IMG/VR virus record: IMGVR_UViG_3300037512_001384
Location: 6,442 to 70,441 of that record
From: a virus
Reading direction: 5' to 3' (one strand)
Length of the DNA stretch: 64,000 nt
Below are positions 1 through 64,000 of the stretch, piece by piece. Numbering within the stretch: position 1 is the first letter of the stretch; the number at the start of each line of letters is the position of its first letter. Both the position numbers and the translations under genes were made by a program. The notes under the pieces were generated by a model. That model saw nothing but the letters and a program-made list of their open reading frames with translations, did not search any database and was not told the DNA's origin.

Positions 1-567
1 CAGGTCGCTCAGTTCCAGATTATGACCCGTGGCTTGATTCAGCTCGCCATACGTAGCGGTCAGTACCTCAGAATAACCAACGCCGTTGTACATGAGGGAG
101 AGCTTGTGAAGTATAACCCCTTCACTGATGACTACGAGTTTGACCCGACCAAACGCACAAGCGACAAGGTTATCGGTTATATGGCATACTTCCGTATGGT
201 TGACGGATATGAGAAGTATTTCTATATGACTGAGGCTGAAGTCCTGGCTCATGGCAAGAAATACTCCAAGTCTTTCAACTCCGGTCCTTGGAAGGACAAC
301 ACAGAGGCTATGTGTCTCAAGACCGTGATGAAGTTGCTCCTCTCCAAGTTCGGTATCCTGTCTATCGAGATGCAGCGTGCCATCAAGTATGACCAGGGTA
401 TCGCTAAGGGTGACTTCACTCAGATGGGTAGCGTCGAGGAGATTGACAATGCTGAAGTGGAATATGTCGATAACCCGGAAGAGAACAACAAGCCCGTTGA
501 AGAGAGCGCAGACAACAAGAAGGAAAGGATGCGCAAGGAAAAGAAGGAGAAACCGGAAATGCCGTAA
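1..567 (+). CDS. recT: RecT-family single-strand annealing protein (N-terminus upstream of window)
   Basis: Frame 1 is open from base 1. The core GYMAYFRMVDGYEKYFYMTEAEV..GPW..MCLKTVMKLLLSKFGILS resembles conserved RecT blocks. Charged K/E tail. Confidence 0.8.
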   Translation, partial: QVAQFQIMTRGLIQLAIRSGQYLRITNAVVHEGELVKYNPFTDDYEFDPTKRTSDKVIGYMAYFRMVDGYEKYFYMTEAEVLAHGKKYSKSFNSGPWKDNTEAMCLKTVMKLLLSKFGILSIEMQRAIKYDQGIAKGDFTQMGSVEEIDNAEVEYVDNPEENNKPVEESADNKKERMRKEKKEKPEMP

Positions 568-570
568 CGC

Positions 571-2658
571 ATGAACAAATACAGCAGCTACACTCCCGAT
601 GAGATGGATAACCTCCTGTCAGGTTATCTCATCGATTCATGGTCATACAGTAAGGTCAACACCTTCGCCCGTAACGAGAAGCAGTTTGAGAAGAACTTCG
701 TCTATCTCGAACCGGACAAACGCAGTATAAGCTCCATTGCCGGTAACGCCTATCACGAGGCGTTGAGGGTTTTCTTCATGGGCTACAATGAAGGTGCGAA
801 GAAGCCGGATCTTGTGGAGTTGTCAACGGTGGCATATAACTACATAGATGATGTTGACGCTAACACATGGAAGCTCAGTGATACTTATCCTTCCGTTGAC
901 CAGGCAAGAGAGCAATGTATCAAGATTGTCACTCTTCTGATTCAGAACTTCTGCGGCGAGTATGGTATCTATACCGACCATATAGCTGAGGTTCTGTCCG
1001 TCGAGGTCAAGGAAGAGTCTCTGGTGGTCTGCAACGGTGTCGATATCCCATTACCTCTGCATTATATTGCAGACCTTGTGATACGCACAAAGGACGGAAA
1101 GGTTGTCATCATAGACCATAAGAGCAAAAGCGCCTATACCGGTGACGATGAGGTCTCTCTTGTGCATGGTCAGCAGGCTATCGCTTACGTACTCGGATAT
1201 GAGCAGCATGACGAGAAGGATGACCGCCATGTAGATGAGGTCTGGTTCATCGAGAATAAGTATTCCAAGAACAAGAACGGCAGCGAGCAGCTTCGTCTGC
1301 ACCGTTTCGTGATGGATGAGGACTCACGCAAATTGCATGAGTATTATCTCTATCAGCCTCTTCGTCGTATGATAGAAGCTGTGGCTGATCCTGACTACAT
1401 CTACACAATCAACGCATCTGACAACCTTGCTGACAAGGCAGAGCTTTACGAGTTCTCGGCACGCACTCTGATTGCAGAGGTTGATGACTTCCCCAATATC
1501 CCGGAAAGGAAGAAGCCTCTGATAGAGAAACGTCAGCGTAAAATCAAGGACTCCAGCATCGCGATGATTTCACCGCGAGTCATACGTTCATTCAGAAAGA
1601 ATGCAGCATCGTTTATTACTTTCGACTATTCGCATAGCAATATGACAAACAAAGAAAAAATCGAACATAAGTTCCGTACCTTCGGCAAACAGGTTCAGGT
1701 AAGCCATGAGATAGAAGGATTCTCATGTAACACCTATCTGTGTGAGGTGGCGGCAGGCATACCCATCGCTTCTCTTAAGACATACGCGAAGGATATCGCT
1801 TACGCTCTTGATGTTCCGTCAGTACGTGTCGCTCAGGACCTGGTGGTACATGAAGGACGTTCTTATCTTTCCATAGAAGTGAGTAAGAAGAGTTCCGAGA
1901 TACTGGCATGGGATGCCAAATATCTTGAGGGTCATCGCATACCTCTCGGACTTGACAACTTCAAAGAGCCGGTAATATGGGATTTGGAGAACCATTCCAC
2001 TCCGCACATGCTTGTCTGTGGTGCTACCGGTTCCGGAAAATCCGTTCTTATCCGCTCTACTATCGCCTATGCCCTTCTCGCCAAGATGCGCGTTATCATC
2101 ATGGATCCCAAATACGAGTTCTCTGCATTCTCAGACAGATGTGAGGTTCATTCGGATATCGCAGACATAGAGAAACGCATGAAGGAACTTGTTGAGGAGA
2201 TGCAAGCCCGCAAGGGTACTTTCGGCGGTCTCACACTGATAGTATTCGATGAGTTCGCTGATGCAGTTTCATCGGCTCGTTCCGGCAAGGAGCTTGACAT
2301 CAGAGAGGAAGTGACAGTCGGTGAGTATAAGGATGGCAGACCGAAGAAGGAGTGGATTGTCACAGGACGTGACAAGAGTCTGGAAGAGAACCTGCAGATG
2401 CTCCTGCAGAAAGGTCGTTCTCTTGGTTATCGCATCCTGTCTGCCACACAGAGAGCTTCAGCCAAGGTTATCACAGGTGACGCCAAGGTCAATTTCCCAT
2501 GTATCTGTTGTTTCAGAGTACCCAAGGCTCTTGACAGTAAGGTTGTGATTGATGAGGATGGCGCACAAGCCCTTGCCGGTAACGGTGACGGACTGTTCAA
2601 GTCGCCTGAGTACATGGATCGTCTCGTGCGATTCCAGGGATTCTTCTATAAAGGATAA
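571..2658 (+). CDS. PD-(D/E)XK (RecB/Cas4-like) nuclease fused to an FtsK/HerA-type P-loop ATPase
   Basis: N-half: IADLV..VVIIDHKSK followed by HGQQAIAYVLGY (D..DxK plus QxxxY). C-half: Walker A CGATGSGKS, Walker B LIVFDEFAD, FtsK signature SATQRASAKVITGDAKVNFP. Starts 4 nt after the recT stop. Confidence 0.7.
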   Translation: MNKYSSYTPDEMDNLLSGYLIDSWSYSKVNTFARNEKQFEKNFVYLEPDKRSISSIAGNAYHEALRVFFMGYNEGAKKPDLVELSTVAYNYIDDVDANTWKLSDTYPSVDQAREQCIKIVTLLIQNFCGEYGIYTDHIAEVLSVEVKEESLVVCNGVDIPLPLHYIADLVIRTKDGKVVIIDHKSKSAYTGDDEVSLVHGQQAIAYVLGYEQHDEKDDRHVDEVWFIENKYSKNKNGSEQLRLHRFVMDEDSRKLHEYYLYQPLRRMIEAVADPDYIYTINASDNLADKAELYEFSARTLIAEVDDFPNIPERKKPLIEKRQRKIKDSSIAMISPRVIRSFRKNAASFITFDYSHSNMTNKEKIEHKFRTFGKQVQVSHEIEGFSCNTYLCEVAAGIPIASLKTYAKDIAYALDVPSVRVAQDLVVHEGRSYLSIEVSKKSSEILAWDAKYLEGHRIPLGLDNFKEPVIWDLENHSTPHMLVCGATGSGKSVLIRSTIAYALLAKMRVIIMDPKYEFSAFSDRCEVHSDIADIEKRMKELVEEMQARKGTFGGLTLIVFDEFADAVSSARSGKELDIREEVTVGEYKDGRPKKEWIVTGRDKSLEENLQMLLQKGRSLGYRILSATQRASAKVITGDAKVNFPCICCFRVPKALDSKVVIDEDGAQALAGNGDGLFKSPEYMDRLVRFQGFFYKG

Positions 2659-2663
2659 TCAAT

Positions 2664-3068
2664 ATGCAAGCAACTGGTAAGATTATAGCAATACTTGAAC
2701 CGCGTTCTGGCATTGCAAAGGCATCGGGCAATCCTTGGTTTATCCAAGGGTTCGTGCTTCAGACCGAAGAGCAATATCCGAAAAAGATACCATTTGAGGT
2801 ATCCGGTGAGGATAGAGTCAAGAACTTCAATATCCAAAAGGGTGAGACGCTGACCATCAGCTTCGATATTGACGCGAAAGAATGGAATGGAAAATGGATT
2901 CCTTCTATTCGATGCTTCAATATATCTCGTGGTGACGGTCAGCAGCAAGCAGCTCCGGCTCAAACGCAGAATCAGCAACCCGCACAACATGCTGCACCTG
3001 CACCGCAGGCACCGCCACCTGATCCGTTAGAGACCCAGGGAGGTGCAGATGATGATGTCCCCTTCTGA
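2664..3068 (+). CDS. DUF3127-type single-stranded DNA-binding protein with Q/P-rich linker and acidic DDDVPF tip
   Basis: MQATGKIIAILEPRSG..GNPW..QYPKKIPFEV..FDIDAKEWNGKW matches the Bacteroidota DUF3127 OB-fold pattern. The C-terminus ends DDDVPF, like the bacterial SSB tip. Confidence 0.75.
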   Translation: MQATGKIIAILEPRSGIAKASGNPWFIQGFVLQTEEQYPKKIPFEVSGEDRVKNFNIQKGETLTISFDIDAKEWNGKWIPSIRCFNISRGDGQQQAAPAQTQNQQPAQHAAPAPQAPPPDPLETQGGADDDVPF

Positions 3069-3133
3069 TTAGGATATGTCATTCATAGCCCGGTTAGGCT
3101 TGGTTGTCTCTCCGGGCACTAAAAGTGTTTTAC

Positions 3134-3418
3134 ATGAACGCAATAGATTTCACTCAGAAATACTCCTATGAGTTCATCCTTAAGCCTCCTCAAACCCTCG
3201 ATTATGAGGAATACAATGTTGATTGGTTCCTCACCCCTCGCGGTGACATGATGTGCAGGCGCGGCGGTTATGAAATATCGTCAGACATTCTGAACCGCCA
3301 ACACTGGCTGTGGTTTCTTGCAGAAAAACGTTGGTTTGACGCCAACACATTTCTTCCCGCCTATTTTGAGGCTTGTCGCAGAGCTGGGATAGAGAAAATT
3401 GAGATGAGGATAAGGTAA
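3134..3418 (+). CDS. hypothetical protein
   Basis: ORF-track ORF trimmed to the first ATG (MNAIDF). Preceded by hairpin GCCCGG..CCGGGC. Confidence 0.4.
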   Translation: MNAIDFTQKYSYEFILKPPQTLDYEEYNVDWFLTPRGDMMCRRGGYEISSDILNRQHWLWFLAEKRWFDANTFLPAYFEACRRAGIEKIEMRIR

Positions 3419-3424
3419 TTAACA

Positions 3425-4258
3425 ATGAAAGATTCATTTGTTTTTCATAAAGACTGGTACTTAGCCTTAAAAGGGTTAGACGTTCAAGACAAAGTTGAGG
3501 TCTATGAAGCTATAATGAGCAAAATATTTGATGGTGTAGATAAGAAACTTTCGCCTGTTGCACAGATGGCAATGAATTTTATTTCGCCACAAATTGAAAG
3601 GGATGTTGAACGTTATAATTCCATTTGTGAGCAACGCAAACTATTTGGTAGTAAGGGCGGTATAGCAAAAGCTACCAAAAGCTACCAAAAGGTAGCAAAA
3701 GGTAGCAAAAGCAAGCAAAAGGTGGCAAGTGTAGCTGATAATGATAATAATATATCATCTTCTACTAACGTAGAATCTGATAATGATATTATAGATATAG
3801 AAGTAAAAGATAAATCTTTTCCTTCTAAGAAAAAAAATAAATTATTTATACCGCCTACATTAAACGAAGTAGAGGCGTATGTAAAAGAAAAAGGCTATCA
3901 TTTCAGCGCCAAGGCATTCTTTGACTATTACGAAGCGGATGACTGGCATTACGGCAAAGGCAGTAATAGAACAAAGATATCGAACTGGAAGCGCTGTTGT
4001 GCCACATGGGAGGAGCGGCGTACTACAAGTAATAATATACCTCGTGAACCCGCATCGTTGTTTGATAACCATACTCCCGAACCGGAAGACGAACAGACTT
4101 TATTACAGAAAGCATACGAAGAACTGAACGACACCCAGGAGGCTGAGATATACGGAATGGTCCCCTATGAGTTTCACATGCTGAATGAGAACGGCAAGAA
4201 ATATTGGCGCGAAGTTTACAAGGAAAAGATGCTTGATTGGATCAAGAGCAACAGATGA
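3425..4258 (+). CDS. putative replication initiator / replisome organizer
   Basis: The N-terminal domain (FHKDWY..RKLFGSKGG) and the W-rich C-terminal block (FFDYYEADDWHYGKG..ISNWKRCCATWEERR) resemble phage replisome-organizer proteins. The central linker is encoded by iteron-like repeats plus an AT-rich tract. Confidence 0.45.
   Translation: MKDSFVFHKDWYLALKGLDVQDKVEVYEAIMSKIFDGVDKKLSPVAQMAMNFISPQIERDVERYNSICEQRKLFGSKGGIAKATKSYQKVAKGSKSKQKVASVADNDNNISSSTNVESDNDIIDIEVKDKSFPSKKKNKLFIPPTLNEVEAYVKEKGYHFSAKAFFDYYEADDWHYGKGSNRTKISNWKRCCATWEERRTTSNNIPREPASLFDNHTPEPEDEQTLLQKAYEELNDTQEAEIYGMVPYEFHMLNENGKKYWREVYKEKMLDWIKSNR
3661..3730. repeat. seven phased 10-bp units each ending AAAA (iteron-like array inside the organizer gene)
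   Basis: tatagcaaaa gctaccaaaa gctaccaaaa ggtagcaaaa ggtagcaaaa gcaagcaaaa ggtggcaagt. GCTACC and GGTAGC are inverted relative to each other. Confidence 0.85.
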
Positions 4259-6150
4259 GCGACAATATTCTTTATGTAGAGGATTTCAGACACGTCTTAG
4301 GCAGCAGGTCATCAGGTAACATAAAAACCTTCTGTCCTTTCTGCCATGAGAATCGTGGAAACAAGAGGGATAAATCCCTTTCGATAAACTGCGCGACCCT
4401 GGCATATAACTGCCATTATTGCGGTGCGAGCGGTTATCTGAAATCCCGGCATGAGGAAATGATGCGGAGAATAGACAGGGAAACAAGACAGATGTCCAAG
4501 ACTTATCGCAAACCCTCGGTCAAGCCCAACCTTCAACCTAAGCTCAATGCGGACATGGTTGAGTATTTCAAAGGGCGCGGCATCAGCGAGAAGACACTTC
4601 TTGAGGCGAAGGTCACAAAGGAGAATTTCTTTTTCCCGCAAGACAATTGCAAGCGCGGATGTATCGCTTTCAACTACTATGTTGATGACGAGCATATCAA
4701 CACCAAATATCGCACAAGGGACAAGCATTTCGCATTCATTGCCGGTGCCAAGGTAGTCCCCTATAACATAGACAGCATAAGAGAGAGCGCATTCAAGAAG
4801 GGTGAAAAGAAAATCTGCATCATCACTGAAGGTGAAGCGGATACTCTCACTTATATCGAATGCGGCTATAAGCATGTCATATCCATGCCGTCCGGTGCTA
4901 ACACCAATCTGGAATGGATGGATGACTTCACCGAATCCCACTTTGATAAACTTGAACTGATTTATGTATCGACAGACAGTGACAAGAAGGGTGTTGAAGC
5001 CAAGAATGAGATAGTACGAAGGTTTGGAGCTGAAGTATGTAAGATAGTTGAGTATCCGGAAGACTGCAAGGATATAAACGAGGTTCTTGTCAAATATGGA
5101 CCGGAGAAGGTAAAGGAATGCTTCGAGGGTGCTGCGGATATTAGAATCCAAGGTGTCGAGGAACTTGTTGACATAGAGTCAGACCTTGACAACCTGTTTA
5201 CTTCGGGACTTCAAAAGGGAGTAACCCTGGGATTGGAGGATATGGATAAACTTCTGTCCTTCAATACCGGAATGGTGACGGTCGTTACAGGAATCCCTTC
5301 GCACGGCAAAACCCAATGGTTGAATTTCGCTCTGATCAGACTCAATATCCTTCACTCATGGAAGGTGGCGTTCTTCTCTCCTGAGTTCTATCCTGTAGCG
5401 CTGCATATATCCCAAATCATAGAGACGCTTGGAGGTAAAAGGTTCTCATCCCAGAACTATACGCCTCAGACTTACGGCATCCTGAAGGAGTATGTCAACA
5501 AGAATTTCTTTTGGGTGGATCCTGATGACACGGATATAAGCTCAGTCTTGGACAGAGCCAAGTTCCTCATCCGCAAGAGAGGTATCAAGGCGTTTGTGAT
5601 TGACCCTTTCAATTCGCTGACAGACGAGAAGCGAACGATATACAAGCAGGATGAATATATTTCGGACTTCCTGCAGAAGATACGATGGTTCGCCAGGAAG
5701 TATGACGTTGCAATGTTCATCGTCATGCATCCCACCAAACAATACAAGCAGGATAACGGCTTATATCCGGTCTGTGACCTGTACTCATGTAAGGGTGCAT
5801 CTGAGATATACGACAAGGCTGATATCGGCATCACCGTATGGAGAAACGAGCAGGGTAATTACGGTGAGGTGCATGTGACCAAGATGAAGTTCCGTCACAT
5901 GGGACAGAAAGGACATGACACTTTCGTCTATAACTTCAATAACGCCCGGTTCGTTGAGATTCCCACTATGGACGCGAAGCGTGTGGCTCCCGACATGGAT
6001 AAAGTGAAGTGGGATAACAGCAATTATGTAATTGAGAATATCAAGACGCAGCAGAATCAGCAGGAATTGGATTTTGGAGCGGAGCAGCCGGAAACACCAC
6101 ATAATGAAAAACCCTTTGATGCGCCGATAGACGAAGATATCCCGTTCTGA
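4255..6150 (+). CDS. bifunctional primase-helicase (zinc finger + TOPRIM + DnaB/RecA-like helicase, T7 gp4-like)
   Basis: CPFC..CHYC zinc motif, TOPRIM ICIITEGEADTL and DSDKKG, Walker A GIPSHGKT. Start taken at the ATGA overlap with the preceding stop. Ends DEDIPF. Confidence 0.85.
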   Translation: MSDNILYVEDFRHVLGSRSSGNIKTFCPFCHENRGNKRDKSLSINCATLAYNCHYCGASGYLKSRHEEMMRRIDRETRQMSKTYRKPSVKPNLQPKLNADMVEYFKGRGISEKTLLEAKVTKENFFFPQDNCKRGCIAFNYYVDDEHINTKYRTRDKHFAFIAGAKVVPYNIDSIRESAFKKGEKKICIITEGEADTLTYIECGYKHVISMPSGANTNLEWMDDFTESHFDKLELIYVSTDSDKKGVEAKNEIVRRFGAEVCKIVEYPEDCKDINEVLVKYGPEKVKECFEGAADIRIQGVEELVDIESDLDNLFTSGLQKGVTLGLEDMDKLLSFNTGMVTVVTGIPSHGKTQWLNFALIRLNILHSWKVAFFSPEFYPVALHISQIIETLGGKRFSSQNYTPQTYGILKEYVNKNFFWVDPDDTDISSVLDRAKFLIRKRGIKAFVIDPFNSLTDEKRTIYKQDEYISDFLQKIRWFARKYDVAMFIVMHPTKQYKQDNGLYPVCDLYSCKGASEIYDKADIGITVWRNEQGNYGEVHVTKMKFRHMGQKGHDTFVYNFNNARFVEIPTMDAKRVAPDMDKVKWDNSNYVIENIKTQQNQQELDFGAEQPETPHNEKPFDAPIDEDIPF

Positions 6151-6688
6151 TCAAGACATACTTTATAGGCATATTATATTTCTTAGAGCCATGCATTATG
6201 GTATCCTTGCGACCGTCATAACCGGTTGCTATCTCCTGTATGGCTTCATGGTCAAAGAAATACTTCTCCTGTTTTGACATCAGGAATATATATTCATGTG
6301 CCTTCGTACAGCGGTCTTTGATGCTTTCGGGCTGCGGATTCAGCTTATGCCAGATGATGTCATTTCTCAGACGGAATCCGATACGGTCTCTTAGTGCGAA
6401 AGCCGCCATCCAGGGAATACCGATAAGACTTTTTGCATTGTCATAGCTATCTCCGAGGTTCAGCCAGAGCGTTCCTTCCGGTTTAAGAACGCGAAACACT
6501 TCCGTGAATACTTCGGTGAGTCTGTCGATATACTCTTCTGGTGACTTCTCCAGACCTATCTGACCGTCAATACCGTAGTCTCGCAGATTGAAATATGGCG
6601 GTGAGGTGACACAGCAATCAACGCAGTTGTCAGGAAGGCTTTTCATTCCGGTGAGGCAGTCTTCATTGAAAACTTTGTTGATTTCCAT
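6041..6688 (-). CDS. N-terminal half of a beta-class N4/N6 DNA methyltransferase (SPPY motif IV), separated from its 3' half by inversion
   Basis: MEINKVFNEDCL..DCCVTSPPYFNLRDY..LWLNLGDSY..NDIIWHK..HEYIFLMSK. Methyltransferase similarity stops at the repeat (6163-6175). The rest of the ORF is read-through antisense to the primase-helicase gene. Confidence 0.75.
   Translation of the reverse strand: MEINKVFNEDCLTGMKSLPDNCVDCCVTSPPYFNLRDYGIDGQIGLEKSPEEYIDRLTEVFTEVFRVLKPEGTLWLNLGDSYDNAKSLIGIPWMAAFALRDRIGFRLRNDIIWHKLNPQPESIKDRCTKAHEYIFLMSKQEKYFFDHEAIQEIATGYDGRKDTIMHGSKKYNMPIKYVLIRTGYLRLSAHQRVFHYVVFPAAPLQNPIPADSAAS
6163..6175. repeat. left inverted repeat of invertible segment 1 (TTATAGGCATATT)
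   Basis: Perfect reverse complement of 6692-6704. An imperfect extension brings it to about 20 bp. Confidence 0.9.
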
Positions 6689-6691
6689 TAC

Positions 6692-6704
6692 AATATGCCT
6701 ATAA
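6692..6704. repeat. right inverted repeat of invertible segment 1 (AATATGCCTATAA)
   Basis: Reverse complement of 6163-6175. Contains the ATG (6695) of the downstream ORF, in the same codon phase as the N-half. Confidence 0.9.
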
Positions 6705-7108
6705 TGCCTTCGGGTAACAGGCAGACGATGGCTACGCACGGGCATCAGCGATGGAGGTTCAAGAACCTTCAGGATGATGGACAGCAACCCAATTCGATGC
6801 ATATCAGACGTGCTGCCGGATTGCCGGACCAGCAATATCCGGTCAGAAACAAAAGGGATGTATGGAGTGTAGCCACCAAACCTGAGAAGGCGGCTCATTT
6901 CGCTGTCTATCCCGAAGAGCTCATCAGACCTTGCATCCTTGCCGGATGTCCGAAAGGTGGCCTGGTGCTTGACCCGTTTATGGGAAGTGGCACGACAGCC
7001 AGGGTCGCCCGTAAGTACAATCGCAACTTCATAGGGTATGAACTGAACCCTGAATATATCAAGATTATCAATCAGAAGACGGTGGTGACACCGGACTTGT
7101 TCTCATAG
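6695..7108 (+). CDS. C-terminal half of the same beta-class DNA methyltransferase (AdoMet-binding motif I)
   Basis: RNKRDVWSVATKP..AHFAVYPEELIRPCI..VLDPFMGSGTTARVA..GYELNPEY. No motif IV on this strand. Confidence 0.75.
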   Translation: MPIMPSGNRQTMATHGHQRWRFKNLQDDGQQPNSMHIRRAAGLPDQQYPVRNKRDVWSVATKPEKAAHFAVYPEELIRPCILAGCPKGGLVLDPFMGSGTTARVARKYNRNFIGYELNPEYIKIINQKTVVTPDLFS

Positions 7109-7114
7109 AAACCT

Positions 7115-7141
7115 ATTGTTTAACTAAATATCTATAGTATG
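7115..7141 (+). promoter_or_regulatory. plus-strand copy of the conserved leader motif (ATTGTTTAACTAAATATCTATAGTATG)
   Basis: Same motif and ATG spacing as the roughly 30 minus-strand cassettes at 27-45 kb. Confidence 0.5.
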
Positions 7142-7648
7142 GCAGGTTTAAGAAGTAGAAGTGGTTTTTGGATGGAAGCAACCATCGAGATCACAGAGAC
7201 AACCCCCAAAGGGTTGCCAAAGACAGTGAGAGAACGCTACACAGTTGAGGCAGCGTCATTCATTGACGGTGAGGAGAGAATCCGCAAGGAGCTCAACTAC
7301 TCCAACCGTCCTATCAAGACCGTGAGCGGTATGTTGCGCCCCAAGTACGGTGAGATTTGTTTCTCTGATGACGCAGCAGCTGAGAACTGGTACAAGGTTA
7401 AGGTTGATATGAAGGAGGAGGTAGAGGTAAGAACCCGTAAGGGTGGCACCCGCACCAAGACCAAGACCGTATCGCACTATTATCTTGTCCAGTCTGACTC
7501 CAACGAGAACGCTCGCAAGGCAATCGGTGACGAGATTTACAAGGGTTCAAACGCCGACTATGAGATAGCCGATGTCGTGAAGACCCGTATCCTGGATGTG
7601 CTGGAGAAGGATAAGCATCTGAAGAGTGCTGAGAAAAAGGAAAATTAA
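7139..7648 (+). CDS. DUF4494-like protein
   Basis: FWMEATIEI..YTVEAASFIDGEERI..WYKVKVDM..YYLVQSDS fits the Bacteroidota DUF4494 pattern. The start is supported by the leader motif. Confidence 0.55.
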   Translation: MAGLRSRSGFWMEATIEITETTPKGLPKTVRERYTVEAASFIDGEERIRKELNYSNRPIKTVSGMLRPKYGEICFSDDAAAENWYKVKVDMKEEVEVRTRKGGTRTKTKTVSHYYLVQSDSNENARKAIGDEIYKGSNADYEIADVVKTRILDVLEKDKHLKSAEKKEN

Positions 7649-7669
7649 CCGTACACCATTTTGTTGTTG

Positions 7670-7712
7670 GAAAGCCCTATGCCGTGCCATTGCGGTGTAG
7701 GGCTTTCTTTTT
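7670..7712 (+). terminator. rho-independent terminator
   Basis: GAAAGCCCTA..TAGGGCTTTC stem followed by TTTTT. Confidence 0.8.
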
Positions 7713-7722
7713 GAGAGAAGGG

Positions 7723-8202
7723 ATGAATACGTATGTAATTACTTTATCACAGACTTTCCCTGTGACACATAAACGCGCCGGTGAGCCCACCGACTTCGAG
7801 CATAAGTTCACCGCCGCGACCCACAAGTGGCTTGACCATTGGTGGAAGCGTCATACCATTCGTGCCAATTACGAATTATGGCGTAAGCGCTTTGAAAAGA
7901 TAGATGCCGGTCAAGCCCAGCTGTCTATACGTCAGTGGTCAGGTAAGCCTTACGCTTCCAAACAGGTTCAACTGGCTGTGCTCACCAAAGCTGACGGCAT
8001 CGGAATACAGAAACTGCAGTTCGATGTTGACAGGGATGGTATGCATTCCTTGAACCTGATAGAGATTGACGGCAAATCCGTAAGCAAGGAGCTTCTGGCA
8101 TATAACGATGGGTTGAAAATTGAGGATTGGATGGAATGGTTCCGTCGGTATGACCTCTCCAAACCTCTGGCTGTAATTCATTTCACAAGCATCAGGTATT
8201 AA
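7723..8202 (+). CDS. hypothetical protein
   Basis: ORF trimmed to MNTYVITL, downstream of the terminator. Confidence 0.5.
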   Translation: MNTYVITLSQTFPVTHKRAGEPTDFEHKFTAATHKWLDHWWKRHTIRANYELWRKRFEKIDAGQAQLSIRQWSGKPYASKQVQLAVLTKADGIGIQKLQFDVDRDGMHSLNLIEIDGKSVSKELLAYNDGLKIEDWMEWFRRYDLSKPLAVIHFTSIRY

Positions 8203-8222
8203 CGATTATATCTGTCTGGGTT

Positions 8223-8681
8223 ATGCACAAACACAACTATTTCGTATCGGTTTTTGTTCACGGTAGGCATGTCAACTCGTATTTCAGCGAGGATCTTGAT
8301 GACCTCGTAACCATAAAGGTTATGAATGGTCCGGACTGTGAGCTGTCGATATTCGACATTAGCCGGTTTGTGCTTCTTACAGCCGAGCAGGTGGAGATAG
8401 AGATAGTCAAATCCAGGAACAGATGGAAGAAATCCCTGGAGAAACATATCGAAGAACCTCCTGAAGAGCCGATTGAGGAGGAGGTGGAGGAGAAACCGAA
8501 GAAGAGCTATGTATGGAAACGACCTGTGTTGTGCGTTGAGACCGGACAGGTATTCAAGTCCATACGTGAATGCTCGGATAAGGTTGGTATCCCATATATG
8601 ACAATAACCAATTGTATCAAGAACAAGAACGCCACGAGAGGCGTTCATTTTATTCAACTTGAAGAAGACGAGACGGAGTGA
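8223..8681 (+). CDS. hypothetical protein with C-terminal helix-turn-helix-like module
   Basis: VLCVETGQVFKSIRECSDKVGIPYMTITNCIKNK resembles small DNA-binding modules. The fully overlapping minus-strand ORF looks non-coding. Confidence 0.5.
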   Translation: MHKHNYFVSVFVHGRHVNSYFSEDLDDLVTIKVMNGPDCELSIFDISRFVLLTAEQVEIEIVKSRNRWKKSLEKHIEEPPEEPIEEEVEEKPKKSYVWKRPVLCVETGQVFKSIRECSDKVGIPYMTITNCIKNKNATRGVHFIQLEEDETE

Positions 8682-9118
8682 TGAGACAGAAAACGATAGT
8701 CTTTGCCGTCATAGCAATGACGTGTGCCGCATTCATAGTGCTGCTTGGCGAGGCATGGCCGTTGATCCCCTTCATCTTGGCCGTATGGTGCGCAGTCAGA
8801 TGCTTCAATATAGAGAACGACCATGAGCCCTTTGACCGGGTGATTGCCGCCATGAGTGAGGCGAGCGGATTGGATACAGACTCGCTTCTTAAGAACACCA
8901 ACAAAAGGGACATCGTGTCATGCCGTTATCTGCTGTTCCTCTTCCTGTATGACAAATGGGAGTGGACAACGGGGCAGATAGGTCGTGCGTTCGGACGCGA
9001 CCATTCGACCGTGACTTACGGCATCAAGAGAGCCCGCGACTTCCTGTCGTTGGCATCCTACAAGAAAGAACAAGACATCTATGCCAAATTCCTGGCACAG
9101 ATACACAATATGGAGTAA
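8678..9118 (+). CDS. membrane-anchored protein with DnaA domain-IV-like HTH
   Basis: N-terminal hydrophobic helices. C-terminal WTTGQIGRAFGRDHSTVTYGIKRARD resembles the DnaA C-terminal DNA-binding domain. Confidence 0.5.
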   Translation: MMRQKTIVFAVIAMTCAAFIVLLGEAWPLIPFILAVWCAVRCFNIENDHEPFDRVIAAMSEASGLDTDSLLKNTNKRDIVSCRYLLFLFLYDKWEWTTGQIGRAFGRDHSTVTYGIKRARDFLSLASYKKEQDIYAKFLAQIHNME

Positions 9119-9292
9119 GCTAACTGGCATTTCTTTTTTATTTGGTTTATCCGGTCCCGTATGCAGTGATGTATGCGCGGCGGGTCTGCAGACGATGTGG
9201 TGCGGAGGTTTCTGGATTCGTTAGTTACTTGGAAGTAAAGTCATCTGCAGCAAGCGGGGCGGTTTGACAGCCTCCCCGCTGACTATATGGTC

Positions 9293-9363
9293 GGTCGTAT
9301 GGCGTAATGGTAGCGCAACAGACTTTGGTTCTGTGTGTCCCGGTTCGATTCCAGGTACGACTA
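9293..9363 (+). tRNA. tRNA-Gln (anticodon UUG)
   Basis: Manual cloverleaf: acceptor GGTCGTA/TACGACT (G1-U72), anticodon stem ACAGA/TCTGT, loop CTTTGGT, T arm CCCGG-TTCGATT-CCAGG (one C-A mismatch). No encoded CCA. Confidence 0.8.
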
Positions 9364-9374
9364 CAAATTATTTC

Positions 9375-9464
9375 AGGGGAAATAAAACCTGAATCGGGGA
9401 AATTTTATCGCCCCAAAATGTGAGAGAAAGGCAATATTGGGAAATCAAAGGAAAATTTCCCCTG
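9375..9464. repeat. 10-bp inverted repeat CAGGGGAAAT / ATTTCCCCTG with internal GGGGAAAT-like copies, followed by a T-run
   Basis: Arms at 9375-9384 and 9455-9464. Related copies at 9395-9404 and 9438-9446. TTTTT at 9465-9469. Confidence 0.7.
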
Positions 9465-9498
9465 TTTTTCAGGTCAAACGGAACAACAAGAAAACAAC

Positions 9499-9909
9499 AT
9501 GATAGATAACCCTTATGACAGCAGAGACCCGCGTTTCGAGCCTGATCCCATACCGGTAGGTTTTATGAAGACGGTCATAGTCACCTTAAGCAAGGAGGTT
9601 AAACTTGAAACCACCGCCTATGAGGACCACATTGATTGTGACGGTAAAGGTTACTGCACTGAGATTGTCGGCGAGACCGATTGGGAACAGGTGTTCAAGG
9701 ATGAGCACAGGACCATACCGCAGCTTCTTGAACTGCTTGAGAAAGAGTGTGAGCGTAAGAAACAGGCGTTGGAGAGATACTTCGGTGTCCTGGAGTGCCA
9801 GGGTGAGAAACCCACAAAGGAGCTGCTGGATAAGAAGAGATACTGGGAGAGTGTCATTGAGGACTGCCGTAACTGGAAGGTTGACGAGATAGACATTGAT
9901 GATATTTGA
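9499..9909 (+). CDS. hypothetical protein
   Basis: ORF-track ORF in the rightward gene train. No motif recognised. Confidence 0.5.
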   Translation: MIDNPYDSRDPRFEPDPIPVGFMKTVIVTLSKEVKLETTAYEDHIDCDGKGYCTEIVGETDWEQVFKDEHRTIPQLLELLEKECERKKQALERYFGVLECQGEKPTKELLDKKRYWESVIEDCRNWKVDEIDIDDI

Positions 9910-9915
9910 TGACCT

Positions 9916-10176
9916 ATGGACGAGATTCAAAGAGAACAATTAAGAGCTGTTGAAATAGCCTTATGTTCCATTAACGGGTATGTAGCACGAGACAAAGACG
10001 GTTCACTCTGGTTTCATTACAAAGAACCCCATAAGGAGAATGACATTGAGGAAACATGGTGGGGAAGTAACGATAAAGCATTTGAGATATTTGACAGCGA
10101 CTTTCCTCAGTTCAAGGATTTGCGTTGGCCGCAAGAGCCGGTTAAGGTTCAATTAGCGATACAGTTGAGTCAATAG
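9916..10176 (+). CDS. hypothetical protein
   Basis: ORF-track ORF in the rightward gene train. Confidence 0.5.
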   Translation: MDEIQREQLRAVEIALCSINGYVARDKDGSLWFHYKEPHKENDIEETWWGSNDKAFEIFDSDFPQFKDLRWPQEPVKVQLAIQLSQ

Positions 10177-10178
10177 AT

Positions 10179-10403
10179 ATGGAACCAAAATACATAGATT
10201 TCGGGGTTGCACCTTATGCCCTGCCTGATGTCTGTGAGGCATTATACAACAACGGGATAACCAATGGATTCCTCACTGTCGAAGACGGCGATATTCATGT
10301 TAGATGGCAATATGACATCAACCGCAAATCCAAACATCACGCAAAAACAAACGTCGATGGCTGCAATGAACAATCAGAAAACAAAGGCAAGCAGGATTCC
10401 TGA
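10179..10403 (+). CDS. hypothetical protein
   Basis: ORF-track ORF starting 3 nt after the previous stop. Confidence 0.4.
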   Translation: MEPKYIDFGVAPYALPDVCEALYNNGITNGFLTVEDGDIHVRWQYDINRKSKHHAKTNVDGCNEQSENKGKQDS

Positions 10404-10806
10404 GCTGAACGTAACCAATGAAGTTCCCCCCAAGACCGTCATCAAACACATGGCGCGTGAGAGGGGTAAACTTCTCGCCTATATCGATGAGCTTGAGGAA
10501 AAGCTCAAACGTAAGGACGAAGCCATTGCCGAGTTCAAGAAATGGCAAGCCAAGGTCGCAGATTACAAATGGCACTATTGGCTGAGCGAAGGCATCAAGC
10601 TCATGGAGGAACCGCCAGACAAGACCATGCTTAACGCGCTGAAGCATCTGTTGGGTTGTCACCGGATCTTCGACGAGTGGCAGAAAAAGGTGGTCAACGC
10701 ATGGGAGCAATACAAGAAAGCCAAGGAGAAGTTTAAGAACGCTCTGGAGGCTCAGAATAAAACTGAAAAGAAAGAAACATCACAAGATGGAAAAGATACC
10801 GTTTAA
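10357..10806 (+). CDS. hypothetical coiled-coil protein (start uncertain)
   Basis: ORF 10264-10806 trimmed to an internal ATG. Alternative starts at 10312 or 10450. Confidence 0.4.
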   Translation: MAAMNNQKTKASRIPELNVTNEVPPKTVIKHMARERGKLLAYIDELEEKLKRKDEAIAEFKKWQAKVADYKWHYWLSEGIKLMEEPPDKTMLNALKHLLGCHRIFDEWQKKVVNAWEQYKKAKEKFKNALEAQNKTEKKETSQDGKDTV

Positions 10807-11374
10807 CCCCAAATTCAGACCGCAGATTGAGTCCGGCGAATACCGTGTCGAGACCCGTTGCGGCTATCCGGTGCAGATTGTCTGTTGGAATCTCCGAGAC
10901 ACCAAGCATGAGGATGATACTCATAAACGCACCATACTTGGTCTTATAGACTGTGGCGACGGAACATTCGGACATGAGGTATTCAACTCAGAAGGATTAT
11001 ACATGCCGATTGCACAATCCAATATGGATTTGTTTGTCGTGACGGAAAATGTGCAACTGACGAAGTTCGAGAGCCGCTTATGTGAGATTCTTGATTACGC
11101 AATGCGTCACCCTGAAGATTCTCCAAATGCGATAATCTCTGTTGTCAAGCAGAAACTTTCTCCTGAGCTGATGGATTTAGCCCGAAAGGAGATAAAGACA
11201 GACGGTCCGAAATGGAGGATGGCTAAAGCCGGTACACGATTCGATAGCGATGCTGTTATTGTCGGCATAGGTGACGATAAGGACCCAAGGCTTGTAAGAT
11301 GTGCCGTGAATGACTGTTGGTATATCTTGGTGAAGGACCTGGTAGAGAAACTTACAAGTGAATTATCATTATGA
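10787..11374 (+). CDS. hypothetical protein
   Basis: ORF-track ORF. Confidence 0.5.
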   Translation: MEKIPFNPKFRPQIESGEYRVETRCGYPVQIVCWNLRDTKHEDDTHKRTILGLIDCGDGTFGHEVFNSEGLYMPIAQSNMDLFVVTENVQLTKFESRLCEILDYAMRHPEDSPNAIISVVKQKLSPELMDLARKEIKTDGPKWRMAKAGTRFDSDAVIVGIGDDKDPRLVRCAVNDCWYILVKDLVEKLTSELSL

Positions 11375-11952
11375 AACCTAAAGTTAAATTCTTGGAAGTA
11401 GGACGATATGTCCGTTGGATGTCACCCGAAGGTTACATGATGGCGGGTAAGATACTGGATGCGCCGGGAACGAACCGACAGAACCAATCAGTCTATCCCA
11501 TAGAACTTCTCAACGGCACCAAAACTGCCGTCAACGCCGATAAGCTGGAGGTGATCCCCAACTCACGAAAGAATATGTCTGCATCCGGCAAGCTGGCGCT
11601 TAAGAAAGAAATAGAAAACATAAACAATATGAAGAAAGGAAACAACCCCAATCAGAACGGAGGTATAGACCAGACCGCGTTACTCAAGGCTCGTGAAGCA
11701 GAGATAAGCGACCTGAAAGATAATCTCTCTCGTGGCAAACAGGAGTATGCAGAACTGCAGGCGAAGTTCGACGAGCTATCCAAGATGCGTGAGGAAACGC
11801 CTGTTAAGATTGATGTCATCCGCTCAGTCACCGAAGAGTTAAAGCAGTTGGTAAACGACCTTCTGTCCGACGAACAAGGTGAGACTGTGGAAACGAAAGC
11901 TGTGGCTCGTGGTCTGCTTCCGACTATCTATAAACTTGTAACACTGTGCTGA
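11371..11952 (+). CDS. hypothetical coiled-coil protein
   Basis: ATGA overlap with the previous gene. Confidence 0.5.
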   Translation: MKPKVKFLEVGRYVRWMSPEGYMMAGKILDAPGTNRQNQSVYPIELLNGTKTAVNADKLEVIPNSRKNMSASGKLALKKEIENINNMKKGNNPNQNGGIDQTALLKAREAEISDLKDNLSRGKQEYAELQAKFDELSKMREETPVKIDVIRSVTEELKQLVNDLLSDEQGETVETKAVARGLLPTIYKLVTLC

Positions 11953-11964
11953 CATTAAACAGCA

Positions 11965-12438
11965 TTGACTGCCATGTTTGACTTGGAGAAACTGAAAGAT
12001 AATAACTGCATCTTTTGGGTGTTCATGTGGCCGGAGATACGCAGGGTTGCTTATGAACACGGCTGGGCTGTTGCCTTGCACGGCTCAATAGTACATGACC
12101 TTGACCTTATGGCGATGCCCTGGGTTGAGGAGCATTCTTCTGCCGACGTCCTTGCAGAGAAACTGTCTGAGGTTATCGGTACGAAATATGATGCGCCGAA
12201 GCGTGTCGCCAAGGATGATGGCGGAAAACCCAATAACAGGGTTGTCTATACCATCATATCCGGTCAGACATGGATTGACCTCAATGTCATCAAGGAGGTT
12301 GAGCCGCATGAAATGACATGGCAGGACATCGAGAAGATAGTCAGCATTGCTGATGCACTTGTCCATGACAAGAAGTTTACCAACACCAAAGAAGGTTATT
12401 ATACTGAGATACTTGAACGATTCAAAAAAGAGAAATAA
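11965..12438 (+). CDS. hypothetical protein
   Basis: ORF-track ORF. Confidence 0.5.
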   Translation: MTAMFDLEKLKDNNCIFWVFMWPEIRRVAYEHGWAVALHGSIVHDLDLMAMPWVEEHSSADVLAEKLSEVIGTKYDAPKRVAKDDGGKPNNRVVYTIISGQTWIDLNVIKEVEPHEMTWQDIEKIVSIADALVHDKKFTNTKEGYYTEILERFKKEK

Positions 12439-12439
12439 C

Positions 12440-12895
12440 ATGTGTGATAATGTTATGTGCGGTGATAACCGCTTTCAGATCATAGCTGCCGCGAAGAAGG
12501 ATATGCTGGAGAAAACCAACATTGAAACCTCAGAGGACGAGATGAAGGTGTTGGACAACTTCCTATTCCGTTGTTGGCAGATGGGATGGCTTGAGAAGTA
12601 TAACAGCACCTCTCACGCTATCACGGAAGAAGTTCGTGATGCGGCGATAGACTTCTTCAAATATCAGCCTGAACCCAACCGTTCGCGGCTTATCGAACAG
12701 GCTATCCTTGGTGCCGAATGGAGGTACTTGAACAAAGATAAGCCCTATGAGGCTATGTACCGAGAGAAAGATATCAGATATCCGATACCCGAAGGTGGTC
12801 GCACCTACGCTGCGGCAATGGATTGCAGTGCCTTTGAGTATGGCGCAGGGCTTGCTTATGAGTTCATAAGACGTAAACACAAGGAGAAAGTATGA
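12440..12895 (+). CDS. hypothetical protein
   Basis: ORF 12347-12895 trimmed to MCDNVMCG, directly after the previous stop. Confidence 0.5.
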   Translation: MCDNVMCGDNRFQIIAAAKKDMLEKTNIETSEDEMKVLDNFLFRCWQMGWLEKYNSTSHAITEEVRDAAIDFFKYQPEPNRSRLIEQAILGAEWRYLNKDKPYEAMYREKDIRYPIPEGGRTYAAAMDCSAFEYGAGLAYEFIRRKHKEKV

Positions 12896-13029
12896 AAGTG
12901 TTGTTTATTATAATCATTGCCGTGGTGTTCCTCTTGCTTCTCAACAACATGGATGACCGGTTGCTGTACATAGAGAACTACCTGCGTCAGATCAAGGATT
13001 TGCTTCACGAAATCAAGAGCAAGTTATGA
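12892..13029 (+). CDS. small membrane protein (45 aa, not in ORF track)
   Basis: MKVLFIIIIAVVFLLLLNN.. hydrophobic helix. ATGA overlaps at both ends. Confidence 0.45.
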   Translation: MKVLFIIIIAVVFLLLLNNMDDRLLYIENYLRQIKDLLHEIKSKL

Positions 13030-13205
13030 GAATCATTCAATCTACTATAATCATCGACGAGAAACTGCCGGACATCATGGTGCAGTTCAAAGCCGACAAT
13101 AATGTGACGGTCTGGGATGATTTGTCACGCGAGGAACAGATAGCCGCGCTTAACGCTATGGCTGGTACTTGTTCTCTGTTTTCAAAAAACATAAAGAAAC
13201 CATAA
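13026..13205 (+). CDS. hypothetical protein (59 aa, not in ORF track)
   Basis: MRIIQSTIIIDEKLPD..; overlapping start and stop codons with both neighbours. Confidence 0.4.
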   Translation: MRIIQSTIIIDEKLPDIMVQFKADNNVTVWDDLSREEQIAALNAMAGTCSLFSKNIKKP

Positions 13206-13543
13206 TGAAAATCAACTATAAGGAGATACCCCCAACCGTCCGAATCGGGGGGGCGAACATCGAGATTCGTCAGGTCGAGAGATGTTCGAGTAATAACCTC
13301 GGAGAATGCTGCATCGCAGGCAGCTACATCGAGATTGCCGAGAAATTCGACAAGTGTGACCAGCAGAGCCAAGATAGCAAGCGCAACACTTTCTATCACG
13401 AATTGACTCATGCTATTCTCGATACTATGGGTGAGACTACGCTGAGCAGGAACGAGAAGTTCGTATGCGGATTCTCCAGCTTCCTGTGCGAAGCTATGAC
13501 CCACGCACGCTTTCAGGTTATGGAAGAAGACAACCAAGAGTAA
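13205..13543 (+). CDS. putative zinc metallopeptidase (HExxH)
   Basis: FYHELTHAIL motif. ORF trimmed to MKINYKEI. Confidence 0.5.
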   Translation: MKINYKEIPPTVRIGGANIEIRQVERCSSNNLGECCIAGSYIEIAEKFDKCDQQSQDSKRNTFYHELTHAILDTMGETTLSRNEKFVCGFSSFLCEAMTHARFQVMEEDNQE

Positions 13544-13554
13544 TCATCTGAACA

Positions 13555-14334
13555 ATGGGTACAAAAATAGAGTGGACCAACAAGGTATGGAATCCCGTAT
13601 CGGGCTGCACTAAGGTCAGTGAGGCTTGCCAGAACTGTTATGCTGAAGTGATGGCAAGACGTCTGAGCGGAATGCCTGGCAGCAAGGAGAAATACAAGGA
13701 TGGATTCAAGGTGACGATTCACCCGGAAAGCCTCTATGAGCCTTACAAGTGGAAGAAACCATGCATGGTCTTCGTTTGCTCTATGGGCGACCTGTTCCAT
13801 GATGATGTTCCTATCCAGTTCATTGACGAGGTGATGAACGTGATCAGCGAGAATCCGCAGCACACGTTCCAAATTCTCACCAAGCGGGCTGGAGCGATGT
13901 ATTCATATTTTCAACATGAGGATGTTCCGAAGAACGCATGGCTCGGTGTCACCTGCGAGAGTGCCAAACATTATGACAGGGTGAGTCTTCTCCGTGATAT
14001 TAACCGTGTGAGTCTTCTCACCGATTTCCATAGCAAGACTGTCAAGTTCCTGTCATGCGAGCCTCTGTTGGGTGACATGGCGGATATAAACCTTGACGGT
14101 ATTGATTGGGTGATTACAGGAGGCGAAAGCGGTTCGCGAGCCCGAAGGACACCGATTGAATGGTTTCGGAATCTTCGTGACAGGTGTGTCGAGACCGGCA
14201 CGCCTTTCTTTTTCAAGCAATGGGGTGCGTTCGGCCCGGATGGTATCAAACGCAGCAAATATCTGAACGGTTCTGTACTGGACGGTCAGCAGTGGAAACA
14301 GATGCCACTTATAAAGCAAGACGATAATGATTGA
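13555..14334 (+). CDS. phage Gp37/Gp68 family protein (DUF5131)
   Basis: IEWTNKVWNPVSGCTKVSEACQNCYAEVMARRL N-terminal signature and GGESG block. Contains an in-frame 27-bp duplication (RVSLLRDIN/RVSLLTDFH). Confidence 0.7.
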   Translation: MGTKIEWTNKVWNPVSGCTKVSEACQNCYAEVMARRLSGMPGSKEKYKDGFKVTIHPESLYEPYKWKKPCMVFVCSMGDLFHDDVPIQFIDEVMNVISENPQHTFQILTKRAGAMYSYFQHEDVPKNAWLGVTCESAKHYDRVSLLRDINRVSLLTDFHSKTVKFLSCEPLLGDMADINLDGIDWVITGGESGSRARRTPIEWFRNLRDRCVETGTPFFFKQWGAFGPDGIKRSKYLNGSVLDGQQWKQMPLIKQDDND

Positions 14335-16063
14335 CGAATTAGACAAGCAACTGCAGTATATCAAGACTTGCCCTCACTATACGGTCTTTGCCATAGACCT
14401 TTTCTGTGGCGCGGGCGGTGAAACGACAGGTATTGAACTGGCTATGGTGGATGGTAAGAAATGCGCCAAGGTCATAGCCTGCGTCAACCATGATCCGAAC
14501 GCTATTGCATCTCATGCTGCGAATCACCAATCCGTTCTGCATTATATCGAAGATATACGTACCCTCAACTTAGGCGGATTGGAGCAGTTGACGGAAGCTG
14601 TCCGGACTTTTCATCCAGGTTCATATATCCTGTTGCACGCTTCACTTGAATGTACAAACTTCTCCAAGGCCAAGGGTGGTCAACCACGTGACGCAGACTC
14701 CCGAACTCTGGCTGAGCATCTATTCCGATACATTGAGGCTATCAGACCGGATTATATCCAGATAGAGAATGTGGAAGAGTTTATGTGCTGGGGAGAGCTC
14801 GACAAGAACGGCAAGCCTTTGAGTAAAGACCGGGGTAGCAGTTATGTTCGTTGGGTGAACAACGTCAAACATTATGGGTATGATTTTGACTACAGGTTGC
14901 TTAACGCAGCTGATTTTGGCGCATACACAAGCCGTAAGCGCTTTTTCGGTCTTTTCGCCCGTCATGGATTACCGCTTGTCTTCCCGCATCAGACCTATGC
15001 GAAGAACGGTGACGAAGGTGGGCTTTTCCATCAGTACCGGAAATGGAAACCTGTACGTGAGGTGTTAGACCTGCAGGATGAAGGGGAAAGCATCTTTGGT
15101 AGAAAGAAACCGTTATGTGAAGCTACATTGGAGCGCATCTATGCAGGATTGGTGAAGTTTGTGGCAGGAGGTAAGCAGAAATGTGACGCCTGGATCCTAA
15201 AGTACAACTCCATGAATAAAGATAGAAGCCATAATGCACCCTCTATCGACGAGCCCTGTCCTACTGTTGCTGTGCAAAACAGATTAGGTTTATGCAAGTG
15301 TAATTTCCTGAGTCTGTATTATGGTGGCGCAGAGCATAACCAATCTATTGAAGAGCCAGCGGGTACTGTGACAACCAAAGACCATCATGCTTTCCTTTCG
15401 GTTCATTATGGACACGGTTGTAATAGAGATATTGACAAGCCTTCACCTACTGTGACATGCCAGGACAGAATTGAGCTTATTTCAAGCCAGTTCTTTGCCA
15501 ATGAGTATAGTGGCGGAGGACAGCTTTCTGATATAGAGAAACCTTCACCCGCTATACTTACCAAACCGAAACAGCATTTAGTCACGGCTAAACGCTGGCT
15601 GGCGAATACCAACTTCAAGAATGTGGGTAGCAGCATAGATTCTCCAGCACCGGTAGTGACAGCCAACTATAAGTACCACTATCTGATGAATCCGCAGTTT
15701 GCATCTGCAGGAGGTTCCATAGACAAGCCCTGTTTCACATTGATAGCCCGGATGGACAAGATGCCTCCGTATCTGATAAGCACAGAGAGCGGAGAAGTCG
15801 GAATCGCTGTATATGATTCGGATTCATCAATGACGTGCAAGGTCAAAGAGTTCATGGCTGCATACGGTATAGTGGATATCAAGATGCGTATGCTGAATGT
15901 GGGTGAACTTAAACGTATCATGGGCTTCCCTGATGATTATGTGCTTATCGGCACTCAGGCAGAGCAGAAGAAATATATAGGCAATGCCGTGGAGGTAAAT
16001 ATGTCCCGTATGTTATGTGAAGCACTTGCTACTAAATTAAACCTCACAAGACAAGCAATATGA
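14327..16063 (+). CDS. DNA (cytosine-5) methyltransferase with an expanded, repetitive target-recognition region
   Basis: Motif I DLFCGAGG, catalytic-region variant ECTNFS, IENVEEF, RKRFFG, GNAVEV. Six I(D/E)xPxPT-like repeats between motifs VIII and IX. Confidence 0.85.
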   Translation: MIDELDKQLQYIKTCPHYTVFAIDLFCGAGGETTGIELAMVDGKKCAKVIACVNHDPNAIASHAANHQSVLHYIEDIRTLNLGGLEQLTEAVRTFHPGSYILLHASLECTNFSKAKGGQPRDADSRTLAEHLFRYIEAIRPDYIQIENVEEFMCWGELDKNGKPLSKDRGSSYVRWVNNVKHYGYDFDYRLLNAADFGAYTSRKRFFGLFARHGLPLVFPHQTYAKNGDEGGLFHQYRKWKPVREVLDLQDEGESIFGRKKPLCEATLERIYAGLVKFVAGGKQKCDAWILKYNSMNKDRSHNAPSIDEPCPTVAVQNRLGLCKCNFLSLYYGGAEHNQSIEEPAGTVTTKDHHAFLSVHYGHGCNRDIDKPSPTVTCQDRIELISSQFFANEYSGGGQLSDIEKPSPAILTKPKQHLVTAKRWLANTNFKNVGSSIDSPAPVVTANYKYHYLMNPQFASAGGSIDKPCFTLIARMDKMPPYLISTESGEVGIAVYDSDSSMTCKVKEFMAAYGIVDIKMRMLNVGELKRIMGFPDDYVLIGTQAEQKKYIGNAVEVNMSRMLCEALATKLNLTRQAI

Positions 16064-16392
16064 ATATTATTTGTATGACAGAGGAGTTCTGGGCGAACTC
16101 ACAATTCAGCGTAGCAAGATATTATGGACGTATAGGAATTGACGGGCATGATTTCTTGATTGTAAACAAGGAAGGTAAGGATGTGTTCCAGTGTTCCGCC
16201 GAAGCAGAAAAGGATGGTCGTGAACATGCCATTGAGCCGGGTGAACCTGCAGACCTTTGCCGTTCTGATTTCGTCAAGTATTACAAGGAACTCAAACGTG
16301 ACAGATTCCTTGAAGTGTTGCGCGAGAATCCCAATGCCAGCGATAAGGAGCTATTAGAAATATTCAAACAACTGACAGCAAAGAAGAAATGA
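16060..16392 (+). CDS. hypothetical protein
   Basis: ATGA overlap with the methyltransferase stop. Confidence 0.5.
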   Translation: MNIICMTEEFWANSQFSVARYYGRIGIDGHDFLIVNKEGKDVFQCSAEAEKDGREHAIEPGEPADLCRSDFVKYYKELKRDRFLEVLRENPNASDKELLEIFKQLTAKKK

Positions 16393-16526
16393 AGTGCTAT
16401 TTCAACAACCGGACAGTGAATGATAGTGTTTGTTCTTCCTGTACGCTAAAGAATGAATGTGTTGCTTATAACACACGGCAGACAGAGCATGTCAGTTCCG
16501 GAACCCCAGTAAACGTTTATATATGA
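16389..16526 (+). CDS. small Cys-rich protein (45 aa, not in ORF track)
   Basis: MKCYFNNRTVNDSVCSSCTLKNECVAYN..; ATGA overlaps at both ends. Confidence 0.35.
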   Translation: MKCYFNNRTVNDSVCSSCTLKNECVAYNTRQTEHVSSGTPVNVYI

Positions 16527-17125
16527 AACTTGCATCACATAATACCTTCAGCTATCTGCCGGTACGCAAATGGTGGATGAAGCCTTTCGCATGGATGGCA
16601 CGCTGCCAGAGAATAACCACATATCAGCAGTTTAGATGTGGCGCTCGCTTCTTTGACTTAAGGGTCAGATTTGACAAGAAGAGAGAGCGAATAATATGTC
16701 ATGGGCTTATTGAGTATATGGACAATGAAGATACTTTGTCCGTTGCTCTTTCGATTCTTGATCATAAGGGTAGCTGCGGGATGAGGGTGGTCCTCGAAAC
16801 GAACAAGAGTGATGAGTTTCAGGAAGGTTGTTTCCGCCAATACTGCAGACACCTTCAAAATGAGTTTCCTAACATCATCTTCTGTGGCGGTAACAATCGC
16901 ACTGATTGGGGTTGCAAGCATCCCATATACGATTTCGGCAATCCACTTCCGGATATTGAGCATAAGTATTCAAGTACAACGAGCCTCTTTCCGAACGGTC
17001 CCAAGTGGCTGAGGCGTATCGATGACCTCTGTCCTTGGTATTATGCCAAACATCACAACAAGGAGAATCTTGAGAAGGGGACGAGCCATGAGTTTCTGAT
17101 GATTGACTTTGTTGATATACAGTGA
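16523..17125 (+). CDS. hypothetical protein (possible PLC-like phosphodiesterase fold)
   Basis: SHNTFSY..GARFFDLRV resembles the PI-PLC X-domain start. Weak. Confidence 0.35.
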   Translation: MKLASHNTFSYLPVRKWWMKPFAWMARCQRITTYQQFRCGARFFDLRVRFDKKRERIICHGLIEYMDNEDTLSVALSILDHKGSCGMRVVLETNKSDEFQEGCFRQYCRHLQNEFPNIIFCGGNNRTDWGCKHPIYDFGNPLPDIEHKYSSTTSLFPNGPKWLRRIDDLCPWYYAKHHNKENLEKGTSHEFLMIDFVDIQ

Positions 17126-17439
17126 TGAAGAAATTAGACGAGTTATGTATTGCCAACGCTGTGGTCGCTCATGGTACTATGGCGGGTCTTCCTGTATATG
17201 AGCCTCCATATTATTGGTGGATAACCGATATAGAAAGGCGCATGTGGGTGCGAGAAGAAATGCGCAGGTATGGCAATAAATTACTGCATTTGCAACTCAG
17301 TAAGTACAATAAGCGTTACACAAAAATAGCTAATGAGTTGTTTGTACACAGCAATATGGGTTTTGCCGATATTGGTAGAACCCTTGGCTATCAGGGTTCA
17401 CTCTGGATGGCAAACGAATTTAACAAACACACAATATGA
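17122..17439 (+). CDS. hypothetical protein
   Basis: Overlapping start and stop. Confidence 0.5.
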   Translation: MMKKLDELCIANAVVAHGTMAGLPVYEPPYYWWITDIERRMWVREEMRRYGNKLLHLQLSKYNKRYTKIANELFVHSNMGFADIGRTLGYQGSLWMANEFNKHTI

Positions 17440-17675
17440 AACCAGTAGAGTTTGAGGGCGTAAATACGACATACGCAAAGAATCAACCAGAGTATCTTCC
17501 ATTACCGGCACAGAGGATTAACGACAATACAATCATCACATGCTGGGAGTTGACCGATGAAGAAATCAAAGTGCTTAAAAAGACCAAGAAGCTGTGGCTT
17601 GGTGTGATGACATTCAACAAACCCTTGCAGCCGCTTCTTCCATCAGTATCAAAACAAGACATTTTAGAAGCATGA
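17436..17675 (+). CDS. hypothetical protein
   Basis: Overlapping start and stop. Confidence 0.5.
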   Translation: MKPVEFEGVNTTYAKNQPEYLPLPAQRINDNTIITCWELTDEEIKVLKKTKKLWLGVMTFNKPLQPLLPSVSKQDILEA

Positions 17676-18304
17676 ATAAGTTACAAAAATTCTTCAACTT
17701 TTTCAACCAGAAGGTACTTATATGTGACCTTGACGGCACACTGATAGAAACAAAGAGCGGTAAGACTTTTCCTGAGAATGAGGACGATTGGAAATTCAAG
17801 AAGAACATCAGGGAGGCCATCCAAGAGTATAATCCCAAGTACGTTTTCATCGTAACCAATCAAGGTGGTATCGAAAAGGGTTTCGTCGATGAAGGTAAAT
17901 TCGCAACTAAACTGAGGGTTATTAAGGATGAAATCCGGTCGTGGGGTGATTATATTGTCTATGCCACTTACTGCACCTCCAACGATAAGAACTGTAAGTA
18001 TCGCAAGCCCAACACCGGAATGATAGATTGGTTGCGTCACGATTATGTTGGCGGCAATGACTTCAACCCTCGTAATGCGCTCATGATCGGCGATGCAAGC
18101 GGTCTTATAGGTCAGTTCTCAGATACAGACTTACAGTGTGCTCGTAATGCCGGTATCAAATACATTGATGTTGCAGATTTCATTAGGGCTATGGTGCCTT
18201 GCAGCATGTGCGATTCATGCAGTCTGGGTAGGGACATACCCGTATCGCGTCCATGTGACTTTAGTAAGAGATTCAGGCTGAAGGCTAACCTTTTAAACAA
18301 GTGA
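17672..18304 (+). CDS. HAD-superfamily phosphatase (polynucleotide 3'-phosphatase / heptose-bisphosphate phosphatase-like)
   Basis: DLDGTLI, TNQGG, RKPNTGM and GDA motifs. ORF trimmed to MNKLQKF at an ATGA overlap. Confidence 0.65.
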   Translation: MNKLQKFFNFFNQKVLICDLDGTLIETKSGKTFPENEDDWKFKKNIREAIQEYNPKYVFIVTNQGGIEKGFVDEGKFATKLRVIKDEIRSWGDYIVYATYCTSNDKNCKYRKPNTGMIDWLRHDYVGGNDFNPRNALMIGDASGLIGQFSDTDLQCARNAGIKYIDVADFIRAMVPCSMCDSCSLGRDIPVSRPCDFSKRFRLKANLLNK

Positions 18305-18308
18305 AATA

Positions 18309-18620
18309 ATGAAAGCAAGAAACACTGTTACAGGCGAAGTATTTAGGGATTTTGGAATCTCTAAGGAATTTGGGACAGCATCAGGAATTGATGAGAATAA
18401 CAAATTGAGATTCTTTACGCCTGCAGATGGCGCTTTTGAGATAATTGATGAACCAGAGGGGAAAGATTGGGATGAGTTCAGATGTGATGCTGCGAGTCGA
18501 TTTATGGCGGCTGCTTATGGTAAATACGGAACGCTCTTGGAACCGCGTATAACTGCCAAACAAAGCATTCATTACGCCGACATTCTTATTGAAGAACTTA
18601 AAAAACAAAGTGATATATGA
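18309..18620 (+). CDS. hypothetical protein
   Basis: ORF-track ORF. Confidence 0.5.
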   Translation: MKARNTVTGEVFRDFGISKEFGTASGIDENNKLRFFTPADGAFEIIDEPEGKDWDEFRCDAASRFMAAAYGKYGTLLEPRITAKQSIHYADILIEELKKQSDI

Positions 18621-18799
18621 GAGACAACAACAAAAGTAGAGGCTTGGGTCTTTGCGGAGTGCTGACGGTAGTATTCGTCGTTCTTAAACTGACCCATAAC
18701 ATTGATTGGTCATGGTGGTGGGTGCTTGCTCCATTATGGGGTGGCATAGCTCTTATCATTGCCTTGTTACTAATCTTGTTAATCATTAAACTGTTATGA
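18617..18799 (+). CDS. small membrane protein
   Basis: Two hydrophobic helices, W-rich loop. Confidence 0.5.
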   Translation: MRDNNKSRGLGLCGVLTVVFVVLKLTHNIDWSWWWVLAPLWGGIALIIALLLILLIIKLL

Positions 18800-18996
18800 C
18801 TGTAAATTTCACAAACGAAAAGGAAGAGCATATTAAGAGCTGGCCCAATTGGACCGGAGTCGTTCCTCAAATCGGAGATACTGTAATCCTCAACTTTGGC
18901 GATTACAATGAAATCCCGGAGAAGCATACGGTTACAGGTCGAGTCATCGATGGAAAGAAGCCGGACAAGGTTACTCTTGTCATAAATTGGGATTGA
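18796..18996 (+). CDS. hypothetical protein
   Basis: Overlapping start and stop. Confidence 0.45.
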   Translation: MTVNFTNEKEEHIKSWPNWTGVVPQIGDTVILNFGDYNEIPEKHTVTGRVIDGKKPDKVTLVINWD

Positions 18997-18997
18997 T

Positions 18998-19465
18998 ATG
19001 GATGCGGGTATTCATTTGGGTATGGATAAAGCCCATAAGGAGTTGGAGGATGAAGCCAAGCGCATGATAGCAAGTTCGATTCTTGACGATTCACCTAAAC
19101 CGGTCTTTGTCGCTGCAGACTTTGGACAAGGAAAAGATTTGAGTTCGCTCATGCTTATAGATAAAGGCACCGGTAAAGTTGTCAGTTATGACAAAACAGC
19201 TGTCATTTCCATAAATGAGAACATGAAGATGGAAGTGCGCAAGAACGATTTTTCATATACGCCTCCTTCCGCAGAATGGAATGCCAAACTCAATTTCACC
19301 CATAAGCAGGCACGCCAGTTCCGAAAACTCAGAAGGGAAGTTGGTTTACACAAGTCACGTATTCCACGCAAAAGAAAGAAGAAGTTTAAGGCTTTTATGC
19401 GTATGACGATGCTATGCTGGCCAGATAGCGTATTCAGCCAAGTTTGCGATTATTCTAATTATTAA
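18998..19465 (+). CDS. hypothetical protein
   Basis: ORF-track ORF, followed by a terminator. Confidence 0.5.
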   Translation: MDAGIHLGMDKAHKELEDEAKRMIASSILDDSPKPVFVAADFGQGKDLSSLMLIDKGTGKVVSYDKTAVISINENMKMEVRKNDFSYTPPSAEWNAKLNFTHKQARQFRKLRREVGLHKSRIPRKRKKKFKAFMRMTMLCWPDSVFSQVCDYSNY

Positions 19466-19470
19466 CCGAC

Positions 19471-19497
19471 AGGCATTCCGACAAGGATGCCTTTTTT
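19471..19497 (+). terminator. rho-independent terminator
   Basis: AGGCAT..ATGCCT stem followed by TTTTT. Confidence 0.75.
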
Positions 19498-19509
19498 ATT
19501 TCCATAACA

Positions 19510-19806
19510 ATGAAGACTATTTTCGTTTCAATCCCCTGCACCGATCACATGGCAGAGCTGCCAGCAAGGTGCAAAGCCGCGCATGAGAAGTATGATGCGC
19601 CCGGTGTTAAGGTATTCACGCCTAAAGATGTGGTTCCGGATTCAAGCACACCCTATGCCACATGTCTGGGTAAGACCATTGAGAAGGTTCTGGAAGTTGA
19701 TGAAGTTGTCTTCGCCAACGGCTGGGCTGATTCCAAAGGTTGTACTATGGAAATGCACGCCGCACAGACCTATAACAAGAAATGGATTGTAGATGTCAAG
19801 ATTTGA
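19510..19806 (+). CDS. DUF4406 / nucleoside 2-deoxyribosyltransferase-like protein
   Basis: DEVVFANGWADSKGCTMEMHAAQ resembles the DUF4406 C-terminal block. Confidence 0.45.
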   Translation: MKTIFVSIPCTDHMAELPARCKAAHEKYDAPGVKVFTPKDVVPDSSTPYATCLGKTIEKVLEVDEVVFANGWADSKGCTMEMHAAQTYNKKWIVDVKI

Positions 19807-19827
19807 TAACGATTAAAACCAGGAGAT

Positions 19828-20028
19828 ATGACTGACGCATTATGCTTTATTGCGCTCGTGATAGCCGCTTTCGCTGTCATAATTGCTGGCGCTGTATTCA
19901 TCGCAGTAAGATGCCTCGCCGATGATATTAGGGAGCAGATTGAAGGTTTTGAAAAGCGTCTGGACAACTTCGCTGAGGCTCGGATGTTTGAAAGGAAAGA
20001 ACAACGATATCACCATGACGAAAAGTGA
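19828..20028 (+). CDS. small membrane protein
   Basis: N-terminal hydrophobic helix. Confidence 0.4.
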   Translation: MTDALCFIALVIAAFAVIIAGAVFIAVRCLADDIREQIEGFEKRLDNFAEARMFERKEQRYHHDEK

Positions 20029-20191
20029 ATTTCTCTCAGAGTACACAGCCTTACTGACAAGGTATTGTGTGAACAACAAGGATTATGAGAACATTCAGCA
20101 TAGGGATATTCTCAAAACAGACATTCCCATAAAAGCAAGGAGCAGCGTAAGAGTGCAGCTGTCCACTTACCTGACAGCAACAGATGAATAG
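20015..20191 (+). CDS. hypothetical protein
   Basis: ORF 19922-20191 trimmed to MTKSEFL. Confidence 0.35.
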   Translation: MTKSEFLSEYTALLTRYCVNNKDYENIQHRDILKTDIPIKARSSVRVQLSTYLTATDE

Positions 20192-20211
20192 ATAACCTAA
20201 AAGAAATACTT

Positions 20212-20736
20212 ATGAAACGTGATGTGTGGAAAGACGTAAAAGGCTATAAGGGTCTTTATAAGATAAACCGTGAAGGTGTTGTCATCAACAAACGAGGCAA
20301 GGTGGTAGGGACAGAGTTGTCGCAACGAGGTTACGTGCGCGTCAGACTGTATAAGAACAACGTCAAGAAGAATCATAAGGTTCACCGCTTGGTAGCCCAG
20401 GCTTTCATCCCCAACCCCAGACGTCTGTCACAGATAGACCATATCAATGGTGATAAGACGGACAACAGAGTCCAGAACCTTCGATGGATGGACAACAGAG
20501 AGAACAACAACGCATTCAAGAGTGAACATCTGAACAAGCAGCCGGTGGTAATCATCGGCTGTTTTGGTGAAATACTGAGATACTTCTCTTCATTACGCGA
20601 AGCAGCATCTGCCATAGGTGTCAGCAGGCATGGTATTTCAGCCGCCTGCCGTGGATTACAGAAGACATCAGGCGGTTATTCATGGCGTTTCGTGACTGAA
20701 GCTGAATTTGCTTTGTTCAACAGGAAGGCTGTATGA
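20212..20736 (+). CDS. HNH homing endonuclease (NUMOD4 + HNH)
   Basis: WKDVKGYKGLYKINREG, then HRLVAQAF..IDHINGDKTDNRVQNLRW..NN. Confidence 0.85.
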   Translation: MKRDVWKDVKGYKGLYKINREGVVINKRGKVVGTELSQRGYVRVRLYKNNVKKNHKVHRLVAQAFIPNPRRLSQIDHINGDKTDNRVQNLRWMDNRENNNAFKSEHLNKQPVVIIGCFGEILRYFSSLREAASAIGVSRHGISAACRGLQKTSGGYSWRFVTEAEFALFNRKAV

Positions 20737-20770
20737 CATATACGGCCCGGAGAAAAACAATATCATTCTA

Positions 20771-21745
20771 ATGTATCGAAAAAAGAAACCGGCAGGTTTT
20801 GATGAACGTCTTCAGTGGTCTATCAATTTGTTGAAGAAAGCAGAAAAACTCGCTTTGCAATATGATCCTGATGACGGATTCTATTTAGCCTTCTCAGCAG
20901 GCAAGGATTCCCAAGCATTATATCACATCGCCAAACTTGCAGGTGTCAAGTTTCAGGCTCACATGAACTTTACGAGTATTGACCCTCCAGAGGTTATTCG
21001 CTTCTGTCGCGAACATTATCCTGATGTCATAACTCATGCACCCGAGGACAGCATCTACAATATTGCCGTAAACGGGAAATATCTGCTGCCTTCACGTATC
21101 ATTAGATGGTGCTGTGCCATTCTTAAAGAGACTGGAGGTGCCGGTACGGTCTGTCTTACAGGTGTACGCAGACAGGAAAGCATCAGACGCTCCAAACGTA
21201 ACAGCGTTGAAGTTAGCAACAGCTCCTTCTCCGGGGACCTCGATGCCTTCGAGACGTGGAGAAAAGAGAAGATTGCCAAGAAGATTCAGCATCTCAACCA
21301 GGACCAATTCAGTGAACAAGACGAGGAACAAATCAGATGTATCGGCGGCAAGGATAAAATCATTGTCAATCCGATAATAGACTGGTCTGAGTCTGATGTC
21401 TGGTATTTTCTCAACGAAGTTGTGAAAGTGCCTCACTGCTCGCTATATGACAGAGGATATAAACGTATCGGATGTATCTGCTGTCCTATGGCAAATTATA
21501 AGCAGAAACTCATCGAATTGGCGGATTACCCCCATGTCAAGCGCAACTGGATAAATGCCATCAAGCGGATACGCGAGCAGGGTATCGCAAAGAATATCCT
21601 GACAGAGAACTATTTCGGCAATGGTACGGAAGACGAGATATGTGAGAACATCTTCCAATGGTGGATCAGCGGGAAATCCTATGACGAATGGTATGCTGAG
21701 ACATTCCTTCAGCAAAGGATTGATTTTGGAGAGGAACAACAATAG
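20771..21745 (+). CDS. PAPS-reductase-family (PP-loop ATPase) protein
   Basis: PP-loop FSAGKDS, C-terminal IGCICCP cysteine cluster. ORF trimmed to MYRKKKP. Confidence 0.8.
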   Translation: MYRKKKPAGFDERLQWSINLLKKAEKLALQYDPDDGFYLAFSAGKDSQALYHIAKLAGVKFQAHMNFTSIDPPEVIRFCREHYPDVITHAPEDSIYNIAVNGKYLLPSRIIRWCCAILKETGGAGTVCLTGVRRQESIRRSKRNSVEVSNSSFSGDLDAFETWRKEKIAKKIQHLNQDQFSEQDEEQIRCIGGKDKIIVNPIIDWSESDVWYFLNEVVKVPHCSLYDRGYKRIGCICCPMANYKQKLIELADYPHVKRNWINAIKRIREQGIAKNILTENYFGNGTEDEICENIFQWWISGKSYDEWYAETFLQQRIDFGEEQQ

Positions 21746-21772
21746 AATGATATTGTAACCGGCAGTAGCAAA

Positions 21773-21789
21773 CAATATGTGGGTATTGT
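21773..21789. repeat. left inverted repeat of invertible segment 2 (CAATATGTGGGTATTGT)
   Basis: 16 of 17 bp reverse-complementary to 22468-22484. The 13-bp perfect core is ATGTGGGTATTGT. Confidence 0.85.
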
Positions 21790-21798
21790 ATTTCCATT

Positions 21799-22455
21799 TC
21801 AGAATAATTCGAGTTGTGTGATTGTGGTGCCGTCTTGCAATTTGGTCTCTCCGAGGCATTCCTCCCTGAACCGCTCTTCCTGGAGGTCATAGTATTCTTT
21901 GCTTATCTCACAAGCGTAGAAGTCAAACCCCATCTTATAGGCAGCGATGCGGCTTGAACCACTTCCAAGATGGCTGTCGAATATCTTGTCACCCGGCTTT
22001 GCGAAGGTCTTTAGCAGATAGGCGTATAGTTCTATTGGTTTACAGGTGGGATGCCATACAACCTTGTCGATGTGACCGCCTCGGTTGGATATTGTGATCA
22101 GTTTGGCTGGTTTATCAAATGACGTCCAGGCAAACTCACATTGACTGAAGTTCTCCCATACCTGCTGCTTATCCCAGATGACAAAGCAACGGCAAGGAGG
22201 TAAGGGAAAGTAGTTACCTCCCCAGATAATCTGGTTCTTGCTGACGCGGAATAACTCCTTCCAATATTCTGTGGGGGGTGCAACATCCCAACTCATATCA
22301 TGGCGGTTGAGGGTGCGATTCTTAAGTTTCCCGCTCCCTTGAACAGAGGATTTCTTGAGCTGATACGGCGGGTCCACTATCGCAAGGTCAAAGAATGCGT
22401 CTGGAAGCGTCTTCATATAGGCTAAGCAGTCTGTATTGAACACTTCGCTAACCAT
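21799..22455 (-). CDS. N6-adenine-type DNA methyltransferase (DPPY), complete gene in leftward orientation
   Basis: DLAIVDPPYQL, WGGNYF, FDSHLGSGSSRIAA. It is the only complete leftward gene in the first 26.6 kb. Confidence 0.85.
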   Translation of the reverse strand: MVSEVFNTDCLAYMKTLPDAFFDLAIVDPPYQLKKSSVQGSGKLKNRTLNRHDMSWDVAPPTEYWKELFRVSKNQIIWGGNYFPLPPCRCFVIWDKQQVWENFSQCEFAWTSFDKPAKLITISNRGGHIDKVVWHPTCKPIELYAYLLKTFAKPGDKIFDSHLGSGSSRIAAYKMGFDFYACEISKEYYDLQEERFREECLGETKLQDGTTITQLELF

Positions 22456-22467
22456 TGTCTTTGGGTA

Positions 22468-22484
22468 ACAATACCCACATAATG
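22468..22484. repeat. right inverted repeat of invertible segment 2 (ACAATACCCACATAATG)
   Basis: Pairs with 21773-21789. Ends 2 nt before the ATG of the next methyltransferase gene. Confidence 0.85.
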
Positions 22485-22486
22485 TA

Positions 22487-23245
22487 ATGCTTCATGGGGA
22501 TTGCCTTGAACTTATGCGGGATATTCCGGATAAGAGTATCGACATGATTCTGAGTGATCCGCCTTATGGAACGCTAAACAAGAGCAACCCGGATGCGCAA
22601 TGGGATAAGGAAGTTGACCTTAAGGCATTATGGAGGCAATACAAGCGCATCATCAAGCCCAACGGTGTCATTCTTCTGTTCGGTCAAGGTGTCTTTGGAG
22701 CCAAGCTGATTATGAGTAACCCGAAATGGTTCAGATATGACTTCGTTTGGGATAAGGTCAGGAAATCCAATTTCCTTAACTGTAAGAAGATGCCGATGCG
22801 TCAGCATGAGCAGATATTCGTGTTCTACGGCAAGCCGCCTCTGTATAACCCTCAGATGGTCCGGTGCAAGGAGTCTCAGAAGAACCACAGCAGAGGCACG
22901 ACAGGACGAGAGCAGAAGACCTCCTGTTACGGCAAATACAACGTGACGGAAACCATAGATACCGATTACAAGTATCCCGGAACTATCGTTCGGTTTCCCA
23001 AAGGGCACAGTAAGGAAGACTGGAAGCACGGGACAACCAAACCGGTCAATCTCTTGCGTTATCTCATCAGGACATATTCCAAAGAGGGTGATGTCATCCT
23101 TGACAATTTTGCAGGATCCGGCAATACACTGATTGCCGCCATCAAAGAGAAGAGAGACTGGATAGGTATGGAGATATCGGATAAGTTCTATGCTTTGGCT
23201 CAGCAACGTATAAATGACGAACTAAGAGAACCAACTTTATTCTGA
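22487..23245 (+). CDS. N6-adenine-type DNA methyltransferase (DPPY)
   Basis: DMILSDPPYGT, YDFVWDK, LDNFAGSGNTLIAA. Confidence 0.85.
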   Translation: MLHGDCLELMRDIPDKSIDMILSDPPYGTLNKSNPDAQWDKEVDLKALWRQYKRIIKPNGVILLFGQGVFGAKLIMSNPKWFRYDFVWDKVRKSNFLNCKKMPMRQHEQIFVFYGKPPLYNPQMVRCKESQKNHSRGTTGREQKTSCYGKYNVTETIDTDYKYPGTIVRFPKGHSKEDWKHGTTKPVNLLRYLIRTYSKEGDVILDNFAGSGNTLIAAIKEKRDWIGMEISDKFYALAQQRINDELREPTLF

Positions 23246-23246
23246 A

Positions 23247-23459
23247 ATGAGCAAACAACAACGAGGTGGCGTAATCCATTTTCGCGACCGTGACAGGGAT
23301 GCATGGCCGCAATCTGATTTCAGGGATGTATATGTCAAGCCTAATATCAAGCTGCCTGAAGCACCCAAGAATCACATGATTTTAACTTGTAACCCTTCCG
23401 GGCTAAATATTTTCCATAAGAATTTCATCAACGACAACAATGAAAGAGATTCCCGATGA
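23247..23459 (+). CDS. hypothetical protein
   Basis: ORF-track ORF. Confidence 0.4.
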   Translation: MSKQQRGGVIHFRDRDRDAWPQSDFRDVYVKPNIKLPEAPKNHMILTCNPSGLNIFHKNFINDNNERDSR

Positions 23460-23715
23460 GCTGTACAACCAATTAGACTACTTGGGGTTGATTCCCAACG
23501 AAGTCCGTTCAACCAATGTAGGCAAGAGTGATTACTCCAAGCATTTCATCCAGCCCTGGACAATATGGTTGGATGCCAATCTCAACCCGTGGGATGCGGA
23601 TATAGTCAAGCGCATATTGAGGACAAAAGAAGGTGATTCCCGTATGATGGACTATGAGAAAATCATCCATATATGCGAGGAGCGTATCAGACAGCTTAAG
23701 TTCACTGCGAAATGA
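23440..23715 (+). CDS. DUF3310-like protein
   Basis: GKSDYSKHFIQPW..LNPWDADIVKRILR pattern. Confidence 0.55.
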   Translation: MKEIPDELYNQLDYLGLIPNEVRSTNVGKSDYSKHFIQPWTIWLDANLNPWDADIVKRILRTKEGDSRMMDYEKIIHICEERIRQLKFTAK

Positions 23716-24377
23716 AAAAGGTTGTAATCAAAACCGTGATGGAATATGAAGGTATGGAGTGGACATCACGGGTTGTGGACTTTGGTATTAGCCTTATGGT
23801 GGCGGCGGCTATCAACGAAGTGATTTGCGCCTTTATCATGGTGAAGGAATCCGACCTGTTCCGTCGTTCCGTCAAGCATAATGCGACAAGGGCTGTCAAG
23901 GAGGCTGAAGCCAAGCAACGTGAGTTGAAGGAATCGGCCGGGGATGGAGAGCTGTTCGCGTCTTACTCCGATGCAGTCATAGACAAGGCGCGTAACGACA
24001 TAACATTGCTGCAGCTTGCCATCAAGCAGGCGCTTGACACGCATAAAGTCAAACATTCAGATATCCTTGCTCGCGCTGAATGTGCGAGGGTATTATTGGA
24101 TATGTCAGCGAAGCAGTTCGCCAATACCATCAGGACTGCCGAATGCAGGTATCTGAAAAACTTCTATGAGCACTTCAAGGAGTTTGACATGAAGCATCTG
24201 CATGATGCATGGAAGATGGTTTGTACGGAACTGTTCGTGGGTTATAACGTTGACCTCAACACACCGACGGTGAAGGGGCTGTTCGAGTCTATGCTTAACA
24301 AGTTCTCCAACGGAGAGTACATATATGGTTGTCTGGACCAGGCGTATGAGGAATATCCCGAGAAACGACCTAATTAA
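23712..24377 (+). CDS. hypothetical protein
   Basis: Overlapping start and stop. Confidence 0.5.
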   Translation: MKKVVIKTVMEYEGMEWTSRVVDFGISLMVAAAINEVICAFIMVKESDLFRRSVKHNATRAVKEAEAKQRELKESAGDGELFASYSDAVIDKARNDITLLQLAIKQALDTHKVKHSDILARAECARVLLDMSAKQFANTIRTAECRYLKNFYEHFKEFDMKHLHDAWKMVCTELFVGYNVDLNTPTVKGLFESMLNKFSNGEYIYGCLDQAYEEYPEKRPN

Positions 24378-24391
24378 ACATCAAAATAACT

Positions 24392-25162
24392 ATGGGAAAA
24401 TTTATCATTTATTTCAAGGAGAACAGAAACGGGCATTGCGCTTATCGTTTCGTCAAGAGTTATCGTAAGGGTGGTTTCTTAAGGAAAGAGCGTATTGAAT
24501 ATACGCTGGACTTGGTTCAGGCTATGGACTTTCCGGATATGGAAGTCGTAGTCAAAGCCCACAAGCGTTTGTCTGCAGATTATCCCGATGCGGCTGTGAA
24601 CTATATGGATGTCGAGGAGTTCAGGGACAGATTCGCACTGCATCGGTTCTGGCTGATATGCAGGCATGACAATAACGGTCAACCAATCGAGTATTACAGC
24701 GGCACCGGTAAGGGACATTTCTCCTGGACGAACGACATCACTAATGCCCTGTTGGGTCTGGATGCGAAGACGCAGGAAGAAACTTTCAGGCGTATCCGTC
24801 TGACCGGTGACAGGATTACCCTCATCCCTGTCTATCTCGACCTGATCAACGACCTTCTGAACCCCAACTTCATCATCACCTGTACCAGCAAGACCGGTGA
24901 ACAGAAGACCAAGTTCTTCGCCCGCAGGGAGGGTAACAGACTGAGGTTGGTTGAGACATCCGATGCCGCCAAGAAATTCAACTACCGCGAAGGACTGGAG
25001 GCGTTCGAGACTCTGAAGATAAACAACAAGAACTTCTTATATGCCATGCTTCCTGCATTCAAGGAGAATGTGTCATATAAGAATCTGGAAGCCTATTGCA
25101 AGGCAAACAACCCGTCTCGCGCCCTGCAGATGGAGATTAAGCTGGACGCTCTGAATAAATGA
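24392..25162 (+). CDS. hypothetical protein
   Basis: ORF-track ORF. Confidence 0.5.
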   Translation: MGKFIIYFKENRNGHCAYRFVKSYRKGGFLRKERIEYTLDLVQAMDFPDMEVVVKAHKRLSADYPDAAVNYMDVEEFRDRFALHRFWLICRHDNNGQPIEYYSGTGKGHFSWTNDITNALLGLDAKTQEETFRRIRLTGDRITLIPVYLDLINDLLNPNFIITCTSKTGEQKTKFFARREGNRLRLVETSDAAKKFNYREGLEAFETLKINNKNFLYAMLPAFKENVSYKNLEAYCKANNPSRALQMEIKLDALNK

Positions 25163-25165
25163 CGT

Positions 25166-25426
25166 ATGGACCAGACAAAAGCGCAGAAACTCGTTGATGA
25201 CCTTATGGAACTCATCAACAAGGAGAAGCTGGAAGGTTCTGAACGTCTCGCGGTCGTTTCGATGTTCTTCTCCACGGAGATAGCATGTGCGTTCTTGTCC
25301 GGCGTGATAGATGACACGCTGCCTACAGACCAGGTTCTGGACGGTGCGTTTGAAATCATACGTAAGGAGGTGAAGGATGCCATCTCACATGGCGGAGTGG
25401 CAGTGGATATTAAGGGAGATTGTTGA
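25166..25426 (+). CDS. hypothetical protein
   Basis: ORF-track ORF. Confidence 0.45.
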   Translation: MDQTKAQKLVDDLMELINKEKLEGSERLAVVSMFFSTEIACAFLSGVIDDTLPTDQVLDGAFEIIRKEVKDAISHGGVAVDIKGDC

Positions 25427-25442
25427 CGTGAAACATAAGACT

Positions 25443-25667
25443 ATGACTGAGCAGGAGGGACAGGAGATCCTGGACCGTATATCCGAGTTGTTCAACGAAC
25501 ATGAACTCACACTCGGTGACGCCTTTCGGGTACTGTCCTCCATGTTCATCAGTCTCACGAATGACGTTCAGAAGAGATATCCGAAAGAGAATGTCATTGG
25601 CGAAGCGGTCAAGTATCTGAATATCATCCGATATAACGTACTACCTCCTAAAGACAGACCGAACTGA
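25443..25667 (+). CDS. hypothetical protein (start uncertain)
   Basis: ORF 25377-25667 trimmed to the first ATG after the upstream stop. Confidence 0.4.
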   Translation: MTEQEGQEILDRISELFNEHELTLGDAFRVLSSMFISLTNDVQKRYPKENVIGEAVKYLNIIRYNVLPPKDRPN

Positions 25668-25668
25668 T

Positions 25669-26619
25669 ATGGCACGATTGAAGAAAGCAGAGAGGGAACG
25701 TAGGGAGAAAGAGAGGATACACCGCGAGACTGACTGTATCAGACGTAAGGTCGTGGGTGATTTCTTTATCAGCTTCTCACGTCATATACGTCCTTGGCTC
25801 CTTGGTATGGCGGAACGGTATATCGAGAGAGGTATATACCCGATGCTGGCGCAGTCTATCCTGCCTTCCTATTACGAGGACAAGAATGACAAGGAGATAG
25901 CTGCTTTCGCGTCCCTGTTGCTGGACCCCGAATCAGAGTTTGACAGGATCCAGGCGTTCCGCGAGATGATGGGGGAGCATCCGTTTCTTTGGTTTGGTAA
26001 AAGGGATTATGTCATACTCTCTACCGGTGCCAATCAGAACAAACTGATAGGCGGCGTCCCGGGATGGAAGATAGCCAGGCTGATGGAGAAGCTATGGCAG
26101 CGAGGACGTATGGACGCTCAGGAAGGTGACGGTACATACTATGTCCTTACACCTATCATGGTGACACTGAATGTGAAGTACCTCAACTGGCTTCCGGAGG
26201 ATGCCGTACTTGATATGATAGGTGACTGCATTCCCAAGAAAGAGAGTCTTTATCGAATAAGGCTCGCATTGCTCGTTCTTTTGACGCCTGACGGCATCGG
26301 TCAGGATGTGTGGTCAGTTGAACCGGAACGTCTGAGATGTCCACTCTCAACCAAAATAACACCGTTCCTTGAAACGTGGTTTCCCGACTATACGAGATAC
26401 GGTACAAGGGAAGAGGCTATTGAGCTGTTCGACATGCCTCATCATTATGATTTCTTCTATGCTTATCTGGCTTACATGGAGATAGGCAAAAGAAAACCCC
26501 GCGAGTGCAGCAGGCTCGCCACTACATACCGACGATGGTATGACCGTGGCGATGATAAATACAGACCTGCTGTCTGGCGGGAAATAATGGACAGGGTGGA
26601 ACAACAAGACCTTGCTTAG
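25669..26619 (+). CDS. hypothetical protein
   Basis: 316-aa ORF, last gene of the rightward block. Confidence 0.5.
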   Translation: MARLKKAERERREKERIHRETDCIRRKVVGDFFISFSRHIRPWLLGMAERYIERGIYPMLAQSILPSYYEDKNDKEIAAFASLLLDPESEFDRIQAFREMMGEHPFLWFGKRDYVILSTGANQNKLIGGVPGWKIARLMEKLWQRGRMDAQEGDGTYYVLTPIMVTLNVKYLNWLPEDAVLDMIGDCIPKKESLYRIRLALLVLLTPDGIGQDVWSVEPERLRCPLSTKITPFLETWFPDYTRYGTREEAIELFDMPHHYDFFYAYLAYMEIGKRKPRECSRLATTYRRWYDRGDDKYRPAVWREIMDRVEQQDLA

Positions 26620-26627
26620 TCTTATCG

Positions 26628-26666
26628 TGTGGGGAGTAGCTGTCATGCTGCTCCCCACTTTTTTTT
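26628..26666 (+). terminator. rho-independent terminator between convergent blocks
   Basis: GTGGGGAG..CTCCCCAC stem followed by eight T. Confidence 0.8.
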
Positions 26667-26667
26667 G

Positions 26668-27510
26668 TTATGTGCCGGTGAAGAACCCCATACCGCTCAA
26701 GTCGAGATTATCGGCATCCACGCAGATGTAACGTGATGTCATGTTCTCGTTCTTGTTGTGGTTCATCAGGGCGCAGATGACGGCACGCGGCACACCGCGC
26801 AGAGTCAGGTTGGTGGCGAAGGATCTCCGGGCCGTATGACTCCCGACATACTCGTACTTGGGTCGCGTCTGCGTCTTACCGTGATAGAATATCTTGGTTT
26901 CCTGACTGATACCGCATCGGCGACAGATACGTTTGATGACATCGTTATAAACGGCTCTGTTATGTTCGCCGGTGGGCTTGTACTGCAGGTAACGCATGAG
27001 GTTGCGATGTATCGGTATGGAGCTCTCCACCTTCGTCTTCTGACTCACATAACACAGTCTGCCGTCAATGATGTTATGCTCGGTGAATGACTTGACATCG
27101 GACGTCCTGGCACCGCAGTAGCACTCGATGAGGAAAGCCGCCTTGATGTCCCGTTCCGTGTCATTATGGGGAACATATCGTTCGATACGCTCTATCTCCT
27201 CTTCCGTGAGATAGACGTTCTGTGACGGCACTCTCTTAGCCTTCAATTCCTTCCCGGGATTCTTACAGGGGAATAAATTCTCATCCAGATAAGCGGAAAG
27301 GAAAGCCTTCAATACGGCGAGATAGGTACATGCCGTATTACCGGCTACGTTGTCACAGATATTATCCCTCATCTCGGACAGGTTAAGCGTCGTGAGGTCG
27401 CTCCACTGCACCTCCTGAACGCCTATCGCATCACGCATATACCGAAGGATATGCGCATAGCTGGGTTGTCTTCTGACAAACTCCTGCTCAAAACTTAAAA
27501 TTCCGTTCAT
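26668..27510 (-). CDS. tyrosine recombinase (phage integrase family)
   Basis: CGARTSDV (Arg I), HTARRSFATNL (HxxR), MNHN.. and the terminal ..MTSRYICVD (catalytic Tyr). Confidence 0.85.
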   Translation of the reverse strand: MNGILSFEQEFVRRQPSYAHILRYMRDAIGVQEVQWSDLTTLNLSEMRDNICDNVAGNTACTYLAVLKAFLSAYLDENLFPCKNPGKELKAKRVPSQNVYLTEEEIERIERYVPHNDTERDIKAAFLIECYCGARTSDVKSFTEHNIIDGRLCYVSQKTKVESSIPIHRNLMRYLQYKPTGEHNRAVYNDVIKRICRRCGISQETKIFYHGKTQTRPKYEYVGSHTARRSFATNLTLRGVPRAVICALMNHNKNENMTSRYICVDADNLDLSGMGFFTGT

Positions 27511-27696
27511 ATCATTTGGTTTTTATTGATTACGACGAGTGAAGCCGGACAATATCCCATCGTCCGGCTCCTGATTAACCTAAATACTTATGTGGTAAAA
27601 ACGTACACACGAAAGTATGTGTAAACATGTTGACCACACTGCTACGACTATGGTAATCTTGCTGCCGGAGGACGTTTTACCGTCATCCGGCATTGT

Positions 27697-29073
27697 TTAC
27701 AGGCGCAGTGTACCCGCTCTTGCCGCCTCACAGCGTCTCAGCACCTCCTTACGGTCACGTATGAGTATCCTGGCTCTCATATCCATACCTTCGCCCGTGG
27801 GCTTATCCAGGACACCTATCGCAACCATCGTGAGGAAGTCCTCGATTGCCATACGGCGTGTAAGAAGGAAGGGGAACATACCGAAGTTACGTGGCGTCAA
27901 CTCTGTCCTGCCTTGTGACTCCTGCAGGAAGAGGCATTCGGGTTGTCCCTTGATAGTAACGGTGACACATGGCGCATCCTCCTGTCCCGGGATGTCAAGC
28001 ACGGAACCGGTAAATGTACCTCTGCAGACAAGGTTGAGCAGTATAGCATCCTCGATGTACTCCGTATCTGCATATCCGCATTGTACGCGCACGTCATCAA
28101 TGCCGTCTGAGTAGAGCATATCACCCTTACCCATCAGGTCCTCGGCACCGGTATGGTCGAGGATGACACGCGAATCAATACCCGATGCGACGCGGAACGC
28201 GATACGTACCGGGAAGTTCGCCTTGATGTTTCCTGTCACGATGGTCGCCGACGGACGTTGCGTGGCTATGATCATGTGGATACCGACGGCACGGGCTTTC
28301 TGTGCGATACGGCATATCATACGCTCCATATCCTTCCCGGCTGTCATAATAAGGTCGGCATACTCGTCTATGACCACGATGCAGTAACGCATGTAGTCTT
28401 CACCGTTGAGCTTGTCATTATACTCTTTGATGTTACGTACTCCTTTCTGCGAGAGAAGGGTGTAACGGTACTCCATGAGGTTAATGACACGCTGCAGGAT
28501 AGCGACAGCATCCTCTGTGGTCGTGGCTATGTCATCGGCGAGATACTTGTGCCAGAGAGGAGCGTAGATGTTGAGCTCAACCTGTTTGGGGTCGATGAGC
28601 ACCAACTGCATCTCTTCCGGTGTGCGCTTGCTCATCAGTGAGAGCAGCAGCATGTTCAGGCATACCGACTTACCTTGACCGGTCGCACCGGCAATAAGCA
28701 GGTGCGGCATCTGTGTGAGGTCACGGATGAAGAGTTCTCCCTGTACCGTCTTGCCTATGGCGCATGGAAGTGCCATCCTGCAGGACTCGTAATCGACATG
28801 ATGCAGAACGCTGTCCATGTGTACTATCTGACGTTGGAAGTTGGGAACCTCAATGCCAATCGTACCGCCTGCGAGCGGTCCCATGATGCGTACCGACTCC
28901 GTACCGACCGCCAAGGCAAACTCATCAGCGAGTCTGCGTACACGTGTCATATTCACACCCATATCCGGTCTGAACTCATACAGGGTGACGCTGGGTCCTT
29001 TCGTGACTCTCCAGCTCAGCGGTTCAATCTTATGAACCCTGAGCACCTGTTCTAACTTGTAAGTGTAATCCAT
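27697..29073 (-). CDS. FtsK/SpoIIIE-family DNA translocase-like ATPase
   Basis: Walker A AGATGQGKS, Walker B VVIDEYADL, ATQRPSATIVTGNIKANFP..GAEDLMGKGDML. Start set at MDYTYK by the cassette. Confidence 0.85.
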   Translation of the reverse strand: MDYTYKLEQVLRVHKIEPLSWRVTKGPSVTLYEFRPDMGVNMTRVRRLADEFALAVGTESVRIMGPLAGGTIGIEVPNFQRQIVHMDSVLHHVDYESCRMALPCAIGKTVQGELFIRDLTQMPHLLIAGATGQGKSVCLNMLLLSLMSKRTPEEMQLVLIDPKQVELNIYAPLWHKYLADDIATTTEDAVAILQRVINLMEYRYTLLSQKGVRNIKEYNDKLNGEDYMRYCIVVIDEYADLIMTAGKDMERMICRIAQKARAVGIHMIIATQRPSATIVTGNIKANFPVRIAFRVASGIDSRVILDHTGAEDLMGKGDMLYSDGIDDVRVQCGYADTEYIEDAILLNLVCRGTFTGSVLDIPGQEDAPCVTVTIKGQPECLFLQESQGRTELTPRNFGMFPFLLTRRMAIEDFLTMVAIGVLDKPTGEGMDMRARILIRDRKEVLRRCEAARAGTLRL

Positions 29074-29157
29074 AATGATTGTTTGAGTTATTATTGGCGG
29101 AGCAGCTGATGTCACTCAATCAGCTCCAGGACGTGGGATTTGTCCTTTGGAAAAGTG

Positions 29158-29245
29158 ATGCGCACCCATGTCAATGAGTACGCATCTGTTTAACTCTTTA
29201 AATACTACAACTATGCGCCTCACGGCGTTCGTATGTAATAATTAG
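29158..29245 (+). promoter_or_regulatory. solo cassette in the opposite (plus) orientation, followed by a 10-codon mini-ORF
   Basis: Hairpin ATGCGCAC..GTACGCAT, then CTGTTTAACTCTTTAAATACTACAACTATG (near-perfect consensus), then MRLTAFVCNN and a stop. Confidence 0.55.
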
Positions 29246-29320
29246 CACAAAGATAAGGATTCGCCCTTATCCTTGTATGGCGATGTTAATCCTTAACATA
29301 GTTAATGTACGGATTTAACA

Positions 29321-29593
29321 TTAGTAGTGTTGCTGAACGAGGTTGTCGATAGAATCAAGCACCTCATCCACGTCACGTATCACTCCCATCTTACCGAGAT
29401 CTTCCACGATACATTTAAGTCTGACGTAGTTCTTAACCCCCACACGTGTGGCTCCTACGCCGTTTTTTACGAATGACGGGCGTATGGAATGGAAGTGCTT
29501 ACGGAAGAACTGTTCAAGCGACATGAAGCCCACTGTCTTGCTCTTCTGTTCCCTGTTGCTGAAATACTCAGCGGCTAATTTCCTCAGTCTCAT
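29321..29593 (-). CDS. hypothetical protein
   Basis: ORF-track ORF with a weak cassette upstream. Confidence 0.5.
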   Translation of the reverse strand: MRLRKLAAEYFSNREQKSKTVGFMSLEQFFRKHFHSIRPSFVKNGVGATRVGVKNYVRLKCIVEDLGKMGVIRDVDEVLDSIDNLVQQHY

Positions 29594-29626
29594 AGTTACT
29601 TCTCAATTAGTTAAGTTACTACCCTG

Positions 29627-29779
29627 TTAATTACTGACCGCCTGCACCGTATGAGCCTTGAAGTGGAATAATGCATCTGCAGGTGTCATAGGAATCGGGG
29701 TTGAAAGTATTTCCTCCTTACCCCGGCGGTACACCCTCCATTGGGTGTACTTCTTCTGGGTTGTTTTCTCTTCTTTCAT
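29627..29779 (-). CDS. hypothetical protein (50 aa, not in ORF track)
   Basis: MKEEKTTQKKYTQWRVY..; start preceded by the cassette (hairpin TATAGCTG..CAGCTATA). Confidence 0.45.
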   Translation of the reverse strand: MKEEKTTQKKYTQWRVYRRGKEEILSTPIPMTPADALFHFKAHTVQAVSN

Positions 29780-29844
29780 TGCGAATCATTTTAGTTAGAC
29801 ATAATGGCGATTATAGCTGCGTTTCCACAGCTATAACCTTCTTG

Positions 29845-30435
29845 TTACTCGGCGATGTAATCATTCCAGAGAGCTTGTGCCATGATCTCCGCTGCAATCT
29901 CGTCCTCGGGAAGTTGGTTGAACATATCCAATGTGTTGCCATGAAGATCCTCGTCCCCGGCTTCCAAAACATCTCTAATCTCAGAGATGACATCGAGCAT
30001 ATCATCTTTGAGCTGTTGAAAATCCTCAATAGGATTACCGTCGCTGTCATAACAATGGTCGTTCGGATCATTAAGGTTAAGTAGGATGTCGCCCGTTAAG
30101 TTGATAAAGTGATATTCATGATACCCGGGTACGAACGAATACTCTGTCTTGGCGTACTGTTCGCGCAGTGATTTGAGAATGAATATCAGCTCTTCTACCG
30201 GATGCTGAATAACGTATTCGCCTTCTTCTTGGTAGTCTTCAAAGAGCAGGATGATACCGTTATCGATTGGATTTAGGTCCACACCCTGCAGCAATACCTC
30301 GCCGTCATGGTCGTCAATCATGATAGGTGTCTCGAACGTCCACGCAAATCCCATTTTCTTCATCTCCTTGCGGATGTCAGCGATTACCTGCTCTTTGAGC
30401 TCCTTTACTTTTTCGTTGTAGTTTTTTGTTTCCAT
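29845..30435 (-). CDS. hypothetical, strongly acidic protein
   Basis: Cassette-defined start. D/E-rich throughout. Confidence 0.55.
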   Translation of the reverse strand: METKNYNEKVKELKEQVIADIRKEMKKMGFAWTFETPIMIDDHDGEVLLQGVDLNPIDNGIILLFEDYQEEGEYVIQHPVEELIFILKSLREQYAKTEYSFVPGYHEYHFINLTGDILLNLNDPNDHCYDSDGNPIEDFQQLKDDMLDVISEIRDVLEAGDEDLHGNTLDMFNQLPEDEIAAEIMAQALWNDYIAE

Positions 30436-30497
30436 AATTGATGTTTTTTAGGTTAAACGTGGTTCCCTGCAAGCATTTCCGTACTTGCAGGAATAAA

Positions 30498-30977
30498 TCA
30501 CCAATGATTCGCAGTACGTATGTGTTTCATTGTGAATGTAGCGGTCTCTAATGAGCCCTTGAACTTGATGCGGGTAAAGAATGTCACACCCAATTCTCCT
30601 GTGTTGGACAGTTCAGTCTCGACCTTTGTGATTTTGGATGTGTGATTCTTTCCGTCATCAGGGCAATACCATTTGACGGTATCGTTGATGCTGTAGGGAA
30701 TGACAATCAATCCGTTCGGTTTCTCACCCAGATCCACGAAGAAATCAGTCCATCGGTCGTGGCAATTTGCGTTCTTTTCAGGAAGGTATGGCCAGGCGTG
30801 ACTTGCATTCATCTTGTCATTGGTTATAAACCCACAGTCATATTTGCCGGGAGTATAGTTCTCCTTCTGTGAGTAGGCGGGCTCAAAATCACATAGGTAA
30901 ATCCGTCCTTTGCGATAGTAACCCTTGATGTCCTGTTTGCACAAAAACATGTGCCCTTTAATAATCCTCGGTTCCAT
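30498..30977 (-). CDS. hypothetical protein
   Basis: Cassette-defined start. Confidence 0.55.
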   Translation of the reverse strand: MEPRIIKGHMFLCKQDIKGYYRKGRIYLCDFEPAYSQKENYTPGKYDCGFITNDKMNASHAWPYLPEKNANCHDRWTDFFVDLGEKPNGLIVIPYSINDTVKWYCPDDGKNHTSKITKVETELSNTGELGVTFFTRIKFKGSLETATFTMKHIRTANHW

Positions 30978-31202
30978 TGTAGTATGATTTAAGAGTTAAA
31001 CAATTGTTGCCGTCACAAAAACTTTCATATCTTTGTGACGTGGAAACTAAAACGGATGTTCAGTCCGTATGTCGGGACTTACCTAAACCCAAGACTTATA
31101 GTCAGGGTGAAGTGCCACACTCTCAGGGAAATTGTAATGCGCATAATTACAATATTTAAAGAGTTAGTTTCCGTCCTCAGCTTAGGGCGCATGAGGGGCC
31201 TA

Positions 31203-31235
31203 AATGGATGTCTCGCTGGCATCCATTCTTTTTTT
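31203..31235 (+). terminator. plus-strand rho-independent terminator inside the leftward block
   Basis: AATGGATG..CATCCATT stem followed by C and seven T on the plus strand only. Confidence 0.55.
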
Positions 31236-31665
31236 ATGACCTGATTACACGGGCGTAGGAGTGAGTCGGATAGAATATTTCCTCTGCATTCCATGCGCTC
31301 GCCAAATCGTGCAAGTCCTCGAAGCAATCCACGTAATCCGAACCGGCATCGTACATCTCCAATATCTCCTTGTCGGATATTTCATTAAACTCTTTCTCGT
31401 CAAGGATGTCAGCATTGCTATCCAAGATATAGATGCGCTCACGAGATAATGGTTCCTTCATCAGACAACAGAGTAATGCGTCATTGAGCAGATTGGGGAG
31501 TTCTTCCTCGAAATAACCATCCGCGTAATTATCGATTACCTTTCCCTTGAGATTGCAGATGTCAAGGCGGTACGTGTTGTCTTCAGCTTTGACGCTTAGC
31601 TTATAACCGCGTTCTTTTAATTGTTCGTTGGCGAACTTCAGCAGTTTCTTGTTTTCTTTTTCCAT
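31234..31665 (-). CDS. hypothetical acidic protein
   Basis: Cassette-defined start. Confidence 0.55.
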   Translation of the reverse strand: MEKENKKLLKFANEQLKERGYKLSVKAEDNTYRLDICNLKGKVIDNYADGYFEEELPNLLNDALLCCLMKEPLSRERIYILDSNADILDEKEFNEISDKEILEMYDAGSDYVDCFEDLHDLASAWNAEEIFYPTHSYARVIRS

Positions 31666-31730
31666 AATAGTGTAGTGTTAGAGTTAAACAATAGCTGATG
31701 CTGTCAGTGTCATCCGGCAGCATCGTAGAT

Positions 31731-32030
31731 TCATATCCAGCTCACGAAGTCAATCTCCGTCTCTTCAGTGATGTTGATAGGCTCTTCGGTGACAATCGTA
31801 CCGCAGAAGTTGACCATGATACCGGCACCTTCCTTCTGAACTGTTACGGGTGTACTCCAGTCCCCGTCATCATTGTGTCTGGTGTGATACATGTGTTTGC
31901 CTTCGGGGATTGAGTTCGGATCAAGGCGCATTCCGTCAAAGAACTGCACTTCCCGGTTCTTATCTTCTCCTACTACATGAATCTCCAGCTTGTCGCAGTA
32001 ATCGAGATGTTCGTTGTAATTGTAAAGCAT
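31731..32030 (-). CDS. hypothetical protein
   Basis: Cassette-defined start. Confidence 0.55.
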   Translation of the reverse strand: MLYNYNEHLDYCDKLEIHVVGEDKNREVQFFDGMRLDPNSIPEGKHMYHTRHNDDGDWSTPVTVQKEGAGIMVNFCGTIVTEEPINITEETEIDFVSWI

Positions 32031-32094
32031 AATAATATAATTTTGAGTTAAACATATTTGCTTTGGTGTCGAATATCACTCCGACACCAAACAA

Positions 32095-32706
32095 TCAGAA
32101 CGGAAGAGGAATGTCCTCGATGATTTCATTCATAACCTCTTTCTCGAACTTCTCCAACTCCTCGATGTAGTCATAGTTGCCTTCGTCTTCATCCTTGCCG
32201 CCCAACCTCTTCTCAAATTCAACAGCTTTCTTGATGAAGTAAGCGGCTTTATCTCTGGAATCCAACCAAGGGTAACTTCCGCTTTTCTCAATCTTGGCGA
32301 TGTCTTCAGCGAGGTCTGCTACCAGATGTACGGCATTCTCCATCTCCTTGTAGGTGTATGTACGCACTTCGTCTTCTCCCTTGACCTCTATCTCAGGCAG
32401 ATAATCCATGATAAAATCAATGTGCGAATAGTGTACATCACCGAGTCCAATCTCAATGTCTGACACAGAACCGTCATGCAGATTGACTGACATACGGATG
32501 TTACCTTTGGACTCCACCCATATTTTCATCACATCTACGTCGCCTACATACTCGCAATCGTCAATGCTGGCTGTTATGATGGGGTATTCTATACCGGAAT
32601 CCTTCCATGTAAAACTGCCTCCCAGCTTTTCCAGGCACTTGCGCAATTCCCTTTGTTCCTTTACGGCTATTTCAGCATACGCTTTGTAAAATGATTCATG
32701 TTTCAT
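32095..32706 (-). CDS. hypothetical acidic protein
   Basis: Cassette-defined start. Confidence 0.55.
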   Translation of the reverse strand: MKHESFYKAYAEIAVKEQRELRKCLEKLGGSFTWKDSGIEYPIITASIDDCEYVGDVDVMKIWVESKGNIRMSVNLHDGSVSDIEIGLGDVHYSHIDFIMDYLPEIEVKGEDEVRTYTYKEMENAVHLVADLAEDIAKIEKSGSYPWLDSRDKAAYFIKKAVEFEKRLGGKDEDEGNYDYIEELEKFEKEVMNEIIEDIPLPF

Positions 32707-32749
32707 AATTGTAGTTTTAAGAGTTAGTTACATGGTGGAGAGATGCATT

Positions 32750-33250
32750 TTACTGCATCATCTCCTTCGGTATCAGACAGGTTGGGTTATCATTGATGTA
32801 TCTTATGATTCGCTCTATTGTAACCCAGCCGAGGCTTGCCACTCGGTCATGCCAATCATCTGCATCATCCGGATTATCCGTGTATATTATGCCCGGATTG
32901 ACGTAGTGGTAGCACATAAGATGCTCAGAGCCGTCATTTTCTTTCCGTATGTAGATACAACGGATAGAACGGTGGGTAAATTCATCTTCGAGAAGGTCAT
33001 AAACGTTATCGTCAATGTCACTCATGGAGATTTCAGGATTGACGAGACTCTTCATCTTGATAACTTCACATCCGGCTCTCTCATTGAAGGACAATACGTG
33101 AGTTGCCTCTGCTCCGTCCAAATCCAATCCGAACTCCTTGATGTCACCGGGCGTGGGCTTATGTCCTTTCTCGCGAACATACTCCATGAGTTGTTTAACC
33201 ACCTCATCCGCAGCTCTGTTCATTGATGTCATTAAGTCACTTGCTTTCAT
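32750..33250 (-). CDS. hypothetical protein
   Basis: ORF 32750-33337 trimmed to MKASDLM by the cassette. Confidence 0.5.
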   Translation of the reverse strand: MKASDLMTSMNRAADEVVKQLMEYVREKGHKPTPGDIKEFGLDLDGAEATHVLSFNERAGCEVIKMKSLVNPEISMSDIDDNVYDLLEDEFTHRSIRCIYIRKENDGSEHLMCYHYVNPGIIYTDNPDDADDWHDRVASLGWVTIERIIRYINDNPTCLIPKEMMQ

Positions 33251-33308
33251 AATCGTATTTATTTGAGTTAAGTTGTATCCTTGCGCCCGGTTAAGAGCGC
33301 ATGGATAG

Positions 33309-33854
33309 TCAGATCTCGTAGAAGGGAATCTGGTCATCGGCTGTCATCCTTCCTGTAAGCAGTTGGAAGAAGACCGTCTCATAACGTCTATGCTCAGGAC
33401 CTTCGGAATTTCTCATACAATCGAAGTATTTCTCCATTGCGGCTCGTCTGGTCATTACCTCTGTGTCGTTGTAGCAGATGACAGTTACCTGCTCTTCGAG
33501 TTTACTTTCAGCTAAACCGCTGAGAGCAGATGCTTTTGGTTCACTGAGTTCCTTGTCAAGCGTAGCCCATACGTCTATGAGAGATTCACCGAGATAGTTT
33601 AGAAGGCTGTCGCCAATCACCCATTCGGTCTCCTTGCCGGATACTTCCGTAGATACCTCGAATCGTAGTTCTCCGTCAGAATCAGCCATAACGGAATGAC
33701 ACAATTCCTTGGCGCATACCTCACCTTCAAGGAAGAAGATTTGTACGGGCTTCTTGAACTTATGGCAAACTCCCATACCCAGGCGGTTGAGCATATCACT
33801 AATCATCTGGCGTTTGGCGGCCTCAATCATCGTTTCATAAACTTGTCTTTGCAT
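33309..33854 (-). CDS. hypothetical protein
   Basis: Cassette-defined start. Confidence 0.55.
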   Translation of the reverse strand: MQRQVYETMIEAAKRQMISDMLNRLGMGVCHKFKKPVQIFFLEGEVCAKELCHSVMADSDGELRFEVSTEVSGKETEWVIGDSLLNYLGESLIDVWATLDKELSEPKASALSGLAESKLEEQVTVICYNDTEVMTRRAAMEKYFDCMRNSEGPEHRRYETVFFQLLTGRMTADDQIPFYEI

Positions 33855-33919
33855 AATTGTAGAGTATTTGAGTTAAACAATTGGTATGTGGCAAGGAAGC
33901 TGCTCGTTGCCACACTGAC

Positions 33920-34126
33920 TTACTTGACCTCATAGTAATCGTCGGGATAACGGCTCATATAGTTGCGAATATCCTCCTCTGTCCAATCATCGGTCATACA
34001 TCCTTTACCCTGAACGTTGGTCCTATATTTGGCTATTACCTTGCCTTTCTCATATACCCTGATGGTGTAAGTCCTGTCATGGTGGTTAGCCTTGATTCTG
34101 TAATTTCTGTCTTTTCTGTTGTACAT
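33920..34126 (-). CDS. hypothetical protein
   Basis: Trimmed to MYNRKDRN by the cassette. Confidence 0.5.
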   Translation of the reverse strand: MYNRKDRNYRIKANHHDRTYTIRVYEKGKVIAKYRTNVQGKGCMTDDWTEEDIRNYMSRYPDDYYEVK

Positions 34127-34187
34127 AGTTTCGGTTTTAGTTGAACATAGTGACCATTCTATTGTTTCCAATAAAATGGTCCGGGTG

Positions 34188-34544
34188 CTAACTTACATAG
34201 TTACCGCAAGGGGTATCTGTTGTAACGTTGGCAAAACTAAGACGATAATCGGCTGGCTTGCCGTCAAAATACGTGTTGATAGTCTCAAGGATTTCTTCCT
34301 CAGAATGGTCATCCTGATATTGGCTGAAATCGCAGTAGCTGTCATCTACATAGTCTTTGTTCTCTGACATGTGGCGTACAAAATCCTCCAATTTCTCGAT
34401 GAAGAAATCGCACTCCATATTGGCCCAGTAATCCTCATTGTGGTAGATGTAACCGAAGATATGGATAAACTTTACTCCATGCTCTTCATAAATCTGGAAG
34501 AAGTCCAATTCTTCCGGTTTGGTTAATTTCTCGAATTTCTGCAT
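34188..34544 (-). CDS. hypothetical acidic protein
   Basis: Trimmed to MQKFEKL by the cassette. Confidence 0.5.
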   Translation of the reverse strand: MQKFEKLTKPEELDFFQIYEEHGVKFIHIFGYIYHNEDYWANMECDFFIEKLEDFVRHMSENKDYVDDSYCDFSQYQDDHSEEEILETINTYFDGKPADYRLSFANVTTDTPCGNYVS

Positions 34545-34603
34545 AGCTGTACGTTTTGAGTTAATGGCATCTCCTGTCGGTGTCGCCCGGCAGAAGATGA
34601 TAG

Positions 34604-34834
34604 TCACTTGATCCAATAGAAGGATGCACGTTTGCCTACGATAGCCACCGCGTCAGTTACAAGCCCTCTCGCGTTGCTGATGTCATAGACTTGTCCGAGA
34701 CGCGATTCATACCTCTCGCTCTTGTTGGCTATGAATGTCTCCCAGTACATCTTGTCGATGACCAGCAATCCAAGGTCCATCAGATCTTTTGCGCTACCCG
34801 CAAGATGCAGGTCTTTCTTTGTCAGTTTCTCCAT
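34604..34834 (-). CDS. hypothetical protein
   Basis: Cassette-defined start. Confidence 0.5.
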   Translation of the reverse strand: MEKLTKKDLHLAGSAKDLMDLGLLVIDKMYWETFIANKSERYESRLGQVYDISNARGLVTDAVAIVGKRASFYWIK

Positions 34835-34885
34835 AATCTTTTGTTTTGAGTTGGTGGACAGGCGAATGTTATTCCGCCTTATCCT

Positions 34886-35083
34886 TCAGGCGACAATCTC
34901 CAGCTCGTGAGGGAACGCCTCTAAGTCTGAATACTCGTCGGAGCACTGCACAAAATCGCCCTTGAGATTGTCAATGGTGAAGATGCGCGACAAGTCACGG
35001 TTCTCAATGTCAGGATCGTAGAATCTTACCTTAGCGCCAACAGACAATTCCTTTCCGTTGATGTCATACATTTTCTCTTCCAT
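34886..35083 (-). CDS. hypothetical protein
   Basis: Cassette-defined start. Confidence 0.5.
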   Translation of the reverse strand: MEEKMYDINGKELSVGAKVRFYDPDIENRDLSRIFTIDNLKGDFVQCSDEYSDLEAFPHELEIVA

Positions 35084-35143
35084 AATTTAGAGTTTAAGAG
35101 TTAGTAGCTCCGTAACCGTCCGTCAAGACCGCTACGGAAATAG

Positions 35144-35269
35144 TTACGGGCGATAGAAGAAGCGGTGGTCCATTGATACCATGATAACTGAACCGTTGCT
35201 CTGCTCGTGCTCAAAAAAATCCTGATGCAGATATTCTTTGTTAATCTGCTTGCCTCGGAGTTCCGTCAT
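35144..35269 (-). CDS. hypothetical protein (41 aa)
   Basis: ATGA overlap with the stop of the upstream gene. No cassette of its own. Confidence 0.35.
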   Translation of the reverse strand: MTELRGKQINKEYLHQDFFEHEQSNGSVIMVSMDHRFFYRP

Positions 35270-36039
35270 GCCGCAATTTTTGAGAAGTGAATCTCTTCCA
35301 GCCTGTACGGTGTGCCGAAGTTGCCCCATGAGCTTGTCTTTACCTCGTACATGATGTGATACATGCCGTTCTTGCTCCGTTCATACTTGTAGCCTATTAT
35401 CGTTCCCTCTGTACGTTCATCAGCGTGACGGTAAAGTTTGACGTAGCATTTCTTGCCAATCTCAAAGCCGGATGCAGGGCGCAAATCTTCAGCGACCAGG
35501 CTCCCGTCCCAAGCTCCAAGATCAACCTTTTCCCATCCCTCACGGAACGCTTTCGGCATACGCTCGATGGTGTCGAACTTGATGTCTTCGGTGGAGGTGA
35601 TGAGCTTGTCCTTGCGGAGCTGCACGAGAAGATTGTTATATACATACTGCTGAATCTCTGTCGGAGCTTTGCAAGCCTCCTTATAGACGGCATAATACTG
35701 AGATGCTATCTGTCTGTTCTCGGAGAGATACTTCAGGTTCTGTCCGAAAGTCAGACCACCCAGATAATCATCGTTGACACGTGACGGATGCGAGTAGTTG
35801 CAGCCCCAATTCTGATAGTGGGATTCCCTGCGGTTCTCCGCATCCCATCTCTTCTTGAGTTCAGGGCGAAAGTCATGCCTCTCGCCATACTTGTCCACGT
35901 CATACTTGGGATAGGTGTATTCAAAATCGCCTACTTTCACTCTGACGCATTCGGTCTCGTGATTCCAATCGTCCTTGACGGTGATGTCCTCGCTCGTTCC
36001 TTTGTCGAGATAATCGAGGATGTTTTCTTTCTTTGCCAT
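35266..36039 (-). CDS. hypothetical protein
   Basis: ORF 35266-36231 trimmed to MAKKENIL by the cassette. Confidence 0.55.
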   Translation of the reverse strand: MAKKENILDYLDKGTSEDITVKDDWNHETECVRVKVGDFEYTYPKYDVDKYGERHDFRPELKKRWDAENRRESHYQNWGCNYSHPSRVNDDYLGGLTFGQNLKYLSENRQIASQYYAVYKEACKAPTEIQQYVYNNLLVQLRKDKLITSTEDIKFDTIERMPKAFREGWEKVDLGAWDGSLVAEDLRPASGFEIGKKCYVKLYRHADERTEGTIIGYKYERSKNGMYHIMYEVKTSSWGNFGTPYRLEEIHFSKIAA

Positions 36040-36103
36040 AGTTGTAGTCTTAAGTTGGTTAAACAATATGGCTCCAAGGGAAGATTCTACTCTTCCCTCA
36101 GAT

Positions 36104-36349
36104 TCAGAGCGCCCAGAAGATTTCCTCTTCGTCATCAAAATCCTCCGGGGCCCAATCGGAATCGTATCCCTTTTCGTCTGCAAAATCCGATATAAGTTCG
36201 ATAATAGCATCAATGATTTTACTTCCGTCATGGGTCATACGTAGAGGGCAGCGTTTGTGATCAACATCCACTAAAGCACGCCCTTCTTCCTCTTCTGTCC
36301 ACGTCTTATTGTCGCGGATGTACTGCAACAATTCATCTTTCAGCTCCAT
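36104..36349 (-). CDS. hypothetical acidic protein
   Basis: 12 nt downstream of the preceding gene, no cassette (co-transcribed). Confidence 0.5.
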   Translation of the reverse strand: MELKDELLQYIRDNKTWTEEEEGRALVDVDHKRCPLRMTHDGSKIIDAIIELISDFADEKGYDSDWAPEDFDDEEEIFWAL

Positions 36350-36361
36350 ATCCGTAAAAGT

Positions 36362-36538
36362 TTAGATGATTCCATTCTCGCGAAATTCGCGTGTCAGTCC
36401 GAATCGTCTGGCCAGCTTTGCGAAGAAGTTGCCGAAATAAGCCAACTCCGAATAGGAGTAGTTGTGGTTTGCAAAATCATACTGCCAGTCGATAGCTTTC
36501 TCTCTGGCGGCAGCTTTTCTTTTCTGATAATCTGTCAT
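36362..36538 (-). CDS. hypothetical protein (58 aa)
   Basis: ORF 36362-36718 trimmed to MTDYQKRK by the cassette. Confidence 0.45.
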   Translation of the reverse strand: MTDYQKRKAAAREKAIDWQYDFANHNYSYSELAYFGNFFAKLARRFGLTREFRENGII

Positions 36539-36597
36539 AGTCGTGTAGTTTTGGTTAATGGCGCACCATACCGATGTCATCCGATATGATGCATGAC

Positions 36598-36729
36598 TCA
36601 CCGCGTGGGCTGCTTGTGACGTTTCATATCTTCCGCGTGCCAGCATATCTGACATACACCGCCATAGCGGATATACTGCAAATCGGATATCTCCTTTCCG
36701 CAGTTCAGGCATTTGCAAGGTTTACTCAT
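36598..36729 (-). CDS. zinc-ribbon protein (43 aa, not in ORF track)
   Basis: MSKPCKCLNCGKEISDLQYIRYGGVCQICWHAEDMKRHKQPTR with two CxxC pairs. ATGA overlap with the upstream stop. Confidence 0.5.
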   Translation of the reverse strand: MSKPCKCLNCGKEISDLQYIRYGGVCQICWHAEDMKRHKQPTR

Positions 36730-37097
36730 GGCTGTGGCTTGCAGTAGATACACTTCACTTCATAATGCTGGCGTGTGAAGAGTTTGAGCAGTGCGTCCGA
36801 ACCCTTGTATGCCATATTCAGCTTAATCTCGTTGATTGTATCTTTCCCGAAGAAATCACTCCCCGAACGCAGGATATTGTTCACGTGATCCTTGTCGGCA
36901 AGGAAGGAATAGAGAGTGCATCGCCACGAACCATCCTCGTTCTGTACTCTATGTACAAAAGCGGCCAGCGCGTTACACTCGTAGATTCCGATAGTGAAAT
37001 CCACATACTTGTCACCCTGTTTCTGCGTGAGCTTGACCTCACCCATCTGATGATTGTACTTTACTTCTAACATAGTCGTAATATTTTGGTTAAACAA
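36726..37097 (-). CDS. hypothetical protein
   Basis: Cassette-defined start. Confidence 0.55.
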   Translation of the reverse strand: MFNQNITTMLEVKYNHQMGEVKLTQKQGDKYVDFTIGIYECNALAAFVHRVQNEDGSWRCTLYSFLADKDHVNNILRSGSDFFGKDTINEIKLNMAYKGSDALLKLFTRQHYEVKCIYCKPQP

Positions 37098-37139
37098 TTT
37101 GCGCCCAGAGCGGATGTCATTCCGCTCCAGACTGAAAGG

Positions 37140-37925
37140 TTAATCGCGCTTTACGGCAATAACATCTTCGCAACCCATATCACTCACGCGGAGTCTGATT
37201 CTGAGCAATTTGTATGCTCTGCTGGGAAGGAGGTCATACTCCTCTTCGTTTACGTCCTCCTGATAGGCTACAAGATTATATCTACCGTTTGCGTTGGCGT
37301 TGAAAGCCAGCATGTCGCAGTTATCGGCATCATAGGCGAAACCGATACCCTTCTCTTGTGCGTTCTTCCAAGCATCCTCTACCGCTTTCAGCGCCTCCTT
37401 CTGCTCGTCTGTCAGCATGACCTTACGGACAACTCCTTCATGGACTTTCTCGTTGCCCTCTTCATCGACATACTTGAATGAAGACATTCCGGCACAAATT
37501 TCCTTGTCGATGTAGTAGTCATCGGGGAGGGAATCAGCCTTGAAGTCCCATACATCAGAGGCATTGATATGTCCTTCTATCGTCTGGAAGTCAAACTCAT
37601 GCTCAACTGGCTGGCCGTTCTCTGATGTGAAGTAACGCCATTCGTTATTGAGATTGAGCTGATAAGGCGACAGGGTGTCGGGAGATGCAGGTATATTCTC
37701 GGTGTACGCTTTCATGTTGGGATAGAGCTGGGTATAGTGAATCTTCATGTTTTCACTATCCTTGTCTGTCCTGACGATGAGATGAATGTCATTGTGGATA
37801 GGGTTGCCGTTCTCGTCCTCTTTCTTTGTGAGAATCTGACCGACAACTTGCACCTTACGCAGAGCGCCACCTGTGAATACGAATCCTTCTTTCAGATACA
37901 CACAATAAATGTTTGAATGTGTCAT
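37140..37925 (-). CDS. hypothetical protein
   Basis: Cassette-defined start. Confidence 0.55.
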   Translation of the reverse strand: MTHSNIYCVYLKEGFVFTGGALRKVQVVGQILTKKEDENGNPIHNDIHLIVRTDKDSENMKIHYTQLYPNMKAYTENIPASPDTLSPYQLNLNNEWRYFTSENGQPVEHEFDFQTIEGHINASDVWDFKADSLPDDYYIDKEICAGMSSFKYVDEEGNEKVHEGVVRKVMLTDEQKEALKAVEDAWKNAQEKGIGFAYDADNCDMLAFNANANGRYNLVAYQEDVNEEEYDLLPSRAYKLLRIRLRVSDMGCEDVIAVKRD

Positions 37926-37989
37926 AGTTGTAATTTTTTAGAGTTAAACATAATGGTTGCTCCCGCCTGAGTTTTCATACCCAGGCAGG
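37926..37989 (-). promoter_or_regulatory. representative cassette (hairpin + leader box)
   Basis: Minus strand: CCTGCCTGGGtatgaaaaCTCAGGCGGG, then gagcaaccattATGTTTAACTCTAAAAAATTACAACTATG. Confidence 0.6.
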
Positions 37990-38012
37990 ATGATTTGAGT
38001 TTGAACGAATGT

Positions 38013-38246
38013 TCAATAATCCACCTTAATCCCGCATCTCCTGACAACATCCTCTTGCGAACGATGAACCCAGCAGGGATATTTATCACCCTCAGTCCAC
38101 ATTATCAATTCGCCATCGTGCATAGTTCGTTTGTAATCAATATAATGAGCCCTTATAGCTTCTATATGTAACCCATTTTTTTGCAATACCTCAAGAACCT
38201 CATGCACAGAGTTCCTTCGCGTCTCGATGTAATATAGATTATTCAT
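38013..38246 (-). CDS. hypothetical protein
   Basis: Cassette-defined start. Confidence 0.5.
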   Translation of the reverse strand: MNNLYYIETRRNSVHEVLEVLQKNGLHIEAIRAHYIDYKRTMHDGELIMWTEGDKYPCWVHRSQEDVVRRCGIKVDY

Positions 38247-38297
38247 AATTATAAGTTTTGGTTTGCGGATTCGGGGATGTCGTTCCCCGGAATCCTG

Positions 38298-38759
38298 TCA
38301 TGCCGCCATCTTCTCCCATTCCTCAATCTGCTCGTATGTCAGCCATTCGGGTTTGAGGTCTTCGGGTATCTTGTTCCAATACTCCTTGACGGCGGCAATA
38401 GTGTCGCGGATGCTACCGCCTATAAAATGCTCATTATGATAGCGGCAGTCCCATTTGTCGTTATCCTCGTTGCCTGACTTGCCGAAATATGCGGCTGCGT
38501 CATCGCTGAGGCGGCTCAGCATCATGTACTCGAACTGAAATCCTTTCATCCTCCGTTCTTTGTCCGTCAGAGGATTGGTGATTTCAAAGTTCTCGATACA
38601 AACATCCGGCTCTCCGTCTTGTTCCGTAGGAGGACACAGGCGGTAAAGTGCATTTGGATTGTCGTTGTTGCAGTCCACGTAATACCTGCCATATTCGTCC
38701 TTATACAGAGTTCCTTCCATTCGGTGCTCTCCGATTCTCGTCACTTTGATTTTTTCCAT
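38298..38759 (-). CDS. hypothetical protein
   Basis: Overlaps the upstream gene by 19 nt (co-transcribed). Confidence 0.55.
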   Translation of the reverse strand: MEKIKVTRIGEHRMEGTLYKDEYGRYYVDCNNDNPNALYRLCPPTEQDGEPDVCIENFEITNPLTDKERRMKGFQFEYMMLSRLSDDAAAYFGKSGNEDNDKWDCRYHNEHFIGGSIRDTIAAVKEYWNKIPEDLKPEWLTYEQIEEWEKMAA

Positions 38760-38944
38760 ATCAGATACAGTTTTCTTAATAATCCATAGACTTGCATTCT
38801 CATTAGATTTTCAAGGCGGTAACGCTCCATGTAGTTAAAGGCGTATGACTTAGCCGTCATGTAGCCGCATCGTCTGTAACGTCTGCCTATACATCTGAGG
38901 AATGCTTTGAACATCACGGGTGAACACGTTGTTTTTTCTTCCAT
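38741..38944 (-). CDS. hypothetical protein
   Basis: Cassette-defined start. Confidence 0.5.
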   Translation of the reverse strand: MEEKTTCSPVMFKAFLRCIGRRYRRCGYMTAKSYAFNYMERYRLENLMRMQVYGLLRKLYLIWKKSK

Positions 38945-39004
38945 AGTCTGTAATTTATAGTTAAACAGTTCCGCATGGAGATTTTGCTCTCCACGCAGAT
39001 AATG

Positions 39005-39997
39005 TCACGCATCGGCCCAGTAAGTCCAAGTGTGGATCTTGCTCACCCCGTAGCGGTTGAGGTAGGCGTCGAGACGTTTGCGGAACTTCTCCAGCCCGAA
39101 CTTCAGACCGTCAAGGATGAGGGCGCGTTCCTCCTTGCTCGCCTCATGGCCTTCGTTGTTGTACCACGACCTGCCGATAAGGAAATCGAGCTTGTTCTTG
39201 TAACCTGTCTCAGCGATACGCAGTGTCTCACCCTTCTCGATGCTCTCAATGGAGCGAGTGAAGGCGCTTTCGTTCTGCTGGATGAAATACTGACGGAGTT
39301 TACTCTCGTCTTTCATCAGCTCGCAATAGAACTTATAGTCCGGTCCTTCGTCATGGAAGCAGAAGCGGTTGTCTATTGACGGCTTGGTTATCAAGTAGAA
39401 ATGTCCGTCAATCTTCACCGCTCCGACACATCCCTTGCTGTAGTAGTCGCGGTCTGACTTGTCATCTTTGCACTCGGTGTCAAGAAACTCGCTGAGCCAC
39501 GTGATGAACTTCTCGTCCTTCTTGGCAGTCTTCTCGACCTTGGCGGTAATATGTGATGCTCCGCCTCCGATGAACGCCTCCACAGCCTCGCGCTTGTCGT
39601 TATTGAACAGCCAGCCCGCTCCGCAGGAGAGGAACTTGTTGAACTTCCAAGCCCCGAGTTTCTTCAGCTGCTCGCGGTAAGTGAACGTGTCACCCACAAC
39701 CGCGAAGCATTTCTCTGAATATTCTACGATTCTCAGGTCAGGCCCGTCGGTTTTCAGAGCCGCCTTGATGTCGTTGAAATCCTCCTCACCCAGCCAATCC
39801 GAACAGGAGAGGCCGTCAGGGAAATCCTCGGTGTCCTGAATCATAAACTCCGGATCGCTCTCGTTCTTGTGCAGTTCTTTGCACTTCGAGATAAACGCAT
39901 TGTAGTTCTCACAATCCGCGAGAGAAACCCATCCGCCCGCGATGCTGCCGTTGTTGTACTTACCCCAAGTACCGACATAAACTTTTGGATTACACAT
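39005..39997 (-). CDS. ArdA-like antirestriction N-terminal domain fused to a C-terminal domain of unknown function
   Basis: KVYVGTWGKYNNGSIAGGWVSL..PEFMIQDTEDFP parallels the ArdA N-terminus (VYIANLGKYNEGELVGAW..). Cassette-defined start. Confidence 0.6.
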   Translation of the reverse strand: MCNPKVYVGTWGKYNNGSIAGGWVSLADCENYNAFISKCKELHKNESDPEFMIQDTEDFPDGLSCSDWLGEEDFNDIKAALKTDGPDLRIVEYSEKCFAVVGDTFTYREQLKKLGAWKFNKFLSCGAGWLFNNDKREAVEAFIGGGASHITAKVEKTAKKDEKFITWLSEFLDTECKDDKSDRDYYSKGCVGAVKIDGHFYLITKPSIDNRFCFHDEGPDYKFYCELMKDESKLRQYFIQQNESAFTRSIESIEKGETLRIAETGYKNKLDFLIGRSWYNNEGHEASKEERALILDGLKFGLEKFRKRLDAYLNRYGVSKIHTWTYWADA

Positions 39998-40058
39998 AGT
40001 TGTAGAATTTAAGGTTAAACATAGTGGCGGTTACGGGAGATTCCGCTCTCCCATAACC
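39998..40058 (-). promoter_or_regulatory. representative cassette
   Basis: Minus strand: GGTTATGGGAGAgcggaaTCTCCCGTAACC, then gccactATGTTTAACCTTAAATTCTACAACTATG. Confidence 0.6.
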
Positions 40059-40319
40059 TTAACATTCGCCAAGCGGCTTAAGTCCGACATACTGATATTC
40101 TGCGTCGCCTGTTCCGTTTTTCTTGAAAGTCTGATAGAGTGCGCAATTGCGATTCCAATCGTGAGAATACGCCTCGCCCGGCTGGAAGATTCCTCTTTCC
40201 CAAGTTGCAGGCGGTAACGCACCGCACAGTTCCCAGAACACTTCGTTTGATATGAACTGACCGACTTTGACGTTCAGAGTCTTATCTTTCTCCCATTGCT
40301 CCATTGTGTAGATATCCAT
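40059..40319 (-). CDS. hypothetical protein
   Basis: Trimmed to MDIYTMEQ by the cassette. Confidence 0.5.
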   Translation of the reverse strand: MDIYTMEQWEKDKTLNVKVGQFISNEVFWELCGALPPATWERGIFQPGEAYSHDWNRNCALYQTFKKNGTGDAEYQYVGLKPLGEC

Positions 40320-40469
40320 AATCGTAGAATTAAGAGTTAAACAATAGCACCCCAGAGAATATTTCCTATTCCCTGAGATTTGACGTGTAAGGAAATTTCT
40401 CATACCCTCGTGAGAAAATCTACCGCTGAGAGGGAGAAAATCGTTTGTAGGGCAAAAATTGCGGGAAAT

Positions 40470-40910
40470 TCACGCTGATTCCTCCATATCCAACTCTCCG
40501 AGACAATAGAGGGCGAAGTTCTCAGCCGTATCCTTCGCCTCATCCCATCCGATAGCCTCACCGAATCCGTCCGCGTATTGGCTGACCTCCTTCGCCTCCA
40601 CTCCGAGAGTGTTCTTGTAGTCACTGACGTAGCACGAGCCGAGGCAAATCTGACCGCGCAGTTTCTTCAGTTCATTGTAGCACAGGTCATCCACGTGTCG
40701 CCACGGCTGCAAATCGGTCGGATCACAGAGGAATGTCTGTCCGTCCGAATCCACGACATAGACGTTCACTAATTTCGGGGTTTGGTCAATCTCCTTCTTG
40801 GTGGGCTGGTTCTCATTGCACAGGTCAAGAATCTCGTCAATAGTGACAACCTCCTTGAACCAAGTATGGAAAACCTTCTTCCCTGACTTTACGAATCTTG
40901 AGTATTTCAT
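40470..40910 (-). CDS. hypothetical protein
   Basis: ORF 40470-41084 trimmed to MKYSRFV by the cassette. Confidence 0.5.
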   Translation of the reverse strand: MKYSRFVKSGKKVFHTWFKEVVTIDEILDLCNENQPTKKEIDQTPKLVNVYVVDSDGQTFLCDPTDLQPWRHVDDLCYNELKKLRGQICLGSCYVSDYKNTLGVEAKEVSQYADGFGEAIGWDEAKDTAENFALYCLGELDMEESA

Positions 40911-40971
40911 AATCATAGAATTTGAGTTAAACTTGGTTTCCGGAACCGCTCTCGCACGATTCCGGAATGAT

Positions 40972-41361
40972 TCATACATACTGCTCGATGCTCTCAGCGA
41001 TAGAGCCCAGCGTCTCATAGCACAGGTAATCTCCGTCACCGAAGGCGAACCAATCGGGATCCCACGTGGAATCGTTGGCGTCAAACACCTCGCCCGGCTC
41101 GTTGAGGTTTATCTTGTCGGTGTTAGGGAGAATCTGCAGGGTGTCGTTCTTGACGCGCACCGCGATGACCTCATAGGGGAACATAATGTCCAAGCTGCCG
41201 TCAGAGCAGAACCTGTACGTCCAGATGTTGTCCGTTGCTCCGTCTTCCTTCACGTGGGTGTCTATGTATCCTTTCTCGCCCTGATGCAGACGGATGAAAT
41301 TCTTCACAACTTCCTCCAGCGCCTTGGTGCCGTGGAACATCAAATCCTTAAGTATTTCCAT
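40972..41361 (-). CDS. hypothetical acidic protein
   Basis: Cassette-defined start. Confidence 0.55.
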   Translation of the reverse strand: MEILKDLMFHGTKALEEVVKNFIRLHQGEKGYIDTHVKEDGATDNIWTYRFCSDGSLDIMFPYEVIAVRVKNDTLQILPNTDKINLNEPGEVFDANDSTWDPDWFAFGDGDYLCYETLGSIAESIEQYV

Positions 41362-41464
41362 ATCGTTTCAATTTTAGGTTAAACATAGTAGGCGCAGCCG
41401 GATTCCATCCCGCTGCACCCGAAAAACACTTAAATACACAACTAAGATTGTTGTTATCCTTTCG

Positions 41465-41785
41465 TCACGCAGGGACGGCCGGTTCGTACTCCAGCTCGCA
41501 GCTGCCGATTCCCTCGTCATAGAGTTTCAGCTCGGGAGCGCAGCACGAGATGACATCCGTTCCCTCATAGAAGAAACACGTCTTCTTGGACATCCCCACG
41601 ATGATTTTCTCACGCGCCCACTCAAGGTTGCGCTTGTTGAGGAAATCACGTTTGTATCGCTGGCAGATATAGAGAGTAAGCGCATAATAGGCGGAATATT
41701 TGCCCTCATACGTGGCCAGCTCCTCTATCTCGCCATTCTCGTGAATGACATTGATGACATTCAGGTTCTTGTTGGTCCTTCTCAT
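41465..41785 (-). CDS. hypothetical protein
   Basis: Cassette-defined start. Confidence 0.55.
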   Translation of the reverse strand: MRRTNKNLNVINVIHENGEIEELATYEGKYSAYYALTLYICQRYKRDFLNKRNLEWAREKIIVGMSKKTCFFYEGTDVISCCAPELKLYDEGIGSCELEYEPAVPA

Positions 41786-41849
41786 AATCGTAGCATTAAA
41801 GAGTTATTCGCTCCGACAGGAGTTATCTCTCCTCCTGCCGGAAATAGTG

Positions 41850-42149
41850 TCAGTTGCCGATGACGAATCCGTAGCGTTTCCACATCTCCATACCGGTTTC
41901 CTTGTATTCGGCGTCCTTGTCCCAATTCTCGGGAATCCACACGTCAATGCCGAAGTCGCTGTCCTCTATGTATTCCCTCGGAATACCCAGGTCCTGACAT
42001 AGCATCTGCACGTCAGATAATGTCGGTACGTTACAGCCTCCGTAGATGCATACTTCTCCTTCTGTTTCCCAATCCTCGGTTGAATAGCCGAAATCGTGGT
42101 TCTGGGCTATATGCTCGATACCCCAGCATAATACTTCAATTTTCTTCAT
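41850..42149 (-). CDS. hypothetical acidic protein
   Basis: Cassette-defined start. Confidence 0.55.
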   Translation of the reverse strand: MKKIEVLCWGIEHIAQNHDFGYSTEDWETEGEVCIYGGCNVPTLSDVQMLCQDLGIPREYIEDSDFGIDVWIPENWDKDAEYKETGMEMWKRYGFVIGN

Positions 42150-42204
42150 AGTTGTATAGTTTAAGAGTTGGTTGGCGCGTCAGGGAATTTCCGTATTCCC
42201 TGAC
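42150..42204 (-). promoter_or_regulatory. representative cassette
   Basis: Minus strand: GTCAGGGAAtacggaaaTTCCCTGAC, then gcgccaaccAACTCTTAAACTATACAACTATG. Confidence 0.6.
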
Positions 42205-42211
42205 ACAAAAG

Positions 42212-42874
42212 TCACGCTGCGTCCGGCTCGCATATACCACGGAACAGCGTTCCGTCCTCGCAGTAGATCTCGTCCTCGTCAATCAGCAGCTCCTCGCGGA
42301 CGTACTCGTCACTTCCTCCGGATTCCATATCATCCCGCCTTTCCTTGAAGAAACTGTCCAGGCAGTCATCCACCAAATCATACAGGGATTTGTTGTAGTC
42401 GGGTTTCCTGAACCATTCATAGACAGGATGCAGGATGAAGTTGTCACCGCAGAATCCGGTGAGCGGACAGTCGTAGTCCACGAGCAGGATCTTGGAGTTC
42501 TTGCTCTTGCCGTACACCCACTTGCCGTCCTCTCCGAGATGTCCTTTCGCGGAGATATATTTCCCTTTGAATACGTACTTGTGGATGTCACGCATAAAAC
42601 GCGCCAGATATTTTCCTGTCACGTCCTCCGCGTCTCTCTCATAGACGTCATTCTTGAAACGGAACCGGTAATCGTAGGAACAGGAATCCACCTCCCAGTG
42701 TCTCACGTCAATACCGAACAGCTCGCAGAACTCTTTCAGCGAGTCGCGGTATTCCGATTCCCAGGCGTCTATGTGTAACCGCTGTATGTCGTCACGCTCG
42801 CGGTCAATGACTTTCTTCTGAGCCTCTTCGCTCAGCTCCTCAAACTTGTAGAGCTTACATTTCACTTCTCTCAT
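42212..42874 (-). CDS. hypothetical protein
   Basis: Cassette-defined start. Confidence 0.55.
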   Translation of the reverse strand: MREVKCKLYKFEELSEEAQKKVIDRERDDIQRLHIDAWESEYRDSLKEFCELFGIDVRHWEVDSCSYDYRFRFKNDVYERDAEDVTGKYLARFMRDIHKYVFKGKYISAKGHLGEDGKWVYGKSKNSKILLVDYDCPLTGFCGDNFILHPVYEWFRKPDYNKSLYDLVDDCLDSFFKERRDDMESGGSDEYVREELLIDEDEIYCEDGTLFRGICEPDAA

Positions 42875-42896
42875 TGTCGTAGTATTTAAGTATGGT

Positions 42897-43227
42897 TTAT
42901 CGTACTCCGGTAGTCCGTCAGGACAGCCGGAATCATTTTCACGCAGCGGAGTATGATTTATCGTACTTTCCGAACTGTCCGTACATCGTCAGGTTCTTTC
43001 CCGTACTCTTGGCGGTCAGCTCATAACTCCTGTTGCGGATTCTCCTGTAGATTCTCGTCTTCATAATCGTAGTATTTTAGAGTTGGTGATAATCGTACTG
43101 CGTAGGGTTTCCGTACTCTCCGTCAGTTTTCGTACTGCGGATAATTATCGTACTATCCGCAGTTATGGCCGCGAATCGCTTTGTCTGTCATCCGCGTGAC
43201 GTATCCTCAGCCGTTGGTTTACGTACT
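42897..43227 (+). repeat. array of eight CGTACT hexamers (plus one CGTACA), all on the same strand
   Basis: Copies at 42901, 42962, 43002, 43094, 43112, 43131, 43149 and 43222. Sub-families TTATCGTACT (3 copies), TCCGTACTCT (2) and CGTACTGCG (2). Confidence 0.85.
42939..43064 (-). CDS. hypothetical basic protein (41 aa, not in ORF track)
   Basis: MKTRIYRRIRNRSYELTAK..; cassette-defined start. Confidence 0.4.
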   Translation of the reverse strand: MKTRIYRRIRNRSYELTAKSTGKNLTMYGQFGKYDKSYSAA

Positions 43228-43239
43228 GATTCCGCGTTC

Positions 43240-43380
43240 TCAGGACAGACCTTCAAGCAATCCGCAAAGGAGTATGAACAGGACACAGCCGGACATCGTG
43301 ACGATGATCCCGCCTATCGTGTAGTCCTCATCGAGCCAGTGCACTTTCTTGCACAGCAAATCCAAAATCTTCTCTTTCAT
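43240..43380 (-). CDS. small membrane protein (46 aa)
   Basis: Trimmed to MKEKILDLL by the cassette. C-terminal hydrophobic helix. Confidence 0.4.
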   Translation of the reverse strand: MKEKILDLLCKKVHWLDEDYTIGGIIVTMSGCVLFILLCGLLEGLS

Positions 43381-43411
43381 AATCGTAGTATCTATAGAGT
43401 TGTAGTTTCCG

Positions 43412-43768
43412 TCACGCATTTCCCATACGTGACAGAATGACCACGCGGTCCTGTTCCGGCAGTGTCGGGAGGATCGCGAAGAACAGCTTCTTGGCGGATG
43501 TGAAATCCACTCCGTTCTCCGCCAGAAATTCCTTTGACCATCGGTACTGCGCCATATCTTTCTTAAGGGCGCAGAAGTCAAACATAAAATCAAAGACTTT
43601 CATCGATACCTTGCGGGCCTCCGGTGTCTGCATCCATTCGGCCGATTTCAGGTATTCGGGAAAGTCACGTCCGTAAACCTTGAGGTTGCGGACGTCACGA
43701 GGGAGCTGCATCATATAATCCCAGGCACGCTGGCGCTCATACTCCCGTCTTTCCTTGTCTGCGTTCAT
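43412..43768 (-). CDS. hypothetical protein
   Basis: ATGA overlap with the upstream micro-ORF. Confidence 0.5.
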   Translation of the reverse strand: MNADKERREYERQRAWDYMMQLPRDVRNLKVYGRDFPEYLKSAEWMQTPEARKVSMKVFDFMFDFCALKKDMAQYRWSKEFLAENGVDFTSAKKLFFAILPTLPEQDRVVILSRMGNA

Positions 43769-43863
43769 AGTTCAAGAGAATCTTCTGCGCACAGACATTC
43801 GATCATCTCCTCCGCTCCCAGTCTTTCAAGCAGCTTGGAGGATAACCTGATAAATTCTTTCAT
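43765..43863 (-). CDS. hypothetical protein (32 aa, not in ORF track)
   Basis: MKEFIRLSSKLLERLGAEEMIECLCAEDSLEL. Cassette-defined start and ATGA overlap downstream. Confidence 0.35.
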   Translation of the reverse strand: MKEFIRLSSKLLERLGAEEMIECLCAEDSLEL

Positions 43864-44463
43864 AGTTGCGCGTATTTAAGGTTAAACAATATTCGTAAGC
43901 GGACCGGCAATCTTTCAGCCGTTCCGCCCTGTCCTGTGTCTTTCATCTCTCAGGCGTTTTCCAATAGATTCTAAGTTTAACCATAACTCTGAATCCCACA
44001 GCTCCGGCCTACCGGAGATTCCAGCGGAATTATTCTCAGGCGGAAAAGGGAAATAAATTCCGGTCCGCGAGGAAAGCCCAGGGATTCGCGTAACGATACG
44101 CAAATCCGCATAATCCGCTGATTAGGGATGATGTTCAACGCTGCCGTATAATCCGCGCTCCGATTACTCACTGTTTCGGCTTTCATCTTTCACTACTTGC
44201 CTATATCACTTTCAAACGGAGTGCGCCCTGATCCTGCACGCAGCGCAAAAGCACCGGTACAGGACCGCACGGGAACAGCGCCCGCTATCCGCCAGCTCTT
44301 TGCAGAACAGCCGGAAATATTCGCGTCCAATATGTCAATGTACGTTTTATTAACTTGCACCCTTCACGGAATCCAACCGCGCCCAGATAAGCAGCTCACC
44401 TGGGTTGCAAAAAGGGTATGATCCAAGCGCCCACCTGATAGGCAAATCCTTTCAGATAGGCAC

Positions 44464-44500
44464 AAAAAAGATAGGCGGCGGAAAGTATCCGCCACCTATC
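44464..44500 (-). terminator. rho-independent terminator (minus strand)
   Basis: Minus strand: GATAGGTGGCGG..CCGCCGCCTATC followed by TTTTTT. Confidence 0.75.
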
Positions 44501-44515
44501 AAACAGGGTTAAAAT

Positions 44516-45100
44516 TTAATCAACTTTGCAAACTCTTGTAAAACCAAATTTTGCCAACAGTTCAGGAGTTAAAAGACTTGCGTCTATTCCAAGACTTGCG
44601 GCCAGACTTGCGGACGCTCTTTGCAATTGCTTTTCATTTGCCTGCTTGCGTGCAGTCCGTGCAACTTCATCCCTGAATATATCGTAACTATTAAAACAAG
44701 TACGGAGGCCAGCGGCCGAAATTGTAGTTTTACGGTATGGAGTTAAACCGCTTTCCGTATTTCCTATTGTGTTTGTATCCGCTTCACTTTGAAAAGTGAT
44801 TGTAAAGTTGTTTGTTGCTTTCCTCACTTTTGCAAACACCCTCAAAAACAGATATTTTTCTGTTGCCATAAAAGGAGCGGAACGGAAAGAATCCGCAAAA
44901 CAAGCGGATAATTTATTAAGGTTTTCGGCCTCAATACTTGCGTTTTCGTTGTCAATACTTGCAAGTAGTTTGCTAATTGTGGTTTTACTTGCGTTTGCTT
45001 TTCTCAATTCCTTAACTGAAATACTTGTTACCAGTGTTTCAAGTTCAACGGTTGAAATACCTGAATAAAGGTAATCAACAAGATTTTTGTTTACTTGCAT
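44516..45100 (-). CDS. hypothetical protein (first gene of the leftward block)
   Basis: Cassette-defined start. Has its own terminator. Confidence 0.55.
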   Translation of the reverse strand: MQVNKNLVDYLYSGISTVELETLVTSISVKELRKANASKTTISKLLASIDNENASIEAENLNKLSACFADSFRSAPFMATEKYLFLRVFAKVRKATNNFTITFQSEADTNTIGNTESGLTPYRKTTISAAGLRTCFNSYDIFRDEVARTARKQANEKQLQRASASLAASLGIDASLLTPELLAKFGFTRVCKVD

Positions 45101-45763
45101 AGTTGTAATATTTAAGAGTTAATAAAATAGTGTCAAAGTGCGCATATCGGAAACACCTTTCCGACACTATAAAATTACAAAAATAATCCGATATAATGCC
45201 AATATTTGTATATTTAACTTATGTTTAATTGATTGATATATAGTAAGTTATAAAGAAAGATTATACAATATTGTAGTATATATACAGGTTATTATTGTAT
45301 ATATACATAGATAGTTAATTATATAATAACTTAAATATATAGATATTTAACGGAAAAATACTTACAAATTGATCCCAGAGTTTCGGCAATAGGTGCAAAC
45401 CGATGAACACACAACCAACACGGCAATAAAGCGGAAAAGTTGCAAGGAGCGACAAACCCCACAACGGACCGACAACGCGACCGCGAGCGGATACAATACA
45501 ATTATAATGTATTTGTTTTGCAGGAAAAACCGCGCGAATACCCCACCCAGAGAAGGCTACCCCCGACCCCCTAAATACGTTTGTATTGCGTGGGGGTCAG
45601 CCCCCGCCGAGATTTTCAATTTTTCATTTTTCGTTTTTACTTTTCGTATGCGGAACATGTTTCTGTGTATCTCAATCGGTGTTTCTGGTCTATATATATC
45701 AGTCCTGATGCCGTGTATCCTTGTCTGCGCGTTGATTATGGTCTGATACATGGGTATCTATGG

Positions 45764-45845
45764 AAAAAGGGTCAAAAAAGCCTGAAAAAGCCCCAAAATA
45801 CCCTGAAAATAGGGGTCAAAAAGAGGTGCTTTTCCTCAAAAAAGG
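45764..45845. repeat. helically phased A-tracts (predicted intrinsic bend)
   Basis: A-runs start at 45764, 45774, 45785, 45795, 45806, 45818 and 45838, spaced 10-12 bp. GGGTCAAAAAG occurs twice. Confidence 0.75.
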
Positions 45846-45865
45846 CTGTTTTTGGCGTATGAATG

Positions 45866-45982
45866 TACCAAAAATGGAATTTGATGTACCAAAATAGAGA
45901 TTACCAAAAAAAAACGTAAGTTATTGAAATATAGGGTAGATATTTGTCATGCAATGAACCAAATGAACCAAATGTACCAAAT
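45866..45982 (+). repeat. six (G/T)(T/A)ACCAAA(A/T) repeats upstream of the D5-like helicase gene
   Basis: gtaccaaaaa 45866, gtaccaaaat 45887, ttaccaaaaa 45901, gaaccaaat 45956, gaaccaaat 45965, gtaccaaat 45974. Confidence 0.8.
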
Positions 45983-46025
45983 TTCGATACCCAGGTATTG
46001 GTTTGTTTAGTTATTGTTTTTATAT

Positions 46026-47483
46026 ATGGGTAAAGGTACACAAAACAACAATTTCACGCTTATTGAAGACCTTAGTAAGCTGATTTACAACTCGCTGAAC
46101 AAAGCTCCGTTGAAGGAGTCCTATAAGCTGTATTCATCGGGTGACAGGGTATATGTCTATCAGGAGGTCATCCTTGATGCCTGCAGCAAGTGTTTCCGGT
46201 CTTACATGGGTGATGTATATTACTTCGACGGCAGGATATGGTGTCCTCTGGCTGATATTGTGCTTGAGACTGCGTTGAGCAAGGCGTTGGTGCAGGGAGG
46301 AGCGCGTAAGTCGGATATCGTGAATGCCAGGAGCAAGATTCTGTATTCGGCACGTGGCGGTGCGTCGATGTCACCGTTGGAGTTGCGTGCGTCGGTCATC
46401 GGATTCCGTAACGGCGTATGGGATTTCACTGACATAGACAACCCGGTCTATCACTCTTTTGCCGAGCGTATGCCTGTGGTGCGGATACTCCCTTACGACT
46501 ATGACCCTGATGCGGGCTGTCCGAAGTGGCAGGCGTTCCTGCAGTCCATCTTGCCGAAGGGTGAGATAATGAAGCTCCAGAAGTACCTCGGTCTCGGCTG
46601 TGCTGACCGTAAGAGCATGACGCATAAGATTGAAGAGACGCTGTGGCTCATCGGGTCGGGTGCCAACGGCAAGTCCACCATCTTCGACGTGGTACGCGGG
46701 GTGTACGGTGCGGATAACATCAGCTATGTGGGTCTCGATACGCTGCTTAGCGGCTCGTCGGACGTGCGTGCGCGGTTCATCGGGAGCATCGTGGGTAAGA
46801 TCTTCAACTACTGCTCGGAGATACAGGCGGATGACATATCACGTTACGCCGATACCTTCAAGTCCCTCTGTTCGGGTGAGCCGCAGACCGTGAGAAGGTT
46901 GGGTCAGAACCCCGAGACCACCTTCGACATACCGTTCCTTGTGTTCAACATGAACCAGAAGCCCACGAACCGGCGTATGGACCAGGCTCTCGTGCGCCGT
47001 CTGCTCTTCATACCTTTCAAGACCACCGTCTCTGCCGCCGACATGAACCGTGAGCTCTCGTCGGAGCTGCTGAAGGAGCTGCCGGGTATCCGCAACTGGA
47101 TGATAGAGGGCTATAAGATGCTCATACGTGACGGCTATCAGTTCAACACCACCAAAGCCGCCGATGATGAGATGACCGACTACATGCTGGAGAACGGTCA
47201 GACGGTGCAGGTGTTCCTACAGAAGAAGGGCTACTCATGTAACAGGCGCACGGGACACTGGGAGGACCGTATCCAGTGGGTTCCTGCGTCCGCTCTCTAT
47301 GAGGACTATGTGTCGTTCTGCGAGAAGTGGCTGCAGGATCCTGTCAAGCAGCGTGCTTTCGGCAGTGAGATGGCACGTCTCGGATGGCATGAGACGGGAG
47401 GGAACCGCAAACGTACCGGCACGGGTTACGCCTACGGCATCTTCTGCGAGAAGGATATCGATTACGCAAAAAATAACATCTGA
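46026..47483 (+). CDS. P4-alpha / poxvirus D5-type primase C-terminal domain with SF3 helicase
   Basis: YDPDAGCPKWQAFLQSIL..LQKYLG..WLIGSGANGKSTIFDV (Walker A). ORF trimmed to MGKGTQ. Confidence 0.8.
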   Translation: MGKGTQNNNFTLIEDLSKLIYNSLNKAPLKESYKLYSSGDRVYVYQEVILDACSKCFRSYMGDVYYFDGRIWCPLADIVLETALSKALVQGGARKSDIVNARSKILYSARGGASMSPLELRASVIGFRNGVWDFTDIDNPVYHSFAERMPVVRILPYDYDPDAGCPKWQAFLQSILPKGEIMKLQKYLGLGCADRKSMTHKIEETLWLIGSGANGKSTIFDVVRGVYGADNISYVGLDTLLSGSSDVRARFIGSIVGKIFNYCSEIQADDISRYADTFKSLCSGEPQTVRRLGQNPETTFDIPFLVFNMNQKPTNRRMDQALVRRLLFIPFKTTVSAADMNRELSSELLKELPGIRNWMIEGYKMLIRDGYQFNTTKAADDEMTDYMLENGQTVQVFLQKKGYSCNRRTGHWEDRIQWVPASALYEDYVSFCEKWLQDPVKQRAFGSEMARLGWHETGGNRKRTGTGYAYGIFCEKDIDYAKNNI

Positions 47484-47486
47484 GCT

Positions 47487-47768
47487 ATGGTGACGGGAAG
47501 AGACAGACAGCCGCTCTCGGAGGAGCAGGAGCGTGAGATAAGGAAGGAGCTGGAGATGATGGACGCCGACGAGCGTGCCATGCTCGCGGGTTACGGACTC
47601 CCGCAGATAAGACGTATCCGTGACATCTGCCATTCGGACATGCAGCCGGATGCGATGAGCGCGATACTGCGTATGGAGGGTTTCGTCAACATAGCCGATG
47701 ACATAGACCGCCGCCTGGAGGAATACAGGCAATACAGGGAGAAGCATAAAAACGACACTATTGTTTAA
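47487..47768 (+). CDS. hypothetical protein
   Basis: ORF-track ORF. Its stop lies inside the next leader motif. Confidence 0.45.
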   Translation: MVTGRDRQPLSEEQEREIRKELEMMDADERAMLAGYGLPQIRRIRDICHSDMQPDAMSAILRMEGFVNIADDIDRRLEEYRQYREKHKNDTIV

Positions 47769-47786
47769 CCAATACTATTATCTATG
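47757..47786 (+). promoter_or_regulatory. plus-strand copy of the leader motif (ATTGTTTAACCAATACTATTATCTATG)
   Basis: Same box and ATG spacing as the cassette family. Confidence 0.45.
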
Positions 47787-48608
47787 AAGAAGTTTCTTTT
47801 GTTTCTGGCAGTAGCTTTATTGACAAGCATTGCGATGACCTCCTGTCACGGTGTCCGTCCGGATGCCGACGAGGAGGCGGTGCTCATTCACAAGCCGTGG
47901 TTCTTCGGTCATGGCGGCGTGGCAGATAACCCTGTCGAGACCGGACTGCGCTGGTGCTGGTGGAGCACGTCGAGTGAGACGTTCAAGATCGTGCCGCAGA
48001 AGCAGCAGGTGGATATGGAGGACTTGGTATCCAACGACAACACACCGCTGGACTTCCATACGGTCATCATCACGCAGATCGTCAAGGGCAAGTCACCCGT
48101 CCTGCTGGTCAACTACGGCACGGACTGGTTCAACACCAACCTCTACAACTACTACTGTAACCGTGTGCGTGACTACATATCACAACACAGCCCCTTCGAC
48201 CTGATGTCCAATCGTGAGGTGTTAAATGAGATTGACACCAAGGTGCTCAGGGAGATGCGCGAGTACGTAGCCGAGCTGTCAGCCGAGAAGGAGTTCCCCG
48301 TGGAGATAAAACAGGTGGTCATCGGACGTGCCATTCCCAACGCGGAGCAGCTGGAGGAGATGAACCGCACCGCCAAGGCTGTTCAGGCGAAGCAGACACA
48401 GGAACGTGAGGTGGAGGTGCAGCTGGCACGTGAGAAAGCCGAGCGTCAGCGTGCCATCGCGGATAAAGCCTATCAGAATGAGATGGGACTGTCGGCACAG
48501 CAGTTCATACAGCTCAAGGCATGGGATATCATCGCGCAGAAGCAGGGTGCCAACATAGACGTCCTCTTCGATGCGGACGGAGCAAGCAAGATGTGGAACA
48601 TTAAATAA
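47784..48608 (+). CDS. SPFH/band-7 domain lipoprotein
   Basis: Signal peptide with lipobox (LTSIAMTSC). SPFH-like core and a Q/E/A/R coiled-coil tail. Confidence 0.6.
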   Translation: MKKFLLFLAVALLTSIAMTSCHGVRPDADEEAVLIHKPWFFGHGGVADNPVETGLRWCWWSTSSETFKIVPQKQQVDMEDLVSNDNTPLDFHTVIITQIVKGKSPVLLVNYGTDWFNTNLYNYYCNRVRDYISQHSPFDLMSNREVLNEIDTKVLREMREYVAELSAEKEFPVEIKQVVIGRAIPNAEQLEEMNRTAKAVQAKQTQEREVEVQLAREKAERQRAIADKAYQNEMGLSAQQFIQLKAWDIIAQKQGANIDVLFDADGASKMWNIK

Positions 48609-48616
48609 CTATCACT

Positions 48617-49348
48617 ATGGGTACAATCAGAGTAGGACAGAAAGACCCCAAGAAATTCGCAAACGAGGGTATCACACTGGTACGTCCCACCAAGGTGGAG
48701 GCAGGGACCTCCATGACAGAGGACGAGAAGAAGCGTTTCATCGACGCCGTGATGCAGATGCCGAAGGAGAAGCGTGTCGGTATGCTGCGTGAGAAGGGTC
48801 TCACGAAAGAGGCTGACGAGTATGAGCAGTTTCTCGCGGAGGATCACCTGCGTGAGATGCGCGAAGCCAACCGCAAGAAACGTCTTGAGGATATACGTAC
48901 ATTACCGGAGGATGAGCAGCTGCCGCTCCTGATAGCCGAGGGTTATGAGGATGAGGCGGAGGAGCTGTCCGCCAAACTCGCCGAGGAGAAAGCCGCCGAG
49001 AAAGCCGCGAAAGCGGCAGCAGAGGCTAAGGGCTCAGGCGAGGGTAAGGAAGATACTGATGCCGGCACCGGTGAAGGTGAGCAAGCCCCCGAACAGAACG
49101 GTGAGGGTGAGCAGGCATCAGGTGAAGCCAAGGAGGGTGAGGAAACCCAGGAGGAGGCACCTGCTGACGCTGCACCTGCTGAGAGCGAGGCTGCACCAGA
49201 GCCAGAGCCGGAACCCGAGCCCGAACCTGCACCTGCACCGGCGGAGGAGAAAGCCGCTGTGAATGAGAGTAAGAGCAAGAAGAACGTCGCCAAGGCACCA
49301 TCCAAGGCCAAGGCTCCGTCAAAAGCAAATAACCCTTCAAAGAAGTGA
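48617..49348 (+). CDS. low-complexity acidic protein with (EP)n repeat and a basic tail
   Basis: ORF-track ORF. Contains EPEPEPEPEPAPAP and a KAPSKAKAPSKA tail. Confidence 0.45.
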   Translation: MGTIRVGQKDPKKFANEGITLVRPTKVEAGTSMTEDEKKRFIDAVMQMPKEKRVGMLREKGLTKEADEYEQFLAEDHLREMREANRKKRLEDIRTLPEDEQLPLLIAEGYEDEAEELSAKLAEEKAAEKAAKAAAEAKGSGEGKEDTDAGTGEGEQAPEQNGEGEQASGEAKEGEETQEEAPADAAPAESEAAPEPEPEPEPEPAPAPAEEKAAVNESKSKKNVAKAPSKAKAPSKANNPSKK

Positions 49349-49351
49349 GTT

Positions 49352-49825
49352 ATGGATGAAGAGAAAAGACAAAAGATAGAGTCGTTCGTCAGTGGTCTGA
49401 CGGAGGCTGAGGCACGGGAGCAGCTGAAACTGGCTTACGAGCAGATGGAGTTATGCAATGAACTCCTGCACGGTCATAAGGCAGAACCTGTAGAGATGAA
49501 GGACAACGGTCTGTCATCTGACCTGGAGTTGTTCTACAGCTGTAAGAAGATACGTATCGAGCTCAACGGCTATACCGGCGAGAAATTCGGCGAGGGACAG
49601 AACTATCCCGTCTTCGAGGTCGGCGAGGAGGTCTTCTACATGCGTGACAACAGGATTCGCATGTCTGCGGTCAAGGAGGTGGACGCCAGTGACATAGAGA
49701 ACGTCATGTACACCCTGGAAACAGGTGAGGTCATGGCGGAGGATGACCTCTATGACGGCATCGACGAGCTGACGGAAAGCCTCGTGTTTAATCTCTATGA
49801 GGATCTGAGACAGGAGGGTGACTGA
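49352..49825 (+). CDS. hypothetical protein
   Basis: ORF-track ORF. Confidence 0.45.
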   Translation: MDEEKRQKIESFVSGLTEAEAREQLKLAYEQMELCNELLHGHKAEPVEMKDNGLSSDLELFYSCKKIRIELNGYTGEKFGEGQNYPVFEVGEEVFYMRDNRIRMSAVKEVDASDIENVMYTLETGEVMAEDDLYDGIDELTESLVFNLYEDLRQEGD

Positions 49826-49826
49826 T

Positions 49827-51404
49827 ATGCATGTAGGCAAGAGAAGAGGTTACAGGGCACCGCTGCGGGTTTCGACCGGCGGCGGTATCGCCCTTTGTGT
49901 CATCGGACGTATGGAGAACCGCTATGCTGTGGAGTTCGTGGAGCATTACCTCTCTCTGGGATTCGACAAGATATACGTCTGTGACAACAACAGGGACGGC
50001 GAGGAGCGGTTCGAGGATGTGTTGCAGCCTTATATCGACGAGCACCGTGTGACGATAGTGGATTACCGTAACCGCAGTGCGGCGCAGTGTCCCGCCTATG
50101 CAGAGGTCTATGAGCAGCACCGTAACGAATACCGGTGGATGGCGTTCTTCGACTTCGACGAGTTCCTGGAGCTGGAGGTCTGTGATGACATACATGAGCT
50201 CATGGATAACTACTCGGGGTTCGACTGTGTGTTTTTCAACTGGAAGAACTACGGTGACAACGGTCAGGTGCGTGATGACGGTCGTGACCTGCAGGAGCGT
50301 TTCACCGAGCCCTTACCCGATAACCTGTGCGTGCAGTATGATGACATACCCGAGAACTGGCATGTCAAGAGCATCGTCCGTGGCGGCATCAGGGATCTGG
50401 CGTTCCATTCCAACCCTCATATACCGTCCAAGTTCATGCGTTGCTGTAACACGTCGGCTCAGGAATGTGAGCAGAAACCCTTCCAAAAACCCGACTTCTC
50501 GGTGGCTTACCTAAAGCATTACATCACCAAGACCGTTGAGGAATGGGCTTCCGTCAAATGCAGGCGTGGCGGTGGCACGCACCGTAACCTTGAGCAGTTC
50601 CGCTCCCTTTATACCGGGCGATTCTTCAAGTATAACGAGTGGACACAGGAGAAGGAGGACATCTTCCGCCGTATAAGCGGTATGCCGCCGTTCAAGGCAG
50701 CTAAGAACCGTAACGTCGTTATCGTCAACTACAACACGCAGAAGCTCACGGATGCGACGATAATGTCTCTCAACAGGCATACTCCGGGATGTAAGGTGTA
50801 TGTGTTCGACAACAGCAACAAAGAGCCGTTCGTCAACACCTTCGGTAACGTCGAGGTGATTGACAACACCAAGTGTCAGCATATAGACTTCGAGAAGATG
50901 CTGCAGGAGTATCCGGACCGTGTGGTTGAGACGTGGGTCGGCAGTAACTACGGTTCTGCGAAGCACTGCAGGACGGTGGACATTTGTCTTGACCTCTTCC
51001 CCGAGGGATTTCTTCTCATGGACAGTGACGTCCTGGTGAAGAAGGACATAACGCCGTTCTTCGACGCCTCATGTGTCTGGACGGGTCTGGTGGGTAATCA
51101 TACGAGCCGCTGGGGTATCACCGTGCCGCGTGTGCTGCCTTACATCTGCTACCTCAACGTGCCGATGATACGTAAGAACGGCATACGTTACTTCAACGGT
51201 GACAAGATGTACGCCCTCACCGACCGTGAACCGAATAAAGCCTATGATACCGGTGCCTGGTTCTATGAGGACTGCAACAACCACGGTCTGCCGGTCCACG
51301 ACCTGCAGATCAACGACTATATCCTGCACTTCGACCACGGGAGCTGGCTTGACAAGAGCCCCGACGAGTGGCTGGATGAACATTCTGATTTATGGAAAGA
51401 CTAA
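49827..51404 (+). CDS. two-domain glycosyltransferase (GT92/DUF23-like N-domain + GT2-like C-domain)
   Basis: N-domain: ENRYAVEFVEHYLSLGFDKIYVCDNN..MAFFDFDEFL. C-domain: VVIVNYNT..VYVFDNS..LLMDSDVLV. First ATG used (the track start is GTG). Confidence 0.6.
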   Translation: MHVGKRRGYRAPLRVSTGGGIALCVIGRMENRYAVEFVEHYLSLGFDKIYVCDNNRDGEERFEDVLQPYIDEHRVTIVDYRNRSAAQCPAYAEVYEQHRNEYRWMAFFDFDEFLELEVCDDIHELMDNYSGFDCVFFNWKNYGDNGQVRDDGRDLQERFTEPLPDNLCVQYDDIPENWHVKSIVRGGIRDLAFHSNPHIPSKFMRCCNTSAQECEQKPFQKPDFSVAYLKHYITKTVEEWASVKCRRGGGTHRNLEQFRSLYTGRFFKYNEWTQEKEDIFRRISGMPPFKAAKNRNVVIVNYNTQKLTDATIMSLNRHTPGCKVYVFDNSNKEPFVNTFGNVEVIDNTKCQHIDFEKMLQEYPDRVVETWVGSNYGSAKHCRTVDICLDLFPEGFLLMDSDVLVKKDITPFFDASCVWTGLVGNHTSRWGITVPRVLPYICYLNVPMIRKNGIRYFNGDKMYALTDREPNKAYDTGAWFYEDCNNHGLPVHDLQINDYILHFDHGSWLDKSPDEWLDEHSDLWKD

Positions 51405-51416
51405 TAACAATGTGAT

Positions 51417-52034
51417 ATGGAGAAAGAAGAGTTGACAATTAAGATACCGTTCGGCAAGGCCGCACGTATCGGTAACTTCAAGATATGGCGTTCACGTGTG
51501 GAGCAGCAGTTCATGCCTCAGCTCTCCGACGAGCAGAAGGAGATGATAAAGGAAGGCAAGGCGCGACCCAAGAAGCTGAAAGGGGACATCGAGGCTATCA
51601 ATATCAGTAACCTTGACGGCACATGGATGGTACGCATACCGCAGACCTATGAGATGTTCGGCATGATCACCTGCTGCTATCAGTGGAGTCAGAGCCACAA
51701 CCCCGAGGACCGTGAGCGTGGTGTGAGTTTTCTCTCCACCGCTTTGTCGAACATGATATTCTGCTCGACGATTTGCAACGGATTCTACCACCAGGCTCTT
51801 AAGATGATAGCCACCGCCTACGCCCATCCGTCACTGCTGTCCGACAAGAAGCAGCGTAAGGATTTCGATAAGGAAGCCAAAGACCTCATCAAACGGTTCC
51901 TTGACTGGCGTGTGGAGTATGAGCGTCATCTCAAGGAGAAGGAGCTCAGCGATAAGGAACTGGAGCGTGACGCCAAGGCCGATGCCATGCGTGAGGAGCT
52001 GGCAAAAGCCGAGGAGGGTGAGAAAAGCGAGTGA
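51417..52034 (+). CDS. hypothetical protein
   Basis: ORF-track ORF. Confidence 0.45.
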   Translation: MEKEELTIKIPFGKAARIGNFKIWRSRVEQQFMPQLSDEQKEMIKEGKARPKKLKGDIEAINISNLDGTWMVRIPQTYEMFGMITCCYQWSQSHNPEDRERGVSFLSTALSNMIFCSTICNGFYHQALKMIATAYAHPSLLSDKKQRKDFDKEAKDLIKRFLDWRVEYERHLKEKELSDKELERDAKADAMREELAKAEEGEKSE

Positions 52035-52624
52035 TAGCTATGGAACTCTCGAAGACCAAGCAGAACGAAGCGAATAAATTGGGTGTGCCATTGCAGTATC
52101 TCATCATGGCGGATCTGATGGCTCTGGGTTATACCGAGGATGACGCGCATACCCTCGCCTATCCGGAGAACGCCTTGCTGTCCGAACAGAAGAAGAAGAC
52201 GGTCATCACCGGTATCATCGAGACCGCCAAGTTCCGCAAGCTGCTTGACACCCGCCGCGCACGTATCAAGGACGGTACGGCCGCTCCCATACTGCTTGAC
52301 GAGGTGGAGCTGGCAGACACAGAGGAGGTGCTGAAGGAGGTGCTGCGCTCAGCCAAGCAGCAGCCGGTCGGCTCCAAGGAACGCGCAGACCTGTTCGCAC
52401 GCTATCACGAGATAAAGACCAAGAACGAGCAGGGGTCGGAGGACGAGACCGATTACATCAACTTCGTCCTTCCCCTCAAATGCAACCAGTGTCCGCTCCT
52501 GTCGGCTTATAACGACTTCTTGAAACAGGAGGGTAAGAAAGAGCTCAGACCGGATGAGATGATGCATGTGATGCGTAACGCACATGTCGTTGTCGATGCG
52601 GCACGTAAGGCACATACGCTGTAA
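52031..52624 (+). CDS. hypothetical protein (possible small terminase-like HTH; weak)
   Basis: ALGYTEDDAHTLAYPE.. is reminiscent of TerS N-termini. Position is not adjacent to TerL. Confidence 0.3.
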   Translation: MIAMELSKTKQNEANKLGVPLQYLIMADLMALGYTEDDAHTLAYPENALLSEQKKKTVITGIIETAKFRKLLDTRRARIKDGTAAPILLDEVELADTEEVLKEVLRSAKQQPVGSKERADLFARYHEIKTKNEQGSEDETDYINFVLPLKCNQCPLLSAYNDFLKQEGKKELRPDEMMHVMRNAHVVVDAARKAHTL

Positions 52625-52644
52625 CCGACGGCTCATAAGAAGGC

Positions 52645-52685
52645 GAAAGGCGATCTCTTCACAGAGACCGCCTTTCTGATTTTTA
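52645..52685 (+). terminator. rho-independent terminator between convergent genes
   Basis: GAAAGGCGaTCTCT tcac AGAGAcCGCCTTTC followed by tgaTTTTT. Confidence 0.75.
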
Positions 52686-52702
52686 ATTTCATTACTATGA
52701 TG

Positions 52703-53587
52703 CTATTGCGGATTATCTATTGTATTCTCATCGAGAAGGAAGATTGGGATTGCGTAACAGCAGCAGTTGGCATGATACATGGGGAATCCCTCCTTGTCCT
52801 TGATGTCATGGAAGCCCACCATCGAGTCACATTTCGCACACGGATAGGTCGAGCCGCGCAGCACGTAATAGCCCACTGCACCGTCTTTCTCGTAATCCAT
52901 GCCGAGAGACTTCATCCATGCCATCTGCAGCGTTGTCTTCGCCATGTTGGTGACGTTGGTCGAGCCGTTGTTGGATATGCCGACCGCGCCGTGCTGCACG
53001 CCGAGGCTCTGTATATACTGAGCGGCGAAGTCACGGTTATGCTTGAACGCCGCCAGCACCTCCGGCATGACATATATGGCATGTTTGTACATCTTGAGTC
53101 TGATGACCGCCTGTGCCATCGTGACCTTCACGGCCCGGAGCGCGGCGATAGCGGCTTCAAAGTCCTTCATCGTCTTATACAGGTAGCCGTCGAGGGTGTC
53201 ACGCAGGTTCTTGTTACCACGTCCGAGTACAGCCATCCATGCGAGCAGCCGTGCTATACGGTCCTTGTCATCGGTCACACGTGTCGAATACTCGTTGATG
53301 AGATTCAGTATCCTCTCTTCGACATCATCCATGACCTCCGATATCTCACTCATCATGTCCTCGTTGTACTGGTAGCTGATGGTGAAGGTCTCGGGGTCCA
53401 CGTCATAACGGTAACAGATGGTGACGATACGTTCAGCCATGTCATCGAGGATATCGTCAACACGTGACGCGAGGGCACGCGCCATCTCGTTACGACGGAG
53501 TATGAAATCCTTGGCAGAACGGATGTCATCCTCCTTCGGTAAACGGTAGCGTGTGCCGTCAATCTTTATCCTGATGGTGCTGGCCAT
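52703..53587 (-). CDS. minor head protein (Mu gpF / SPP1 gp7-like)
   Basis: C-terminal YPCAKCDS..HANCCCYAIP resembles the family HPNCRC motif. Lies directly downstream of the portal gene. Confidence 0.6.
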   Translation of the reverse strand: MASTIRIKIDGTRYRLPKEDDIRSAKDFILRRNEMARALASRVDDILDDMAERIVTICYRYDVDPETFTISYQYNEDMMSEISEVMDDVEERILNLINEYSTRVTDDKDRIARLLAWMAVLGRGNKNLRDTLDGYLYKTMKDFEAAIAALRAVKVTMAQAVIRLKMYKHAIYVMPEVLAAFKHNRDFAAQYIQSLGVQHGAVGISNNGSTNVTNMAKTTLQMAWMKSLGMDYEKDGAVGYYVLRGSTYPCAKCDSMVGFHDIKDKEGFPMYHANCCCYAIPIFLLDENTIDNPQ

Positions 53588-53590
53588 GAA

Positions 53591-55348
53591 TTAGTGTGTT
53601 GCGTTCCACCGGTTCCAGTTGTTCTCGTTCGGACGATTACCCCACTTGTCGGTATTCAGACGGTTGGGTCTTCCCTGTCCGCGACCTGTGGCTACCGAGC
53701 CTTTGGTCTTCTTTGAGACCTTACCTTTCTCCTCCTGTCCCTGCTCAATCCTGTTCTCAGCTTTGGCGACCTCAATTTGCTGGTTGGTCTCAATCTCACT
53801 GAGCTCACGCTGCATGTCTATGTTAGCGTCGTTCTGAATCTCCAGACGTTGCTCTTCAAGGAGCAGCTGGTTCATCATAGCCTCATGCTCCTCGTTGCAG
53901 ATACGCTCCCATTCGTTCGGTGTAGCATACGGGCTCTTCTCGGATGCCGTCTGTCGTGACAGGAACTTACCTACCACGGATGTGTTGAGGTTATTGGTCA
54001 GCTCGGTGTTGTTGACATGGATGTAAGGCTCAAGGTAATGACGTATGTTGGTTTTCATAAACGACAGCCTCATCTCAGCCTCGATGCCGTAACCCCATGT
54101 GAATATCTGAACCATGTCATCCACCACGCCGTCATACTCCTGTGCGTCATTCATAGCCTTCTCATAGGCGTCGGAGTACATGATCTTCAATGCCACACCC
54201 GGAGTGTCACCGGACTTGAGCTCAGGAGTCTTGACGGCGAAGGACTGCTTGTATATGGCATCCTCCACCTTATCCAGCTCGGCTTTGTAGGCGTTGGAGG
54301 CATCCTGGCGGTTGAGGAATCCAATCTCACCGTCTTCAGGAAGCAGCATTATCTTCGATGCGTATGACATATCCTTGGTGGTGATCTCCTCCGAACCCTC
54401 GCCCTTGACATACATGATAGGCAGACCGAAGTCATGGTTGCTGTGGGCGAGGTTGGAGAAGGCTACCTCATAGTTCTCGATGGACTCCTCTGAGAATGTC
54501 CAGCACGGACCGTTGTCATCACGCTTGTAAGCGACCGGGATACCGTTGAAACCATGCGGTTCTATGTACTCCAGCTTATAGCCGTCGGTGGAGAATATCT
54601 TCAGTATGAGTTGCTTCGCCTTATCGAAGATATTGGAAGGGTCGCCGTCAGCCACGAACCGGTAGTAGTAGGTGTTGTCCCATACGTCGATGTAACGCTT
54701 GGTGACGCTGCCGTCTTCCGAGTAGTTGCAGTAGGTACGTGCCAGGGTGTTGATTTTGCCGGTACGCATGTCATAATGCGGAAACAGACGGTCGCCGTTG
54801 AGGAAGCTCAGCACCTTCCATCCGAACTTACCGTTATCCATGAAGCCCACGAACGCGCCGTCACCGGTCGCCTTGACGGACTTGGCCAGCTGATACCATG
54901 CCACCTCCATGTTCTTGTTCGCCCATCCGTTACGGAAGGCGTTGAAGACGTTACGGCTCTCTTCGGTCACGGTGGTATCCGACAGCTCGAACTGCACGTC
55001 ATTACCGCACAGGTGTGTGAGGTGCTTGACGAGTATGATCTGCTGGTATGCGAAGGCGTAACGTGGTATCTCCTGGATATACCAGCGTCCGTCCTCCTCG
55101 TTCTGCTGCCATACGTCAGGGTAGAGCTCCCTGTCGTTGATGATGTGTCCTGCAGGATCCAGCTCACGCAAGAAATCCTCCTGTGTGATAATCTTACGTC
55201 TGAGGATGTCATGTGTCAGCGGAATCTCCGACGCTTCGTTCCAAACATACCCGTGGTCATAATGACCGTCGGGAAGGATACGAGTGAAAGGCTTCTTTGT
55301 CAGAAGGTCTCTCAGTTGTTTCTTGGTCTCGATGATGTTGTCTGCCAT
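53591..55348 (-). CDS. portal protein
   Basis: 585 aa, between TerL and the MuF-like gene. Basic disordered C-tail. Called by size and position. Confidence 0.6.
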   Translation of the reverse strand: MADNIIETKKQLRDLLTKKPFTRILPDGHYDHGYVWNEASEIPLTHDILRRKIITQEDFLRELDPAGHIINDRELYPDVWQQNEEDGRWYIQEIPRYAFAYQQIILVKHLTHLCGNDVQFELSDTTVTEESRNVFNAFRNGWANKNMEVAWYQLAKSVKATGDGAFVGFMDNGKFGWKVLSFLNGDRLFPHYDMRTGKINTLARTYCNYSEDGSVTKRYIDVWDNTYYYRFVADGDPSNIFDKAKQLILKIFSTDGYKLEYIEPHGFNGIPVAYKRDDNGPCWTFSEESIENYEVAFSNLAHSNHDFGLPIMYVKGEGSEEITTKDMSYASKIMLLPEDGEIGFLNRQDASNAYKAELDKVEDAIYKQSFAVKTPELKSGDTPGVALKIMYSDAYEKAMNDAQEYDGVVDDMVQIFTWGYGIEAEMRLSFMKTNIRHYLEPYIHVNNTELTNNLNTSVVGKFLSRQTASEKSPYATPNEWERICNEEHEAMMNQLLLEEQRLEIQNDANIDMQRELSEIETNQQIEVAKAENRIEQGQEEKGKVSKKTKGSVATGRGQGRPNRLNTDKWGNRPNENNWNRWNATH

Positions 55349-55359
55349 ATCTGTTGATG

Positions 55360-58107
55360 TTAATTATAGTGTGGTGACAGCTTACGCACTGTCCTTACCC
55401 GGTTTCCTTTCTGGAGCCAGTTGGGTACGGTAGCCTGCGTATGCTTGATGTCGAAAATCTCACGCATAAACAGAGCCTCGAAGAAGTCCGGTGAGTGACC
55501 TACGACGGCTTTGTTCTTCATCTGTTCCTTGTGAATAAGACACCATCCCTTATCGGCTTTTGACATATCCTGCTTGACGCATTTACGTTCAAGCTGCAGG
55601 ATGGCATATAATGTCTTGATCTCCTTTCCTATCTTGTATTTGCGCTGCAGCAGTGTCGGCTCGATGCTCCATCCGGACTGCTGTGTGCGCTCCGCGAACT
55701 TGTAAGCGCACTGTGACTTCTTGTTGTCATAGAGATGCTTGTCCTTGACGGACACAGCCTCCTGGTTGTTGAACGGTACGGCACGCGGGAACGCACCTTT
55801 GAGCACCTGTCCCATTCCGTTGAGGTCATAGGCGAAGTTCTCCTCCAGCACACCCCACTCACGCAGTTTCTCTTTCAGCATGGATGCGGTGGTGAAGGGG
55901 TCACGACGGCATACGAAGACATCGGCGACATGCCATCCTATCCACAGCCATGTGACGCAGTTGTCACCGCCGTCACCTGCTACGTCACAGGTGGCGCGAC
56001 GTATCTTGTCACCTACCATCTGTGAGTTCTTGAAGCAGGAATCGAGATGGAACGGCTGTATCATGTCATCACCCATCTTGATGATGTCCCAGTTACCGTC
56101 GAACTCACGGGCCCTGATTTCAGGAGGTTGGTTGAGCAGTGATGCTATATAACCCGGGTCGTTCTTGAGCAGCGCCTTGTTGTCCTTGAGGTTAGCCTTG
56201 ACGAAAGTGACCGATTTGACGAAGAAGGAGGTCTTGGTGTAGCCGTACTGCTCCCACTCGGGGTCCCATGCGTCATCAATCATCTCCTTACACTGCTCAT
56301 ATACCTCTTCGGGTGTGTCACCCCAGATGATGTTATCCACGCTATCATCCGGCATGTAGCAGTAACGCAGCACGCCGTCACGCTCCGGTATGGCGAACCC
56401 TTTGCGTTCCGGGTGTTTCTTACCGTCGAGATAGACGGTATCCTCCTTGCCTATCCACCAGTCCACGAACTTACGCAGCCATGACAGAGGGTCGGGGTTG
56501 CAGGTGCCGAGGATACGAGAATGGACACCGACGGTGTTACGGTTACAGGTCATCAGGAACTTGAACATCTCGAACGGCATCTGCGGCAGCTCGTCGATAC
56601 CGATATACGCGAACTGCTGTCCACGGAACTTTCTGTCGAAGTCCGCCATCGGCATGTCGTAAATGGTCAGTCCCAGCTTGGCTCCGGAACGGAAGTTCCA
56701 GGTCATATCATCCTTGGACTTGTTGTATCGTCCGAGTCCGGAGAACCAACGCTGGCTTTCGTTGATGATATTATCGAAGTCATCCTTGTTCCTTCTGAAG
56801 ATGTAACCATTAAAGTGCTTGTTCTTGATGTCATACATCGGTTCCATGAGCATTGTCACGGTATTGTGGTTGATGGTGTATGCATCGGTCAGATACAGGT
56901 GGTCACGTCCGGTGACGGTGATGCAACGGCACTGCTGCTTGGTATGATCCTTCGTTATGTACTGGATTTTCTTGGACAGCATGTTGGTGCATTGCGGGTT
57001 GGTCGGACATTCGGCGTTGACCCTGACAGTCCGGTCCGCTCCGCTGCCTTTCCTGAACAGTTCCTTGTCGTTCGGCGCCTTCATGGTGACGCGCCACCAT
57101 CCGAGGTAATTGGGTTCATCCTCTACCTGATGCACACGCGCCCATATACCCAGCGAGCGTGCGAGTTCAGCTATATCATCTATGAAATCCTTGTTCGGGA
57201 GTGTGATTATCGGACAGTTATGTCTTGTACGTCCGGAGCGTGCCATGATGCCAAGCAGGTATGACCATCTCACGGACACCGCTGCAGTCTTATACTCATG
57301 CGGTATGCGACAGGGCTCTTCCTGTCTGCAGCATGTTATCCTGCGTCTGTTTTCGTCGCTGATGCCGCGAATATAGAAGAAGCCGTCTTCTGCGTTGAGG
57401 TTGACCTTATAACCCCAAGCGCGGTATCTGACACGCATGAACTTGTCATCATCGAGGCGGATTCCCTTCTTGCCGAACTCCCATGTCCCCTTGCTGCTAA
57501 GAACGCCGAGCAGATACGGATGTATAGGCATATCGATGGCGGTCTTCTGCTCGTTCATCTCCACCTTGCCACAGAGCGGTATCTCCACATACTGTGTCTT
57601 ACCCCTACGCAGTGACATAGGGAACGGACGGTCTATGACGTAGTTGTCGAATATCTCACGTGCGGTCATCTCATGGTATATGTCACCTGCACCCACGCGA
57701 GCCCAGAACCGGTGGTTGTTCATGCATTTGAGTGTCGTGCCGTCATCGAAGTGTAGCGTGTATATCGTCTGCTCACCCTGCTCGAATATCTCACTGACCT
57801 TCTGAACGCCGTTGTAGGGCGTACATATAAGGTCGCCCACCTCCAGGTCGCCCATCCTGCGGAATCCCGAGGGTGTGGCTACCATAGTGCTGTAGGGGTT
57901 GGCTTTGCCGCCGCCCCTGTTGCCGCCGAACACCGTGATGTCCGCGACATTACCGAGTCCGAACTCCTGAGCGCCATCCTGGACGATGAAATATTTGTTT
58001 TTCTTGTCCGTTTCGGCTATCGTCCGAATATGCGGTAAAAAATCGTGACTAAAGATGTTCTTTCCATCCTTAGTACGTAACGCTGTCAAGCATGTTGAAT
58101 CCTGCAT
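55360..58107 (-). CDS. terL: terminase large subunit interrupted by an intein in the Walker A motif
   Basis: FGGNRGGGK | intein | TVTM.. restores GxxxxGKT. Downstream are IGIDE (Walker B) and LGTCNPD. ATG at 58107 is preferred over GTG at 58152. Confidence 0.85.
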   Translation of the reverse strand: MQDSTCLTALRTKDGKNIFSHDFLPHIRTIAETDKKNKYFIVQDGAQEFGLGNVADITVFGGNRGGGKANPYSTMVATPSGFRRMGDLEVGDLICTPYNGVQKVSEIFEQGEQTIYTLHFDDGTTLKCMNNHRFWARVGAGDIYHEMTAREIFDNYVIDRPFPMSLRRGKTQYVEIPLCGKVEMNEQKTAIDMPIHPYLLGVLSSKGTWEFGKKGIRLDDDKFMRVRYRAWGYKVNLNAEDGFFYIRGISDENRRRITCCRQEEPCRIPHEYKTAAVSVRWSYLLGIMARSGRTRHNCPIITLPNKDFIDDIAELARSLGIWARVHQVEDEPNYLGWWRVTMKAPNDKELFRKGSGADRTVRVNAECPTNPQCTNMLSKKIQYITKDHTKQQCRCITVTGRDHLYLTDAYTINHNTVTMLMEPMYDIKNKHFNGYIFRRNKDDFDNIINESQRWFSGLGRYNKSKDDMTWNFRSGAKLGLTIYDMPMADFDRKFRGQQFAYIGIDELPQMPFEMFKFLMTCNRNTVGVHSRILGTCNPDPLSWLRKFVDWWIGKEDTVYLDGKKHPERKGFAIPERDGVLRYCYMPDDSVDNIIWGDTPEEVYEQCKEMIDDAWDPEWEQYGYTKTSFFVKSVTFVKANLKDNKALLKNDPGYIASLLNQPPEIRAREFDGNWDIIKMGDDMIQPFHLDSCFKNSQMVGDKIRRATCDVAGDGGDNCVTWLWIGWHVADVFVCRRDPFTTASMLKEKLREWGVLEENFAYDLNGMGQVLKGAFPRAVPFNNQEAVSVKDKHLYDNKKSQCAYKFAERTQQSGWSIEPTLLQRKYKIGKEIKTLYAILQLERKCVKQDMSKADKGWCLIHKEQMKNKAVVGHSPDFFEALFMREIFDIKHTQATVPNWLQKGNRVRTVRKLSPHYN
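56863..57903 (-). mobile_element. 347-aa intein with a degenerate LAGLIDADG domain, Ala at position 1, ends HN, +1 Thr
   Basis: Block A ANPYSTMVATPSGFRRMGDL, block B LKCMNNHRFW, LAGLIDADG-like YLLGVLSSKG and YLLGIMARSG, block F/G CRCITVTGRDHLYLTDAYTINHN|T. Confidence 0.75.
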
Positions 58108-58261
58108 ATTTCTTATACATTTTTGACAAAGATATTTCAGAACAAGTGTCACATACGGTGTATTTCATTGGTAAAATGAAAGATTACCAAAATAAAAGCG
58201 CTTAGGAAAACACCAATCACTATAATTTGGCGAAAAATCTTTACAAATTATAGCAATTGGT

Positions 58262-59125
58262 ATGGAAAAAACAGCACTAATTCAGGAATTTAGGACCAGG
58301 CTTGGAGAAGACAACGCCAAGGTCATCAGTGACAAAACTTTCGACGGTATCGCCGATACAGTATTACCTCTCTTCGCGGATGACTCGAAAATCACCGAAG
58401 AGACGTGGAAGCTCCCTATCGCCATGCTGACTCAGTATGCAGGGCAGAAGCGTCACGATGAAGCCGAGTTCGCCAAGAAGTATCAAACCGAGTACGCCAC
58501 ACAGCATGAGCAAGATGTTGCCAAGCGTATCAAGGACGCAGCTGGCAAGGCTGTCGAGGAGTACAAGAAAGCTCACCCGGATAAGCCCGGTGGAGAAGGT
58601 GGCGACGGCGGTAACGGCGGCGAAGGTGGAAAGGACGATCTCAAAACAATGGTAAGTAACGCCGTAGCCGAGGCTATGAAGGGACTGACCGGTGACGAGA
58701 GCGAACTTTCAAAGGCACTGAAATCAATAAACGCATTTACGGCTTCACAGGCTGCACGGGAAAAAACCGACAACAAGAACCGCGTGAAGACCGAGCTCAT
58801 CAGCTACCTCACCGGTCTGGAGAAGGAAGCCCGCAAGGGTGGAGATATCCCGGCCGAGATTCAAGCTCTCATCGAAGATGCCGCTACTTACCTCGATTAC
58901 GGAGAAGACCCGAAGACTGACGCTCTCAAGCCCAGCATCAAGGCTTTCTACGAGAAGGAGTACAAGCGTCGCTACCCCAACGGAGGACAACCCTTCGGCG
59001 GTTCAAGCACCGGCGGTGGCGGCGGAGAGACGAACACCTTCGTCAAGGAGAAGATCGAGCAGCTGAAGAAGGAGGCCAAGGAAAGCGCGGACTACGCCAC
59101 CGAACAGGAGAAGACCTTCTGCTAA
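58262..59125 (+). CDS. hypothetical head-assembly protein (possible scaffold)
   Basis: Helical, charged, with a G-rich linker. First gene of the rightward head module. Confidence 0.3.
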   Translation: MEKTALIQEFRTRLGEDNAKVISDKTFDGIADTVLPLFADDSKITEETWKLPIAMLTQYAGQKRHDEAEFAKKYQTEYATQHEQDVAKRIKDAAGKAVEEYKKAHPDKPGGEGGDGGNGGEGGKDDLKTMVSNAVAEAMKGLTGDESELSKALKSINAFTASQAAREKTDNKNRVKTELISYLTGLEKEARKGGDIPAEIQALIEDAATYLDYGEDPKTDALKPSIKAFYEKEYKRRYPNGGQPFGGSSTGGGGGETNTFVKEKIEQLKKEAKESADYATEQEKTFC

Positions 59126-59171
59126 TCCAGGGGGCAAACAAAAGGTTTGTTAAACAAAAACTCACAGAAAA

Positions 59172-59834
59172 ATGAGAACAGGAACTATCAACAACTATGT
59201 GAAGTTCAGCAAGAGCTTCGGTGGTGTCCGCAAGTGCTACGAGGGCAAGCCCGAGATCGTAGTAGGCGGTTTCTCCTGCGACAAGTCATTGATGCCGCTT
59301 GACGGCGCTGCAATGGCTGCTGGAACCCCCGTGCTCTATGACGAGCAGCTCCGCACCCTCGTTCCTCTCTACACCTTCCGTGTCCTGGATGTTGACACCG
59401 AAGAGAACACCATCAAGGTGGAGAAGTTCGAGACCGGTAGTATCGCCAAGGTCGGCATGAACCTCATCGTCGTGGGTGATGACCTGACCGCCGCCGCTGC
59501 AGCCGTCCTGACCATCACCGATATCGACAAGTCAGCATCAGACTATGACATCCTGACCGTTACCGGTCTCACCGGTGGCAGCTCAGCCAATGTCCAGGTC
59601 GGTGACATCCTCGCAGAAGCCATGTCTGCAGTGGTGAAGAAAGTTAAGGTCATACCTAACGGTCTCACCTATTGCGACAACGTGCTTGACAACGATGCCT
59701 ACGCCATTGACGTAGATCCCATCTATTTCAGCGTGCGCCCCGTCCTTGAGCGTCGTATGCCTCCTCTGACCGCCAGTCTGAAGAAGGCCCTCATCGAGAA
59801 CGGTTGCTACTTCAATTTCTCAAACCGCAAGTAA
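59172..59834 (+). CDS. hypothetical head protein (possible decoration or accessory protein)
   Basis: Position immediately upstream of the putative capsid gene. Confidence 0.3.
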   Translation: MRTGTINNYVKFSKSFGGVRKCYEGKPEIVVGGFSCDKSLMPLDGAAMAAGTPVLYDEQLRTLVPLYTFRVLDVDTEENTIKVEKFETGSIAKVGMNLIVVGDDLTAAAAAVLTITDIDKSASDYDILTVTGLTGGSSANVQVGDILAEAMSAVVKKVKVIPNGLTYCDNVLDNDAYAIDVDPIYFSVRPVLERRMPPLTASLKKALIENGCYFNFSNRK

Positions 59835-59851
59835 ACAAAGGAGATTAGATT

Positions 59852-61015
59852 ATGAGAGACCAAAATCTTTATGGAATCAACGGTCTGCATCAGTATGTGG
59901 ACGCTGAGAGCTTCGGTCTGATCCTCGATAACGTCAACGCAAAGTACAACAATGCGATTTGGCGTCAGTTTGCTTCGTGGGGACAGCCGTCAAACGAGAG
60001 AGAGTGGAAGCAGGGTCTGAAGAAGACTCCTATCCTGGTACGTGCCAGCGTGCTCGGTACTCATTCCGAGAAGCCGCAGCGCTCAACCCAGGGTTGGGAA
60101 CTCTACGGAGGCACACTGCCCAAGGTAGGTCACGGATTCAGCATCGACCAGGATGACCTGATTGAGCTCCGTCGTTACAGCAAGGTCAATGACATCACCT
60201 TCGGTGAGGCCATTACCGACAGCTTCATACAGAACTCCAGCAACATGCTCGGAGGTGTACACAACGAACTCTCCTACATGACCCTCCAGGCCATGTCAAC
60301 AGGTGAGATTCACGATGTCGCCGTTGACGGCTACAAGTACGACTTCAAGTTCCAGATCCCCGAGGAGAACTTCGTAGCTCCCGACTCTGGCAAGGAGTGG
60401 TATGTATGGGATACCACCAGTGGCACTCCCAAGCTCGTCGCCAACGAGAACGCCGATGTCATCGAGGACATCTTGACCTTCCAGGATTACTACACCAACG
60501 TCCGCAACCTTGGTGTTGACCACTGGAAGCTGTCGAAGAACCTGCTCGACAAGATCGTGCTCCATCCGAGTGTCGTGAAGGCTTACATCGCCAGCAAGAA
60601 CTACTTCTCACCGACCAACGTGAAGGTGGTTCGCACCGATGTGCTGGCATGGATGCACAATGACATGAAGATATGGCCGTTCCAGGTCATCGACTTCAAG
60701 TCACGTCACGAGGAGGACGGCAAGCCCGTTGCCGATGCTCCCGCCTTCGATGAGCACAACATGGTAGCTGCCTCACGCGCTTACCGTCTCTTTGAGATGA
60801 AGTGCATGAACAGCGTCTATGTTGACCGCGTGAAGCTGGGTGGTCTGAGCGCTTCGGACCGCTATTCATTCGTTGAGGGACGTATCGCCGTGCTCAATAC
60901 ATGGCAGGAGCGTCCTATCAAGAACATCGTGGACTGCGAGCTCTTCGCCGGTCCTGTGTTCAACAACGTGAATGACTACGGCATCGCTACCGTATGGTAC
61001 GACTACGCCGGGTAA
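59852..61015 (+). CDS. putative major capsid protein
   Basis: 387 aa. Called by position in the head module and size only. Confidence 0.5.
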   Translation: MRDQNLYGINGLHQYVDAESFGLILDNVNAKYNNAIWRQFASWGQPSNEREWKQGLKKTPILVRASVLGTHSEKPQRSTQGWELYGGTLPKVGHGFSIDQDDLIELRRYSKVNDITFGEAITDSFIQNSSNMLGGVHNELSYMTLQAMSTGEIHDVAVDGYKYDFKFQIPEENFVAPDSGKEWYVWDTTSGTPKLVANENADVIEDILTFQDYYTNVRNLGVDHWKLSKNLLDKIVLHPSVVKAYIASKNYFSPTNVKVVRTDVLAWMHNDMKIWPFQVIDFKSRHEEDGKPVADAPAFDEHNMVAASRAYRLFEMKCMNSVYVDRVKLGGLSASDRYSFVEGRIAVLNTWQERPIKNIVDCELFAGPVFNNVNDYGIATVWYDYAG

Positions 61016-61037
61016 TACTTTGACAATGTGATTTGAC

Positions 61038-61451
61038 ATGTCCGAACCCGAGGTACATATCTACACAGCTGAGGAGTATATCCAGAGCCTGTCACCCAAT
61101 GCCAACGTCAGTGAGAGCACCATGTCCGGTGTTCTCGCTGATGCGGGCATTAAGGCTGACACCGCCTTCGAGACCCTTACTGAGAAACAGAAGGACCTGG
61201 CTCAAGCCTATCTTTTCATTCGTTTCGCAAGCAATCCCATTCAGTCACAGAGAGTGTCTGACAAGGATGGTGACTGGGAACATTCGGAAGGTAGCGAGCA
61301 GTGGTCACGTTCGCAGATGCAGCAGTTCCTGTTGCTGGCACGTGACCTTTTGAAGAAGTGGGGTATCACTGATCAGCGTGTCGAGTCTCTTGCTCCCAAG
61401 TGGGGCATGAAAGGTAACGGTTTCCACAAGATACGCAGACCTATACGGTAA
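61038..61451 (+). CDS. hypothetical head-tail joining protein
   Basis: Position only. Confidence 0.35.
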   Translation: MSEPEVHIYTAEEYIQSLSPNANVSESTMSGVLADAGIKADTAFETLTEKQKDLAQAYLFIRFASNPIQSQRVSDKDGDWEHSEGSEQWSRSQMQQFLLLARDLLKKWGITDQRVESLAPKWGMKGNGFHKIRRPIR

Positions 61452-61455
61452 AGCT

Positions 61456-61926
61456 ATGAGAGTCAACAATCCGCGATTTCCCCATACCTGCCGCATCACG
61501 CGCAACACTGACGAAGGTCCCATGTCAGACGAGTCGGTAGTCAGCAATCCCATGCTTGACGAAGACCCTATGGCAGACAGCGAACCGACGTCCGGCACTG
61601 GCGGTGACGAGACGCAGGATCCCGCGCAGGAAGAACCCACGCAGGAGGGCGAAGAGGTCAAGGAGGGAGATTCGGTCATCTATGAGGGCAAATGCCGCGC
61701 CTACGACAAGCATACGACGTCAGACAAGGGAGAGGTTATCACGTCATACCGTGCTCTCGCCTTGCCTCTCACACGGGACGACTGGCAGAAGCTGGGTGTG
61801 GTGCCGAGAGCAGGTGACATCATCGTTGTTGACCGTGGCGGTTATACCGAATATGGTTTTGTGCTGGATGCCAACCCAGCGAATTTCGGAGGGACACATC
61901 TGATTTGGAAATATGGCAGGAACTAA
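61456..61926 (+). CDS. hypothetical structural protein
   Basis: Position only. Confidence 0.35.
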   Translation: MRVNNPRFPHTCRITRNTDEGPMSDESVVSNPMLDEDPMADSEPTSGTGGDETQDPAQEEPTQEGEEVKEGDSVIYEGKCRAYDKHTTSDKGEVITSYRALALPLTRDDWQKLGVVPRAGDIIVVDRGGYTEYGFVLDANPANFGGTHLIWKYGRN

Positions 61927-62458
61927 CGACAGTATCATAGACAAGGCTTGTAAGGATTACAAGAAGGCGATTTTCAACGAGGTTGAGAAGCGCTGTAAGT
62001 CTTTCTGCGATGACCTCTGTCTCAGGGCTATCGAGTTCCGTAAGTCCGCACCGGGTAAGCATGACTTCACCGGTAACTTGCTGACATCTATCGTGGTCTG
62101 TCTGTATCGCAACGGCAGACCGGTATATGCTTGTTACGCGGGTGACAGTCTCTCTTATCCCATCCAGGTCAAGATGACCGCTCCCAAGAAATATCACTTC
62201 AAGGTTGACTATGAGGGTGCTGAGAGTCATTACACACCTTCAGTGAAGACCGATGAGGGTTGGGGACCGGATGATGCGGTCAAGTTCTTCCAGTCGTACA
62301 GACCGGAGGGCAAGAACCTGTTCGACATCGTTGTGGCATACCCTGTTGAGTATGCTTCATGGGTGGAGAAGCAACGCAGCACCACCGGTATCCTGCAGAC
62401 CTATGCCTACGCCGAGCGCGTGGGTACTACCTTCCTCGGATTACCACGAGCCGCTTAA
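61913..62458 (+). CDS. hypothetical structural protein
   Basis: Position only. Confidence 0.35.
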   Translation: MAGTNDSIIDKACKDYKKAIFNEVEKRCKSFCDDLCLRAIEFRKSAPGKHDFTGNLLTSIVVCLYRNGRPVYACYAGDSLSYPIQVKMTAPKKYHFKVDYEGAESHYTPSVKTDEGWGPDDAVKFFQSYRPEGKNLFDIVVAYPVEYASWVEKQRSTTGILQTYAYAERVGTTFLGLPRAA

Positions 62459-62470
62459 CACATTACGACT

Positions 62471-62887
62471 ATGGCAAGCAAACCGCTGATATACCGCATC
62501 TATGAGGATATGAGTGCAGCCCTTCTGACCGTCACGTCGAAGGTGTACTTAGGACGTCCCAAGACCACCGACTCCAATCTCTCGGAGTTCCTGGTCTTTG
62601 AGATTCCGACGGAGCTGCTGGGTATGATTGCCGGAAACGCCGATGTGCGGTCGGACTGTTACCCTCTCATCTCTGTCTATGTGAATGCCAAGAGCAACGG
62701 CACTCTCAACATAGGGGCACAGAGTAACCTCATTCAGAAGGTTCTCGACCTGTTTCCCATCAACGGGAAGCATATCGTAGCCAAGAAGCCGAGGATACTC
62801 ATGCGCGGCAATGATGACACGGGTTATCAGGTCACACAGATAACGTTCAAGCTGAGAACCAAGTTCAATGCGAGAACTATAGAGTAA
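62471..62887 (+). CDS. hypothetical structural protein
   Basis: Position only. Confidence 0.35.
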   Translation: MASKPLIYRIYEDMSAALLTVTSKVYLGRPKTTDSNLSEFLVFEIPTELLGMIAGNADVRSDCYPLISVYVNAKSNGTLNIGAQSNLIQKVLDLFPINGKHIVAKKPRILMRGNDDTGYQVTQITFKLRTKFNARTIE

Positions 62888-62909
62888 TCAATCCAAAAAC
62901 TATACGACA

Positions 62910-63527
62910 ATGAAAAAGAAGATTCAACTGCAAGACGAGGTATTTGAGGGCATATCCTCAGTATTCGCCGTGAAGGGTGGTTTCGATTTCACCATCCCCA
63001 CTTCTGGTTCAGGTGCAGGTAAGGCTTCCGCAAGCATCAACAGCAACGACAGCAACCTGTTCGAGTTCCCCGTCTCTGACGAGTCAGGTTTCAACTTCGA
63101 CACCGGTGCTCCTACTGTTGACAACTTCAAGATCAAGGGTCTTGGAGCAGCTTGGGTGAGCACATTCACTCCTGGTGATGGCTCCATCACACTGGAGATC
63201 CCCTGCAATGAGACCAACATCATGGAGGCTTGCTTCGGCAGCGCTCCTGTTGAAGCCACCATCGAGCTCAAGAGCGGTATCCTGGGTAACAGCGCTGTCA
63301 GCTTCAAGGGCGCAGCCTTTGCAGCTCCTCAGAAGGCTGTTTACTTCGGTATGCTCATCTTGAACGACGCCGAGGACAAGCTGCTCTTCATCAAGAAGGC
63401 GAAGTTCATGGCTCAGGCCATCTTCGACGGCAGCAACAAGCCTCTGTGCGTGGTGCTGACCGGCAATCTCAGCGCAGCTGCCGATCCCACCTCATTCGGT
63501 GTGCTGACCAAGGTGGTTGCAGCCTAA
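62910..63527 (+). CDS. hypothetical structural protein (possible tail tube)
   Basis: Position, followed by a terminator-like hairpin. Confidence 0.3.
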   Translation: MKKKIQLQDEVFEGISSVFAVKGGFDFTIPTSGSGAGKASASINSNDSNLFEFPVSDESGFNFDTGAPTVDNFKIKGLGAAWVSTFTPGDGSITLEIPCNETNIMEACFGSAPVEATIELKSGILGNSAVSFKGAAFAAPQKAVYFGMLILNDAEDKLLFIKKAKFMAQAIFDGSNKPLCVVLTGNLSAAADPTSFGVLTKVVAA

Positions 63528-63549
63528 GTGCTGTCGGGACCGATTCCTT

Positions 63550-63597
63550 AAAGGGTAGTGGCGGCGTACAACCACCGCTGCCCTTTAAAATTTCAAA
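63550..63597 (+). terminator. terminator-like hairpin
   Basis: AAAGGGTAGTGGCGG..CCACCGCTGCCCTTT imperfect stem, then AAAATTT. Confidence 0.45.
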
Positions 63598-63606
63598 CGA
63601 GACGAT

Positions 63607-64000
63607 ATGCAACAGATAGATTACGTAGTACCGATGGTGTTCACTGATGACCCTGTATGGCAGGCGCAGTGTGCAGAAGCTATGGGACGTCCGGTGGAGT
63701 CACTGAATGAGTCACCGCGTTGGCGTAGCTGGGGTACGGAGGAGCTGCTGGTGAAGGCAATCCTCAAGTTCATGCCGTGGATACGTCGTATCCATATCCT
63801 GCTGTCCGGTGAGAGCCAGGTGCAGCCGTGGATGAAGGATTACGAGAAGGTCAACGTGGTGTTCCATAAGGATGTTATTCCCGAGGAGTACCGTCCGTGC
63901 TTCGTGTCACGCACAGTGGAGATGTTCCTTGGTTCCATCCCGGGACTGGCTGCGCAGTTTATATACGGCAATGATGACATGTATCCGTTGTCACCCTTGG
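63607..64000 (+). CDS. Stealth-family (CR1/CR2) hexose-1-phosphoryltransferase-like protein, 3' end outside window
   Basis: Not in the ORF track because it is open to the window end. IDYVVPMVFTDDPVW (CR1-like) and WRSWGTEELL..PWIRRIHILLSG..PCFVSRTVEM..IYGNDDMYP (CR2-like). Confidence 0.6.
   Translation, partial: MQQIDYVVPMVFTDDPVWQAQCAEAMGRPVESLNESPRWRSWGTEELLVKAILKFMPWIRRIHILLSGESQVQPWMKDYEKVNVVFHKDVIPEEYRPCFVSRTVEMFLGSIPGLAAQFIYGNDDMYPLSPL

Follow-up and report, generated by a model that had tools for sequence, protein, structure and literature searches.

What is a gene-free stretch of ~530 nt doing within the early operon of a Bacteroidota phage? The stretch lies in a 64,000-nt piece of viral DNA (hereafter the window), and it may be asked whether it is a hidden gene, a site in the DNA or an RNA acting on its own operon or elsewhere. 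To our knowledge, large and intricately folded RNAs of bacteria and phages are rare, and almost all of them have no known function. A preliminary description had set apart positions 43896-44463, between a minus-strand terminator and the next gene cassette, as a candidate structured RNA, and this proposal is supported by Rfam, covariation and coding-frame tests. From comparison of sequences, the stretch is best described as a conserved structured RNA of the minus strand. A tRNA-like module and a boxA-like motif common to host rRNA operons, both absent from the preliminary description, were also observed.

Location and Non-coding Status

The features of the locus are collected in Table 1. The element follows the first early gene and its intrinsic terminator, whose hairpin (a 13-bp stem with 8 G-C pairs, then TTTTTTG) is present as previously described and is conserved across relatives with compensatory changes. 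The other border was redrawn: the part from ~43931 onwards is the element, whereas the hairpin at the low-numbered end is assigned to the neighbor because it belongs to a repeated gene cassette, the hairpin and motif of which also stand ahead of at least 12 other early genes. A 118-aa gene is also found downstream of the element, after the 32-aa gene; a search anchored on the 118-aa protein returned only its own cluster. About 1.5 kb from the element lie a D5-type primase/helicase gene and an AT-rich divergent region, and the annotated relatives nearest by primase are phages of Bacteroides, Phocaeicola and Parabacteroides.

Table 1. Features of the locus and of the structured RNA element (positions in the window).
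Feature	Position	Strand	Description
Upstream 194-aa early gene	44516-45100		First early gene
Intrinsic terminator of the 194-aa gene	44464..44500 (hairpin 44500..44470)	(-)	Terminator scan; hairpin and U-run
Element proper	~43931-44463	(-)	Within leftward early operon
P1 hairpin	44427..44463	(-)	GUGCC...GGUGC, 11-12 bp
tRNA-like three-way junction	44359..44417	(-)	Helices 2-4, 100% paired, compensatory changes in each
P2 acceptor-like stem	within 44359..44417	(-)	ACCCUU/AAGGGU, 5-6 bp
P2a variable hairpin	44382-44404	(-)	
T-arm	44365-44381	(-)	5-bp stem, 7-nt loop UUGGAUU; T-loop UUCGAxx-like
boxA-like motif GUACAUUGACAUAUUGGA	44326..44343	(-)	Single-stranded 18-mer
Variable middle domain	44142..44325	(-)	Alignments A1, A4; structure partly resolved
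Hairpin Ma	44288-44315	(-)	Middle domain; GCAA tetraloop
AGUA-(small hairpin)-GAA module	44179-44197	(-)	Conserved; resembles loop-E/sarcin-ricin motif
3' domain	43992..44130	(-)	Two nested three-way junctions; covariance model R2
Ha	44124-44129 with 43993-43999	(-)	
Hb	44114-44121 with 44021-44029	(-)	
Hc/Hd	44082-44107	(-)	
He	44062-44068 with 44037-44044	(-)	Encloses Hf
Hf	44049-44061	(-)	
Hg	44002-44017	(-)	
Conserved CUUUCCUC	44069-44076	(-)	Unpaired; 3' domain
Conserved tail ...AGAGUUAUGGUUAAACUUAGAAUCUAUUGGAAAACGCCUGAGAGAUGAAAGACACAGGAC	43931..43991	(-)	Nearly invariant in group A (alignment A4)
Cassette of the next gene (32-aa ORF, ATG 43863)	43864..43929	(-)	GC-rich hairpin 43899-43929 and AUUGUUUAACCUUAAAUACGCGCAACU

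Between the terminator and the hairpin ahead of the ATG at 43863 no ORF is longer than 74 aa, in agreement with the earlier statement that no coding ORF occurs there, and on public contigs the gap is likewise left empty by independent gene callers. Each of the six frames of 43931-44463 contains stops of all three types, for which reason an alternative genetic code and a hidden ORF were rejected. No coding frame is conserved among the relatives, which are separated by 1-nt and large non-triplet indels. None of the short ORFs of the element has a significant Pfam match, the sole one reported being ATG5_UblB on the 74-aa ORF, with 17.3 bits against a cut-off of 20.4. The G+C content of the region, 0.49-0.54, is higher than that of the spacer at 45100-45400 (0.20-0.30), as the preliminary description had it, but it equals the level of coding DNA here and is in this respect unexceptional; the syntenic gaps of more distant relatives have 0.25-0.42. 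An unrecognized or decayed protein-coding sequence could account for this composition and for the opposite-strand ORFs that gene callers placed on the element in two relatives, L027 and L030. The called ORFs, however, show no protein conservation (best segment 39 aa, E = 0.014, different frames), even close relatives differ by indels that break a reading frame, and substitutions keep base pairs, not codons, so that the probability of such an origin is negligible.

Fold and Covariation

The minimum free energy of the minus-strand RNA is -215.1 kcal/mol (z = -3.98), a value that none of 100 shuffles equals, and the plus-strand RNA reaches a z of -2.53; this asymmetry and the conserved G-U pairs indicate that the minus strand is the sense strand. 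Covariation, which had been named as a check, is strong in two independently modeled domains. The pair counts rest on 6-7 distinct but related sequences, whose shared ancestry may explain part of the excess over shuffles, and alignment A10 was fitted to the model. In the 5' domain, 99.3% of the cells are paired and 11 of the 24 pairs are compensatory; none of 500 shuffles scored as high, and slid controls paired at 41-50%. The corresponding values for the 3' domain are 85.9% and 23 of 39 pairs (slid controls, 34-53%); on four of five measures it was equaled by none of 500 shuffles, and on the fifth, the count of further pair types, by 38 of them. For hairpin Ma, and for the 3' domain with L015 included, the MAFFT alignments are structurally out of register and were left out of these counts. 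The covariance model of the 3' domain, R2, recovered L015, absent from its building set, at E = 9e-9, and the independent minimum free energy fold of L024 reproduced Hb, Hc, He/Hf and Hg. Two stems noticed earlier by eye take their place in this fold and covary in relatives, CTCCGG-n4-CCGGAG as helix Hg and GCGTA-n4-TACGC inside Hc/Hd; the 13-nt direct repeat is also present, at 44106-44118 and 44144-44156.

On the minus strand the order is terminator, P1, tRNA-like junction, single-stranded 18-mer, middle domain, 3' domain and tail. The P1 helix (98.5% of cells paired, two-sided changes in 6 of 11 pairs) includes four G-U pairs, which only the minus-sense strand can form. The architecture of the junction that follows is tRNA-like, with an acceptor-like stem, a 5-bp T-stem, a 7-nt T-loop and a D-loop-like partner, the stacking of which is predicted. 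A 7-nt linker, UUUGCAA, is found where the D-arm would be; a base of this linker and the third base of the T-loop switch together (C with G vs. G with C), probably in a single evolutionary event. P2a, the "anticodon" hairpin, has a loop of 3-7 nt on a stem of 6-10 bp. Neither ARAGORN nor the Rfam tRNA model (RF00005) calls a tRNA or tmRNA at the module, and by the standard of a cloverleaf that has a D-arm and an anticodon loop of 7 nt the module is not a tRNA; it has neither D-arm nor CCA and is not decodable as a tRNA.

The middle domain also has GC-rich hairpins, and Ma forms at an equal position in the window, L015 and L023, with a sequence that differs among them. The AGUA...GAA module is the only island detectable by blast that is common to the window and L024, and it occurs in two copies in L025 and L026. 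In L023 the entire middle domain is missing. No covariation-supported structure was found in the tail, where the proposals of RNAalifold rest on invariant columns.

Relatives and Distribution

Homologous elements were found in ~10 related phage contigs, always at the place that follows the terminator of the first early gene, and the gene-1 proteins of the contigs that carry them are 45-98% identical. In covariance-model searches the 3' domain was not detectable outside group A, so that this "cargo" is lineage-specific; conservation reaches furthest in the tRNA-like module and the boxA-like motif. The covariance model R1 finds the tRNA-like module in the more distant members L002 (E = 4e-11), L027 and L030, which are tied to the family only through this model; in the R1 alignment they carry a terminator hairpin at the position of P1, directly ahead of the module. 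R1 also scores genuine phage tRNAs followed by the motif. Over 17 nt, L027 has the same T-arm sequence as a spacer tRNA-Ala of Pedobacter. A looser pattern of T-arm plus motif was tried on IMG/VR and abandoned, as mostly real tRNAs were returned.

No DNA similarity to annotated phages was found, a 21-mer of the element had no match in IMG/VR, and the group-A pattern had none in 185,579 genomes; on the strength of these searches, the element is neither a piece of host DNA nor a prophage element already known. An nhmmer profile gave nothing significant among the IMG/VR relatives.

A boxA-like Motif Common to rRNA Spacers

The boxA-like motif, which is flanked by hairpins, begins ~15 nt after the tRNA-like module and ~120 nt from the start of the element; it is followed by ~400 nt of RNA that is not translated and then by the remainder of the operon. 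It is the single site of its kind within the 64-kb window. The 18-mer is conserved in all members, and no consistent partner for it, by simple pairing or as a pseudoknot, was found across them, which fits a single-stranded protein-binding motif. The TTGACA that it contains was considered as a promoter and rejected, since none of the members has a conserved -10 after it. The same motif was also seen in phage tRNA arrays.

The consensus 17-mer of the phage family, GTTCTTTGACATAYTGG, is a motif of host rRNA spacers. It has at least 120 matches in genomes, and ~70 of the 80 matches listed belong to Bacteroidota, many of them on rRNA contigs of 5-6 kb. The motif stands 30-230 nt after tRNA-Ile and tRNA-Ala in 10 of the 15 loci checked; in L157 it falls between tRNA-Ala (2401-2477) and 23S (2714-5595), an interval which we take to be the established position of the spacer boxA in rrn operons. 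It also resembles the E. coli boxA, UGCUCUUUAACAA. On these grounds the family consensus has the sequence of a putative boxA. The copy in the window differs at 2 of 17 positions from GUUCUUUGACAUAYUGG, the Bacteroidota rRNA-spacer motif (which may not be the boxA of the actual host), and both mismatches fall in the U-rich core (GUACAUUG vs. GUUCUUUG), which counts against the reading preferred below; GUACAUUGACAU may be the actual host's own variant. The position likewise suits a putative boxA, the motif being single-stranded, on the transcribed strand and in the 5' part of a long unit.

Known Families and Nearest Systems

The preliminary description could not assign the region to a family by eye, and Rfam 15 (4227 covariance models, including ROOL, GOLLD, HEARO, raiA and OLE) gave no family match in the window or its relatives, the only matches being at chance level and falling on the terminator hairpin. 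ROOL (RF03087) was not found at the gathering threshold in the window, at E <= 10 with lax filters in 43700-44700 or at E <= 1 in seven relatives, nor was GOLLD at E <= 10 on the 1-kb slice or at E <= 1 in relatives. The element is a new RNA family.

A close parallel in layout is the 16S-23S spacer of rRNA operons, where a tRNA, a short linker and a boxA also precede a long untranslated structured RNA (there, 23S), and in Bacteroidota the spacer motif is letter for letter the consensus form of the phage motif. Unlike the spacer, the phage module has no D-arm or CCA and carries a variable "anticodon" hairpin, the RNA that follows is only ~400 nt and unrelated to rRNA, and the whole, preceded by an intrinsic terminator, forms part of an mRNA operon of the phage. 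Lambdoid nut sites and the leaders of CRISPR arrays recruit Nus factors by means of a host-type boxA close to where the transcription unit begins (PMC2800207, PMC7665894), and such recruitment is predicted here; in contrast to nut, no N-like protein or boxB was identified, and the phage carries a motif of Bacteroidota type embedded in a conserved structure of 530 nt. The 194-aa upstream protein was considered as an N-like partner but is not recognizable as one: its AlphaFold model is confident (pLDDT 83.8), yet it has no fold match and no match in Pfam, PHROG or NCBIfam.

ROOL and GOLLD are similar in having several hundred nt, multiple multistem junctions, a distribution in phages and prophages and an association with tRNAs (PMC5737381, PMC12286853), but the present element is of Bacteroidota-type hosts, has a boxA-like motif, matches neither covariance model and includes the 5' module as a part of itself, where ROOL and GOLLD have a neighboring tRNA gene. 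The mascRNA module of MALAT1, the tRNA-like domain of tmRNA and viral tRNA-like structures share with the phage module the stack of acceptor and T-arm with its T-loop, a linker in place of the D-arm with an elbow-type contact kept, and a location at the boundary of a longer RNA. They differ from it in that here there is no tag ORF or aminoacylation signal, and processing and CCA addition are conjectural.

Proposed Role and Alternative Explanations

The explanation preferred here, to which about even weight is given, is that the phage RNA copies the tRNA-plus-boxA arrangement of the host rRNA spacer and in this way loads Nus factors for the making, folding and processing of an ornate RNA. The Nus binding, anti-termination, help in folding and processing that we infer would proceed as follows. 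Once RNA polymerase has transcribed the boxA, host NusB-S10 would bind it and, with NusA and NusG, form an anti-termination and chaperone complex of the rRNA type; this complex would keep Rho from ending transcription within the next ~400 nt, which are untranslated, or within the early genes downstream, and would aid the co-transcriptional formation of the long-range helices of the 3' domain. The tRNA-like module might serve as a handle for RNase P and RNase Z, whose conjectural cleavage there would free the RNA from the upstream mRNA. Besides the mismatches in the U-rich core, several points count against this explanation: a strong terminator lies immediately upstream and no promoter was recognized between it and the element, Nus/boxA complexes are far better against Rho than against strong intrinsic terminators, the tRNA-like module has a short acceptor-like stem and lacks D-arm and CCA, and the 3' domain was not detected beyond group A. 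Services of boxA and Nus factors to long untranslated transcripts are known from CRISPR arrays (PMC7665894) and from the folding of rRNA (PMC5725501, PMC10250234).

The same motif, together with the placement near the head of a long operon with a GC-rich hairpin ahead of every gene, could also mean that the whole element is a cis-acting anti-termination leader, an equivalent of nut, put or EAR that stays bound to the polymerase and reads through the hairpins between the 20-odd early genes, with no need for a free RNA product. The element is conserved with the operon and not elsewhere, as such a leader would be. Known RNA-only anti-terminators, however, measure 70-120 nt against 530 nt here, the element comes after the first gene rather than before it, L023 dispenses with the whole middle domain, and the 3' domain is wholly different between lineages that retain the tRNA-like module and the boxA; a leader of this kind is held to be unlikely, though of some weight. 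It is rather improbable that the element is an ornate RNA acting in trans, as a very remote relative or an analog of ROOL and GOLLD and perhaps as a multimer, and that its boxA and tRNA-like module are remnants of a tRNA/rRNA neighborhood without a role of their own. The size (~530 nt; ROOL mean, 581 nt), the several multistem junctions and the phage context agree with it, and ROOL and GOLLD often adjoin tRNAs (PMC5737381) and form homo-oligomers by cryo-EM (PMC12286853). Against it stand the absence of any match to their covariance models at the thresholds given above and the fact that the supposed remnants are not incidental, being conserved more widely than anything else in the element.

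A cis-regulatory 5' UTR (riboswitch, thermosensor or translational operator) for the 32-aa and 118-aa genes would explain why the element lies directly upstream of them, and a conserved GGUUAAAC is able to base-pair with GUUUAACC in the cassette that precedes the ATG. This "anti-cassette" was nevertheless discarded, as the duplex energy is no better than with shuffled cassettes (z about -0.5) and group B has no equivalent; moreover, the cassette of the downstream gene is self-contained and the same as that of a dozen other genes, and known riboswitches are far smaller than the element, which matches none of those in Rfam; a 5' UTR function is quite improbable. The proximity of the D5-type primase/helicase gene and of the AT-rich divergent region brings to mind a DNA-level element built of hairpins, for example an origin of replication or a site for packaging or for loading of the primase. 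This is very improbable, for G-U pairs retained in the helices would become C-A mismatches in the opposite strand, folding is strand-asymmetric, the motif common to rRNA spacers acts on RNA, and the AT-rich segment at 45100-45400 is a better origin candidate.

Significance

Beyond the preferred explanation, it is suggested tentatively that the element represents an undescribed class of large ornate RNA in Bacteroidota phages that impersonates a pre-rRNA spacer and has a function in early infection, for example as a decoy or sponge for host factors or defenses. We know of no earlier description of a boxA-type signal in phages of Bacteroidota. The locus also illustrates that gene callers can place spurious ORFs on RNA elements of this sort. 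The boxA motif is the first mechanistic handle on the element, and together with the tRNA-like module it opens the element to experiments on Nus binding, Rho sensitivity and RNase P/Z. The finding suggests that phages of Bacteroidota may use the rRNA anti-termination system of the host for long untranslated transcripts; if the tentative assignment to a spacer-mimicking class is true, the host machinery of rRNA transcription and assembly would be hijacked for a non-coding RNA of the phage.

Locus and non-coding character

The element is a real feature of the window, which is a segment of a phage genome. It lies on the minus strand within a long operon of small genes that runs leftward, and its flanking genes and domains are listed in the table. 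The minus-strand terminator reported just upstream of it in a preliminary description was confirmed. The non-coding stretch was placed there at 43896-44463; most of this extent was kept, but its last hairpin (43899-43929) is part of a repeated gene cassette, so that the element proper spans about 43931-44463. The cassette consists of a GC-rich hairpin, AUUGUUUAACyyUAAAU..CAACU and AUG (in DNA, (t)ATTGTTTAACyyTAAAt..TACAACT after the hairpin and immediately 5' of ATG) and stands before the 32-aa gene and no fewer than 12 more of the early genes. No Shine-Dalgarno sequence occurs at the genes preceded by it, and relatives carry a differing version, CATAATTGAGTTTTA. The cassette may serve as promoter, processing site or translation signal.

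The element does not encode protein: its longest ORFs span 55-74 aa and overlap one another, and TAA, TAG and TGA are present in all six frames, so stop-codon recoding rescues none of them, which bears out the reported absence of a coding ORF. The G+C content (0.49-0.54) equals that of the coding DNA of the window; the region is thus GC-richer, as had been claimed, than the AT-rich spacer at 45100-45400 but not than coding DNA. The 13-nt direct repeat described earlier is present.

Gene 1, encoding a 194-aa protein, always adjoins the element. The AlphaFold model of its product is confident (pLDDT 83.8) and helical with a small three-stranded sheet, and no family or fold match was obtained in PDB, BFVD, Pfam, PHROGs or NCBIfam; on this basis a protein partner is neither proposed nor excluded. 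Farther along the same early operon lies an ArdA-type anti-restriction gene (Pfam tag, public contig), and a second uncalled stretch of ~540 bp contains a conserved ORF whose product is small (~47 aa) and hydrophobic (MKEKILDLLCKKVHWLDEDYTIGG...), as well as a 40-nt island that is 97.5% identical to the IMG/VR contig L002 despite dissimilar flanks.

Features of the window and of two related contigs
Feature	Position	Strand	Remarks
D5-type primase/helicase gene	46014-47483	plus	
AT-rich region	45100-45400		G+C 0.20-0.30; between divergent early operons, adjoining the primase gene; candidate origin or promoter region
194-aa gene (gene 1)	44516-45100	minus	Upstream flank of element
Intrinsic terminator	44500..44470	minus	13-bp stem, then T6
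5' domain	44326-44465		Hairpin P1 and three-way junction of P2, P2a and a 5-bp stem with 7-nt loop; alignment A5
3' domain	43992-44130		Ha, Hb, Hc/Hd, He, Hf, Hg as two nested three-way junctions; alignment A8, model R2
32-aa gene	ATG at 43863	minus	Downstream flank of element
Cassette-bearing gene starts	43863, 42874, 42149, 41785, 41361, 39997, 37925, 33854, 32706, 31665, 30977, 30435	minus	
Cassette-bearing gene start	47784	plus	
Second uncalled stretch	42875-43411		
40-nt island	43127-43166		
ArdA-type gene	39005-39997	minus	
tRNA-Gln(UUG) gene	9293-9364	plus	
188-aa gene-caller ORF	L027 3459-4025	antisense to element	Overlaps end of gene 1
156-aa gene-caller ORF	L030 3547-4017	antisense to element	Overlaps end of gene 1

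Relatives and conservation

IMG/VR contigs found via the primase (43-86% identity) share the gene order and an uncalled gap of 400-700 bp after the first leftward gene; blast and nhmmer detected no similarity between these gaps and that of the window. Near-identical contigs and the single variant L015 came from exact-protein look-ups, and three further close copies from scanning JGI metagenomes for a motif pair. Homologues of the 194-aa protein (45-98% identity) led to the contigs L022-L033, all with an uncalled gap of 450-820 bp after gene 1 (G+C 0.43-0.51). By similarity, the window, L014/L016, L019-L022, L015, L023, L025, L026 and L024 constitute group A, and L027-L030 and L032 group B. The opposite-strand ORFs of group B (156-188 aa) have no protein similarity among them and were dismissed as artefacts; a conserved coding frame, the outcome that would have spoken against the preliminary description, was not detected.

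Between the window and L020/L021 the element is 99.5-99.7% identical, gene 1 87-90% and the downstream genes ~98-99%; the contrast between element and gene 1 is explained mainly by recombination, with a boundary at the terminator, and not by selection alone. Judging from the alignments, L015 is more telling for conservation than these near-identical copies, since its flanks are ~94-99% identical but its central ~350 nt have diverged strongly, retaining islands of conservation and hairpins that are re-formed by other sequence. L023 is without ~130 nt of the middle domain (3814-3884 versus window 44142-44328), AGUA...GAA module included, and L025 and L026 have a second copy of this module inserted before helix Ha (L025 3999-4043).

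Known families, folding and covariation

At the gathering thresholds of Rfam 15 the sole match in the window was the tRNA-Gln, outside the element. A lax search of 43700-44700 (E <= 10) returned only chance matches on the terminator hairpin, with ROOL, GOLLD, HEARO, raiA and introns absent; Rfam gave no match on the relatives either, so that no family is assigned, and no DNA similar to the element was found in annotated phages.

The minus-strand RNA folds at -215.1 kcal/mol (z = -3.98; 0 of 100 shuffles as good), against z = -2.53 for the plus strand. RNAalifold on seven group-A sequences gave 81 pairs, 33 of them with compensatory changes, after which the 5' and 3' domains were modelled separately; alignment A10 was fitted to the model, and all pair counts rest on 6-7 distinct, related sequences. 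In the 5' domain 99.3% of cells are paired (41-50% when the structure is slid by 1-3 columns) and 11 of 24 pairs are altered on both sides; column shuffles reached such values in 0 of 500 cases on four of five measures and in 3 of 500 when further pair types are counted. For the 3' domain the model alignment has 85.9% of cells paired versus 34-53% when slid, with 23 of 39 pairs compensatory (0/500 shuffles as high on four of five measures, 38/500 on further pair types). Pairing reaches 88-100% in helices Ha, Hb and Hg; He and Hf have lower values, as their register is shifted in L025 and L026.

The 3' model R2, detected in group A only, recovers L015 at E = 9e-9 although L015 was left out of its building, and P1, P2a, Hb, Hc, He/Hf and Hg appear again in the MFE fold of L024 (z = -2.9), which is the most distant of the members. 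Conserved G-U pairs, including 4 of the 11-12 pairs of P1, assign the structure to the minus-sense strand and favor RNA over duplex DNA. The candidacy for a structured RNA is therefore supported by the fold, the strong compensatory change in both domains and the lack of a known family; two of the stems listed by eye, CTCCGG..CCGGAG and GCGTA..TACGC, are themselves covarying helices.

tRNA-like module

The 5' domain contains a module that is tRNA-like, not a tRNA; it was called neither by ARAGORN nor by the Rfam tRNA model. It comprises an acceptor-like stem of 5-6 bp (ACCCUU/AAGGGU; GCCGUU/AACGGY in other members), a 7-nt linker at the D-arm position, a hairpin of variable length with a loop of 3-7 nt, and a T-arm (CGCGG-UUGGAUU-CCGUG) directly 5' of the 3' strand of the stem. 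Where the third base of the T-loop is C (UUCGAUC, UCCGAUU and similar) the linker has GG, and where it is G (window, L015 and L023) the linker has GC, a coupling that parallels the tRNA elbow pair G19-C56 and probably represents one evolutionary event. Model R1 of this module has matches at the syntenic position of L002 (E = 4e-11), L027 (E = 0.002) and L030 (E = 0.01), where a terminator hairpin stands in place of P1, and the family is thus broader than blast implied.

boxA motif

Every member carries GU(A/U)C(A/U)UUGAC(A/U)UAYUGG ~15 nt 3' of the junction, with no consistent complementary partner among members; the window has a single copy on the sense strand (44343..44326, two mismatches to consensus). 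TTGACA within it was rejected as a promoter because no conserved -10 follows. The consensus resembles the E. coli rrn boxA, UGCUCUUUAACAA, and for this reason 185,579 genomes were scanned for GTTCTTTGACATAYTGG. At least 120 matches were obtained; ~70 of the 80 listed were from Bacteroidota (Pedobacter, Mucilaginibacter, Chitinophaga, Bacteroidales and others), many of those listed being on 5-6-kb contigs. Of 15 loci checked, 10 have tRNA-Ile and tRNA-Ala 30-230 nt before the motif. In one of the matched contigs, L157, the order is 16S (510-2031), tRNA-Ile, tRNA-Ala (2401-2477), motif (2545-2561) and 23S (2714-5595), so that the motif occupies the spacer boxA site of rRNA operons. By sequence and position, the single-stranded motif is identified as boxA.

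The closest annotated relatives by primase are phages of Bacteroides, Phocaeicola and Parabacteroides (~31% identity); this kinship and the genes devoid of Shine-Dalgarno sequences fit a Bacteroidota host. An unrelated contig, L040 (IMGVR_UViG_3300045988_129255), has an uncalled gap of ~535 nt (7483-8018) which begins with a tRNA-like module not called by ARAGORN and an exact copy of the motif, GTTCTTTGACATATTGG, and shows a second T-arm-like hairpin near its end; R1 matches resembling that of L040 occur in L078, L102, L063 and L080.

Proposed function and alternatives

The boxA of E. coli, once occupied by NusB-S10, seeds a complex with NusA, NusG and SuhB that resists Rho, tethers nascent RNA to the polymerase and aids long-range folding (PMC5725501, PMC10250234, PMC6614797), and a boxA device guards untranslated CRISPR arrays in several phyla, Bacteroidetes included (PMC7665894). 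As in the rRNA spacer, the element is ordered as tRNA shape, boxA and long untranslated structured RNA. From this layout and these roles we infer that boxA, through Nus-factor binding, would allow the host polymerase to escape Rho-dependent termination while transcribing the ornate, untranslated RNA (~400 nt) and the genes that follow it, and may assist folding of that RNA, and that the tRNA-like module would recruit tRNA-processing enzymes to release the RNA from the upstream mRNA by cleavage. Polymerase entry is the weakest point of this proposal: the element closely follows a strong intrinsic terminator, and a search of the intervening DNA revealed no promoter.

The main alternative is a purely cis-acting anti-termination leader. 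A trans-acting RNA of the ROOL/GOLLD kind would agree with many of the observations, although membership in those families failed the covariance-model test. Action as a cis-regulatory UTR is unlikely, pairing of GGUUAAAC with GUUUAACC of the cassette being at chance level, and readings of the region as a DNA-level element or as protein-coding sequence are contradicted by the G-U pairs, strand asymmetry, stops and indels.

A large survey of structured RNAs in IMG/VR comprised motifs of 29-151 nt only (PMC10690425), and no description of boxA in Bacteroidota phages was found in the literature. boxA leaders, tRNA-like modules and ornate phage RNAs are known kinds; their combination and this RNA family appear undescribed. 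A boxA-type motif, TTTGACATA, also lies inside or at the head of arrays of 11-19 tRNAs in IMG/VR phage contigs (L054 4501-4622, L093 2413-2524, L075 2193-2336), which suggests that phages generally employ boxA for long untranslated transcription units.

Follow-up and report, generated by a model that had tools for sequence, protein, structure and literature searches.

The ~0.9-kb gap at 45101-46025, upstream of a D5-like helicase gene in a Prevotella-type phage, is a conserved non-coding module made up of a predicted promoter facing outward at either end, readily melting DNA, a bend and repeats specific to the helicase lineage (positions refer to the window, the whole 64-kb stretch of DNA analysed). 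Its anatomy, the statistics of its parts, its conservation and its linkage to the helicase gene were observed directly. The best reading, to which we assign a probability of roughly 0.55, is that of an iteron-type replication origin fused to the autoregulated promoter of the helicase gene. Such elements are known, but none has yet been described for this widespread group of gut and rumen phages. An initial annotation of the gap had listed an AT-rich stretch with a palindrome, a C/A-rich stretch, T-tracts, phased A-tracts and a repeat cluster; all were recovered where it had placed them, far beyond chance and with small corrections. The features are as follows.

45120-45177, minus strand: attenuator-like stem-loop ATAGTGTC...GACACTAT followed by UUUUAUU, in the leader of the 194-aa gene (dG -14.7, z -2.4)
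45185-45178, minus strand: leftward -7 box TATTTTTG, a perfect TAnnTTTG, 78 nt before the ATG of the 194-aa gene (44516-45100)
45168-45367, no strand: AT-rich segment, the least stable duplex of the window by nearest-neighbour energies
45264-45275, no strand: palindrome TACAATATTGTA within the AT-rich segment
45396-45495, plus strand: A+C-rich, T-poor stretch (72% A+C, 6% T), the 100-nt stretch highest in A+C in the window
45490-45644, plus strand: single-copy conserved core of ~150 nt, the only place in the window matched by sequence model R1 (47.4 bits, E 5e-13)
45493-45510, no strand: core palindrome ACAATACA-AT-TATAATGT (alignment A3)
45565-45598, no strand: G/C hairpin GACCCCC...GGGGGTC, occupying the place of GGGGTACACCCCC in relatives
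45605-45644, plus strand: CGCCGAGATTTT box leading into an array of five T-tracts that recur every 7 nt, predicted straight
45764-45843, plus strand: A-tracts in helical phase, where the predicted intrinsic curvature of the 64-kb window is greatest
45863-45909, plus strand: three distal direct repeats, ATGTACCAAA at 45863, ATGTACCAAA at 45884 and a degenerate copy, AGATTACCAAAA, at 45898
45939-45946, plus strand: helicase -7-like box GATATTTG, with 7/8 matches to TAnnTTTG (family consensus TAAATAAAGGgTTTATCTTTGCA)
45954-45981, plus strand: three tandem 9-bp repeats, ATGAACCAA, ATGAACCAA and ATGTACCAAA, at the predicted transcription start
46026-47483, plus strand: D5-like SF3 helicase gene, with a C-terminal winged helix encoded at 47142-47480

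Both promoters were predicted from the Bacteroidetes sigma-A consensus (TAnnTTTG with TTTG at -33); the signal of a generic sigma-70 scan was not above that of shuffled sequences. The leftward TAnnTTTG box was kept in 8/9 loci, where it lay 66-141 nt upstream of the leftward gene and was often accompanied by a -33 TTTG. Of 56 regions upstream of the helicase gene in relatives, 50 had a perfect TAnnTTTG on the helicase strand and 8 on the opposite strand, and in the window the corresponding box predicts transcription of the helicase gene to start at approximately 45951-45955. The earlier description of the gap as a divergent control region is upheld by these host-type boxes, which face outward at both ends and are kept in relatives. 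The absence of a convincing ORF between the divergent genes was likewise borne out, with no conserved ORF found in 45101-46025 and indels in the alignment of its conserved part that are not multiples of three. A coding role for the ATG-containing tandem repeats was considered and rejected: in the window they share the reading frame of the helicase ATG but are cut off from it by a TAG at 46008, in one relative (L004) they are out of frame, and in many relatives the repeat unit is ATG-TAG.

The further proposal that the gap is the main early regulatory switch was not sustained in the sense of an immunity switch, there being no recognisable repressor-type gene adjacent. A lambda-type switch repressor was sought in the 194-aa gene and, for eight relatives, in their non-homologous leftward genes, with no significant HTH, S24 or regulator-domain match. 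The leftward genes adjoining the gap differ between relatives, and the sole domain exception among those tested was an IS3 transposase in L011. In LoVEphage, a cultured Bacteroides phage with the same module at ~9-10 kb, CI-like and S24 genes are found at 19.9-21.0 kb, with the CI-like repressor ~11 kb from the module. Transcriptional control could nevertheless be the only function of the gap, with the AT-rich and bent DNA as UP-like or architectural elements, the repeats as operators of a lineage-specific regulator (the helicase or an unlinked protein), the core as the binding site of a conserved transcription factor, and replication starting elsewhere, for example at an array in a DUF6291 gene. 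The promoter boxes kept at both ends would fit such a role, as would the early-type genes of the leftward block, which include an anti-restriction homologue. The ~750 bp between the promoters, however, far exceed what promoters need, and no recognisable regulator gene adjoins them. We regard an exclusively transcriptional role as the main rival reading, a genuine though minority possibility.

The two physical extremes of the window, its least stable 200 bp and its strongest bend, both lie in the gap, which argues for an origin. The segment 45168-45367 has a dG of -1.01 kcal/mol per step against a window mean of -1.39 (sd 0.06), and may serve in melting, as an upstream element for the leftward promoter, or both; its adjoining the leftward gene start, in the window and in several relatives, is what a purely transcriptional role would predict. 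Within it, the repeated TTGTATATATACA reported previously is a pair at 45269 and 45290 with 21-bp spacing and 89% identity, the first copy carrying a 3-nt insertion. Curvature predicted with a wedge model, as the initial annotation had proposed, reached a plateau of at least 30 degrees at ~45770-45855 with a peak at 45840, so that the global maximum of the 64-kb window falls on the A-tracts. These start at 45764, 45774, 45785, 45795, 45806, 45818 and 45838 (spacings 10, 11, 10, 11, 12 and 20); of the seven tracts said to be phased at 10-12 bp, six are so phased and the seventh lies two turns further on. Shuffled sequences reached a maximum A-tract chain of 3. The same tendency was seen in relatives, the least stable 100 bp of the locus lying at most 1.5 kb upstream of the helicase gene in 31/35 and the curvature maximum in 27/35. 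The A+C-rich stretch at 45396-45495 is not conserved in sequence (alignment A1). AT-rich bent DNA with repeats around a transcription start is also typical of a strong regulated promoter.

Between the AT-rich and bent segments lies the conserved core, which in all relatives examined lay upstream of the helicase gene and on its strand, at helicase identities as low as 36% in metagenomes and 31% in LoVEphage. A blastn search of 44400-47600 against cultured phages gave no match, and the relatives were reached only by protein-level searches. Outside its training set, R1 matched 18 relatives, LoVEphage (E 3e-4), a P. distasonis prophage (E 2e-5) and a Prevotella sp. P2-180 prophage (E 4e-12). Its negative controls were 19 chance loci from an exact scan of viral contigs for the 14-mer TCGCCGAGATTTTT, a scan that was itself uninformative, giving 120 mostly chance matches. 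A two-block DNA pattern proved specific, in that all six loci retrieved by DNA alone (6/6) carry the helicase gene 300-470 nt downstream. The CGCCGAGATTTT/T-tract block is the best-conserved block of alignment A3 and is a candidate unwinding element (45605-45644). Its T-tracts, which start at 45613, 45620, 45627, 45634 and 45641, confirm the array described earlier and correct its spacing from about 8 to exactly 7 nt; no chain longer than 3 arose in 200 dinucleotide shuffles, against the 5 seen here. The columns of the core palindrome are invariant or nearly so across the 34 sequences of alignment A3, with no compensatory changes. In the window its left arm has two mismatches to the family consensus ACATTATA-N-TATAATGT, and this arm is degenerate in the window's own sublineage. 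The single-copy core lies 300-600 nt upstream of the helicase start site and is far better conserved than the surroundings of either promoter, which speaks against transcriptional control as its only role.

Such nucleotide conservation, together with a G/C hairpin followed by T-runs, could also point to a gene for a small non-coding RNA, or to a primer RNA, with a TATAAT inside the palindrome as its promoter and the T-tracts as its terminator. This reading was rejected on the results of an Rfam scan, in which no family matched at the gap (the sole match being a tRNA at 9293), of RNAalifold, which showed no consensus structure beyond the invariant palindrome, and of single-sequence folds that were no better than shuffles (z -0.8 and -1.5). 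Moreover, a conserved 20-nt unpaired block separates the hairpin from the T-run and TATAAT is not of the Bacteroidetes promoter type, leaving an RNA product highly improbable. We consider it equally far-fetched that the core is a packaging site (pac or cos) or a recombination site (attP or dif-like), as might be suggested by a single-copy, conserved site with a palindrome and G/C-rich blocks, by portal and terminase genes 5-10 kb downstream in the same synteny block and by a tyrosine recombinase and an FtsK-like protein encoded in the window. The core is linked instead to the helicase gene, while in the window the terminase and recombinase genes are 10-19 kb away, and the contig ends of relatives do not fall at the core. 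An attachment site in particular is contradicted by the finding of the core intact, with phage genes on both sides, in an integrated P. distasonis prophage, and also within a 190-kb contig of Prevotella sp. P2-180. The P. distasonis record 'plasmid 22', which contains a relative of the helicase, was considered as a possible episome and set aside: it carries ileS and a BamA/TamA-family gene and therefore looks like a chromosomal contig with an integrated prophage, giving no support for episomal replication.

The repeat cluster reported beside the helicase gene was confirmed as five exact copies of ATGWACCAAA and one degenerate copy. The exact copies, at 45863, 45884, 45954, 45963 and 45972, are all the exact matches in the 64-kb window; the six copies fall within 120 bp, none occurs elsewhere in the window at full match, and no second cluster was found there. 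All six are direct and lie to the right of both the T-tract array and the AT-rich block, with the -7 box between the distal and the proximal copies. The proximal tandem repeats (45954-45981) are a candidate operator or, alternatively, origin-proximal iterons; their position exactly on the predicted start site is a classic operator position, which a purely transcriptional role would also explain. A link to the intergenic region between terL and the head genes had been drawn from the recurrence of a 12-mer at 58181. This was dismissed as chance because only 10 12-mers of 45101-46025 recur elsewhere in the window, below the mean of 16.9 for random 925-bp segments, and because the copy at 58181 scores only 12 bits on the repeat matrix, comparable with about a dozen scattered sites.

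Conservation of the repeats in related genomes, on which the initial annotation had staked its proposal, was found for position and number class, with a sequence that varies by lineage. In 20/20 relatives analysed the first tandem repeat begins at +12 to +16, counted from the first base of the -7 box, with 4-8 nt between box and repeats, and 0-3 distal copies are present at -30 to -190 from the box. The matching motif is nearly absent from the rest of these loci (0-3 copies in 5-7 kb). Inverted copies occur in some relatives (the 43% group, L145, L156 and LoVEphage). The repeat sequence follows the helicase lineage, taking the forms ATGAACCAA, ATGAACAAA, ATGTAGCAA, GTGAAGCAA, ATGTAGGCA and ATGTAGGTT, and ATGTATAGT in LoVEphage. 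Motif distance correlated with the distance between C-terminal domains when the ATPase core was controlled for (partial r 0.23, permutation p 0.0005), compared with 0.09 for the reverse control and -0.02 for the N-terminal domain; this is a weak correlation, which shared ancestry confounds.

The helicase gene product contains the Pfam domains D5_N (4e-7) and DUF5906 (3e-12), and its best sequence match of solved structure in a PDB profile search was 7OLA, SaPI5 PriRep (4e-5). Its AlphaFold model (pLDDT 87) matched the folds of ASFV C962R, MPXV E5, D5 and SaPI5 PriRep in Foldseek (E ~1e-13). This model-based fold assignment places the protein among SF3 helicases of the D5/SaPI-Rep type, which have a D5_N collar and a P-loop ATPase, and at the level of fold only it likens the predicted C-terminal winged helix to the origin-binding domain of phage P4. 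Sources annotate its relatives as 'phage/plasmid primase, P4 family'; it has no primase domain and no adjoining primase gene. SaPI5 PriRep, a self-loading helicase, recognises iterons beside its own gene through its C-terminal winged helix (PMC9371898). A winged helix of predicted origin-binding type fits poorly with a role of the gap in transcription only. The earlier suggestion of an origin served by the D5-like helicase gains comparative support from the linkage of module and gene, the lineage-tracking repeats and the P4-type winged helix, and as a reading of sequence it stays a probable one.

From these observations we infer which protein would bind which site, where the duplex would melt and that replication would start here. 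Two host-type (Bacteroidetes sigma-A) promoters would fire outward from the ends of the module, and the ~750 bp between them would supply the parts of an iteron-type theta origin: an AT-rich stretch for melting, the core, bent A-tracts and six direct repeats. The core palindrome, G/C hairpin and T-tract array are a candidate site of assembly and unwinding. The D5-like SF3 helicase would act as a self-loading initiator of the phage P4 alpha or SaPI Rep type, its C-terminal winged helix binding the RTGWAnnnA repeats. Binding at the distal repeats and the core would lead to melting and helicase loading, whereas binding at the three tandem repeats on its own transcription start would repress the helicase gene, much as RepA does at the P1 oriR iterons. 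The helicase itself is unlikely to read the palindrome, because the palindrome is invariant while the winged helix diverges.

The cumulative GC skew of the window has its minimum at ~45 kb, and was considered and discarded as evidence for an origin. The minimum coincides with a switch in gene orientation, and only ~18 kb separate it from the skew maximum although the genome measures ~107 kb, which would make the arms very unequal; since transcription direction explains it, the skew is not independent evidence. The phage also has a second, more canonical origin candidate, consisting of six tandem 10-bp repeats with an AT-rich stretch inside a DUF6291 gene that is followed by a Toprim/DnaB-type primase-helicase gene, at 3.4-6.1 kb, and an origin in the gap is therefore not required by default. 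This separate origin-like array beside a primase-helicase is what would be expected if the gap served transcription alone. LoVEphage points the other way: it has the module, with the helicase as its sole annotated helicase- or initiator-type gene within the 50 kb examined, and its CI-like switch is elsewhere.

In the replication origins of SaPI and PICI elements an AT-rich region is flanked on either side by oppositely oriented iterons, and the iteron sequence is allele-specific (PMC9371898, PMC6092414). The window resembles them (Rep/Pri-Rep systems) in having an initiator of the D5/P4 SF3 helicase family with a C-terminal winged helix, and short repeats with an AT-rich candidate melting region directly beside the initiator gene, in an initiator-specific sequence. 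It differs in that the module lies upstream rather than downstream of the gene, in that its 9-10-bp repeats are direct throughout and confined to one side of the T-tract array, and in that three of them overlap the predicted transcription start of the gene itself. The one-sided, same-orientation arrangement departs from the two-sided rule of SaPI/PICI origins and argues against a layout of that type. In addition, a long invariant core beside variable repeats has no SaPI/PICI counterpart, and the window system is without a primase domain or adjacent primase gene.

In phage P4, ori and crr carry octamer repeats (TGTTCACC) bound by the winged-helix domain of the alpha protein. P4 alpha belongs to the same helicase family, but has a primase domain and needs crr as a second cis site ~4.5 kb away, and the P4 repeats are unrelated in sequence to those of the window. 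The order of parts is also similar to that of P1 oriR, in which, as described in the work of Chattoraj and Austin, host-factor sites are followed by an AT-rich block of five 7-bp repeats, a spacer and direct iterons that hold the initiator promoter. P1 RepA represses itself through these iterons, and the five 7-nt T-tracts and the promoter embedded among repeats in the window closely match this arrangement, seen in iteron plasmids. P1 RepA is, however, not a helicase and recruits host DnaA and DnaB, and its iterons are 19 bp; no DnaA box (TTATCCACA, at most one mismatch) was found in 45101-46025. The core origins of SV40/polyomavirus and papillomaviruses use an SF3 initiator and contain a palindromic binding element at their centre, beside an A/T tract where the duplex melts. 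The window shares the SF3 helicase, the palindrome and the adjoining A/T tract. The SV40-type palindrome is built of the initiator's own binding sites, whereas that of the window is invariant while the DNA-binding domain of the helicase diverges, and lineage-specific direct repeats lie elsewhere in the module.

A more speculative extension, which we think rather unlikely to be correct, takes the invariant ~150-nt core (palindrome, G/C hairpin, CTGACC..CGCCGAGATTTT and 7-nt T-tracts) as the signature of an undescribed class of phage origin, in which the palindrome would be read by a conserved factor, encoded by the host or formed by an unvarying part of the helicase, and the repeats would give helicase-allele specificity. 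Such a class may span a broad Bacteroidota phage lineage from LoVEphage to ~105-kb rumen Prevotella phages. The window phage would then have two initiation systems, the DUF6291 and gp4-type primase-helicase system at ~3.7 kb and the SF3 helicase at ~45.6 kb, which could serve different phases of the life cycle.

The phage group is among the most prevalent temperate phages of human gut viromes and has many rumen Prevotella relatives. The window phage itself recurs in identical form in the read sets SRR8543131 and SRR11060108. Among induced temperate phages, LoVEphage is reported to be the one detected most often in viromes of the human gut (PMC12629997), and two LoVEphage papers make no mention of a replication origin (PMC8525569, PMC12629997). 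Under the preferred reading of an iteron-type origin, a defined origin with its cognate self-loading helicase would give a minimal replicon for Bacteroides and Prevotella vectors, and would indicate where the control of replication, and any incompatibility among related prophages, might be sought. Within the family, winged helix and repeat motif have changed in naturally occurring pairs that lend themselves to work on the evolution of SF3 initiator specificity, and the invariant core is a well-defined starting point in the search for a conserved origin factor, which the host may encode. In the LoVEphage record the module gap is apparently filled with spurious ORFs of 30-40 aa; R1 finds the module reliably and its use would prevent such annotation.

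The features previously listed for the gap between the leftward 194-aa gene and the helicase gene proved both real and extreme, with duplex stability, A+C content, T-tracts, A-tracts and repeats all confirmed.

Features of the gap
45101-46025: gap between the 194-aa gene (minus strand) and the helicase gene (plus strand)
45185-45178, minus strand: perfect TAnnTTTG box facing the leftward gene
45168-45367: the 200 bp with the lowest duplex stability in the window
45396-45495: highest A+C content of the window
45490-45644, helicase strand: single copy of the conserved core, matched by R1, a sequence-only model of that core
45939-45946, plus strand: -7-like box on the helicase side, GATATTTG

The T-tracts, described as lying at about 8-bp spacing, do form an array, although with an exact 7-nt period; five tracts are in register, where shuffled sequences reach a chain of three at most, and the array is predicted to be straight. 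Six of the reported seven phased A-tracts are spaced at 10–12 bp, the seventh lying two turns further on, and by the curvature prediction proposed as a check, the DNA bends more strongly here than anywhere else in the window, with a plateau of at least 30 degrees per 30 bp from approximately 45770 to 45855. The cluster of six repeats upstream of the helicase gene comprises five exact ATGWACCAAA sites, which fall within 120 bp and are the only ones in the window, and one degenerate copy, all in direct orientation and to the same side of the T-tracts. Outside the cluster just one site matches the repeat matrix strongly (AGTGAACCAAAA, 15.0 bits, 33534-33545, minus strand, within early-block ORF 33309-33854) and may be due to chance, and the suggested link to 58181 was abandoned, recurrence of the 12-mer AGATTACCAAAA there being at chance level. 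No DnaA boxes were found in the gap.

The phage genome is approximately 105–107 kb (two public runs hold identical contigs, the longest of 107 kb), and the part represented by the window encodes a large terminase, portal and head proteins and a single tRNA-Gln. The 930-aa terminase (55360-58152, minus strand) has Hint and homing-endonuclease (Hom_end) matches and therefore contains an intein. Ninety-odd loci with 35–99% identity in the helicase protein were collected from metagenome and virus catalogues. The nearest cultured phages by this protein are LoVEphage-type Bacteroides, Phocaeicola and Parabacteroides phages (~31% identity), and prophage relatives occur in Prevotella sp. P2-180 and Bacteroidales MAGs; the host is therefore a member of the Bacteroidota, most likely Prevotella, so that promoters should be judged by the Bacteroidetes consensus (-33 TTTG, -7 TAnnTTTG). 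One relative, filed as circular plasmid 22 of Parabacteroides distasonis (NZ_OY725767.1), contains ileS, a lipoprotein signal peptidase gene and a BamA/TamA-family gene as well as an integrated prophage beginning at the integrase (25587), and is likely a misfiled chromosomal contig.

In every locus with enough upstream sequence, a non-coding gap of 0.6–1.5 kb precedes the helicase gene and the flanking genes diverge. Alignment of these gaps (A3) revealed a conserved core of approximately 150 nt consisting of an invariant or nearly invariant palindrome, ACATTATA-N(1-3)-TATAATGT, a T/G-rich spacer of ~35 nt, GGGGTACACCCCC, then TTTTAAC followed by ..GGGCACCCGTACTGACC, and finally TTCGCCGAGATTTTT merging into T5-6 tracts at 7-nt intervals. 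The window copy is somewhat degenerate, with two mismatches in the left palindrome arm and a longer hairpin, GACCCCC...GGGGGTC, in place of GGGGTACACCCCC. In each of 18 relatives outside the model-building set, R1 detected a single copy, which lay upstream of the helicase gene and on its strand (E 3e-16 to 6e-5). It also matched LoVEphage (E 3e-4) and the prophages of P. distasonis (E 2e-5) and Prevotella sp. P2-180 (E 4e-12), whereas 19 unrelated viral contigs gave no match. Six viral contigs were retrieved with a two-block DNA pattern of the core, all with the helicase gene 300–470 nt downstream. The 100 bp of lowest duplex stability in a locus lay no more than 1.5 kb upstream of the helicase gene in 31/35 loci, and the curvature maximum did so in 27/35. 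Six ORFs of 30–47 aa annotated across the LoVEphage core and repeats (L219 1427-3029; MW660583.1 ~8.8–10.4 kb), each 'hypothetical, no HHsearch hits', probably reflect erroneous gene calling in non-coding DNA.

The description of the gap as a divergent control region was borne out by outward-facing -7 boxes at both ends. Of 56 distinct relatives, 50 have a perfect TAnnTTTG on the helicase strand no further than 260 nt from the start codon (8/56 on the other strand), with the surrounding consensus TAAATAAAGGgTTTATCTTTGCA, and equivalents of the box facing the leftward gene were present in 8/9 loci, often with a -33 TTTG. Two or three tandem RTGWAnnnA units of 8–10 bp each start 4–8 nt past the -7 box, falling on the predicted transcription start; 0–3 extra copies precede the box by 30–190 nt, and the rest of each locus has almost none. 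Position and tandem arrangement of the repeats are thus kept in 20/20 relatives analysed, whilst the unit itself is lineage-specific (ATGAACCAA, ATGAACAAA, ATGTAGCAA, GTGAAGCAA, ATGTAGGCA, ATGTAGGTT, ATGTAGGAT, ATGTATGA), LoVEphage carrying ATGTATAGT in both orientations.

The 485-aa helicase belongs to SF3 with D5_N and DUF5906 domains, and no primase domain was found in it. Its best sequence match of solved structure is the SaPI5 PriRep helicase 7OLA, and its AlphaFold model (pLDDT 87) matches ASFV C962R, poxvirus D5/E5 and SaPI5 PriRep. A separate model of the C-terminal domain (pLDDT 85) predicts a winged helix that best matches RFX DNA-binding domains, Cdc6/ORC winged helices and the phage P4 origin-binding domain 1KA8; mean divergence of this domain among relatives is 0.61, against 0.40 for the ATPase core. 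In SaPI Reps, which are self-loading at the origin, a C-terminal winged-helix domain reads short iterons beside the gene (PMC9371898), and PICI origins follow the same logic (PMC6092414). Repeat-motif distance correlates with helicase distance, and the residual, small though significant, tracks the C-terminal domain (partial r 0.23, p 0.0005) and not the core or N-terminus; because of shared ancestry, this lends weak support to a putative pairing of repeats and helicase. The palindrome appears too conserved to be read by so variable a winged helix, and would have another reader.

The most economical reading, and a plausible one on comparative sequence grounds, is that the module combines an iteron-type origin with an autoregulated promoter driving the initiator gene; the suggestion in the initial annotation of an origin served by the D5-like helicase thus stands as a candidate with comparative backing. 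The iterons would contain the promoter of the helicase gene, a layout close to that of P1 oriR (AT-rich 7-mer array, spacer, iterons containing the rep promoter, rep gene) but with an initiator of P4-alpha/SaPI-Rep type. A purely transcriptional element is less favoured because the two promoters are separated by ~750 bp that they do not need, part of it a single-copy invariant core, and because in the 50 kb of LoVEphage examined the helicase gene is the only annotated helicase- or initiator-type gene, the genes for the CI-like repressor and S24 being ~11 kb away from the module. The latter distance also argues against the main early switch of the initial annotation in an immunity-type sense. 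Counting against an origin are the direct repeats lying to one side of the T-tracts, the lack of DnaA boxes, a palindrome apparently too conserved for the helicase's winged helix and another, more canonical candidate near 3.7 kb; GC skew is no independent evidence. That the core is a packaging site is unlikely, the element being linked to the helicase and not to terminase. A structured RNA was unsupported, and an attachment site is excluded, with the core intact inside integrated prophages. Iteron origins beside self-loading SF3 helicases are already known; what is new is how the parts are arranged, the invariant core, and that the element occurs throughout a prevalent lineage of Bacteroidota phages.

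The candidate near 3.7 kb (3660-3930) carries six tandem 10-bp repeats (AGCTACCAAA twice, AGGTAGCAAA twice, AGCAAGCAAA and AGGTGGCAAG) inside a DUF6291 gene (ORF 3425-4258, plus strand). It resembles lambda-type origins, which lie within the gene for a replisome organizer, and probably serves the phage as its other origin. Directly after the repeats comes the duplex that ranks second in the window for low stability (3731-3930), curvature peaks at 3681, and the next gene encodes a Toprim and DnaB_C primase-helicase (4237-6150). TACCAAA is common to the first two units and the 45.9-kb repeats. A tyrosine recombinase (Phage_integrase) gene directly adjoins an FtsK/SpoIIIE translocase gene (26668-29115, minus strand) at the plus-to-minus strand switch and cumulative GC-skew maximum (~26.5 kb), a Xer/FtsK-like pairing suggestive of a role in dimer resolution or integration. 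Another FtsK-like domain occurs as a fusion with a PD-(D/E)XK nuclease (571-2658).

The leftward 194-aa gene is lineage-specific and lacks conservation in relatives, its product has no family match, and leftward genes of different lineages are non-homologous. It forms a self-contained unit of -7 box, attenuator-like leader stem-loop (45120-45177, minus strand, followed by UUUUAUU; dG -14.7, z -2.4), ORF and strong intrinsic terminator with a 13-bp stem (44500-44470, minus strand), and resembles a moron inserted beside the conserved module. In relative L011 an IS3-family element with HTH_Tnp_1 and rve ORFs is inserted directly left of the core (4030-5405), suggesting that DNA on this side is dispensable.

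Follow-up and report, generated by a model that had tools for sequence, protein, structure and literature searches.

A gene for the large terminase subunit of the phage, TerL, lies on the minus strand of the window (the whole 64-kb stretch of viral DNA analysed) and is interrupted, between the Lys and the Thr of its Walker A motif, by an in-frame insert whose junctions read GGNRGGGK/ANPYSTMV...(347 aa)...YTINHN/TVTM (Table 1). Excision of the insert yields GNRGGGKT, making the Walker A motif whole again, and the spliced TerL aligns without a gap over the junction with the intein-less TerL of Bacteroides phage LoVEphage (ADITVFGGNRGGGK-TVTMLMEP versus ADITICGGCRGGSK-TFTLLMET), to which it is 47% identical. 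An in-frame insert whose precise removal restores the host protein in this way is what an intein would be expected to show. TerL residues G61-K68, directly before the insert, are invariant or nearly so among 120 homologues.

A profile built from 14 class 3 P-loop inteins, from which the insert's own family had been left out, gave a full-length match to precursor residues 65-419 (E = 3.7e-50, with the search space set nominally to 1e6 sequences) and placed both boundaries where a preliminary description of this DNA had put them. That description had proposed a 347-residue intein at 56863-57903 in the TerL P-loop, whose removal restores GxxxxGKT, and excision and the LoVEphage alignment both agree with it; only its numbering was mixed, with residues 84-430 counted from an upstream GTG and the length of 915 residues from the ATG, an inconsistency that is harmless. 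The full open reading frame (55360..58152, minus strand) includes this in-frame GTG at 58152, but TerL is likely to start at the ATG at 58107, because the N-termini of homologues match it. Of the Pfam models, Hom_end matched the insert above its curated cut-off, while Hint_2 and Intein_splicing stayed below theirs, the match to Intein_splicing stopping exactly at the last intein residue; the NCBIfam intein models gave no useful match to the insert and did not reach their thresholds. An antisense or out-of-frame endonuclease, as found in some actinophage inteins, was considered and rejected, the antisense open reading frames, including 56521-57264 on the plus strand, being without a Pfam match.

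Table 1. Features of the interrupted TerL gene
Feature	Position	Strand	Details and evidence
TerL precursor gene	55360..58107	(-)	915 codons + stop, 106.1 kDa; ORF list, Pfam Terminase_6N E 2e-10
N-extein, residues 1-68	57904..58107	(-)	Last residues are the Walker A start GGNRGGGK
Intein Ala1-Asn347, 347 aa, 40.2 kDa	56863..57903	(-)	Excision, profile, AF2 model, Foldseek
N-terminal Hint half, intein residues 1-110	57574..57903	(-)	Block A from Ala1; block B His64 (B:10), Phe66 (B:12); class 3 alignment
LAGLIDADG-like domain, intein residues ~111-300	57004..57573	(-)	Pfam Hom_end, class 3 alignment, model helices, Foldseek
C-terminal Hint half, intein residues 301-347	56863..57003	(-)	Block F Cys327 (F:4), His335 (F:13), Tyr337 (F:15); block G Asn345 (G:5), His346, Asn347
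C-extein	55360..56862	(-)	First residue Thr+1 (Walker A Thr); remaining ATPase domain + nuclease domain

Hint Blocks and Predicted Fold

Judged by its sequence, the insert carries the blocks of an intein: A, B, F and G can be assigned, with His at B:10, a C-terminal His-Asn pair and Thr at +1. Ala1, His64 and Phe66 are invariant across the intein family (Ala1 in 120/120 homologues), as are Cys327, His335, Asn345, His346, Asn347 and Thr+1 in all 121 sequences, and the A-F-C-N-T pattern is identical in 120/120 homologues despite saturation of synonymous sites (pS 0.7-0.93). The residue directly after Phe66, at B:13, is Trp in 100 of the 121 sequences. The AF2 model of the intein (pLDDT 91, pTM 0.90) has the predicted Hint fold; in Foldseek searches it matched PI-SceI, VMA inteins and PI-PfuI at E values of 1e-11 to 1e-8, and PI-SceI, gp41-1 and DnaB inteins at a probability of 1.00. 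The N-terminal Hint half had phmmer matches to the gp41-1 and Msm DnaB inteins. In alignments, Cys327 falls on Cys118, the catalytic residue of the class 3 intein of Msm DnaB (6bs8), and on the F:4 Cys found in Gaia, PhiPA3 and BS-TP3, which would place it between both splice junctions.

The insert could instead be a splicing-dead pseudo-intein or a permanent insertion, with TerL either working with the insert in place or being a pseudogene, and an intein pseudogene has been described in Arthrobacter (Arth_1007; PMC3196547). The decay of the endonuclease described below and the sub-threshold scores of the curated intein models are in keeping with such a fate. Against it, every predicted catalytic residue is invariant in the 121 sequences although synonymous divergence is saturated, and the insert splits GK/T of an ATPase that is otherwise strongly conserved (C-extein pN only 0.08-0.13). 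Moreover, the gene belongs to an ordinary TerL-portal module, conserved in relatives, and no second TerL is found in the window, about 36 kb of the genome lying outside it. A dead insertion is therefore very improbable.

A Probable Class 3 Intein with a Deviating Signature

The insert is very probably a class 3 intein; it has two domains, a Hint domain and one of LAGLIDADG fold. Class 3 inteins are defined by the lack of an N-terminal nucleophile, an obligate Cys at F:4, and Thr or Ser at +1 (PMC2807308). The insert has a non-nucleophilic residue at position 1, the F:4 Cys and Thr+1, and it is homologous to characterised class 3 inteins: in tblastn searches it showed 25-27% identity over its full length to inteins in the P-loops of phage TerL and SNF2/helicase proteins, including Gaia gp2 TerL1-e. 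The TerL1-e intein of Mycobacterium phage Gaia groups with class 3 and has been shown experimentally to splice (PMC5050341). What the insert does not have is Trp at B:12, where all 121 sequences carry Phe66, and Thr at G:5, where all 121 carry Asn345, so that the WCT signature reads Phe-Cys-Asn (FCN) and differs in two of its three residues.

None of the 1,702 class 3 inteins listed in PMC7891396 has the FCN triplet; in that survey, deviations from Trp at B:12 and from Thr at G:5 account for 6.1% and 4.6% by weight of class 3 inteins, respectively. In the tabulated variants, Phe at B:12 is always accompanied by a residue other than Thr at G:5 (FCV seven times, FCS once; PMC7891396 Table S1), a pattern that FCN fits and adds to. 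Experimental work on related inteins bears on both positions. The W67F mutant of the prototype splices partially at 30°C and fully at 15°C (PMC2807308; PMC7891396), the T(G:5)A mutant of AceL NrdHF retains splicing, and the MCT variant has been proven to follow the class 3 path (both PMC7891396).

The preliminary description had correctly picked out the splicing blocks (A, B, F/G) and both LAGLIDADG-like helices, all of which align with the blocks of relatives, and likewise Ala1, the F:4 Cys and Thr+1, which proved invariant in homologues. Two of its further remarks do not hold. It saw the penultimate His as a departure from class 3, yet T-H-N or S-H-N forms the C-terminus of the class 3 relatives in our alignment, and a conserved His at C1:6 is described in PMC7891396. 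It also called the mechanism with Ala1 and Thr+1 unclear; that word no longer applies, because class 3 inteins normally combine Ala1, an F:4 Cys and a Thr or Ser at +1 (PMC2807308) and because the Gaia homologue splices (PMC5050341).

A class 2 (KlbA-like) mechanism, in which Thr+1 would directly attack the Lys(-1)-Ala1 bond and Cys327 would be merely structural, can draw on the fact that Ala1 is shared with class 2 and on the two missing signature residues, but we consider it highly unlikely. Class 2 inteins use Cys+1, and the +1 residue here is Thr. The block F Cys is absent from class 2 inteins (PMC2807308), whereas the F:4 Cys is invariant here, and both the full-length homology to class 3 inteins and the proven class 3 path of the MCT variant also argue against class 2.

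An Intact but Probably Inactive Endonuclease Domain

LAGLIDADG helices are predicted in the model at intein residues 129-135 and 209-223, and the domain resembles I-DmoI and PI-SceI in Foldseek comparisons. In an active LAGLIDADG endonuclease a metal-binding Asp or Glu closes each helix. Here, helix 1 (PYLLGVLSSKG) has Lys138 at the position of the catalytic Asp, where relatives read LGDGC, and helix 2 (YLLGIMARSG) has Ser223, where relatives read DTDG. Acids at both catalytic positions occur in 0/121 family members, which carry T, S, K, D or N at the first position and N, K, S, G or A at the second; eight members keep the Asp of the first motif. The earlier suggestion that the helices lack their catalytic acids and that the endonuclease is probably inactive is borne out by these residues. 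We propose that the LAGLIDADG domain survives as a relic without catalytic activity and that the element would therefore no longer home.

An endonuclease that is still active, or active as a nickase or DNA-binding module in an intein that still homes, would account for several properties of the domain. It has never been deleted in the family (intein length 342-354 aa in 117/120 homologues), it has a confident LAGLIDADG fold in the model and a net charge of +7, it retains the first-motif Asp in the eight members just mentioned, and it is under purifying selection, with pN of 0.33-0.39 against saturated pS. We used pN against saturated pS as the measure of selection because synonymous saturation leaves no dN/dS ratio for most comparisons. 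Nevertheless, with both metal-binding positions taken by other residues (Lys and Ser) in this copy, no member with acids at both, no empty allele above 50% identity found as a homing target, and an intein that co-diverges with the extein clade, continued activity is very unlikely.

Fixation in a Clade of Gut Phages

Gut phages of a clade related to LoVEphage, with genomes of about 100 kb and possibly Prevotella as hosts, carry the intein as a fixed element. The exteins of all carriers of the FCN-type intein form one clade with 100% bootstrap, GC3 is equal in intein and extein, and no intein-less TerL protein of more than 50% identity was found among 1.84 billion cluster representatives. The intein would thus be inherited vertically, as a fixed passenger of the clade. 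Single-protein scans of GTDB genomes and of IMG/VR returned only one locus each, and when homologues were sought with the intein by itself, just 16 proteins came up, the majority being fragments from this TerL family. Family members with named sources are annotated only as 'hypothetical protein', and the precomputed domain lists of the family give the terminase domain alone, with Hom_end in addition in a few. In one homologue (P0126) the N-terminal part of the intein is followed by unrelated sequence with an HD domain at its end, and this protein was taken for an assembly chimera or a frameshift. A Crassvirales (crAss-like) origin of the phage, to which contigs near 100 kb had pointed, was also considered and dropped, the nearest deposited TerL being that of LoVEphage.

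At the TerL P-loop of LoVEphage-like phages, two adjacent sites are found empty or occupied by inteins with an active, a dead or a partly deleted endonuclease or by mini-inteins. All stages of the intein life cycle are therefore present there, which makes this P-loop a useful system for intein turnover. In sister lineages the inteins have been reduced to mini-inteins, while the FCN clade keeps the dead domain intact.

Proposed Splicing Pathway and Implications

We infer both splicing itself and the order of its steps from the aligned residues. TerL would be translated as a 106-kDa precursor unable to bind ATP because its P-loop is split. With the help of His64 (B:10), the Cys327 thiol (F:4) would attack the peptide bond between Lys(-1) and Ala1, leaving the N-extein on Cys327 as a thioester-linked branch. 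The Thr+1 hydroxyl would then take over the N-extein, forming the branched ester that is standard for block G, and cyclisation of Asn347, helped by His346 and His335, would free the 40-kDa intein. An O-to-N acyl shift would finally produce ...GNRGGGK-TVTM... and an active TerL of 66 kDa.

The main gain from this assignment is one of annotation, the 915-residue 'TerL' really being a 568-residue TerL plus an intein. Phage terminase P-loops are already well known to harbour class 3 inteins, with GK/T as a classic site; the only unusual point is the rare variant of the class signature, and the feature is otherwise largely ordinary. The invariance of FCN over a large clade of gut phages widens the known variation of WCT, and the locus provides a clean natural case of an intein fixed after the death of its endonuclease, with the domain still intact and constrained. 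One could speculate that the intein has been domesticated, the dead LAGLIDADG domain helping the phage by binding DNA, say, or by aiding folding, and the cysteine-dependent class 3 chemistry, with its co-varying pair of Phe (B:12) and Asn (G:5), acting as a post-translational switch, sensitive to redox state or metals, by which activation of the terminase is timed in an anaerobic host; we regard this as conceivable but unlikely.

Comparison with Known Inteins

The closest counterparts are the class 3 inteins in phage ATPase P-loops, such as those of Gaia TerL1-e, the Bethlehem DnaB prototype, the PhiPA3 SNF2 helicase and Bacteroides phage BS-TP3 TerL; our class 3 comparison set comprised Gaia, PhiPA3, BS-TP3 and LfeInf. 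With these inteins the insert shares a non-nucleophilic first residue, often in an A-Q/N-P start, the insertion site GK/T or GK/S of Walker A, the B:10 His, F:4 Cys and F:13 His, the terminal His-Asn and the Thr or Ser at +1, a LAGLIDADG domain lying between blocks B and F, and a similar overall intein length, which is 341-376 aa in the four full-length relatives compared. It differs from them in reading FCN instead of WCT, in having lost both catalytic Asp residues where they keep LGDGC and DTDG, and in being fixed in a clade, in contrast to their sporadic occurrence. The RefSeq record of Bethlehem annotates only a 273-aa DnaB-like gene, and its gp51, a phosphoesterase, carries a different intein.

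The Msm and Mch DnaB-1 inteins (6bs8, 6rix) resemble the insert in Ala1, in the catalytic F:4 Cys and in both Hint halves, by sequence and by fold, but are mini-inteins without an endonuclease domain, with the canonical WCT and a bacterial helicase as host. AceL NrdHF (MCT) and the rare FCV and FCS variants (PMC7891396 Table S1) likewise deviate from WCT while keeping the F:4 Cys, and the LfeInf intein reads F-C-S; AceL NrdHF, however, is split and lacks both C-terminal His residues that the FCN intein keeps. PI-SceI and the archaeal VMA inteins (1ef0, 7qsu, 7qst) are the best structural matches to the combined Hint and LAGLIDADG architecture, although they are class 1 inteins with Cys1 and an Asp at F:4 and are only 12-14% identical to the insert. 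PMC8966425, apparently the source of the 7qst and 7qsu VMA-intein structures, deals with two inteins from archaea, of which one has an active homing-endonuclease domain and the other an inactive one, and so provides a precedent for an intein that retains an inactive endonuclease domain.

An Intein in the P-Loop of the Terminase

The large terminase subunit (TerL) is encoded by an open reading frame of 930 codons, the C-terminal two thirds of which are covered by the Pfam family Terminase_6N, and an internal ATG at 58107 corresponds to the start of its homologues and gives a 915-aa protein. The precursor runs from ADITVFGGNRGGGK into an insert that begins ANPYSTMV and ends YTINHN, after which TVTMLMEP follows. 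The preliminary description had given this insert coordinates that match the 347 encoded residues exactly; its residue numbers 84-430 were counted from the GTG, its length of 915 aa from the ATG.

Coordinates of the features in the window (L007 and L009 are homologous phage loci)
Feature	Position	Strand	Remark
TerL open reading frame	55360..58152	minus	
Intein insert, 347 residues	56863..57903	minus	reading of precursor sequence
LoVEphage-like P-loop site	56860-57906		
TerL region compared with L007 3001-5784 and L009 3001-5790	55363-58107		
Portal gene	53591-55348	minus	directly downstream of TerL; homologue annotated SPP1_portal in L007 and L009
Genes for 287-aa Gly-rich, 220-aa and 387-aa proteins	58262-61015	plus	divergent from TerL
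tRNA-Gln	9293-9364	plus	anticodon TTG
Long antisense ORF	56521-57264	plus	
Long antisense ORF	57298-57615	plus	
Long antisense ORF	54554-55357	plus	

The intein boundaries were tested in three independent ways, all concordant. Excision of the 347 residues rebuilds the Walker A motif GxxxxGK[ST], and the joined GGNRGGGK-TVTMLMEP aligns gapless over the junction with GGCRGGSK-TFTLLMET of the intein-less TerL of Bacteroides phage LoVEphage, to which the spliced protein is 47% identical overall. The match to Pfam Intein_splicing is sub-threshold, its last profile position falling exactly on residue 415. A custom profile of 14 other class 3 P-loop inteins, with four flanking residues on each side and the window family left out, matches precursor residues 65-419 end to end (E 3.7e-50, nominal database of 1e6 sequences).

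The whole precursor, used as query, returned 324 proteins, and the insert is present in all of the best 120 of these (62-99% identical, 803-942 aa). In a MAFFT alignment of the best 120 with the window protein, Ala1, His64, Phe66, Arg326, Cys327, His335, Asn345, His346, Asn347 and Thr+1 (the first C-extein residue) are invariant, and all 120 sequences that cover it share the five-residue pattern A-F-C-N-T. The intein measures 342-354 aa in 117 of the 120 homologues; the other three were missed by the length-search pattern only, or are truncated. The gene is carried on contigs of typically ~100-107 kb with the portal gene directly downstream. A contig of a metagenome-assembled genome from human gut, named "uncultured Prevotella sp.", carries one copy, one fragment is labelled Prevotella corporis, and source names, where given, read "hypothetical protein".

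Because the P-loop is interrupted, the exteins are strongly constrained, the predicted catalytic residues are invariant and no second TerL lies within the 64-kb window, the sequences indicate that splicing is required and presumably takes place, which would convert a precursor of 106.1 kDa into TerL of 65.9 kDa and an intein of 40.2 kDa (computed masses). Against this evidence, it is very unlikely that the insert is a pseudo-intein that does not splice.

Relationship to Class 3 Inteins

Using tblastn with the insert alone against GenBank phages, we obtained 301 records, 225 with at least 80% query coverage at ~25-27% identity, the matches sitting within terminase large subunits, SNF2 helicases and DnaB-like helicases. 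They include Mycobacterium phage Gaia gp2, Bacteroides phage BS-TP3, Lactobacillus phage LfeInf (where an intein is already annotated), PhiPA3 and PA1C. The Gaia TerL1-e intein has been assigned to class 3 with splicing demonstrated, and Lys/Thr of the P-loop is called a "classic" insertion site (Kelley et al., PMC5050341). The intein and five residues on either side were modelled with confidence by AlphaFold2 (pLDDT 91.2, pTM 0.90). The top Foldseek matches of this model in the PDB are the two-domain inteins PI-SceI (E 1e-11), Thermococcus and Pyrococcus VMA inteins and PI-PfuI, followed by Hint-only mini-inteins, including gp41-1 and the class 3 MchDnaB1 and MsmDnaB1; the free-standing LAGLIDADG enzyme I-DmoI also matched.

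Class 3 inteins are defined by a non-nucleophilic residue 1, the WCT triplet (Trp B:12, Cys F:4, Thr G:5, numbered within intein blocks) and Thr/Ser at +1, with the F:4 Cys absolutely required (Tori et al., PMC2807308). Under this definition Ala1 with Thr+1, a combination whose splicing the preliminary description had called unclear, is the norm; the penultimate His, which it had found unusual for class 3, is normal, as the relatives end in THN or SHN. What it had observed was correct, and apart from these two points its interpretation was essentially right.

Splicing residues of the window intein and its relatives in the alignment
Position	Window	Relatives
Residue 1	Ala1	Ala1 mostly; some Gly, Pro, Val, Met or Gln
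B:10	His64	His
B:12	Phe66	Trp (LfeInf Phe)
F:4	Cys327	block F Cys
G:5	Asn345	Thr (LfeInf Ser)
G:6-G:7	His346-Asn347	His-Asn
+1	Thr	Thr or Ser

Cys327 aligns with Cys118, the proven catalytic cysteine of the Mycobacterium smegmatis (Msm) DnaB class 3 intein 6bs8 (phmmer, PDB sequences), and His335 and Tyr337 are F:13 and F:15 in a count based on the prototype (Cys320, His328, Phe330; PMC2807308). The real departure from class 3 is the triplet, Phe-Cys-Asn (FCN). Among the 1,702 class 3 inteins of Hoffmann et al. (PMC7891396, Table S1), 1,685 carry WCT, seven FCV, three WCS, three NCT, one each MCT, WCC, HCT and FCS, and none FCN. Phe at B:12 always accompanies a non-Thr G:5, in all listed Table S1 cases as well as in LfeInf (FCS) and the window family, which hints that the two positions may co-vary. 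An MCT intein has been proven to use the class 3 mechanism, and splicing survives the T(G:5)A mutation (PMC7891396); in the prototype, the W67F mutant splices to ~50% at 30°C, and splicing is complete at 15°C (PMC2807308).

We treat the window intein as a sequence variant of class 3, presumed to work in a class 3-like manner with two of three signature residues different. Judging by homology, it very probably follows the class 3 path, in which the N-extein would form a thioester branch on Cys327 and be transferred to Thr+1 as an ester branch, with Asn347 cyclisation and an O-to-N shift to follow. Class 2-like chemistry, with Thr+1 attacking directly, seems most improbable beside an invariant F:4 Cys.

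Four more intein cysteines are near-invariant among the 121 sequences (C27 in 116, C60 in 119, C111 in 121, C325 in 117), and C-x-C at F:2/F:4 is also frequent among related class 3 P-loop inteins. The catalytic Cys of the Msm DnaB intein is bound by a second Cys in a disulfide with a regulatory role, and by this analogy a redox or metal site is conceivable in the window family.

Decay and Constraint of the Endonuclease Domain

The two LAGLIDADG-like helices recognized earlier are helical in the AlphaFold2 model (intein residues 129-135 and 209-223). LSSKG and ARSG of the window align where relatives show LGDGC and DTDG, and Lys138 and Ser223 sit at the two metal-binding Asp positions. Family counts are T74, S20, K8, D8 and N5 at the first catalytic position and N52, K21, S14, G8 and A8 at the second; no member of the alignment of the best 120 homologues and the window has an acid at both. 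An endonuclease that is still active is thus a very poor prospect, eight Asp residues at the first position notwithstanding, and the earlier reading of it as probably inactive is well supported by the loss of both metal-binding Asp. Antisense or out-of-frame endonuclease ORFs gave no family match.

Between the window and two homologues with fetched DNA, synonymous sites are saturated (pS 0.68-0.94). The pN is 0.08-0.13 in the C-extein, 0.19-0.28 in the Hint halves and 0.33-0.39 in the endonuclease-like region, with mean pairwise amino acid identities of 78%, 67-69% and 55%; from this pN comparison, the dead domain is 3-4 times less constrained than TerL, yet far from neutral. The GC3 of intein (0.67) and extein (0.69) is similar, which fits long residence.

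Over the compared TerL region, the proportion of synonymous differences exceeds the saturation level of 0.75, reaching 0.93, and TerL GC3 is 0.69 in the window versus 0.47 and 0.56 in phages whose proteins are 70-77% identical, which together point to strong base-composition drift among related phages. The long antisense ORFs (105-267 aa) opposite TerL and the portal gene probably arise incidentally from the GC-richness of third codon positions in the coding strand; the two within the intein region have no Pfam match.

Evolution of the P-Loop Site

With the spliced extein as query, we searched 1.84 billion cluster representatives (50% identity) exhaustively by HMMER; the window family came out as a single cluster, and none of the representatives was an intein-less protein of >50% identity. 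The clusters ranking next, at 39-50% identity, show a mixture of intein states (P-numbers denote database proteins): empty alleles (P0137, P0145, P0147, LoVEphage); a second cluster with an FCN dead-endonuclease intein (P0138; 38% intein and 49% extein identity); inteins of the canonical WCT type whose endonucleases are intact, again at the K-T/S site (P0150, P0170); partly deleted inteins (P0139, P0193); a mini-intein (P0160); and a Pro1 type two residues upstream at GG-SKS, full-length in P0141, partly deleted in P0142 and a mini-intein in P0140, P0143 and P0144. When a neighbour-joining tree was built from the exteins alone, the window family grouped with P0138 in one clade (bootstrap 100%). 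Most simply, therefore, an FCN intein with a dead endonuclease would have been present in their common ancestor and inherited vertically since.

The LoVEphage-like terminase P-loop is an intein hot spot, with sites GK-T/S and GG-SKS two residues apart, at least three intein types (Ala1-FCN, Ala/Gly/Val/Met1-WCT and Pro1-WCT) and every stage of decay from intact endonuclease to a 139-aa mini-intein, plus empty alleles. P0126 (427 aa) joins the N-terminal half of a window-type intein, by way of an unrelated stretch, to a sequence with an HD-domain (PF01966) match; this is more suggestive of an assembly chimera or a frameshift than of an intein in a new host protein.

Comparison with Known Systems

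Of the genes divergent from TerL, that of the 387-aa protein likely encodes the major capsid protein, because L007, with identical gene order, encodes at the corresponding position a 377-aa protein that weakly matches Phage_cap_E. The tRNA-Gln is the sole tRNA and sole Rfam match in the 64-kb window, whereas in LoVEphage at least six tRNAs are clustered beside TerL.

The window element is a known kind, a class 3 intein, in a known place, the TerL P-loop. Novelty is confined to three features: the FCN signature, absent from the one published list of class 3 triplets consulted; the fixation of an FCN intein in a large gut-phage clade in which we saw no intein annotation; and a long-kept endonuclease domain that is catalytically dead yet constrained.
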